From positions 1 through 24,437 of IMG/VR virus record IMGVR_UViG_3300005804_000006: DNA of 24,437 bases; one strand, given 5' to 3'. How positions within the stretch are numbered: the first letter of the stretch is position 1; each line of letters starts with the position of its first letter. Below, piece after piece: positions 1 to 24,437 of the stretch. The DNA comes from a virus. Its lineage: Duplodnaviria > Caudoviricetes. The position numbers and the translations under genes were made by a program. The notes under the pieces were generated by a model, which saw only the letters and a list, made by a program, of their open reading frames with translations, had not been told where the DNA came from and ran no database searches.

Positions 1-350
1 ATGGGAACGACTTCGGAAGTGAACGCGGCACCGGGCATGGTGCGGAAAACGCGGTCGTAAAGAAGCGGTTCGTCGTCAACGCCCTTCTGGAAGGAAAGCG
101 TCATACCATCTCCGAACTTGGCGATGGTCTCCCGATCCCACTCCATTTCACCGGCTGCCCGCCTCGCCCAATCCCCATTCGGGATCATGCGGTCAACGGC
201 GGCGCTCAGGCCCTTGGAACCGTTCATCTTGATATCGAAGGACCGCATCTCCCCCGATGGGAACCGATAACCAGCCCTTACGGAATGGTCTCCGCGAGAC
301 TTCAGGATGGATTCTGCGGAAATCTCTTTCGCAATGAGCAAATCACCCAT
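1..350 (-). CDS. major capsid protein, 5' part (runs off window)
   Basis: Not in the ORF track because it is open-ended. ATG at 350 with AAGGAG upstream; open frame MGDLLIAKEISAESILKSRG...SGEMRSF...AAGEMEW...DEPLLYDRVFR. Lies after the protease and decoration genes and shares the GEM motif. Confidence 0.7.
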   Translation of the reverse strand, partial: MGDLLIAKEISAESILKSRGDHSVRAGYRFPSGEMRSFDIKMNGSKGLSAAVDRMIPNGDWARRAAGEMEWDRETIAKFGDGMTLSFQKGVDDEPLLYDRVFRTMPGAAFTSEVVP

Positions 351-364
351 CTGTGTACTCCTTT

Positions 365-763
365 TTACTGAAGGATGAAACGCATCACTGCGTTATCCAA
401 GCCGAGATAGATACCGGCAAGCACCGTCGAAGAAGTTGACGAAGTGAGCTTTCCGGTAGACTTGTTGTAGTAGACCTTCGCACCGGCGGCGGCGGGAACG
501 TTGTCCGCATCGTAGAACGCGGTCGAACGGACCTTGTTCTTGGCGATGTCCACGCGGGCCACGGAATCGGTAATGTCCTCACCGAACACGCTGATGGTCT
601 TGCTACGGGTAAGAACGCCGATCTTTTCCGAACCGACGATGCACACGAGGTCGCCCTGCTCGACGCCAACGACTCCACGTCCGGCCCTGGTAATCTCGGT
701 TTCGACGGCGGCCCAGGGAAGCTCGATCACATCGACATTCTGTTCAACAGTCTGACAATCCAT
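365..763 (-). CDS. head decoration/capsid cement protein (DUF2190-like)
   Basis: 132 aa between protease/scaffold and capsid; AGAKVYYN..TGKLT...LAG pattern typical of this family; AGGAG RBS. Confidence 0.6.
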   Translation of the reverse strand: MDCQTVEQNVDVIELPWAAVETEITRAGRGVVGVEQGDLVCIVGSEKIGVLTRSKTISVFGEDITDSVARVDIAKNKVRSTAFYDADNVPAAAGAKVYYNKSTGKLTSSTSSTVLAGIYLGLDNAVMRFILQ

Positions 764-775
764 GTTGTCTCTCCT

Positions 776-1291
776 TTACATCTCGAAGCTTTCGGCGGAG
801 CCGGAAGCCGCGTGCATTTCCCCAATGGGTTTCTGCGCTGTCGAAACTATTTTTTTCATGGCCTCATCGTTGATGATGCGGTCCATCTCCCCGGAAACCT
901 GTTCGCGGGTCATGCCCTTCTCAACCTTGGCGAATTTCTGAACGAGGTTCGCCATTTCGCCGGTCGCCTTGCCTTCCTTGTCCACAAGGCCCTTTTCGAG
1001 CTTCAGGGCGGATACCATCTCGCCGAAGGCTTTCTCTTCCTTCGCGGCGGATTCGGCAGCAACGGAAGTCTTGGCGATTTCAATCGCCCTCTCGACGCCC
1101 ATTTCCCCGGCAGCGGTCTTGAGTTCGGCCAGCTTCGCGGCGTCGGCCTGGAGCCGTTTCTTTTCCTCGGCGTTTTCGAGCACAAGGCCCATTTCGCCAG
1201 CGGCTTTTTCGGGAGCAACGAACCGCCCTTCGCTCGCACGGGTTTTGATTTCCGCAAGCAATGCGTCGTTCGACACGTCCTTGAGTTCCAT
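776..1291 (-). CDS. nested in-frame scaffolding protein (internal start at Met272)
   Basis: AGGAGG (1302-1297) lies 5 nt before an in-frame ATG at 1291, exactly where the helical region begins. Confidence 0.55.
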   Translation of the reverse strand: MELKDVSNDALLAEIKTRASEGRFVAPEKAAGEMGLVLENAEEKKRLQADAAKLAELKTAAGEMGVERAIEIAKTSVAAESAAKEEKAFGEMVSALKLEKGLVDKEGKATGEMANLVQKFAKVEKGMTREQVSGEMDRIINDEAMKKIVSTAQKPIGEMHAASGSAESFEM

Positions 1292-2104
1292 AACATCCTC
1301 CTGTATGGGTTCATAGGTTTTAACGAGACGCACTTTTACGGCGTCGCCCAATATGATCTTTCCGTCTAATTCGGAATAAGGGATCTTGTAGAATTCGTCT
1401 CCGTGGTTGGCGATTATGTAATCAAGGTACGTCTCTTCGACCCATGACCACGTATTGTCGTCGGGATACTTGTCATGCAACGCGGCTTGAATCAGTCGGC
1501 GTTTTTCCTCGAATGAAACGTCCATTTCTCCGATTGATACACCGTCGTTTTTCTGCCCTTCGGTGAGCGGAGGAACAAAATCAACCGACCGCAGACGATA
1601 GCCGGTTACGTGGGTTTTCCCGCCAACGTTCATGACGAACGGGAAGCCCCAAATCGAGACGGCGTTAATCTGCTTGTTTTTGAGCCAACGCCGGATGTCT
1701 TTTGCACCTTCTCCAGCGTCGGGGATGATCCGGTAGTAGACGAATCCGTTCGCCTTGTCCAACAGGACACCGATAACCGTTCCCATGAGCGGACGGCCTT
1801 CGTAAGCAACCGCATCTTGGGCCTGGTGCCCATAGCAGGATGGAACGAAAACGGGAGAGGTGAGAATTGTTTCAGCTATGTCGTCATAGGCCGAATCGTC
1901 GTAAATCCAGCCGCGATTGTTTTCCCGGTAGTACACGCGGAAAACGCAATCCATTGGATCGGAGCCTTTCAGGGAAGAGATCAGTTCGGGGGTTGCAAGT
2001 GGATTGAGGGGGATGGTTGGGCGGAGGTCGTCGGCTTCTTTGTCTGACAGCATTTCGCCAAGACAAATATCCATTTCGGGAATAAGTGTATTTTTAGAAC
2101 CCAT
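776..2104 (-). CDS. prohead protease-scaffold fusion
   Basis: N-terminal domain with YGHQ, AVSIWG and LRSVDFV resembling HK97/herpes-fold protease motifs; C-terminal Ala/Glu/Lys-rich helical region; sits upstream of the capsid genes. Confidence 0.75.
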   Translation of the reverse strand: MGSKNTLIPEMDICLGEMLSDKEADDLRPTIPLNPLATPELISSLKGSDPMDCVFRVYYRENNRGWIYDDSAYDDIAETILTSPVFVPSCYGHQAQDAVAYEGRPLMGTVIGVLLDKANGFVYYRIIPDAGEGAKDIRRWLKNKQINAVSIWGFPFVMNVGGKTHVTGYRLRSVDFVPPLTEGQKNDGVSIGEMDVSFEEKRRLIQAALHDKYPDDNTWSWVEETYLDYIIANHGDEFYKIPYSELDGKIILGDAVKVRLVKTYEPIQEDVMELKDVSNDALLAEIKTRASEGRFVAPEKAAGEMGLVLENAEEKKRLQADAAKLAELKTAAGEMGVERAIEIAKTSVAAESAAKEEKAFGEMVSALKLEKGLVDKEGKATGEMANLVQKFAKVEKGMTREQVSGEMDRIINDEAMKKIVSTAQKPIGEMHAASGSAESFEM

Positions 2105-2106
2105 AA

Positions 2107-2147
2107 TGCCCCCAAGAGAGTCGTAGTAAATTAGACCTTTGGGGGCA
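2107..2147 (-). promoter_or_regulatory. hairpin sequestering the protease RBS
   Basis: TGCCCCCAA / TTGGGGGCA perfect 9-bp inverted repeat; on the mRNA the G-run arm ends 2 nt before the ATG at 2104. Confidence 0.5.
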
Positions 2148-2174
2148 CGTTGATGCCCGATTACAATTTAACTA

Positions 2175-2203
2175 ATCGTATCACATTATTAAAAATAATG
2201 CAA
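2175..2203 (-). promoter_or_regulatory. putative promoter of the head operon
   Basis: TTGCAT-17 nt-TACGAT; same -10 context (TGATACGAT) as the portal promoter. Confidence 0.6.
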
Positions 2204-2227
2204 CAATCTATCGTTATGATAATGCAT

Positions 2228-2245
2228 ATATGTGATTATTTATTA
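2228..2245. repeat. 18-bp upstream box, copy 1
   Basis: ATATGTGATTATTTATTA, identical to 13553-13570. Confidence 0.75.
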
Positions 2246-2629
2246 TTTTAGTTGTTGAATGGATATATGGTCTATTTTCGATACCCATAATTTACGATTC
2301 ATTCCACGTTTGGGGCATATTATCCAATTACCTGGATTGCCTCTTTGACATATTTTTACATCTTGAAGTTCAATATTTCCACCACCATCTGATCTATACC
2401 TTTGAAATATTCCACGATATACAGCTCCGCTTTTCATAGTTACATATATTTCGGTTCCCTTTGCGGGATAGTCAATTATTGTATCTAAAACAAAATCACT
2501 ATTTTGATTAATATCAGAAATTAGTTGTATGAGTCCTCCGCAATAAGGACATGTAATGTACATAACAGAATCCAAATCTTTTACACAATATGGACATCTC
2601 TCAATCATGATTAGATGCCATTTCGTCAT
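2243..2629 (-). CDS. Zn-ribbon + Sm/LSm-like domain protein
   Basis: CPYC..CPYC followed by IYVTMKSGAVYRGIFQRY...NIELQDV (Sm1-like); visibly AT-rich; alternative start at 2608. Confidence 0.5.
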   Translation of the reverse strand: MTKWHLIMIERCPYCVKDLDSVMYITCPYCGGLIQLISDINQNSDFVLDTIIDYPAKGTEIYVTMKSGAVYRGIFQRYRSDGGGNIELQDVKICQRGNPGNWIICPKRGMNRKLWVSKIDHISIQQLK

Positions 2630-2816
2630 ATAAACATTTCACCGGAATACCAGGAATATACTTTCCGTCTCCGTAATCTCCATGATGCTTACATTTTTCT
2701 CGACAAAACGCACTTCCGAGCATGACAACATCGATAGAAATGCCCTTAACTCCGTGCGGGCATGGGACAAGGCAGCTTCCGTTATTTAAATCATACAGTA
2801 ATAGATACTTGCTCAT
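2601..2816 (-). CDS. small Cys-rich hypothetical protein
   Basis: ATG at 2816 with AAAGGAG RBS; CPHG...GSAFC..KC pattern. Confidence 0.6.
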   Translation of the reverse strand: MSKYLLLYDLNNGSCLVPCPHGVKGISIDVVMLGSAFCREKCKHHGDYGDGKYIPGIPVKCLYDEMASNHD

Positions 2817-3015
2817 ATGATTTCTCCTTTCTGTACACCGTTCGCAACTTGTAAGCATTTTTTACAAGTTGGCTTCTCATGCGTAAAATACCACCTAGGA
2901 CAGTCGATCAATTTCCCGCATATAGTTATTTCGTTTTCAGCTACGACGCGCGTATGGGACCGATAGGCGAGTCATCTTTCATGCTTTTGGTATAATAGAC
3001 TCCGTTTATTTCCAT
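2813..3015 (-). pseudogene. probable frameshifted small Zn-finger gene
   Basis: ATG 3015 gives MEINGVYY...RAS then TAG; an overlapping frame continues ...EITICGK...PTCKKCL...* and ends in an ATGA overlap with the next gene. Confidence 0.35.
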
Positions 3016-3019
3016 GTTT

Positions 3020-3211
3020 TTATTCTATCTCCACGTCTACGCCGTGCATCTTGCAATATATCTTGTAGCATTCAGAGTGAACCTGTATCGCTTGCATTAC
3101 GCCATCTTCTTCAGTTCAGGGAATACCCACCAGAACGACAGGCGCATCCGTGTTCGTTCGACAGATCGGACATTCAAAACCGTCCATGTTCGGATGTTCA
3201 AATTGACGCAT
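3020..3211 (-). pseudogene. small Zn-binding gene with internal TGA
   Basis: AGGAG RBS; MRQFEHPNMDGFECPICRTNTDAPVVLVGIP*TEEDGVMQAIQVHSEC...; in-frame TGA at 3118-3116, and the frame stays open to TAA at 3020. Confidence 0.55.
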
Positions 3212-3707
3212 TGTTTTCTCCTTTTCTGTTCGTTTCTATCCAATAAACAGCGTAGAAAACGCTCCAATATCCCCACTTGACGCCTATTCCAACTCCGCGC
3301 AAGTGTATATTTCCTTTGTCATATTTACCTTTACCAATGGCAAGTGTCGGAAGAAGCAAGAAGTCGTCTTCATCGCGCCTTCCGTCTGATATGAAACCAT
3401 ATTTGTATATCTTCCGCCTTATCTTCGATGATTCGAGTTTTGGCATCTTGCTATACAGCCGAGCTTCGTTCAGAGCCTCAAGTTGTTCAACGTTCAATTT
3501 AGCCGAATGATCGACGACTATTTCAAGATTGCGAAGTCCCTTAACGTGTTCCATTCTTAGCCAAGAAGGAGAAACTATCTTCAGGTCGCTTCTATTGCAT
3601 TTGTTGGCTAAATCCATAGGATAATAAATATGACCGTCACGCCAGACGAATATTGCGTTCTTTGGCGCATTTTTGATCTGTTTTGTGGTTATTCCTGAAC
3701 CGCGCAT
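3198..3707 (-). CDS. hypothetical protein, possibly two fused small genes
   Basis: AAGGAG RBS; N-half RGSGITT...IVVDH (degenerate P-loop-like phage family); unrelated hydrophobic C-half. Confidence 0.6.
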   Translation of the reverse strand: MRGSGITTKQIKNAPKNAIFVWRDGHIYYPMDLANKCNRSDLKIVSPSWLRMEHVKGLRNLEIVVDHSAKLNVEQLEALNEARLYSKMPKLESSKIRRKIYKYGFISDGRRDEDDFLLLPTLAIGKGKYDKGNIHLRGVGIGVKWGYWSVFYAVYWIETNRKGENNASI

Positions 3708-3755
3708 GTTCTTCTCCTTGCCGTCTTTACGTTAAGCCGTAACTATCAATAATCG

Positions 3756-3810
3756 TAACACTATTTCTGTATCCTAACATTACTTATGTTAAGATACCGA
3801 AACACTGTTA
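3756..3810 (-). other. long intergenic hairpin
   Basis: 25-nt arms with a 5-nt loop; 21/25 Watson-Crick pairs, and two of the four mismatches become G-U pairs on the minus-strand RNA. Confidence 0.65.
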
Positions 3811-3863
3811 TTGTCAGGAATATGATACATTTTCATGACAAAACAGTATAGTTGAAACAAACG

Positions 3864-4805
3864 TTAGAAATTCTTATCCGCCAATACTGCATTGCCACAC
3901 GTAATACGGCTTTCGTCTTCTTCTTTCGAAGCAATGAACGTCAGTACGTCAAAACCGGCTTTTTTCAGATTGTATTCGTCTTCCTCGTAGGGATACGATT
4001 CGGTATAGTCTCCGTCAGTTTCTATTCCGTTGTTAAGTGCTGAAGTGGTCTTGTGCATAGGGGTTAGTTTGCATATAAAATCGTCAGGATTGAAAAGAGA
4101 TGAAAGAAAACTAGCATCAATCTCGTATCCAGCTATGGCAAAATTGAGCGTGTATTTTCTTCCTTTTGGCCTTTCCATACGCTTCATCATTTCAGATATA
4201 TGGGCAAGATGAAGCGCGTTTTCTGAAAACATTTCGTTCCGCTCTCTGAAGCTAGTTGAGTTTATCGAAAGTTGTAACCCGGCTTCTCCGCCGTAATAGT
4301 CGTTTTTAATCTGACACCACTTCCATATAAAATGCTCCAAATTCTTGTTTTTCGCTGGCATCATTGTCGATACGACGGGATGAACGTGAAAGTCAGAGAG
4401 GGCGTACTTTATCAGCACGGCAGAGTCGAGAACGGCAGGGTTCCACGTCGGCTCACCCATGCGGGCATAATGTACGTTGAAACGCTCGGTTGACTTGATT
4501 TCACTGTGAAGGTCTCGAACGGTCATAACTTGGCCCATGATGTCGTCGAGTGTGGCGTTTATCCCTGGCCCGCATTTGGGAACATCACAAAATCGGCACC
4601 CGGAAGAACATCCGTATTGCGTTGATATGGTACATACCCACTTTACTGACAACGGCAATAGATTTGTGTGCTCAACCTTTTTATGTTGATTGAGGTTTAC
4701 CGCCTGTCCATAATCGCCAAGAGACAGGCATTCAAGCCTCCCTTTTTCTCCACGTACAATAAAAATATTTCCCGTAGGAACTTCGATGTTTTTAAGAATT
4801 TCCAT
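3864..4805 (-). CDS. RlmN/Cfr-like radical SAM protein
   Basis: CTISTQYGCSSGCRFC (CxxxCxxC preceded by the RlmN-type Cys), RMGEP, LQLSINS and C-terminal TCG (RlmN ACG-like); AAGGAG RBS. Confidence 0.8.
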   Translation of the reverse strand: MEILKNIEVPTGNIFIVRGEKGRLECLSLGDYGQAVNLNQHKKVEHTNLLPLSVKWVCTISTQYGCSSGCRFCDVPKCGPGINATLDDIMGQVMTVRDLHSEIKSTERFNVHYARMGEPTWNPAVLDSAVLIKYALSDFHVHPVVSTMMPAKNKNLEHFIWKWCQIKNDYYGGEAGLQLSINSTSFRERNEMFSENALHLAHISEMMKRMERPKGRKYTLNFAIAGYEIDASFLSSLFNPDDFICKLTPMHKTTSALNNGIETDGDYTESYPYEEDEYNLKKAGFDVLTFIASKEEDESRITCGNAVLADKNF

Positions 4806-4819
4806 TATCTTCTCCTTTC

Positions 4820-6496
4820 TTACGACGCGCTCAGTAACCTAATCGACTTCATCTTATAGTTGCTTCCGAAAAGCTCGTTCGCTTCCACGATTCCAGTCTC
4901 TTCCTTCGCTTCACTCGGAGACTTAACCCACCCATTCAGCCTTCCGGCTTCGATGTTCAGCTTTTTCATAAACTCTTGGTTCAATCTGACGTGAATCGTG
5001 CCTTTCTTGTACGCCCGAACGTCCATAAATAGCGTTCCGTCTGCCATGCGGAATTCGTTCAACAGTCCCGGCTCCCATTGAAGATCCATACTTGTCGTTT
5101 CAACGTCGAATCCGAGGTTTTTCGCTACGGTACAGAGGTCGCCTAGAAGCGTATGAACCTCGACTTGAAGCCCGTTAGGATGATCGTATGAATATCCGCC
5201 GAAGCAGTTTCCGCGCATGAGAACAAGTCGATAATCCAGGGTATAGTGCGTGTGTTCCCTTGCCGCATAGCGCCATTTGTCGGTTAAAACTACCTTGTTC
5301 GACTTGTAGTTTCGGATGTTTTCGGTTTCAGCAAGCTCGAAATATACTTCTAAAAGCTGTTTGTCGAAGTATTTGTTCGCGTTTTTTACGGCCCATATTA
5401 CGACGGCGTAGGCGTTCGCGGAGGTGAAGTCAACCGAAGTATGTTCGGTCAACGTCGCAAGTAGTTTTTCACGGCTTTTTGAGGTCAACCGGTTCGTGAT
5501 CGAGTCTAAGTTTGTGAAAAGCTCTTTCCAGTAAAGGTTTTTCAACCCTTCAATCTTGAACGAAAGCCCGCCTTTCACTTGCTTGAGGTCAACGCCTAGT
5601 TCTTTGAATAGGGACGAATCGAGTTGTTCCAGGGCTTTGTAGGTTGTGAACAGTTTAGCCATATCCGCATGGTACAGTTCTTCAAGGCGTTCGATTATGT
5701 TTTGGCCTTTTACCAGATTGTGCAACTTCTCTTCTTTGGTTTCTTTCTCGACAACTTCTTTTTTATCCTTATCGGCGGAAATAGAAAAGTTTTCCTCGAA
5801 CCAGATATCAAACGGATCGACGGCTAGTTTAACCGCGCGGTATCCGTTGTCTCGAAATTTGATCTTGAGAATATCGACGTTAGCGCGGGCCTTGCGGAAT
5901 TCGGAGTCAAGGAAGGTATCGGAAAGTAGTACTTTGCATTCGCCCTGTTGTTTTCGGTATTCCTCGCGTATCCGCTTCTTTAGCTTGGATTCGCCTTGCA
6001 TGTCCTGGTCATCGTCTTTCAGGTCGCATCGCCGGTTTATCATTTCCACGATCTTTCTGTTTTCTTTCCAGCGCTGCGGAACTACCATATAGACGATCCG
6101 ACAATTCGCCTCAGACACGATTCGGCGCATCCAAGTATCAAATTCAGAGTACGGAGGATTGCAGAATACAACGTCAACTTGCTTGTCGATCAAGGTCTGT
6201 TGGTGAAAGTCTGTTCCGATGATGAAGACATCTTCCGGCAGTGAATCGATAAGGATCTTCGATTTCTCGATAGCGTATTTCTTGCCGTCGTTTCGGGTCA
6301 ATTCGCACATGATATTCAGGGCGCTTCCGTTACCGGCCCCGATGTCGAGAATGGAGAAATTCCGGAGATGATCGGTATACGAGTCGTCGAATTCTTGACA
6401 GATGTCTTTTGCGACGGCTTCAAGCATGCGCTTGCTAGTAAGATAAAATTCATGATCCTGACCGGCTTCCTTCACTTTTTCAAGCAAATCGGTCAT
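4820..6496 (-). CDS. large amino-group DNA methyltransferase (DUF4942-like C-terminus)
   Basis: EFYLT, ILDIGAGNG (SAM binding), FCNPPY (catalytic); C-terminal RAYKKGTIHV; start placed at ATG 6496 after AAGGA. Confidence 0.75.
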   Translation of the reverse strand: MTDLLEKVKEAGQDHEFYLTSKRMLEAVAKDICQEFDDSYTDHLRNFSILDIGAGNGSALNIMCELTRNDGKKYAIEKSKILIDSLPEDVFIIGTDFHQQTLIDKQVDVVFCNPPYSEFDTWMRRIVSEANCRIVYMVVPQRWKENRKIVEMINRRCDLKDDDQDMQGESKLKKRIREEYRKQQGECKVLLSDTFLDSEFRKARANVDILKIKFRDNGYRAVKLAVDPFDIWFEENFSISADKDKKEVVEKETKEEKLHNLVKGQNIIERLEELYHADMAKLFTTYKALEQLDSSLFKELGVDLKQVKGGLSFKIEGLKNLYWKELFTNLDSITNRLTSKSREKLLATLTEHTSVDFTSANAYAVVIWAVKNANKYFDKQLLEVYFELAETENIRNYKSNKVVLTDKWRYAAREHTHYTLDYRLVLMRGNCFGGYSYDHPNGLQVEVHTLLGDLCTVAKNLGFDVETTSMDLQWEPGLLNEFRMADGTLFMDVRAYKKGTIHVRLNQEFMKKLNIEAGRLNGWVKSPSEAKEETGIVEANELFGSNYKMKSIRLLSAS

Positions 6497-6550
6497 CTTT
6501 CGTCCTTTGTTATCAAAAGTCATACACCTACAGTTTTATGACCTATAGTT

Positions 6551-6578
6551 ATTATACATCATTTACGCCTATTGTCAA
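6551..6578 (-). promoter_or_regulatory. sigma70-type promoter for the MTase/radical SAM operon
   Basis: TTGACA-16 nt-TATAAT. Confidence 0.75.
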
Positions 6579-6602
6579 TGATCTATTATTATCATTTTTC
6601 TG

Positions 6603-6631
6603 TTGACAGGTATATAATCATATATTATAAT
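6603..6631 (+). promoter_or_regulatory. consensus sigma70 promoter for the plus-strand island
   Basis: TTGACA-17 nt-TATAAT. Confidence 0.85.
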
Positions 6632-6652
6632 TACCATGAAAGGAGAAATGAA

Positions 6653-6853
6653 ATGAAGTTTGTTTGTTTTGAGATCGAATTTGTCGGTTTCCGTCAGTCA
6701 TGGAAGCGCCTAGCTAGGCTAGGACCTGATTACAAGATTAGGGCCATAAAAGAATTCAGAGATGCGGCTCTTAGGAAGAATAAGCCTATTCCGGATCTTC
6801 GTTTTGCAAAAGATACCGTAGAGGCCTATATGGCTAAGCATAACAAAGCATAG
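6653..6853 (+). CDS. ribosomal protein bL12 C-terminal-domain-like protein
   Basis: AAGGAG RBS; KIRAIKEFR...DLRFAKDTVE resembles the bL12 motif KIxVIKxVR..LGLKEAKDLVE. Confidence 0.55.
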   Translation: MKFVCFEIEFVGFRQSWKRLARLGPDYKIRAIKEFRDAALRKNKPIPDLRFAKDTVEAYMAKHNKA

Positions 6854-7007
6854 TCATAACGGAAAAAGAAAAAATGTCGATGATCAAAGAGATCATGGCA
6901 GACAGGAAGAATTCCTATCCGCGACAGCTTGCCTTGAATCTTTTTCCTGTTCCATATCGTATACAAAGGTGCATAAGTGCCTACAAAAAGTTCCAAAAGG
7001 ACGAAAA

Positions 7008-7181
7008 ATGTCAGCGAACGAACTATCAGATAGTCTTTTAGACTATTTCGACGATCCGTCAAACATATCGCCCGAAGAAGCCAAGGCGCTTCAGGTAATT
7101 CAGCGGAGACTCATGAAAGATATCGACGATGAAGTCAGGGAAGCGTTTCAGTTTTTGAAGGGCGAGAGGAAGGCAGGATGA
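7008..7181 (+). CDS. hypothetical protein
   Basis: ATG 7008 after AAGGA; ATGA overlap with the next ORF. Confidence 0.55.
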   Translation: MSANELSDSLLDYFDDPSNISPEEAKALQVIQRRLMKDIDDEVREAFQFLKGERKAG

Positions 7182-7333
7182 ACAACAGAATGGGTAAGGC
7201 AATATCCGAATATGCAAAAGCAAGAGAAGCCCGAGCGAACATTAAAAGCATAAGAACAAACGAATACAAGCTCGCATGTATAGCGGTAGAAAAAGCCGCA
7301 AGAAGAATATGCAAACTAAAGGAGTCACAATGA
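7178..7333 (+). CDS. small basic hypothetical protein (51 aa)
   Basis: MNNRMGKAISEYAKAREA...; ATGA overlaps at both ends. Confidence 0.5.
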   Translation: MNNRMGKAISEYAKAREARANIKSIRTNEYKLACIAVEKAARRICKLKESQ

Positions 7334-7674
7334 ACAACCTGAATTCAGTACTCATCGAAGGCAACATAGTTGCCGATCCCGAACTGCAAACTACTTCAGA
7401 AGGAAAATCGATATGCATGTTTTCAGTAGCATCAGACCGATTCTCCAAAAAAGGCGAAGAGATCGAAAAAGAAACATCTTTTTTTGACATCGTATCATAC
7501 TCTCGCCTCGCAGAAAGTTGCGCCGACCTAGGAAAGAAAGGACGCGGCGTTCGTGCAGTAGGAAGACTCAAACAAGATCGCTGGACTGACCCATTCAACG
7601 GACAGGCTATGAGCAGGATTGTCATAATCGCCGAACACGTCGAATTCAGGCCGGAATTCAAAGCTAAGTCGTAA
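7330..7674 (+). CDS. ssb: single-stranded DNA-binding protein (spirochaete-like, no acidic tail)
   Basis: MNNLNSVLIEGN..DPE...KGRGVRAVGRLKQDRW...IAEHVEF OB-fold motifs; AAGGAG RBS before ATG 7330. Confidence 0.9.
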   Translation: MNNLNSVLIEGNIVADPELQTTSEGKSICMFSVASDRFSKKGEEIEKETSFFDIVSYSRLAESCADLGKKGRGVRAVGRLKQDRWTDPFNGQAMSRIVIIAEHVEFRPEFKAKS

Positions 7675-8221
7675 ACATAGGCGATTTCATCATTTCCATC
7701 ACGTCTTCTTCCAATTCTTTCAAGCCGGACGCGTTTCTTAACACGTAGTACGGCTTGATTTCTTCTATCGACCGTTCGGATTCATGGGACAAATCTACCG
7801 GATAACCCGGTCGGCGAACCATGACAATCTTTCCGCCGCGCCGTCGTACTTCATCGGCTTCGTGCAAAAAACGAACGTCCGAAATGACGATATTTGCATC
7901 GTCAGGGAATTGAGAAAGCAAAGAACGTGTCCAGAGAAGCCGTCCGGTCGTTTCCTTGAAGCTGTCATGTTTTGACAGTTCATGTTGACCCCACTCGGTC
8001 CCTAATGACTGAAGCACATGGCGCGGAGATATCCCCCATCGTGGATCGATTTTGTCTTTTAGGTCTCCATATAGATGATCTTCGTTCCAGTCGAAGATTA
8101 AGGCACAGACAGACTTCATCCGGTCGGCAAGAGCCTTTTTCTGATATCTGAAGTGTTTACAAATGAAGTCTGCCGTAGAATCCTTTCCGTGCCGCGCGTG
8201 TCCGGTTATTCCGATTATCAT
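7664..8221 (-). CDS. deoxynucleoside monophosphate kinase
   Basis: IIGITGHARHGKDS P-loop, PR..LQ.LGTEWG, ISDVRF, SHESE; T4 gp1-like family. Confidence 0.85.
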   Translation of the reverse strand: MIIGITGHARHGKDSTADFICKHFRYQKKALADRMKSVCALIFDWNEDHLYGDLKDKIDPRWGISPRHVLQSLGTEWGQHELSKHDSFKETTGRLLWTRSLLSQFPDDANIVISDVRFLHEADEVRRRGGKIVMVRRPGYPVDLSHESERSIEEIKPYYVLRNASGLKELEEDVMEMMKSPMFTT

Positions 8222-8445
8222 GCTTTCCCCTTTTTGTATTCAGCGTACCAACGTTTCATTATGCGAACATCGGTATGAAGCTTCCTCGCAACGTCGTCTT
8301 TGTTATATCCTTCTTCAAAGGCGGTAATGATTATCTGTTTTTCAATATCTGAATATGTCCTACGATATTGATTATTCGGGACCATATCCTTAAAAAAGTC
8401 TTTTATTTTCTCTTGATCTACTACAATTGGTTTTCCGAATTCCAT
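8218..8445 (-). CDS. small HTH-like protein
   Basis: YSDIEKQII...NKDDVARKLH...MKRWY helix-turn-helix pattern. Confidence 0.55.
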   Translation of the reverse strand: MEFGKPIVVDQEKIKDFFKDMVPNNQYRRTYSDIEKQIIITAFEEGYNKDDVARKLHTDVRIMKRWYAEYKKGKA

Positions 8446-9221
8446 TCTTCCCACTCCCGACTATTCGATAGTTGCAACGGCAAGAGAACGGGCCGATATA
8501 ACCAGTCTCTAAATCCGTAGACGTACAACACTCCAATTCCCATGTGGTATTCGCTTTCTTGTAGTTTCCGTCCAAATACCGAACCGGGATATTTCATACA
8601 CGGAACAACCACCGATTCCTTGTTTCCGACTTTTATGTCAACCGAATAATGAGCATGACCGCGAAGCGTAATATCAGCCGAAACGTCATCTTGACGAATC
8701 GCCGAAATCATCTCATTGACCATTTCCTTGTATGTCGGAGTACCTTGACCATAGGGAATATTGGATCTTCCAACGGTATGTCGAAGGTTCACCCTAACGC
8801 GATCAGCAATATTTATTCTCCTTGTTGTCTTCGGCCTTTGAATTCCCAAGGTGTCACAGAAATGGTTTTCATACGAATACGATCCAGCAGTATGAAATGG
8901 GGTTCCGTACACCGTCCGCATATTCTTCTTGTCACATTTAATTACTTGTGCACATTCGACGGCAATTTCTGCCTGGACTTCGGTATTGGTTTCGTACAGT
9001 TCAATCGTCCCCTTTTTACCCTCACCTTCCACCATATCTCCGGTAAAAAGTGTCATATCAAAAGGCCCGAAGGCTTCAAGCGTAGAAACGAACCAATCCC
9101 ATAGTTGCTTTTGAAGGTCAAATATAGGGCCTGAGCGCTTCCATTGTGACGGCGGAGTGAGTCCGGCGACATCACCACAATGCCAATCTCCGGTGCATAA
9201 AATCTTTAATGGCGATATCAC
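8421..9221 (-). CDS. calcineurin-like metallophosphoesterase
   Basis: GDWH, GDMVEG, GTPFH, LRH and RGHAH motifs; GTG start at 9221 after GGAGG. Confidence 0.75.
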   Translation of the reverse strand: MISPLKILCTGDWHCGDVAGLTPPSQWKRSGPIFDLQKQLWDWFVSTLEAFGPFDMTLFTGDMVEGEGKKGTIELYETNTEVQAEIAVECAQVIKCDKKNMRTVYGTPFHTAGSYSYENHFCDTLGIQRPKTTRRINIADRVRVNLRHTVGRSNIPYGQGTPTYKEMVNEMISAIRQDDVSADITLRGHAHYSVDIKVGNKESVVVPCMKYPGSVFGRKLQESEYHMGIGVLYVYGFRDWLYRPVLLPLQLSNSREWEEWNSENQL

Positions 9222-9235
9222 TGTTATCCTCCGGT

Positions 9236-10108
9236 CTATGTAAGCATTTTCACTACGGGAGCTAGAGTACACAAGCATTGTACGTGAAATTTTTGAGGTG
9301 CATCACTGATCGGATACACCCCAGGGCCTAGACCATATAAATCTTCGGCAGCGCTTACGTCACAAATATCATGAAATCCCGCAGGGCGATTATTTGAAAG
9401 CAATACCTTCACGCCCGTAATCGCTTCGTTGTTCTTGTACCCTTCAAGGGAAGCGTTCCAATAGTCTTCGGACAGTTCGTTCCTGGCAAGTCTGAGGCCC
9501 TCATAATTCAGATTCTTAGCAACCCTTCCGCCCATTCGGTCGTACATATTCGGGTACTGACCGGCGAACGTCTCCCGGCCTTCCCTGACGTACACGCGAA
9601 GCGCTTTGGCAACGTCAACTGCATCTGTTCCGATACCGGCGTTTATGATCGCTTGAATCTTGTTCAGATTGTCGCCTGATAGGTTCCAAATACGTTCCGA
9701 AAGCTTCAAGGTGCTTCCGGTAACGATCTTGTTTTCATGTTCTTTTGCCAACGTCGAAACACGTTCGAGATATTGAGGCCTCAGCGTTTTTGTGAGGATT
9801 CCACCTGATTTCTTGTAGTAGTTTTCAAGTATTGACGCACCGATGCTTATTCCGGCAGTCGAGACGGCAAGGGAACCAGTTGAAATAATCGAACTTAGTT
9901 TATCTGATAACTCTTTCTGCAGTCCTGAAATATATTTCTCTAGTTCTTCATCACGGATTTTCACATGGTCGGATATGTCGTCAACAGTGTCTCGGTAAAG
10001 CGCCTTGACTTCCCTTGTTGCCTCGTCTAGGGCTTTTTTGCGCTCGGAGATAGCGTCTTCAAAGTATTTTCGTATGCCTTCGGGAAGGTCAGATAGATCG
10101 TAGGTCAT
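9236..10108 (-). CDS. minor head/head morphogenesis protein (Mu gpF/SPP1 gp7-like)
   Basis: LSERIW, RLARNE, DICD and HVQCLC motifs. Confidence 0.75.
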   Translation of the reverse strand: MTYDLSDLPEGIRKYFEDAISERKKALDEATREVKALYRDTVDDISDHVKIRDEELEKYISGLQKELSDKLSSIISTGSLAVSTAGISIGASILENYYKKSGGILTKTLRPQYLERVSTLAKEHENKIVTGSTLKLSERIWNLSGDNLNKIQAIINAGIGTDAVDVAKALRVYVREGRETFAGQYPNMYDRMGGRVAKNLNYEGLRLARNELSEDYWNASLEGYKNNEAITGVKVLLSNNRPAGFHDICDVSAAEDLYGLGPGVYPISDAPQKFHVQCLCTLAPVVKMLT

Positions 10109-10437
10109 TTAATCTCCAAGACAAGTGGACTTACCAGTAAAATCCATCCATCATGAATCTTATCAGTATTATCAAGAGACATTCCTATTGCTTCGGCTCT
10201 ACTCTTCGCATTAACGATTGAAAGATCGGTATGTGTATGCGTAGTTATCCCGTCATTTTTTGCAAAAGTCAACGCTACAGAAAATCGTTTCTTCCTAAAG
10301 ACGCGCGGAATCTTTACATCGAAATACACCGGCCTGAAAGCGATATCTCCCCATCTTTCGGATGATCCGATGATGAACACCATTGCAAAAAAGAACCCGA
10401 GTGAAATAGTATTTAGTAAAACATTGATAATTTCCAT
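10105..10437 (-). CDS. hypothetical membrane-anchored protein
   Basis: N-terminal hydrophobic helix; tight coupling to neighbouring genes. Confidence 0.55.
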   Translation of the reverse strand: MEIINVLLNTISLGFFFAMVFIIGSSERWGDIAFRPVYFDVKIPRVFRKKRFSVALTFAKNDGITTHTHTDLSIVNAKSRAEAIGMSLDNTDKIHDGWILLVSPLVLEIK

Positions 10438-10440
10438 TTC

Positions 10441-10893
10441 TCACCTCGCACTTGTGATTCTTAGTGCATACGCTCTCGTCCTTTCCGGCGCATTAACCAC
10501 GCGCCCGCAGTTATAGAAAACAAGAGCCTGATACCAGTTTCCGAACCGTTCATGAAGGTCTGCCAAATACCGAAGCCCTACCGTCGCGTTGTGAAGAGGG
10601 TTTTCGATGTCGAATTCCCCGCCTTCCCAATACTGAGACAAGAGCCAATTCAGGTTAGACGGCTTTTCGTAAAGCTGGAAAAGCCCGCGAGAACTATATC
10701 CGTCAACCTTTTTGCTTACAGCCTTCGCGTATCCGCCTGATTCTTCGTGCATCAACGCTCGCGTGATTGATCGTGGAATGCCTGAAGCGTCTCCGATCTC
10801 GATTACTTTGACGTATGTTTCCCTTGAAATCTTCTCAGAAAAAGCAATCTGAGAACAGACAAGAAGCATGGCGCATATCAGTTTAATCGCCAT
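10441..10893 (-). CDS. lytic transglycosylase (SLT) with signal-peptide-like N-terminus
   Basis: ESGG, GLFQL and YNCG motifs; ATG 10893 after GAGG; hydrophobic leader MAIKLICAMLLVCSQIAFS. Confidence 0.85.
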   Translation of the reverse strand: MAIKLICAMLLVCSQIAFSEKISRETYVKVIEIGDASGIPRSITRALMHEESGGYAKAVSKKVDGYSSRGLFQLYEKPSNLNWLLSQYWEGGEFDIENPLHNATVGLRYLADLHERFGNWYQALVFYNCGRVVNAPERTRAYALRITSAR

Positions 10894-11020
10894 AGTCTTC
10901 GTCCTCTTCAAGAGCACATAGCCATTCCTCAAGTTTCTTGAGACGATGAAAGCAGTAAGCAATCACGCCAGCCACAATAGCCAAAACAATAAATCCGACA
11001 AAAATATAGAGATTGTTCAT
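10883..11020 (-). CDS. 45-aa single-TM membrane protein
   Basis: MNNLYIFVGFIVLAIVAGVIAYCFHRLKKLEEW...; AAGGAG RBS; overlaps both neighbours. Confidence 0.55.
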   Translation of the reverse strand: MNNLYIFVGFIVLAIVAGVIAYCFHRLKKLEEWLCALEEDEDYGD

Positions 11021-11340
11021 TGCACTTTCTCCTTTCTAAGTAATTTATTCTGAACAGTAAGAATTTTGTTCTTGCTTTCGATTACTTCCATGTATGCGTC
11101 AAGAACAAAAACAGTGAACACGTCTTTATCAGAGGGTTTCGGGTTTCTTCCGGTGTTTTGATAGAATCGATGACAAGCCAGTTTCCATGTCCCTTGGTGA
11201 ATCGGAGGTAATCCAAAATCTGACGGCTTGTAATATTTCTTCGAGATCTTAACGACGGCCTTACGTCCTGGACACGTTGCACAATCAACCGACTCGTTTG
11301 GGACTCCGTGATCGTCGAAACAACGTCCGTCACAGTTCAT
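11017..11340 (-). CDS. hypothetical protein
   Basis: ORF track; AAGGAG RBS; ATGA overlap. Confidence 0.6.
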   Translation of the reverse strand: MNCDGRCFDDHGVPNESVDCATCPGRKAVVKISKKYYKPSDFGLPPIHQGTWKLACHRFYQNTGRNPKPSDKDVFTVFVLDAYMEVIESKNKILTVQNKLLRKEKVQ

Positions 11341-11627
11341 AATTTCTCCTTTTTGTTTTCTATGTTTTCCATAAAATCATCTATCGTCTTTACAATACTA
11401 GCAATTTTGCCTGATTCTTCAAACTCGACTTCAAACCGATCTTCGGGACAATATGCGAAGTTTCCACATTGATCCAACAACAGTAGATTACCGAACTGCT
11501 CAAGCGCGAATCCTTCCATGTCACAGGCTATTAAGCCTTTCGCACATTCTTCGGATCGCGCGATCTTTTCTATGTCGGCTTCTTGTCCGGTCAGCTTGTC
11601 GATTACTTTGAAACTTAGATTCGCCAT
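11337..11627 (-). CDS. hypothetical phage protein
   Basis: ORF track; GAGG RBS; CDMEGFAL...LLDQCG. Confidence 0.65.
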   Translation of the reverse strand: MANLSFKVIDKLTGQEADIEKIARSEECAKGLIACDMEGFALEQFGNLLLLDQCGNFAYCPEDRFEVEFEESGKIASIVKTIDDFMENIENKKEKL

Positions 11628-11634
11628 TTATGCC

Positions 11635-12012
11635 TCACTTCAGTTCAGCCGCAATCATCCTTCCCTTCACTTCTTCTACGAGCTTGTCAAAGTCTTCTTT
11701 CTTCATTCGGCCCATCGCTACCCGCAGAAACTGGTCGGCGAAATCTAGTCCGGGGAATTCAAGAGCATGTCTGGCGGTCTTCAGTTGCGCGATGTTCAGT
11801 TCGTAAATCCTGAGCGCATCGCACGTCCTGTCTTCCCAGTCCTCTCCGCGTCCTTTCAGTCCGGCTGCGACGGTTCTGTCGTTTTCAGCAAGCTGGTTCT
11901 TGATATTCGTTATTGCTTTCTCGCACTCGAATATATACGCTTCAAGCTCGCTTTCCGTAAGAATAGACGGCTCGATTGTGTGCTTTTCCATGTTAAGCCT
12001 GATGGTCATCAT
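11635..12012 (-). CDS. hypothetical coiled-coil protein
   Basis: ATGA overlap with the portal gene; AAGGAG RBS. Confidence 0.6.
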   Translation of the reverse strand: MMTIRLNMEKHTIEPSILTESELEAYIFECEKAITNIKNQLAENDRTVAAGLKGRGEDWEDRTCDALRIYELNIAQLKTARHALEFPGLDFADQFLRVAMGRMKKEDFDKLVEEVKGRMIAAELK

Positions 12013-13478
12013 TTCTTTGCTCCTTTTCCGAAAAGTGCGTTTATCCTATCCCCTACGTCGGTATCGCCTTCGCGGAGTTTTTCACGGATTTCGTCTATCT
12101 CAAGCCGCAGTTTGGTGAACGCAAGCGCCTTGTTTTTCTCTTCGTCGAACGTTCCAGAGACTGGTATGAACTGCTTTAGGGCATTGAACGCGGTATCGGG
12201 AGACACGAGGTTCAGCTCCATGGCTTTTCCAAGAGCGGTCATGAGTGAAGCAAAGGCGTTCATGAGAGCAACGTCATCTTTCACCGTTACTTCAGGCCAT
12301 TTCACTTCAACATTCCCTACATCACGGAACATCTCGCGGCCAGACTCGGCGTTCATCATGGCAAGGTATGTGTCAGCCAACCAATAAAAAAACTCGTCAA
12401 ACTCACCCTGCTTTCCGTCAACCTTCTTTGCCCATACCGGGGATTGTTCGCTTACGCTGGCGTTCGTAGAGTTCATCGCCGCGCCGTACAGGTATTCCGG
12501 CATGGTCAGTTCGATGATGATGAAGTAAAGAAGTTCGAGCATCTTCATGGCGGCGGGGCTTCGGTCTTCTTTTTGAAGGTATTTTATCTCGTCATTCTGA
12601 CCGGAAAGGAACCCGCTTTGAAACTGTTCGGGAGATACCTTGACTCCGCCTTGCTTCAATTGTTCATCGGTAAGGGAGAAAGACAGCTTCAAGAAGTCAT
12701 TCATGCCGGAAGTGATCCTGAAAATCATCCTCGGAATGAGCCCGTCTGAAATATGCCGCCCGAGCTTTCGCATGATCTGATCGTATCTCTGAATGAACGG
12801 TACCGCCGGGGCAATTTCAGGGATTCCATCGGCTATGTAGGTCTGCTTATTATTTACCTGGCAGAAAACGGGAACGAAATCGACATTGATAGCATTCTCG
12901 CCTTCGTCTTTTTCAAGGTATGCCGGACGTGTTCCACTTATCAGTTTCCAGGATTCTTTTTTCGGTTCAAGCGTCCACTGAATCTCTAAAGCATGACCGT
13001 CTTTATCTTGTTCCTTGATTGAAAAAACAAGTTTCTTGTATCCGCCGGACATATCGCGTTCGGATTCTTTTTCGTTTACAAGCTCTCTCTGAATCTGACG
13101 GATAACGATTATCGGGCCTTTCGGGCTTTCCTCGACCCGTAGCCATACGTAGTGTTTCCCGTCTACTAGAGCCTGTTGGATAATCGCAAGAAGTTTCGAC
13201 CGTCCGCGCTTTACCCAACTATTCAGCGATTCGGTAAACTCGTTATTAGCCGAACTAAATTCGGGAATTCCGACGTACCACGAAAACGTGTTGATAAACG
13301 TCTTCGTGCAGAAATTGCCGAGTTGATAGCTTTCCTGTTCGTTCTCTCGGATCGGATACCCGACGTACAAAGACCGAGAAAGATTGAAGTCGGTTTTTAT
13401 CGCGGTGAAGACATCTTTTTCGCCTTCTATGGTTATGAAAATACGGTTCACAAATCTTTGAAGGCCGTCAAAAATCAT
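12009..13478 (-). CDS. portal protein
   Basis: 489 aa; ALVDGKHY, GIPEI and MPEYLYG patterns; gene order terL > this > gpF-like > protease; GGAGG RBS. Confidence 0.75.
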   Translation of the reverse strand: MIFDGLQRFVNRIFITIEGEKDVFTAIKTDFNLSRSLYVGYPIRENEQESYQLGNFCTKTFINTFSWYVGIPEFSSANNEFTESLNSWVKRGRSKLLAIIQQALVDGKHYVWLRVEESPKGPIIVIRQIQRELVNEKESERDMSGGYKKLVFSIKEQDKDGHALEIQWTLEPKKESWKLISGTRPAYLEKDEGENAINVDFVPVFCQVNNKQTYIADGIPEIAPAVPFIQRYDQIMRKLGRHISDGLIPRMIFRITSGMNDFLKLSFSLTDEQLKQGGVKVSPEQFQSGFLSGQNDEIKYLQKEDRSPAAMKMLELLYFIIIELTMPEYLYGAAMNSTNASVSEQSPVWAKKVDGKQGEFDEFFYWLADTYLAMMNAESGREMFRDVGNVEVKWPEVTVKDDVALMNAFASLMTALGKAMELNLVSPDTAFNALKQFIPVSGTFDEEKNKALAFTKLRLEIDEIREKLREGDTDVGDRINALFGKGAKK

Positions 13479-13499
13479 CTTCCCCTCCGCTTTTGTAAT

Positions 13500-13528
13500 A
13501 TCGTATCATAGATGTTATAATAATTCAA
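13500..13528 (-). promoter_or_regulatory. putative portal promoter
   Basis: TTGAAT-17 nt-TACGAT. Confidence 0.6.
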
Positions 13529-13552
13529 TAACTGATTATTGTTAATTGGTAG

Positions 13553-13570
13553 ATATGTGATTATTTATTA
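13553..13570. repeat. 18-bp upstream box, copy 2
   Basis: ATATGTGATTATTTATTA; 24 bp from the -35 hexamer, the same distance as copy 1. Confidence 0.75.
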
Positions 13571-13577
13571 CTTTGCG

Positions 13578-13613
13578 CAACGTGTAAGAAACATTTACAC
13601 GTTGATATTTTTT
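13578..13613. terminator. hairpin, possible terminator
   Basis: CAACGTGTAA / TTACACGTTG perfect 10-bp stem; a T-run follows on the plus strand only. Confidence 0.4.
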
Positions 13614-13620
13614 CCCTAAG

Positions 13621-13671
13621 TAAACGAAACGCGGCGAGCGTAGCGAGTCGAGTTAAAGCAGTTGTTCTACG
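13621..13671 (-). repeat. degenerate attC site (cassette C)
   Basis: GTAGAAC-AACTG-CTTTAAC-TCGAC left arm intact; right arm (CGCGTT TCGTTTAC) eroded. Confidence 0.55.
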
Positions 13672-14104
13672 CCCCGGCAGTCTGGTTAAGCCTCTTTCTG
13701 TACTCATCCAACTCATGGAGTTTTGAAAAGTCAGATACGCGAATGATGTACCCACCAGTCACGATTTTCTCGCCAAGTAAACTTGTTCCTTTTTTGTATC
13801 TCTCCTTGGTTGTCGGGTCAAAAAGAACTTCGCTTCCTTGCATGATGATGGCATGGCTTCCGCCTTCATAGTTCTTGCTTTTGACACTGGCAATCCATGG
13901 GGATTCTGACCAGATAGGGCCGTCTGCGTTATGGAATGTTAGCTCAAGGCCGAATTGCCCAAGGTACATCCGCTGTATTGCCATCCAGTAATTGCTATGG
14001 TCGTTCGGGATTACCTCAATAGGCAATTCGAGCAGACTTGCAAGGCAAGCCGGAAAACAATCGCCGTATTGATGATGCACAATTCTTTGTCGTACTCGTT
14101 TCAT
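13667..14104 (-). CDS. cassette C: putative papain-fold (C39-like) cysteine peptidase
   Basis: Q...GDCFPACLAS...HAII...FDP (Cys-His-Asp order); AGGAG RBS; stop codon lies inside R''. Confidence 0.55.
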   Translation of the reverse strand: MKRVRQRIVHHQYGDCFPACLASLLELPIEVIPNDHSNYWMAIQRMYLGQFGLELTFHNADGPIWSESPWIASVKSKNYEGGSHAIIMQGSEVLFDPTTKERYKKGTSLLGEKIVTGGYIIRVSDFSKLHELDEYRKRLNQTAGA

Positions 14105-14174
14105 TTTGTTGTCTCCTGCCGGGGCTTGGCGTGTGTCCGTATAAGCGCCCCGTGCTTATACGGCTAAAACGTCC

Positions 14175-14236
14175 GTAGAACATTTGCTTAACCTGCAAGG
14201 CCGTTAGGGCTTGTCAGGTTGAAGCATGTGTTATAC
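14175..14236 (-). repeat. attC site (cassette B)
   Basis: GTATAAC-ACATG-CTTCAAC-CTGACAAG...CTTGCAG-GTTAAG-CAAAT-GTTCTAC: 5-nt spacers, and unpaired C and A at the extrahelical positions. Confidence 0.85.
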
Positions 14237-14692
14237 GTCCTTCCTTCCTCTCAAAATAAATTGAGCTATATGCCTTCCTGTCCCTTTACCCGTGGATCCA
14301 TCTTCTATGGCGCACCATTTTATATCACCAAGGTTTCGCACTTCCGCTCCGGCGGCTAGAAGCATGAGTATCCATTTGTCGATTGGATAGACAATAACAA
14401 CGTTTTTACCTTTTTTCATTTCCTCAATAGCTTTACGCATCCACGCGGTTGGGCCTTTCTTCTTTCCTTGGTGGATGATGGATCCGAATGGAGGATTGAC
14501 GTAGCTTGATTCACCCCATTCGCAAGTAAGGCCGTCAAAATCTTCCGGCTTAGGGAAAGGGCATGGATCAAAATCTATTCCAAACTCCGCTCTTATTTGC
14601 TCCATAAGCTCCGGCGGTGTAAGCCAATAATGCTTCCCATCATTACCGTTTCCCTTGTGGAACTTATTATCTGCCGGTGCAAGCTTCTTCAA
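14231..14692 (-). CDS. cassette B: phage-type N6-adenine DNA methyltransferase (Dam-like)
   Basis: YWLTPP, DFDPC and YVNPPF motifs; TTG start after AAAGGAG; TAA stop lies inside R''. Confidence 0.75.
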   Translation of the reverse strand: MKKLAPADNKFHKGNGNDGKHYWLTPPELMEQIRAEFGIDFDPCPFPKPEDFDGLTCEWGESSYVNPPFGSIIHQGKKKGPTAWMRKAIEEMKKGKNVVIVYPIDKWILMLLAAGAEVRNLGDIKWCAIEDGSTGKGTGRHIAQFILRGRKDV

Positions 14693-14748
14693 TTCTTTCT
14701 CCTTTGCACGAAGTCAGGAAACGATTTATTGTTTCCTGCGTAGTGTCC

Positions 14749-14809
14749 GTATAACATTAAGTTAACCTTCGAAGTCGCAGACTTCGTAAGGTTGAACTTG
14801 TTGTTCGAC
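14749..14809 (-). repeat. attC site (cassette A)
   Basis: GTCGAAC-AACAA-GTTCAAC-CTTACGAAGTC-TGC-GACTTCGAAG-GTTAAC-TTAAT-GTTATAC; same extrahelical C and A. Confidence 0.85.
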
Positions 14810-15001
14810 GCCGCCGCACTTACAGCTTGTTATCCTTTCACACCATTGGCCCGTAAAGCGCGGTTCAACAGTGCAACCATCTGCAATCCATTCGCCCAAT
14901 ATTTTACCAGCGTCTTTTCTATCGGTTCTGATGTAATCGAGCGCGCCAACTATTGCGCCACACTGGCAAATTGCTACAAATCCTGTCGGTTTCTTTTTCA
15001 T
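14762..15001 (-). CDS. cassette A: small Cys-rich hypothetical protein
   Basis: AAGGAG RBS; CQCG...CKC; the C-terminal residues are read through the attC. Confidence 0.65.
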   Translation of the reverse strand: MKKKPTGFVAICQCGAIVGALDYIRTDRKDAGKILGEWIADGCTVEPRFTGQWCERITSCKCGGVEQQVQPYEVCDFEG

Positions 15002-15091
15002 TGCAACTCCTTCGCGGCGGCTTGGTTGACCGTCCGCATGACGCAGTTATGCGGCGCGTCAATCCGTCGAACTATTATTATCCCGGTCAGT

Positions 15092-15376
15092 CTAACTTCC
15101 CTCTGCCCACCCCAGCACCGCGCGAGCCCTCATCACCGCCTCACGGTCCGCCTGTAGCTCGACGTATCCGAACCGCGTGTCGGCCTTGAGAGCGTCTCCG
15201 GAGCAGGCAATCAGGTCGGAGATGATGTCGCGGAGGTCCTGCACCTCCTGCTCTTGGCATACGGCGTATCCGGCTCCGATTCGCTTTTCGATCTTCGCCC
15301 ACTCATCGCGACAGAACTGAAACCGAAGCGTCCGGTCAGTATGGTCGCCAGCCACCAGTTGCCCGAAAGCGCTCAT
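15092..15376 (-). CDS. hypothetical protein
   Basis: GGGGAG RBS; ATGA overlap. Confidence 0.55.
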   Translation of the reverse strand: MSAFGQLVAGDHTDRTLRFQFCRDEWAKIEKRIGAGYAVCQEQEVQDLRDIISDLIACSGDALKADTRFGYVELQADREAVMRARAVLGWAEGS

Positions 15377-15648
15377 TTGGTCTCCCCATCTTCAATCCGG
15401 TCCATGGCGGCGCCATTGGTCCAGTTAGGACACGGTTCTCCATACTGTTCGCAATAGGGGATAGCGCACGTCTCGCACGTCTTCGGCTCGGTAGGGAAGG
15501 CGCGGCGCATGTTTTTCTTGATAATTGTCTTTATCTGTTCTCGCGTATGTCTTTTAGACTCCTCCTCCGTTTCCAGCTTGAGGTAAACAGCGATTCCGCG
15601 CTGCCAAAGAAAAACGATTTCTTCATCGGATAGGTCAATCTGATCCAT
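15373..15648 (-). CDS. hypothetical protein with C-terminal Cys cluster
   Basis: Start moved to ATG 15648 (GGGGAG RBS), directly after the upstream stop. Confidence 0.55.
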   Translation of the reverse strand: MDQIDLSDEEIVFLWQRGIAVYLKLETEEESKRHTREQIKTIIKKNMRRAFPTEPKTCETCAIPYCEQYGEPCPNWTNGAAMDRIEDGETK

Positions 15649-15649
15649 A

Positions 15650-16147
15650 CTACTCCCCTTCCTTGGTTGTCTCATGATCCGGGCAGTCTCCGTCATCGGG
15701 TAGCCGTCCCTCCCAGCATGAGCAGTCAACGGCCTTGTGTTTGCAGGTGTCGCATGAGTTGTCATTGAACGGATGGTTGGAGAGGATGTCGGATAGACCA
15801 CATGTGCAAAACGATCCATTCCTCTCAACGTTGCACCACGGATGATGACGTATGTATTTAGCCAGTCGGACACGTAACTCCGTCGCCTCCAACAGGGCCT
15901 CCCTACACGCAGAAGCTGATGCGTGCTTGATGGCCTCGCCTACCGCATCGTGCAGAGGTAGGTGCATGTAGTCTCTCCCGCACCACATTTCGTAGGTGAG
16001 GTCGATCTCTGCCTGTAGTTCGGCCCTGGCATCCTGCCGGATGCGCTTCACGACGTTCAATACGCCATCAGTTTTTCCCCAGGCTTTGAGAATGTCTTGT
16101 ACGTATTTGAGTGCAAGCTCGTGCTCGCTATCCTTGTCAGTCGTCAT
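15650..16147 (-). CDS. hypothetical Cys/His-rich protein
   Basis: GGAGG RBS; HHPWC...CTCGL and CDTC motifs. Confidence 0.6.
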   Translation of the reverse strand: MTTDKDSEHELALKYVQDILKAWGKTDGVLNVVKRIRQDARAELQAEIDLTYEMWCGRDYMHLPLHDAVGEAIKHASASACREALLEATELRVRLAKYIRHHPWCNVERNGSFCTCGLSDILSNHPFNDNSCDTCKHKAVDCSCWEGRLPDDGDCPDHETTKEGE

Positions 16148-16413
16148 GCTAGGGCCTCCTGCATCTCAACGATTGCAAACTCGTCAGGCTTCAACCCGAG
16201 AGGCCCATCCGGCGTCATAACAGTCACCGCTCCCCACCTGTTGCACGTCACGTCGTATTCTCCGGGGACAATCCAAGGATGAGGGCCAGGAATACTCCAC
16301 AGAATGTCGCTTCTTACTGTCTTCAAGACGTGTACACGCTTTGGTACACACTGAGGCCGAATCTCGCAGAGGCACGCCTTGAAGTATTCGAGTTGCATTT
16401 CTTGTTGAGTCAT
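16144..16413 (-). CDS. hypothetical protein
   Basis: GGAGG RBS; ATGA overlaps. Confidence 0.6.
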   Translation of the reverse strand: MTQQEMQLEYFKACLCEIRPQCVPKRVHVLKTVRSDILWSIPGPHPWIVPGEYDVTCNRWGAVTVMTPDGPLGLKPDEFAIVEMQEALA

Positions 16414-16586
16414 TTGGCGACCTCCGCCTTACCATCAGGTACATATGTCGATTTCCTAATTATCTGTTGCCTCAACCATTCTTTTCGGGCAATGTCGGTT
16501 TTTATACCTTCCCATGCATGATTTATGCGTGAATCAATGGCATCAATCTCTCCTCTCATGCGGGCTATCTCTTCGCCTTCCGTCAT
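16410..16586 (-). CDS. hypothetical protein (58 aa)
   Basis: MTEGEEIARMRGEIDAIDSRI...; ATGA overlaps at both ends; below the ORF-track cut-off. Confidence 0.55.
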   Translation of the reverse strand: MTEGEEIARMRGEIDAIDSRINHAWEGIKTDIARKEWLRQQIIRKSTYVPDGKAEVAK

Positions 16587-16801
16587 CCCTCTATCCTCCT
16601 ACATCCACCGCCTACGCGGTAGGTTTCGCGTTCCTCGTCCGAGAGCGCGCAGAATCGGTCCATCGTCTCGGCGATCCCACGCGGACACCTCTGGTACGGC
16701 TCTCCGTTCGACTTGACCGGACACGGGCCTCCGATACCTGGTATATCGATGGTTAGGCCGTCGTACTCGTAGAGACGTGGGCCGCAGATAAATCCGGTCA
16801 T
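16583..16801 (-). CDS. hypothetical protein
   Basis: AAGGAG RBS; ATGA overlaps. Confidence 0.6.
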   Translation of the reverse strand: MTGFICGPRLYEYDGLTIDIPGIGGPCPVKSNGEPYQRCPRGIAETMDRFCALSDEERETYRVGGGCRRIEG

Positions 16802-16881
16802 TTGTACCGCTCCTTACTATGTGATTCAGGACCGTATAGAGCGCCGATTATGGCGATAAGGAGTTTCTTGGCGGTTTTCAT
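16798..16881 (-). CDS. 27-aa linker ORF or gene remnant
   Basis: MKTAKKLLIAIIGALYGPESHSKERYK; ATGA overlaps at both ends. Confidence 0.35.
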   Translation of the reverse strand: MKTAKKLLIAIIGALYGPESHSKERYK

Positions 16882-17444
16882 TCGTTTTCCTTCGGTATTA
16901 TCACGGCTATTTTTGAAGCCGTCCATGATAGAATGATTTTCTGTTCTTCTATCCAGTTGTTAAGATCATTTATACGACTGGCAAGCTCAGGTGCAACGTC
17001 TTCAAGCGACATATCTTCGGGAAGATCGTCGTAATACATATCATCATCAATTGGTGATGCGTAAGTCGGCTTGCATAAAACAAGCTGTAAATCTTGCGGA
17101 GTACAGTCATGTTCCTCACACCAGATTTCCAACTCATCCATATCAAAGAAAAACTGGTCGTCATCAAATATGCAGATCGGTGTTTTTCCGTCCCATTCAA
17201 TTCTTTCAAAATGTTGAAATATATCGTCTCTGTCTTTTTTTCTACAAGTTTCGCAATAATTGTATCCTTTCTCAATGAGGTTTCCGCACTCACATACGTT
17301 ATGAGTGCAACCATCATATCTTGCCATATTTTCATCTTTGCCCCAAAAACGACCATGCCGAGAAACCCACCCGGAAATGCCAGTAACGAATTTCGCGGCT
17401 TCGTCCGAAGTACTTAGAACAACTTCTTCTTTTTCGGTTTTCAT
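16878..17444 (-). CDS. conserved phage hypothetical protein
   Basis: GWVSRHGRFWG...ARYDGCTH..CECG...CETC; GGAGG RBS. Confidence 0.7.
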   Translation of the reverse strand: MKTEKEEVVLSTSDEAAKFVTGISGWVSRHGRFWGKDENMARYDGCTHNVCECGNLIEKGYNYCETCRKKDRDDIFQHFERIEWDGKTPICIFDDDQFFFDMDELEIWCEEHDCTPQDLQLVLCKPTYASPIDDDMYYDDLPEDMSLEDVAPELASRINDLNNWIEEQKIILSWTASKIAVIIPKENE

Positions 17445-17599
17445 TTCACCCTCCCATACATAGGTTCTTTCTTCACTCTTCCTTTACCAGCGTATACCTT
17501 CCTCCGATGACACGGAGACAGATTTAGGCATTCATGGTTATAGAGTGATAGACATTCGCGGTTGTTTTTCTGATCGTGGCAACGGATTCGTTTGGGCAT
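17441..17599 (-). CDS. small Cys-rich hypothetical protein
   Basis: ATG 17599 directly after the upstream stop; GTGA overlap downstream. Confidence 0.4.
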   Translation of the reverse strand: MPKRIRCHDQKNNRECLSLYNHECLNLSPCHRRKVYAGKGRVKKEPMYGRVK

Positions 17600-17600
17600 A

Positions 17601-17867
17601 TTAGAATCTGCTTTCGGGTAAATCCTCGAACACGTGGAACACAAGCCCTTCCGTCTGGAAAGTCCCTATGTACCGACCATTGTAGTCGCCCATGTCATGC
17701 CCGGTTCCGAACACGTGGAAAGTACGCGATACATCGGGCTCTTCGGTATCGAGATAAACCCACATTTTAGGACTTCCGTTTTGCATCTGGACGGTTAAAA
17801 CAACAGCGTCTAAAGGAAGGTTGATTGAAAACTCGGGCTCTACGTCGAATTTGTATATTGTCTTCAT
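17601..17867 (-). CDS. conserved phage hypothetical protein
   Basis: MKTIYK...VFGTGH...YIGTFQ...LVFHVFE, a pattern I recognise from a widespread phage family. Confidence 0.7.
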   Translation of the reverse strand: MKTIYKFDVEPEFSINLPLDAVVLTVQMQNGSPKMWVYLDTEEPDVSRTFHVFGTGHDMGDYNGRYIGTFQTEGLVFHVFEDLPESRF

Positions 17868-18190
17868 TCTTTAACTTTCTCCATAATGGCCTCTACGCCT
17901 TTCCGCATGAGGAACCGGAAATCTTCACGAATGGAGTTGTTTTCCATGAGACGCTTGATATCGGTCCCCATCTCTGTGATGATCTTATTGACGATTTTTT
18001 CGGCAAGCTCTTCTTCGAGTTTTTCGGTTATGCGAGCATACACCTTCGCATAGTCAATGTTGGCATAGGCTTTTTTCAATTCTGCGGATATGTCGATCCT
18101 GTTTTTATAATCAATCGTAAACGGCTCGCCTTTGCGAACCATATCTACAATAGCGTTTTCCATCGCCTGTTCGATTCTTTCAGCGTTCAT
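17864..18190 (-). CDS. hypothetical protein
   Basis: AAAGGAG RBS; first gene after the promoter at 18240. Confidence 0.65.
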   Translation of the reverse strand: MNAERIEQAMENAIVDMVRKGEPFTIDYKNRIDISAELKKAYANIDYAKVYARITEKLEEELAEKIVNKIITEMGTDIKRLMENNSIREDFRFLMRKGVEAIMEKVKE

Positions 18191-18211
18191 ATACTTCTCC
18201 TTTCACCATCT

Positions 18212-18240
18212 ATTCTACACCCTCTTTCCTATTCCGTCAA
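18212..18240 (-). promoter_or_regulatory. sigma70-type promoter for the accessory block
   Basis: TTGACG-17 nt-TAGAAT. Confidence 0.7.
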
Positions 18241-18252
18241 TCACCATCTATT

Positions 18253-18267
18253 ATAAATAATCACATA
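18253..18267. repeat. 15-bp inverted copy of the upstream box
   Basis: ATAAATAATCACATA is the reverse complement of TATGTGATTATTTAT. Confidence 0.6.
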
Positions 18268-18279
18268 CCTACCTTTTTA

Positions 18280-19734
18280 TCACCACATGCCCCTGAGTAT
18301 CTCAAACGCCTTTTTCTTGTCGATGTCGTTGCTCGTATCTGGTTCGAGGTAGTTTATTCCGTGGACCATGGCGTCCATGCGGTCGGGGGACTTGCTTCCG
18401 GGTATCCAGTTGCACAACTGCTCTTCCAACTTGGCAAAAGGATCGTCTTTTTCGACGTAAGTTGTCATGTCACGGTAAAAGTGAATTCGCCCCCGTTGCA
18501 TGATCGTTGATACCGGCATCGCCCGAGCCGCCTTGTCCTTGACGGCGTGGACCTTTTCGATTCTAGTTGTTACCCCGGCGTTTATGAGGGTCGATACGAC
18601 CATATCGCCGCCTTGATTATCTTCCACTACCACACATCCGGCTTCTTGTGAGACTTGATTAACTTTCGATCCCCATTCGTAAGGTGTTCCTTGTAACGAA
18701 TTATCGCCGACAATATAAAAGTGCGTCATTTCCTTGTTTCGCACCTCAGATCCCGAAGCTAATTCTTTCGGCGCTACAGCTTCGTATATCGTGATAATTC
18801 CCGTCTCGTCCGATTCGTCCTCATGCGTGATAGCCGGGTCAACGGCAACGATAACGCGCCGTATCTGATCCACTCTAGGAAGTGAGAACACGCGATCCCT
18901 GGAAATCCACTCACGCTTGAATAGAGCGTTCGGATTGTCGTCCATGATCTGCGCGTTTAGTTCCTGTTCGCCTAACCTGGTTCCTTCGTATTGCGAAATA
19001 ATAGAAGCTGCAAATTCGTCAGCAAGATTCTCAATATTTTCATAAGTCGAGACAACCGTTGTAATGGTGCTAGGCCGCTTCCTGCGGTCCTTGCGGGCTT
19101 CAATTTCCCTAGTGAATTTCGTTGGCTTGGGCGTAGACGTATTGATACACAATAGCGGAGCTTCGCCTTTTATGCGCAACGCCATCATAATATTTTCAAA
19201 GGCTTCTTCGGGATACTGCCATTTATGGACTTCATCGCACCAGACCAATTGGATATTGTTTCCACGCGCCGCCTCACGATCCGAACCGTACAGAATGTAC
19301 GTTATCGCACCATTCGGCCACTCCAATTCCATCTTTTGCGTTTTATGGACCGGCTTGAACTTCGGATTGCAGTTTTTCATGATTCCAGACGGCCCGTATA
19401 TTTGGATACGCGACACGTCACCCGCCGTAGCACCGGCAAGAGCGGAATACTTATATAGCCCTGATTCTATAAGCGTCCTGAAAACGTTGCTTCCGGTGTA
19501 TGTTTTTCCGGTTCCTCGGCCCCAGCGCATGTTCCAGATAAAACAACCATTCTTCCCCCACTCTGGCGGAGGAAGTTGGCTATCGCGGGCCTTGTATTTC
19601 CATGCGTAGCGGAGATATTCAAGTTGTTCAGGTGAAAGACTACGGATATAGGCGTCGGCGTCATCCTTGGGAAGCGCTAGAAGATCCTTGACCGTCAGGT
19701 CCGTTGTCTTTCGCACGAGCGCGTCTATCATCAA
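18280..19734 (-). CDS. terL: terminase large subunit
   Basis: Walker A GRGTGKT, Walker B VWCDE, TSTP, nuclease motifs VAVDPA and SPDRMDA. Confidence 0.92.
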   Translation of the reverse strand: MMIDALVRKTTDLTVKDLLALPKDDADAYIRSLSPEQLEYLRYAWKYKARDSQLPPPEWGKNGCFIWNMRWGRGTGKTYTGSNVFRTLIESGLYKYSALAGATAGDVSRIQIYGPSGIMKNCNPKFKPVHKTQKMELEWPNGAITYILYGSDREAARGNNIQLVWCDEVHKWQYPEEAFENIMMALRIKGEAPLLCINTSTPKPTKFTREIEARKDRRKRPSTITTVVSTYENIENLADEFAASIISQYEGTRLGEQELNAQIMDDNPNALFKREWISRDRVFSLPRVDQIRRVIVAVDPAITHEDESDETGIITIYEAVAPKELASGSEVRNKEMTHFYIVGDNSLQGTPYEWGSKVNQVSQEAGCVVVEDNQGGDMVVSTLINAGVTTRIEKVHAVKDKAARAMPVSTIMQRGRIHFYRDMTTYVEKDDPFAKLEEQLCNWIPGSKSPDRMDAMVHGINYLEPDTSNDIDKKKAFEILRGMW

Positions 19735-20272
19735 GGAACCTCATCAAGTCGTCTCTTGCAAGCTCTAGGGATTTCTCATCGTGCTTCACGTTTACGTCTA
19801 TCTTCTCGGCAACGCCAAGGGCTTCACGCTCAAGCGCAAACGACAATTCAAGCCATTGCGCCATGAGATGCAAAGGAACACTGCTCACGGCTTCTTCAAG
19901 CGCCGCTGCGCGGTCCTCCGGGTCCTGAATCTCCATTGCCGCCTTGAGCTTGTCTTGTATCGCTTTAATCCGCACCATGGGAAGTTTCCGAAGCTGGCGT
20001 GCAATCATCGCCCCTTCCTCGTTCATCTTCCGTATCGCGTCGATATTGGCAGTTCGCCGTTCGTTCTCCATCCATTCGTCATATGCCGTTACACGCTCTA
20101 CCCAATGATTCTGAGGGGAGAGGTTCATGAGCCTACCTACGAACCGCTCATGCCGTCCTAATACTTGAGCTACCTTTTTCATCGACCTCGTAATTCCAAG
20201 GTCTCGATATGTTGCGAACAAATCATATTGGAGTTTCGTTTCGTACTCTTGTCTTTCCCATTTCTCAGGCAT
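19661..20272 (-). CDS. terminase small subunit (putative)
   Basis: WERQ..E...F..YRDLG..RS HTH-type N-terminus; directly upstream of and overlapping terL. Confidence 0.65.
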   Translation of the reverse strand: MPEKWERQEYETKLQYDLFATYRDLGITRSMKKVAQVLGRHERFVGRLMNLSPQNHWVERVTAYDEWMENERRTANIDAIRKMNEEGAMIARQLRKLPMVRIKAIQDKLKAAMEIQDPEDRAAALEEAVSSVPLHLMAQWLELSFALEREALGVAEKIDVNVKHDEKSLELARDDLMRFLDDRRARAKDNGPDGQGSSSASQG

Positions 20273-20660
20273 ATTTCGGCCTCATCAATTCAGAGTTTTC
20301 ATGGATATTCCCGATTACTAATACATCCCTGTCTATCTGGTTGGAAAAAAAATCGATCCAAACAGAGGCCCTTCTTCCCCTCTTATCGGTCTCATTACGA
20401 CTTCCCAAGAAGGCACCAGCAAACTCTATAATTTCATATATCTCATTCTCGTAAGATATATAGTCACCCTCGAATATCTCTTTCCCGTTCTTATCCTTCA
20501 GCCCTATCGACTGCCCCACCGTCTCAGAAAGCACCGGATATTGATCGGCTTCGTCGTCGGTTGTTTCGGTCAAGATAGACGGGCCCGACTTCAAGTTAAT
20601 GAGCGATCCGTAAAGCCACTTCCCGTCTGCGGTCTTTCCTCGGAATTTGATTTCTCTCAT
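20265..20660 (-). CDS. YopX-family protein
   Basis: MREIKFRGK...GQSIGLKDKNGKEIFEGD...VIGNIHEN. Confidence 0.85.
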   Translation of the reverse strand: MREIKFRGKTADGKWLYGSLINLKSGPSILTETTDDEADQYPVLSETVGQSIGLKDKNGKEIFEGDYISYENEIYEIIEFAGAFLGSRNETDKRGRRASVWIDFFSNQIDRDVLVIGNIHENSELMRPKYA

Positions 20661-21457
20661 GACAATTCCCTAAGTTTGATCTTGTGGTCGTATATGTCGT
20701 ACAGAATTGAAGCCTTGATATAGGACTCTTTTACGTCGTTGCTCTTTCCGGCCTGTCTACAGAATTCCTCTTTAGCGGAATTCGTCTCGAATACAAGGTG
20801 GAGAACGTAGTTATCGTGTTTCCCTTGATAGTCTCCGTCGTCTTGCGCGCCAGCGGTTCTCAGGGCTCTTTCGGCTTTCTTGGCCTCTTTCAGCTTGTCA
20901 ACCTTGCGGGCCTGTTCAGCCATATCTACCACGTCTTCCTGTTCGGGAGAAGGATCAAATATGTTTTCGGCTTCCTCGAACACGTCGGACCCGGCGAAAA
21001 TATGCTGGATGTCGAGCATGTCGAAGCAAAGGTCTTTCTGAAAATCGATGTCGGGGAATTGGAGCTTTATTTCCTGCAAGAGAACGTCATCCCATTCGCC
21101 TTGAAGCGAGGGATTGTTGAGAAGAACGTTTGCGCGGGCTTCTTCCTTCGGAGAGAGGTCAACCATGGATACGGTCAGTTCGTAATCGGGCCTTTTCAGG
21201 ATTTCGTCCATTCGAGCCAACCGCTGATGTCCTCCGACTAGAGTTAAGTACCCTACGTCCTCCCCCGTCCAGCCTTTTTCCCCCGACCGTTTATTCACCA
21301 CTATCGGTTCAAGAAGCCCTATTTCTTTCAGGGCTTTTCTGAGGTTTTTCGCGTTCGTATCGGTTATTTTTCGTGGATTGTACGGCGCTCCGTGGATCTC
21401 ATCGCGGCGAACGCGGACAGGCACAAAGGCTTCAAGCTCGTTTGCTTTTTCGGTCAT
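20657..21457 (-). CDS. ParB/Srx N-terminal domain protein
   Basis: YNPRKI, GLLEPIVVN and GGHQRL motifs; start at ATG 21457 after GGAGG. Confidence 0.8.
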   Translation of the reverse strand: MTEKANELEAFVPVRVRRDEIHGAPYNPRKITDTNAKNLRKALKEIGLLEPIVVNKRSGEKGWTGEDVGYLTLVGGHQRLARMDEILKRPDYELTVSMVDLSPKEEARANVLLNNPSLQGEWDDVLLQEIKLQFPDIDFQKDLCFDMLDIQHIFAGSDVFEEAENIFDPSPEQEDVVDMAEQARKVDKLKEAKKAERALRTAGAQDDGDYQGKHDNYVLHLVFETNSAKEEFCRQAGKSNDVKESYIKASILYDIYDHKIKLRELS

Positions 21458-21783
21458 ACAGACCTCCATTCGCCGCGCTCAAGGAAACCGTGCCACCAAG
21501 TATCTGGATATGCCGGCATCTGGTCTTTCCCCCACAGAATAGAAGGGGAAACCGTAATAGTTCCATCTTCGTGCTCAACTACTAAATGCCAACCCCGATC
21601 TTTCGGTTTACCACTAATCCCAATTCCTACGCCGTGATGAGACATTGGCCCATCATTCAAGAATGACGGAAGACACGCATACCACCATTTCTCTCCGTCT
21701 TCAACGTCAACTGACCAGTAATCTCCTGGTTGTACATTAGGATCGGGATATCCATTCGGATGGTCTATGCGTCGGCCTTTCAT
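21454..21783 (-). CDS. hypothetical protein (DUF6527-like C-terminus)
   Basis: TITVSPSI...WHGFLERGEW; start at ATG 21783 after GGAGGA. Confidence 0.6.
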   Translation of the reverse strand: MKGRRIDHPNGYPDPNVQPGDYWSVDVEDGEKWWYACLPSFLNDGPMSHHGVGIGISGKPKDRGWHLVVEHEDGTITVSPSILWGKDQMPAYPDTWWHGFLERGEWRSV

Positions 21784-21852
21784 GCCTTCCTCCACGCGAT
21801 AGCAAGCGAGAGGCAAAACCACGAAAACGACACTTCGTACATATCGCCCATG

Positions 21853-22503
21853 TCAACGATAACAAGAGAAGGCGTAAATACGAATACTTCGGGGATTATG
21901 TCCCTTGGCGCACCATCTTTCAAAGTCTTCCAGGTAGTTCACCCGAAGCCATTCAAGCGACGGCCCCTTGTAAACGTCGATATTCCTGAATCCGGCGTAT
22001 GTTTCAGGGGCTAAAATGAGCTTTTCTTTCTTCAAGTACCAGTCTATATCTTTTTTCGCCCATAAATGAAGCGGCGCAAGTTTCTTGTTTTTCCAGTCAA
22101 TTCCATTATCAAATGTCTTGAGCATACAAGCGCGAGCCATTGATTCGCACGCTTCCCATCCAAGGGCGATCCATTCGATATCGTATTTATCTCGCAAGAG
22201 CGCGAACGTATCTTTCATCTGCAAGCGTTTTATGTTCTTCCCTTCACGACTAAGAAGATAGGTTGTTTCAAAGTGAGGGTATTGGTCGATTTCGATTCCG
22301 TATCGGTTTTCGTAGTATCGGATTACCTTGTTTTTACTTTCCATGTTGTCGCAATAATACAGAAAAACGGCCTTGAACCGTCCAGGCATGTACCTTTGGA
22401 ACAGGTCAAGCATTACCGTTGAGTCTTTTCCTAACGAATACAGTACAATGGCGGATTTTACGTTTCCCGCCATGTACTGTATTGAGCCGAAGAGGTTCTT
22501 CAC
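21853..22503 (-). CDS. PAPS-reductase-like PP-loop protein
   Basis: YSLGKDS PP-loop; LGWEACES..R; APLHLW. Confidence 0.75.
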   Translation of the reverse strand: MKNLFGSIQYMAGNVKSAIVLYSLGKDSTVMLDLFQRYMPGRFKAVFLYYCDNMESKNKVIRYYENRYGIEIDQYPHFETTYLLSREGKNIKRLQMKDTFALLRDKYDIEWIALGWEACESMARACMLKTFDNGIDWKNKKLAPLHLWAKKDIDWYLKKEKLILAPETYAGFRNIDVYKGPSLEWLRVNYLEDFERWCAKGHNPRSIRIYAFSCYR

Positions 22504-22506
22504 CTA

Positions 22507-22629
22507 CTAGGCCCGAGCCGCCCGAGCGCGGAGCGCCGCGAGGTTGTAACTGTCGCTCGCAATGTAGCGCCGAGAACGTCCACCGGAAGCACCACCGCCG
22601 CCGCTCGCATCGAAATAGACCTTTTTCAT
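22507..22629 (-). CDS. 40-aa Gly/Ala/Arg-rich peptide
   Basis: MKKVYFDASGGGGASGGRSRRYIASDSYNLAALRARAARA; ATGA overlap with the ASCH gene, GGAGG upstream; fills the gap exactly. Confidence 0.65.
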   Translation of the reverse strand: MKKVYFDASGGGGASGGRSRRYIASDSYNLAALRARAARA

Positions 22630-23087
22630 AGATCATACCTCCACAAAGAAAGTTTGCCCTTTACGCCAGCAATGGGCTTTTCAAACAACACCGAATTTTT
22701 TACGATCCAGTGGTATTGATCTCTGATAGCAAACGGGCTCTTGAAGCCCCGAACAACGTCCACAATGTCAACGTATCCGATGATCGCCGAAGTCTGACAA
22801 AACCACGCATTCGGATTTTCCGGCAATCCTTCGTCAAGGTTTATGCCTTTTTTCTCGTAGAATTCGCATTGCAACTTTGCGAACTTATCGACAAGCGCCC
22901 CGTATGGCGTTTTATCAATATTCTTCGGCCATTCTTCTTCCGGCACATACGGAAGCGAATCACCGCAGGAATGAATATACAATCGCCCCCGGAATTTCGT
23001 ATTCCAGGAACGGTTCTCAACATCCTTGATTCCAGCACATAGCTGATACGAATACGGATTCTGAACGCTTATACACGTTACTTCCAT
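22626..23087 (-). CDS. ASCH domain protein
   Basis: ISVQNPY...GIKDVENRSW...RGRLYIHS...AIIGYV...KGKLSLW. Confidence 0.85.
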   Translation of the reverse strand: MEVTCISVQNPYSYQLCAGIKDVENRSWNTKFRGRLYIHSCGDSLPYVPEEEWPKNIDKTPYGALVDKFAKLQCEFYEKKGINLDEGLPENPNAWFCQTSAIIGYVDIVDVVRGFKSPFAIRDQYHWIVKNSVLFEKPIAGVKGKLSLWRYDL

Positions 23088-23105
23088 TCGAATTTCCTTT
23101 CTACA

Positions 23106-23134
23106 AGACTATCATAAAAACATGAATAAATCAA
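23106..23134 (-). promoter_or_regulatory. putative promoter of the ASCH-to-terminase operon
   Basis: TTGATT-17 nt-TAGTCT; shares TTGnnTTATT-N10-TGATA with the portal and head promoters. Confidence 0.45.
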
Positions 23135-23173
23135 CAATGATACTTGATTATTGTTTAGCAGATATGTTCCCTT

Positions 23174-23386
23174 TTATAATCCTTCAACAAATTTCCGAAA
23201 CTTCGTCCACGATAGGTTCGTTTTGTTCTTCAATTTCTGAACGCTTCCGGGTGCCGGTTGTGGATAGCCTAGACTCTTCCAATTCCGCAACACTTCGATA
23301 TCGTCGCTTGATTTCAGGTCATCAAGCCGTTTATCGTTCGCTTCCTTTTGGGCGATATGATGGTCAAGCCTTTCTTGCGGAGTCAT
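23174..23386 (-). CDS. hypothetical protein
   Basis: ATGA overlap with the upstream ORF. Confidence 0.55.
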   Translation of the reverse strand: MTPQERLDHHIAQKEANDKRLDDLKSSDDIEVLRNWKSLGYPQPAPGSVQKLKNKTNLSWTKFRKFVEGL

Positions 23387-23622
23387 TTGATATTCTCTTT
23401 TGTCATCTGAAAAGCTTTTTTATAATAAAAATCAGCTTGTTTTTGCAAATCTTTATCAGTGAAGTTTTCAATCATATTTTTAATTTCTTCATCACTGTAA
23501 GCCTCAAAAACAGACTTGTTTTCATGTTTCTTTAACCTTGCAATCTTAGCATCAATTTGATCAAAAAGATTCAACATAAGATCGTTTTCTGCTCGAATAA
23601 TTGTCTGAGCTTTTTTGTTCAT
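23383..23622 (-). CDS. hypothetical protein
   Basis: AAGGA RBS; first gene after a consensus promoter. Confidence 0.6.
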   Translation of the reverse strand: MNKKAQTIIRAENDLMLNLFDQIDAKIARLKKHENKSVFEAYSDEEIKNMIENFTDKDLQKQADFYYKKAFQMTKENIK

Positions 23623-23628
23623 CTCTCT

Positions 23629-23672
23629 ATCCTTTTAGGCTTGGATTTTAGCTTGCGGCTGCCTATTTCCGC
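23629..23672 (-). promoter_or_regulatory. structured 5' leader, copy 1
   Basis: GCGG-AAA-TAGGC-AG-CCGC-...AAAATC..-GCCTA-AAAGGAT. Confidence 0.5.
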
Positions 23673-23687
23673 TTGCTTTATGTAGTA

Positions 23688-23716
23688 ATTATAATCTTTA
23701 ATTATCATCATGTCAA
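23688..23716 (-). promoter_or_regulatory. consensus sigma70 promoter
   Basis: TTGACA-17 nt-TATAAT. Confidence 0.85.
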
Positions 23717-23749
23717 GCAATATTTTTGCATTTTAATCACTTTCCGTTA

Positions 23750-23778
23750 TTGACAATTTAATAATCTTTGATTATAAT
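23750..23778 (+). promoter_or_regulatory. consensus sigma70 promoter
   Basis: TTGACA-17 nt-TATAAT. Confidence 0.85.
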
Positions 23779-23792
23779 AGTATTATGAGTTA

Positions 23793-23833
23793 CGGAGATA
23801 GCCGACCGGAACCCAAAATCTAGGCTAAAGGAT
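23793..23833 (+). promoter_or_regulatory. structured 5' leader, copy 2
   Basis: CGG-AGA-TAGCC-GA-CCG-...AAAATC..-GGCTA-AAGGAT. Confidence 0.5.
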
Positions 23834-23839
23834 GACAAG

Positions 23840-24437
23840 ATGGATAAGAAAGAATACGCCGAAAAGAAACAAGCCGAAGTCAAAGCCATGATGAAAGAGC
23901 TTGCAGACAAGCTCGTTTCTTCGGAAGAAGTCGCCGGATTTTTGAACAAAAAAATGTACATTTTGAATGACGGATCTATTCCGTGCGCTAAGTGGTCAAT
24001 TATGAATCAATTTCATATTCTGACACTCGGAACGTGCGACGCTCGCGGATACGACCAGTGGAAGCAAGCCGGACGCCAAGTCAAGAAAGGCGCACATGCC
24101 GCTCATATTCTTGTTCCGTGTTTTAAAAAAGAAGAGAACGACGGAGAAGAAATTGAAATCCTCAAGTTCTTCAAAACCGTTCCAGTTTTTCGTGCCGAAG
24201 ACACCGAAGGTGAAGCGCTTCCGTATGCAGACAAGCTCGCGGCGCTGAATGAAAACGTTCCAGCCCTTCCGCTTCTCGAAGTCGCTAAGAAACTTGAACT
24301 TTCCGTCTCATTCAGTTTCTCACCTGGGGCGTATTACGGCTATTTCTGCGCTTCCGAAAATAGAATTGTCCTCTGCACCGATGCCGAACAGACCTTTTTC
24401 CATGAGCTTGCACACGCCGTAGATCACAAGCTAGGTT
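23840..24437 (+). CDS. ArdC-like ssDNA-binding/zincin antirestriction protein (runs off window)
   Basis: WSIMNQ, RGYDQWKQAGRQVKKG, VPVF..EDTEG, then FFHELAH (HExxH). Confidence 0.8.
   Translation, partial: MDKKEYAEKKQAEVKAMMKELADKLVSSEEVAGFLNKKMYILNDGSIPCAKWSIMNQFHILTLGTCDARGYDQWKQAGRQVKKGAHAAHILVPCFKKEENDGEEIEILKFFKTVPVFRAEDTEGEALPYADKLAALNENVPALPLLEVAKKLELSVSFSFSPGAYYGYFCASENRIVLCTDAEQTFFHELAHAVDHKLG

Follow-up and report, generated by a model that had tools for sequence, protein, structure and literature searches.

Arrays of attC sites in phages have been published as such, the system of TJE1 among them. In that work, Qi, Rajabal, Ghaly, Tetu and Gillings (2023, PMC9892861) describe 17 phage CALINs and report that 5 of 6 tested sites recombine under IntI1, two attC sites of TJE1 recombining with attI1 under this integrase. 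A CALIN, in the sense of IntegronFinder (Cury et al. 2016, PMC4889954), possesses two or more attC sites with no intI nearby, and the definition contains no attI. Cassettes also come to lie outside a full integron by attG insertion, where IntI inserts at any GWT and the consensus is GWT only (Loot et al., 10.1101/2022.09.11.507474). Spirochaete chromosomes, those of Treponema among them, are known to carry sedentary integrons (Wu et al. 2013, PMC3607928). How cassettes arise is stated to be unknown (Cury 2016, PMC4889954; Loot 2017, PMC5371416). The terms R'', L'' and EHB and the integration model used below follow the papers cited here.

The present analysis deals with a linear virus record of 24,437 bases, which was analysed in its entirety and is called the window; by a completeness estimate, it makes up about 25% of the phage genome. 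It carries an integrase-less phage integron platform, which is real and represents a variant of the published kind with an unpublished anatomy. According to our main reading, to which we assign a probability of about 0.8 from sequence comparison, the array is equipped with an attI-like entry site, while the sequenced part of the phage encodes no integrase, and uptake of cassettes likely depends on the integron integrase of the host, probably a spirochaete.

The closest described system is TJE1 (L474, HQ225832), which has three attC sites with the same boxes as the window and no intI. A long hairpin following the R box at the cassette start, here called the leader, is found in two of its three cassettes with a strict parser, its first cassette has a closing stem, as in the window, and its methylase cassette carries the R-box pair of the window's cassette B. 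The window thus has the attC boxes, the entry site and the long leader of a TJE1-type phage cassette system, yet the two phages have no ORF in common at E 1e-10. In the available part of the TJE1 paper (PMC9892861), leaders, closing stems, frame reuse and the link to spirochaetes are not mentioned, and a literature search that left most subscription journals outside its reach returned nothing on the entry site, the leader, the closing stem or frame reuse.

Location of the array

The array lies between the terminase and portal genes, immediately 5' of the latter. The earlier note had placed it in a phage packaging region, and the six coordinates and 8-mers given there are all correct on re-check. 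The terminase, portal and head genes are all on the minus strand.

18280 to 19734, minus strand: terminase large subunit, 5' context (PF03237, PF17289)
15092 to 15376, minus strand: upstream phage ORF of 94 aa without a family, its stop codon lying inside the upstream box of the entry site
12009 to 13478, minus strand: portal gene, 3' context (phrog_64, E 1.8e-5)
7276 to 7674, plus strand: SSB gene, a hint to the host (54% identity to an SSB in each of 3 spirochaete genomes)

The window contains two complete attC sites and no intI gene in the 9 kb and 13 kb that extend beyond the array, as in a CALIN, and a search for tyrosine recombinases gave no PF00589 match at E 10 anywhere in the 24.4-kb contig. 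Of the parts of a complete integron, the intI gene is thus absent from the window, while an attI, whose L and R boxes at the array head stand 4-5 bp apart (PMC12614218), is represented at the level of sequence by an L box, 5 nt and G/TT. No promoter above chance was detected 5' of the array (4 promoter-like sites vs 3.0 expected, none of them upstream on the array strand). The cassette genes would likely be read from the phage's own same-strand transcription.

A close relative of this phage was not found by portal among viral contigs, by DNA among 50,697 GenBank phages (two methyltransferase matches only), by TerL among 50 array-bearing records (one weak match only) or in an additional index of relatives. 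Since the window's TerL is without close kin among these 50 records, the cassette system spans unrelated phages. The one public run that covers the array, a freshwater sediment metagenome that is possibly the window's own source, has it in one contig with no variant or joint, and neither recombination nor a circle nor a transcript was seen. Wastewater runs X2/X3, from one sample, yielded a 397-base contig within ORF C with one difference and no flanks, which is uninformative on context.

Two further features of the window were noted outside the array. An 11-pair hairpin at 13578-13604, between cassette C and the portal gene, is terminator-like on the plus strand, and AT-rich promoter-like sites at 13493-13588 adjoin it. 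Genes of the modification and anti-restriction type comprise a DUF4942 methyltransferase (4820-6523), a radical SAM protein (3864-4805), a PAPS-reductase-like protein (21853-22503) and an ArdC-like N-terminal domain (23840-24436).

Cassettes and attC sites

14755 to 15071, minus strand: cassette A, 317 bp (89% identity over the full length to a cassette in contig L176, homology from exactly 15072)
14748 to 14810, minus strand: attC A, complete (score 12/12, bottom-strand fold z -5.1)
14181 to 14754, minus strand: cassette B, 574 bp (own R boxes match; frame shared with other genes in 10 further cassettes)
14174 to 14237, minus strand: attC B, complete (score 12/12, bottom-strand fold z -7.5; identical core on an unrelated cassette in L105)
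13634 to 14180, minus strand: cassette C, terminal, with a truncated attC (match to own R'')
13634 to 13671, minus strand: half attC C, consisting of R'', spacer, L'' and loop without the 3' arm (bottom-strand fold z +0.9, no fold)

In attC A and attC B, the structure scanner finds 7/7 L-box pairs, 5/5 further pairs, 5-nt spacers and extrahelical C and A on the top strand. The spacers and the two extrahelical bases described for two sites in the earlier note are thereby confirmed. These are the only two sites in the window that score at least 10, while in 300 windows simulated under an order-2 Markov model and scanned on both strands, a single site scored 11 and no site attained 11.5; an Rfam search returned two weak chance matches only. 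The earlier note had all three ORFs end in an attC-like site, which holds in full for A and B, while the third proves to be a half site. It has no L' and no usable GTT and does not qualify as a full attC, although an intact version of its type is present in L382. Such array ends are common, a terminal attC without its 3' arm or GTT being found in 9 of 43 examined, the window included.

Each cassette start also matches its own end, as had been claimed: in A, B and C, the cassette begins with 8 bases that are fully complementary to its own R'' (8/8 in each case) and not to that of the neighbour. In the wider set of cassettes, the corresponding own-match figure is no test, because these were selected for at least 4/5 own R-box matches; the match to the next cassette's box has a mode of 2/5.

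Entry site

15066 to 15096, minus strand: attI-like entry site (ranked first among 830 GTT positions by the profile built on 25 further array starts)

The entry site consists of an upstream box (15096-15090), 5 nt, an L box (15084-15078), 5 nt and the crossover G(15072)/TT, the same 7+5+7+5 layout as in the chromosomal attI candidates 3' of spirochaete intI genes. The phage profile was derived from 43 leader-bearing GTT positions outside the window that have no attC arm, from which 18, inside leaders, genes or weak attC arms, were dropped and 25 were picked by the analysts as array starts; most of these read box, 5 nt, inverted box, 5 nt, G/TT, and three poor fits were retained. The chromosomal set comprises 9 attI candidates, picked by the analysts from 15 intI regions, 3 of the 9 being confirmed by a matching first attC. 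With the phage profile, all 9 chromosomal candidates fall above the 99th percentile, and with the chromosomal profile, 21 of the 25 phage sites fall above the 95th, the window's own site ranking only 12/830. A direct search with the entry-site pattern returned 8 viral loci, in all of which a cassette leader follows. The earlier note had left the first junction as either a secondary or an attI-like site. The attI-like alternative stands, and the comparison supports a conserved attI-like site at this junction rather than a random secondary one.

We have also considered that the host integrase placed the first cassette at an unspecific genomic GWT, i.e., at an attG (10.1101/2022.09.11.507474), and that later cassettes followed. 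The window shares with attG insertion a cassette outside a full integron and a GWT crossover, entry sites occur beside many different genes, and no empty site was seen. However, the window adds two conserved boxes at fixed distances: the 24 bases 5' of the crossover are conserved among unrelated phages and match the chromosomal attI candidates, where an attG would show no conservation beyond GWT, and all 8 loci with the entry-site pattern lead into a cassette leader. Insertion at an attG is accordingly the least probable of the explanations weighed here, and very much so.

A dedicated entry site also sets the window apart from the CALIN definition (PMC4889954), with which it agrees in attC number and the lack of intI, and because this site has been retained, the array looks more like a functional platform supplied in trans than like a remnant. 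Phage CALINs would then be recast from passive remnants to platforms that would exploit the adaptation machine of the host. According to the main reading, the host IntI would, during infection, recombine a cassette circle, through its folded bottom strand, with the entry site in double-stranded form. With insertion at this position, A would be the newest cassette and stand first, and C would be the oldest, locked in by the loss of the 3' arm of its attC.

For TJE1, Qi et al. (PMC9892861) regard the element 5' of the array as a putative terminator that may have drawn in attC by off-target recombination. From its sequence, this "terminator" is the conserved entry site, with a 7+5+7+4 layout as compared to 7+5+7+5 in the window, and the 4-base spacer explains why it is missed by the 5-base profile. 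The TJE1 site lies at 49197-49219 and the array at 1-1513, so that the array spans the record ends; the shorter spacer may be real, or a base may have been lost where the ends were joined.

The related, complete phages G012 and G014 have a common upstream gene and entry site and diverge after GTTAG, so that one orthologous entry site is followed by different cassettes in the two. An empty entry site did not turn up, and at two other loci the array-less relative also lacks the entry site.

Three complete phages have two entry sites each (G014 at 3274 and 37828, G021 at 10669 and 25068, G049 at 14942 and 31475, minus-strand count). One of the G014 arrays lies between a stop codon and a terminator, where its relative G012 has about 22 bases and no site. 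A second entry-like site in the window (11044-11070, plus strand, at +11068) scores 14.7 vs 17.5; neither a leader nor an attC follows it, and it is probably a chance match.

Integrase and host

The attC-core pattern is found at 57 viral loci in 52 contigs and gives 119 matches in 118 genome loci, of which 81 are labelled Treponema or Spirochaet* by title count. Phage and chromosomal sites have their box sequences in common, which bears out the resemblance to Treponema attC sites that the earlier note had proposed. The integrases are distributed differently. In 50 phage records (from the 52 contigs), the IntI model TIGR02249 has no match over its cut-off and one weak partial match, and the 9 records that are at least 90% complete have none, whereas among 19 bacterial genomes carrying this attC type, 16 of which had been chosen for their spirochaete labels, 12 exceed the cut-off. 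The earlier note had proposed an integrase supplied from outside the phage and had called for a search for intI in phage and host; the absence of the gene from the window and from the 50 phage records, together with its presence in the bacterial genomes, agrees with that proposal. The SSB of the window points to the same hosts, with 32-35% identity in 2 other genomes vs 54% in the 3 spirochaete genomes (5 genomes compared, chosen by the analysts). The recorded host of TJE1, on the other hand, is an actinobacterium, which fits badly with a spirochaete-only reading.

The spirochaete chromosomal integrons (PMC3607928) share with the phage arrays the L and R boxes, the spacers and a similar attI layout, and 50 of 81 chromosomal cassettes have a G-[A]-hairpin right after the R box, a short form of the phage leader. 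They differ in having intI beside attI, cassettes three times longer, short leaders, no excess of closing stems and unrelated cargo. The median cassette length is 330 bp for 88 phage cassettes and 997 bp for 82 chromosomal ones, and blastp at E 1e-3 gives no cross-match between 84 phage and 49 chromosomal cargo proteins. DNA-modification genes make up 7 of 82 phage but 0 of 49 chromosomal cargo proteins, while PHROG matches fail to separate the two (22/82 vs 18/49); in all of these comparisons the chromosomal sample is small and mostly from oral Treponema. The phage-type character that had been proposed for the cargo is borne out by the comparison.

These differences bear on an alternative in which the array is a block captured from a host chromosomal integron and now decaying, as shown by Qi et al. 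(PMC9892861) for Vibrio prophages. The attC boxes and attI layout like those of spirochaete chromosomes and the truncated last attC would be expected from it. The two pools are nevertheless separate in cassette length and cargo, the long leader occurs in 0 of 81 chromosomal cassettes, and genes related to A, B and C are most often found standing alone in viral contigs, which makes block capture very improbable.

Some contigs of the genome collection carry phage-type long leaders (L211, L214, L221, L231, L324). The first of these is identical with viral record L112 and belongs to a Spirochaetales bin that has intI, whereas the other four were assigned to bins of unrelated taxa and could be phage contigs.

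Cassette mobility and frame reuse

The contig L176 belongs to a phage that has no long ORF in common with the window but carries cassette A. The homology begins exactly at G 15072, behind a different cassette in L176, spans attC A and the leader of B, and stops there; the next gene in L176 encodes a C5 cytosine methyltransferase instead of the Dam-like methyltransferase of B. Movement of a cassette as a unit is thus seen for A, at its left end only. Integration at G/TT, for which the earlier note had suggested a comparison of breakpoints in related phages, agrees with the L176 breakpoint, which is exactly G/TT, and with the divergence of G012 and G014 after GTTAG.

The frames, in turn, are shared by unrelated genes. 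In the set of 84 cassettes, all 15 leader families with at least two members hold more than one cargo family, a count for which blastp is insensitive on short proteins and in which trimming split one true homolog pair, and 14 cases of identical attC cores on unrelated cargo were found. The leader of B heads 11 distinct ORFs, namely four N6/N4, one C5 and one MT-A70 methyltransferase, the Dam-like enzyme of the window, one methyltransferase called by PHROG and three small proteins of no known kind, so that this frame holds four Pfam methyltransferase families; at two further loci there is no callable ORF, and three more pattern matches are chance. The reuse of frames and the sharing of attC cores indicate that the leader with its R boxes, the gene and the attC core reassort. 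We infer from these sequences that genes are replaced inside existing frames, probably by ordinary phage recombination, although no intermediate of such a replacement was caught. One frame around unrelated genes with free-standing phage relatives makes intermediate states comparable and the joints testable, and such shared frames may show how new cassettes are made.

The same data raise the question of whether IntI is needed at all. Sites of integron descent could now be shuffled by homologous or short-homology recombination in the shared leaders and attC cores, or by an unseen phage recombinase, which could lie in the missing part since the window holds only about a quarter of the genome. A crossover inside a shared leader would give the end of the L176 homology after the leader of B, and the 14 identical attC cores on unrelated cassettes would fit equally well. 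RecT/ERF-like genes, presumably of this kind from a reading by eye, adjoin some arrays, an ERF being named in TJE1. However, matching of the R boxes within a cassette together with exact G/TT breakpoints is the product of circle integration and not of homologous exchange, the extrahelical bases and spacers are preserved in some 60 distinct phage attC cores, and the IntI model has no match in any of the nine near-complete phages. We therefore consider shuffling independent of IntI unlikely and retain integration by a host IntI as the preferred reading, with phage recombination acting inside the frames.

Leader hairpins and closing stems

15021 to 15064, minus strand: leader hairpin of cassette A (two-stem form, with an A bulged out behind the R box)
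14706 to 14747, minus strand: leader hairpin of cassette B (no closing stem in the B frame)
14125 to 14173, minus strand: leader hairpin of cassette C (predicted fold)
15014 to 15020, minus strand: closing stem A, 5' arm (7/7 pairs with 14811-14817; compensatory change in L176)
14811 to 14817, minus strand: closing stem A, 3' arm (directly 5' of R'')
14116 to 14124, minus strand: closing stem C, 5' arm (9/9 pairs with 13672-13680)
13672 to 13680, minus strand: closing stem C, 3' arm (pairs with 14116-14124)

The leader has the order R box, G, bulged A, hairpin. Its long two-stem form is present in 61 of 82 distinct phage leaders, those of A, B and C included, as compared to 0 of 81 chromosomal ones and 0.01 in shuffles, and the short form in the 50 chromosomal cassettes mentioned above against 5.3 in shuffles; GA after the R box was partly a selection criterion for these counts. 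The bottom strand, which is the strand used by IntI at attC (PMC5371416), folds better in 61 leaders vs 19 for the top strand, or in 36 vs 12 of 49 leader families (p 7e-4), and shuffled leaders have no strand bias with DNA energies. In the inner stem, top-strand mismatches are A-C 24 times vs G-T 4 times, which disfavours a leader acting as a top-strand RNA; the leader may act as an antisense RNA. A role as promoter receives no support from the promoter scan. By eye, the CYAAR motif of the leader does not covary strictly with the R box in pairing, and none of 366 loci was matched by a general leader pattern written by hand.

The closing stem is formed between the bases 5' of R'' and the bases 3' of the leader. 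Such cognate pairing occurs in 30 of 89 phage cassettes vs 7.7% of non-cognate pairs, an excess reached by 0 of 200 permutations and absent from 82 chromosomal cassettes. When the stem is anchored at the end motif of the leader, the two arms pair at 7 or 8 of 8 positions in 18 of 35 distinct cases, vs 0.3%, and 17 different arm sequences occur. In the window, cassette A has a closing stem of 7 bp and cassette C one of 9 bp, and B has none. The arms meet attC only in the circle, where cassette A is predicted to form a three-way junction. The model gives -44.8 kcal/mol for this circle vs -24.4 kcal/mol at the array junction, where the downstream sequence is different, and for cassette B there is no gain (-32.4 versus -35.1 kcal/mol). 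Alternatively, the closing stem may take part in long-range mRNA pairing over the ribosome-binding site.

The cassettes would be drawn from a phage-specific pool that shares a frame of R boxes, leader hairpin and, in about a third, closing stem. In the circle, this frame is predicted to adopt a three-way junction next to attC. It is possible, though doubtful in our judgment, that unrelated phages share a phage-only cassette economy run by host IntI, with attI mimics, genes dropped into a recyclable frame and a three-way junction that IntI recognises. If true, this economy would be a visible route of cassette genesis, and the attC substrate would extend beyond the textbook hairpin.

In cassettes without a closing stem, the sequence before R'' is purine-rich (e.g., 14238-14251 in the window) and resembles the ribosome-binding site of the next gene, which would fit gene capture from phage operons at such tracts. 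The spirochaete IntI open frames (L327, L328, L331-L334) are 397-497 aa long and have an N-terminal extension beyond the 315-position model, which is a candidate for binding an accessory hairpin.

Cargo

14762 to 15001, minus strand: ORF A, small protein of 79 aa, Cys-rich and without a known family (88 homologs; no Pfam/PHROG/Atlas match)
14231 to 14692, minus strand: ORF B, Dam-like adenine methyltransferase of 153 aa (residues 66-69 read NPPF; R'' contains the stop codon)
13667 to 14104, minus strand: ORF C, predicted cysteine peptidase of 145 aa with a papain fold, C39-like (R'' contains the stop codon)

The reading frame of A extends into attC A, which supplies about the last 17 codons. 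This attC-derived tail is missing from most of the 88 homologs, which cover only about 78% of the protein. ORF B matches Pfam PF05869 at E 1.1e-5, below the gathering cut-off, and phrog_111 at E 3e-17, and it has 281 viral relatives, the best 80 of which are 69-81% identical. Orphan phage methyltransferases have an established anti-restriction function. A role of this kind is plausible for ORF B, as Qi et al. (2023, PMC9892861) likewise argue, and one possible use of the system is the swapping of methyltransferases against restriction systems.

ORF C is predicted to be a C39-like cysteine peptidase. Its Q6, C16, H84 and D96, which we take to be the C39 catalytic pattern, are invariant in 28 homologs, and its model (pLDDT 86) has uncharacterised phage proteins as best structural matches and, within the PDB, the PCAT1 peptidase domain (E 1.6e-3, TM 0.55), while a sequence search of the PDB gave no match.

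Among relatives with at least 50% identity, a same-strand attC follows in 1 of 31 for A, 0 of 75 for B and 0 of 7 for C, and a metagenome search with alignment A1 added 4 close relatives of C, none of them in a cassette. Opposite-strand attC sites of other types adjoin 2 of the A relatives and 6 of the 75 B relatives, and the remainder look like ordinary genes. Most members of the cargo families thus stand alone in phages, and genes of these families have entered cassettes on more than one occasion.

The opposite-strand arrays are those of L008, L015, L021, L023, L036 and L055 for B and of L194 and L195 for A, and the inverted orientation of these relatives indicates that the same gene families entered a second cassette system. 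Elsewhere, a 369-aa RtcB RNA ligase, far above the usual size of phage cassettes, occurs as a cassette in L104 (5362-6471) and L135 (5059-6168), the two being 87% identical, and a Mom-like gene is present as a cassette in L082.

What the first reader, a model, noticed from the sequence alone, without database searches (positions are those of the whole stretch)
13671..15021. Cassette 5' leaders pair with their own gene's 3' end, beyond the attC
Seen (minus strand): the leader of C reads CCAA-GCCCCGGCAG-GAG (14125-14116) and its 3' end reads CTGCCGGGGC (13680-13671), a perfect 10-bp complement abutting R''. The leader of A reads CCAA-GCCGCCGC-GAAGGAG (15021-15014) and its 3' end reads GCGGCGGC (14817-14810), a perfect 8-bp complement. 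B has a weaker 8/10 match (TCCTGACTTC vs GAAGGAAGGA). The sequences differ between cassettes but the pairing and position are kept, directly before the RBS. Inference: a multi-way junction closes the gene's two ends in ssDNA or RNA. It could bear on how cassettes are created (an unresolved question), or it could control translation.
Basis: partly seen in the sequence, partly recalled or inferred. Interest (0 to 1): 0.8.

Follow-up and report, generated by a model that had tools for sequence, protein, structure and literature searches.

The report
Base-paired clamp closing phage gene cassettes
In a family of phages, small swappable gene cassettes carry matching sequences at their two ends that are predicted to clamp each gene into a single-stranded DNA loop, and the same clamp surrounds many unrelated genes, which likely shows how such cassettes are cut out and may show how new ones are made.

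Summary
Real for cassettes A and C, not for B. The window is a phage contig with an attI-like site and three attC cassettes. In related phages, 23 of 81 cassettes have a stem of at least 8 bp between leader and gene end, anchored at R''; swapped pairs give 28 of 6480, and a chromosomal spirochaete array 0 of 106. The stem always follows a leader hairpin; 29 different stem 8-mers occur in 61 cassettes. The hairpin folds on the bottom strand (47 A·C versus 4 G·T; DNA-type triloops), so this is likely single-stranded DNA, not mRNA. One frame holds 16 cassettes from 10 protein families, and shared sequence ends at the stem's inner end. Folding predicts that the stem turns the linear cassette into a four-way junction resembling the excision product. 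The phages searched lack an integrase; a host one is inferred. Cultured phage TJE1 carries the same arrangement, so it is testable. Phage attC arrays are published, and this scan noted them on other DNA; the clamp was not found in nine paper searches or in those notes. Function is inferred, untested.

The parts
15066..15095 (-). attI-like site heading the array (extra box, inverted L-like box, 5-nt spacer, R box with the crossover GTT at 15072-15070); overlaps the stop codon of the upstream phage ORF
   Evidence: 1 match in the window, 0.13 expected, 12 of 100 shuffles; same pattern seen by eye upstream of first cassettes in related phages, beside intI in 4 of 32 host loci and in TJE1
15066..15072 (-). 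R' of cassette A, exact complement of its own R''
15024..15065 (-). Leader hairpin of A (bulged-A motifs, bottom-strand cGCAg triloop)
   Evidence: family strand bias
15014..15021 (-). 5' arm of the gene-closing stem of A, after a 2-nt AA linker
14762..15001 (-). ORF A, 79 aa, no family; reads through the 3' arm and most of attC; relatives occur as ordinary phage genes
14810..14817 (-). 3' arm of the stem of A, abutting R''
14749..14809 (-). attC between A and B (R'' 14809-14803; R' of B 14755-14749)
14706..14748 (-). Leader hairpin of B (type II: hairpin, no gene-closing stem)
14231..14692 (-). ORF B, 153 aa, DNA adenine methyltransferase-like; mostly a plain phage gene elsewhere
   Evidence: phrog_111 E 3e-17; PF05869 below cut-off
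14175..14236 (-). attC between B and C (R'' 14236-14230; R' of C 14181-14175)
14128..14174 (-). Leader hairpin of C
14116..14125 (-). 5' arm of the gene-closing stem of C, after a 2-nt AA linker
   Evidence: contigs of two other samples leave this leader at 14118 into other sequence
13667..14104 (-). ORF C, 145 aa, unknown-function PHROG matches; stop codon inside R''
13671..13680 (-). 3' arm of the stem of C, abutting R''
13630..13670 (-). Left half only of C's attC (R'', L'', apical hairpin); L' and R' are missing, so C is likely immobile here
   Evidence: sequence compared with intact copies in L089, L090, L099; not found as a full attC

Best explanation
Cassettes A and C are phage-borne integron-type cassettes whose two ends are complementary beyond the attC site, and this clamp likely acts in bottom-strand single-stranded DNA to pre-fold the cassette for excision by a host integrase. 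Shown: the complementarity, its covariation, the leader hairpin, the attI-like site, and unrelated genes inside identical frames. Predicted by folding: in the linear array the clamp makes the cassette's own R' pair with its own R'', while the inner arms of both flanking attC sites stay folded and the two outer R boxes pair, giving a four-way junction with the base pairing of the excision product. Inferred: a host IntI binds this junction and releases the circle in one strand exchange; new cassettes arise when another phage gene, from its ribosome site to just before its stop, replaces the loop, and only swaps that spare the clamp survive.
For: Enrichment and covariation. Fixed geometry: linker CCAA or CTAA in 54 of 61, stems 8-13 bp. 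Bottom-strand hairpin: 47 A·C vs 4 G·T in 55 leaders, attC control 26 vs 9; triloop register 12 vs 0 for the RNA UNCG register. Own R'/R'' pairing median 0.85 vs 0.09 with the arm shuffled, n=18. Stem-bearing cassettes (n=9): own 0.93, outer 0.65, inner arms 0.97; stemless (n=14): own 0.00, normal attC 0.90/0.89. Frames reused: 16 cassettes, 10 protein families in C's frame; shared 3' sequence mostly 8-17 nt; ORF runs into the 3' arm or beyond in 56 of 61. No PF00589 match in the window or 5 related phage records, two of them 95-100% complete; IntI in 69 of 151 genomes of the order of G002, the genome with the chromosomal array. Excision needs both attC sites folded together (PMC5371416) and can go in one step from ssDNA (PMC12614218). 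TJE1 attC sites recombine with IntI1 (PMC9892861).
Against: No experiment. The same fold opens both canonical R boxes (0.10 and 0.06 vs 0.68 and 0.30), which could block excision instead. The stem does not change R pairing in the circle (0.98 vs 0.98). 58 of 81 cassettes lack it and chromosomal cassettes do without it (0 of 106), so it is not required for mobility. Some shuffled controls still pair own R boxes (L140, L152, L154, L185). The stem's own strand bias is weak. With DNA energies the attC control showed no strand difference (20 vs 23), so the energy model is crude. Leaders are related, so p-values overstate independence. The host is uncertain: spirochaete-type sites, but TJE1 is recorded on an actinobacterium.
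Confidence: 0.5

Rival explanations
1. The clamp is the working part of a gene-capture step: the folded frame presents its loop and a new gene is inserted between the arms in one directed event; excision is unaffected.
For: Shared sequence stops close to the inner end of the stem on both sides in unrelated genes. Native stop codons appear lost. GCA lies just inside the 3' arm in 13 of 61 vs 1.9% background. Inner pairs decay in one gene family (L297, L325, L332), as a birth mark would.
Against: No empty frame among 49 complete cassettes (shortest insert 149 nt). No reverse transcriptase in 5 phage records and no shared candidate enzyme among 76 proteins of two near-complete phages. Ordinary recombination plus selection for the stem gives similar boundaries, and the GCA may be a remnant of an earlier gene's Ala-Pro codons (inference).
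Confidence: 0.22
2. The clamp is a lock: by pairing the cassette's own R boxes it prevents canonical attC folding and protects useful cassettes from loss.
For: Canonical R pairing falls from 0.68/0.30 to 0.10/0.06; stemless cassettes keep canonical folds.
Against: Identical stem-bearing frames sit behind many different upstream sites and at first positions, so they move; a lock would not obviously need exact adjacency to R''.
Confidence: 0.13
3. The stem forms in mRNA and shuts down or times translation by covering the ribosome site once the gene end is made.
For: Watson-Crick stems form on either strand; at least one Shine-Dalgarno core base is covered in 37 of 61.
Against: None covered in 23 of 61, all four in 3 of 61. 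The adjoining hairpin is built for the opposite strand. Exact stacking on the recombination box has no purpose in translation.
Confidence: 0.1
4. The stems are passive relics of an ancestral palindrome or of template-switch copying and have no present function.
For: Mismatched recombinants exist (L280, L308) and some inner pairs decay; hairpin loops occur inverted between copies (window B vs L001, window C vs L105), showing template switching in these regions.
Against: 29 different stem 8-mers keep pairing at one fixed position, with several pair types per column, although the 3' arm is usually coding.
Confidence: 0.05

Closest known systems
Phage-borne CALINs, in particular that of Tetrasphaera phage TJE1 (Qi et al. 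2023, PMC9892861)
   Same: attC arrays in phages without an integrase; methyltransferase cargo; TJE1 is the only phage hit to the C leader region and has the same attC family, leader hairpins and a 10-of-11 gene-closing stem in its first cassette (read).
   Different: In the parts I read, the paper does not describe leader hairpins, end-pairing or frame reuse, and treats the sequence I read as attI-like as a predicted terminator with inverted core motifs.
Integron gene cassettes and attC sites; Treponema chromosomal integrons (PMC3607928)
   Same: R''/L''/L'/R' boxes, extra-helical bases, bottom-strand folding; a chromosomal array with this attC family also has a minimal hairpin after R'.
   Different: Known attC structure ends at the R box; here pairing continues through a three-way junction around the gene. 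0 of 106 chromosomal cassettes have the stem.
Retron msr-msd (recalled, not from a call)
   Same: Topology only: terminal inverted repeats, a side hairpin and a long closed loop.
   Different: No reverse transcriptase; the structure is on the non-coding strand and bounded by attC.
PeSL cassettes of T4-type phages (lead from an earlier scan note; paper not read)
   Same: Conserved structured leaders shared by swappable small phage genes.
   Different: Here the units are bounded by attC/attI-type sites and the leader pairs with the gene's far end.

Membership tests
Integron attC cassette | R''/R' boxes with conserved AAC/GTT, each cassette's R' complementary to its own R'' | tested here: met
   7/7 for A and C and B; 63 of 96 parsed relatives 7/7 and 18 more 6/7
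Integron attC cassette | Hairpin with L box and extra-helical bases | tested here: met
   Two full sites in the window; the third is truncated
Integron attC cassette | Bottom-strand folding preference | tested here: inconclusive
   A·C 26 vs G·T 9 and RNA energies 39 vs 5 support it; DNA energies 20 vs 23 do not
Integron attC cassette | Recombined by an integron integrase | not testable with these tools
   Shown for two TJE1 sites of this family with IntI1 (PMC9892861); supplement naming which two not seen
Complete integron | intI gene next to the array | tested here: not met
   No PF00589 match in the window (25% complete record) or in 5 related records
Complete integron | attI site at the head of the array | tested here: inconclusive
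   Pattern match at 15095-15070; same pattern beside intI in 4 of 32 host loci; activity untested
CALIN (attC cluster lacking integrase) | Two or more attC sites close together, no intI | tested here: met
Retron / RT-primed element | Linked reverse transcriptase | tested here: not met
   0 of 5 phage records
Known Rfam structured RNA | Match at gathering score | tested here: not met
   4 weak matches, all far below threshold

The most novel reading that the evidence does not exclude
These phages are cassette factories: a self-folding DNA frame (R box, hairpin, clamp, attC) captures ordinary phage genes into its loop, turning them into integron cassettes that a host integrase then shuffles at the phage's own attI site; end-pairing beyond the R box is the general birth mark of phage-made cassettes.
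Probability: 0.25. Interest if true: 0.93.

Novelty: new variant of a known kind. Interest (0 to 1): 0.76.

Why it matters
How cassettes are first made is described as largely unknown (PMC5371416; listed as outstanding in PMC8618304). Here identical frames with sharp inner boundaries hold unrelated phage genes, giving a sequence-level record of genes entering cassettes. It also suggests that the recombining structure can extend outside attC, which attC-only models and assays would miss. A cultured phage (TJE1) with IntI1-validated sites carries both stem-bearing and stemless cassettes, so the test is routine.

Tried and rejected
Rfam: nothing. Relatives of protein C in viral contigs: none. B's match: rejected. 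RNA UNCG reading of the loops: rejected by register. Retron-like idea: no RT. Empty frame: none in 49 complete cassettes; 35 leader hits had no downstream R'' in the fetched DNA and were not counted. Two 'joints' have unknown sequence between them and are not evidence of empty frames. Near-identical non-cassette donor: none; best native relatives 70-77% DNA identity (output partly cut). Capture enzyme: nothing shared among 76 of 108 ORFs scanned from two phages; ORFs under 110 aa not scanned. Vibrio control: my parser found 0 cassettes, so there is no Vibrio or class 1 control. Circle stabilisation: no effect. Expression: runs were contigs only, those labelled RNA probably DNA. Script slips: one search found nothing (pattern error, fixed in 39); one search placed the A/B boundary one base off (correct R' of B is 14755-14749); the strict Watson-Crick scorer missed the TJE1 stem because of an internal A·C, so stem counts are conservative. 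Rows dropped: 15 of 96 cassettes with R match under 6/7 or under 150 nt; 5 of 49 with R match under 6/7; folds limited to cassettes with two full attC sites and under 430 or 330 nt.

Full report
Setting. The window is a virus record, about 25% complete, with terminase, portal and head genes on the minus strand. Between a run of small genes and the portal lie three cassettes, A, B and C. A and B end in full attC hairpins. C's attC has only its left half compared with intact copies elsewhere. Upstream of A there is no attC but a short site (15095-15070; 1 match, 0.13 expected). The same pattern precedes first cassettes in related phages (read by eye) and lies beside intI in 4 of 32 host loci scanned. 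I read it as attI; that is untested.

Observation. The A and C complements are exactly as stated. Bottom-strand folds of the window show the cassette's own R' paired with its own R'', a side hairpin, a two-base linker and the stem enclosing the gene. Of 96 parsed cassettes, 81 passed the R-box and length filter. Of these 23 have an anchored stem of 8 bp or more, 17 of 59 in the attC-chosen set. Swapped pairs give 28 of 6480 and shifted tails 0 of 771. In the leader-chosen set 41 of 44 have at least 6 of 8 pairs. One cassette per distinct arm gives 125 of 144 paired cells against a permutation maximum of 94. Across 61 stem-bearing cassettes there are 29 distinct stem 8-mers, stems of 8-13 bp, and a CCAA or CTAA linker in 54. 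B is different. It is a type II cassette with a hairpin but no stem, and ten other cassettes with its leader score 4-7 of 10.

Which strand. In 55 leaders below 90% identity, helix mismatches are 47 A·C to 4 G·T in top-strand letters, meaning G·T wobbles on the bottom strand; the attC control gives 26 to 9. Loops sit in the cGNAg triloop register on the bottom strand, not the cUNCGg register on the mRNA: 12 to 0 in phage leaders, 79 to 0 in chromosomal ones. That cGNAg triloops are especially stable in DNA is recalled knowledge. Energy comparisons are weaker: leaders favour the bottom strand (44 vs 9 with DNA energies) but the attC control does not (20 vs 23). The long stem itself is nearly all Watson-Crick and gives little strand signal (12 vs 5, among related sequences). 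Shine-Dalgarno cover is inconsistent. A DNA role is therefore likely but rests on the adjoining hairpin and on the exact stacking against R''.

Distribution. A chromosomal Treponemataceae array with IntI has 0 stems in 106 parsed cassettes, duplicates included, although most begin with a minimal form of the same hairpin (77 of 127 start with the motif in a looser parse). So the hairpin is shared with a host array and the clamp is so far phage-only. In other phage attC families among the B-homologue loci, ends pair contiguously for 9-14 bp (L034, L044, L062, L063 and others; not controlled), against 7-9 bp in the chromosomal array. The only phage in the annotated collection that matches the C leader region is TJE1. 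It has the attI-like site, a cassette with 10 of 11 stem pairs, a stemless one and one with a 4-bp stem. Its recorded host is an actinobacterium, while 9 of the 33 genome hits to the attC pattern are titled as spirochaetes, so the host of the window's phage is open.

Frame reuse. C's frame holds 16 cassettes in 10 protein families, and A-like frames hold several more. Within a frame, unrelated genes share sequence up to about the ribosome site at the 5' side and mostly 8-17 bases at the 3' side. Contigs from two other samples leave C's leader at 14118. In 56 of 61 the reading frame runs into the 3' arm or beyond. Native relatives of A (L004) and of the L134 gene (L202) end a few codons after the junction, near the next start. 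So genes enter these frames between the arms. Whether entry is directed or is ordinary recombination filtered by selection cannot be told. No empty frame, reverse transcriptase, tyrosine recombinase or shared candidate enzyme was found.

Likely function. In the circle the stem adds nothing to R pairing. In the linear strand it changes the fold: own-R pairing 0.85 against 0.09 with the arm shuffled (n=18). Stem-bearing cassettes form a four-way junction with both inner attC arms intact and outer R boxes paired, and stemless ones form two ordinary attC hairpins (n=9 and 14). This junction has the pairing of the excision product. Tyrosine recombinases resolve such junctions (recalled). Excision needs both sites folded together (PMC5371416) and proceeds in one step from ssDNA (PMC12614218). 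I therefore favour a pre-assembled excision substrate for a host IntI, which 69 of 151 genomes of that order carry. The same fold could be a lock. All of this rests on folding predictions.

Literature. Nine searches returned nothing on leader/gene-end pairing or frame reuse; the library lacks most subscription papers. Seen: PMC9892861 parts 1, 3 and 4 of 7 plus passages, supplements not opened, and they may say which TJE1 sites were assayed; passages only of PMC8618304, PMC3607928, PMC8876359, PMC5371416, PMC12614218, PMC8946536; the rest as search listings. Earlier scan notes describe phage attC arrays on other DNA but none this clamp.

Verdict. A real, covarying, apparently undescribed structure on a known kind of element, with an inferred mechanism and a direct route to testing. 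Interest 0.76.

Noticed in passing
TJE1 (L378) 49197-49219 and 1-8: The 'terminator' annotated before TJE1's cassette cluster fits the attI-like pattern found here.
   Followed up: partly
G002:C1:930001-1050000 (L238-L243): Most chromosomal cassettes start with a small bottom-strand hairpin right after R', and R'/R'' pairing often extends to 8 bp; not seen in the papers read.
   Followed up: partly
L034, L044, L062, L063, L016, L023, L072: Other phage attC families show contiguous 9-14 bp pairing of cassette ends.
   Followed up: partly
window 13670-13630; L001 595, 1251, 4633, 5078: Left-half-only attC sites are common (33 of 177); right-half-only sites appear in L029, L034, L062.
   Followed up: no
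L122:2227 vs L188: The same gene (98.5%) has R' and R'' changed together at several bases.
   Followed up: no
L180:2534, L106:1754, L144:4138: Leaders with the left part of the hairpin missing; the hairpin's inner arm resembles an R' box and may serve as a second crossover point.
   Followed up: no
window 14730-14723 vs L001; window C leader loop vs L105: Hairpin loops occur in inverted orientation between otherwise identical leaders.
   Followed up: no
L001:4401, L121:2760, L122:2530: A conserved 236-nt cassette without a clear ORF, with short tRNA T-loop-like pieces (judged by eye).
   Followed up: no
window 13548-13568, 18253-18273, 2213-2246: A shared AT-rich motif in three intergenic regions, one upstream of the portal gene; possibly a promoter or regulator site.
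   Followed up: no
L063 near 4647: A viral contig with attC cassettes encodes a protein with tyrosine-recombinase motifs that looks like an integron integrase.
   Followed up: no
type II cassettes, e.g. window 14243-14237: Stemless cassettes tend to end in a purine-rich AAGA-like run before R''.
   Followed up: partly
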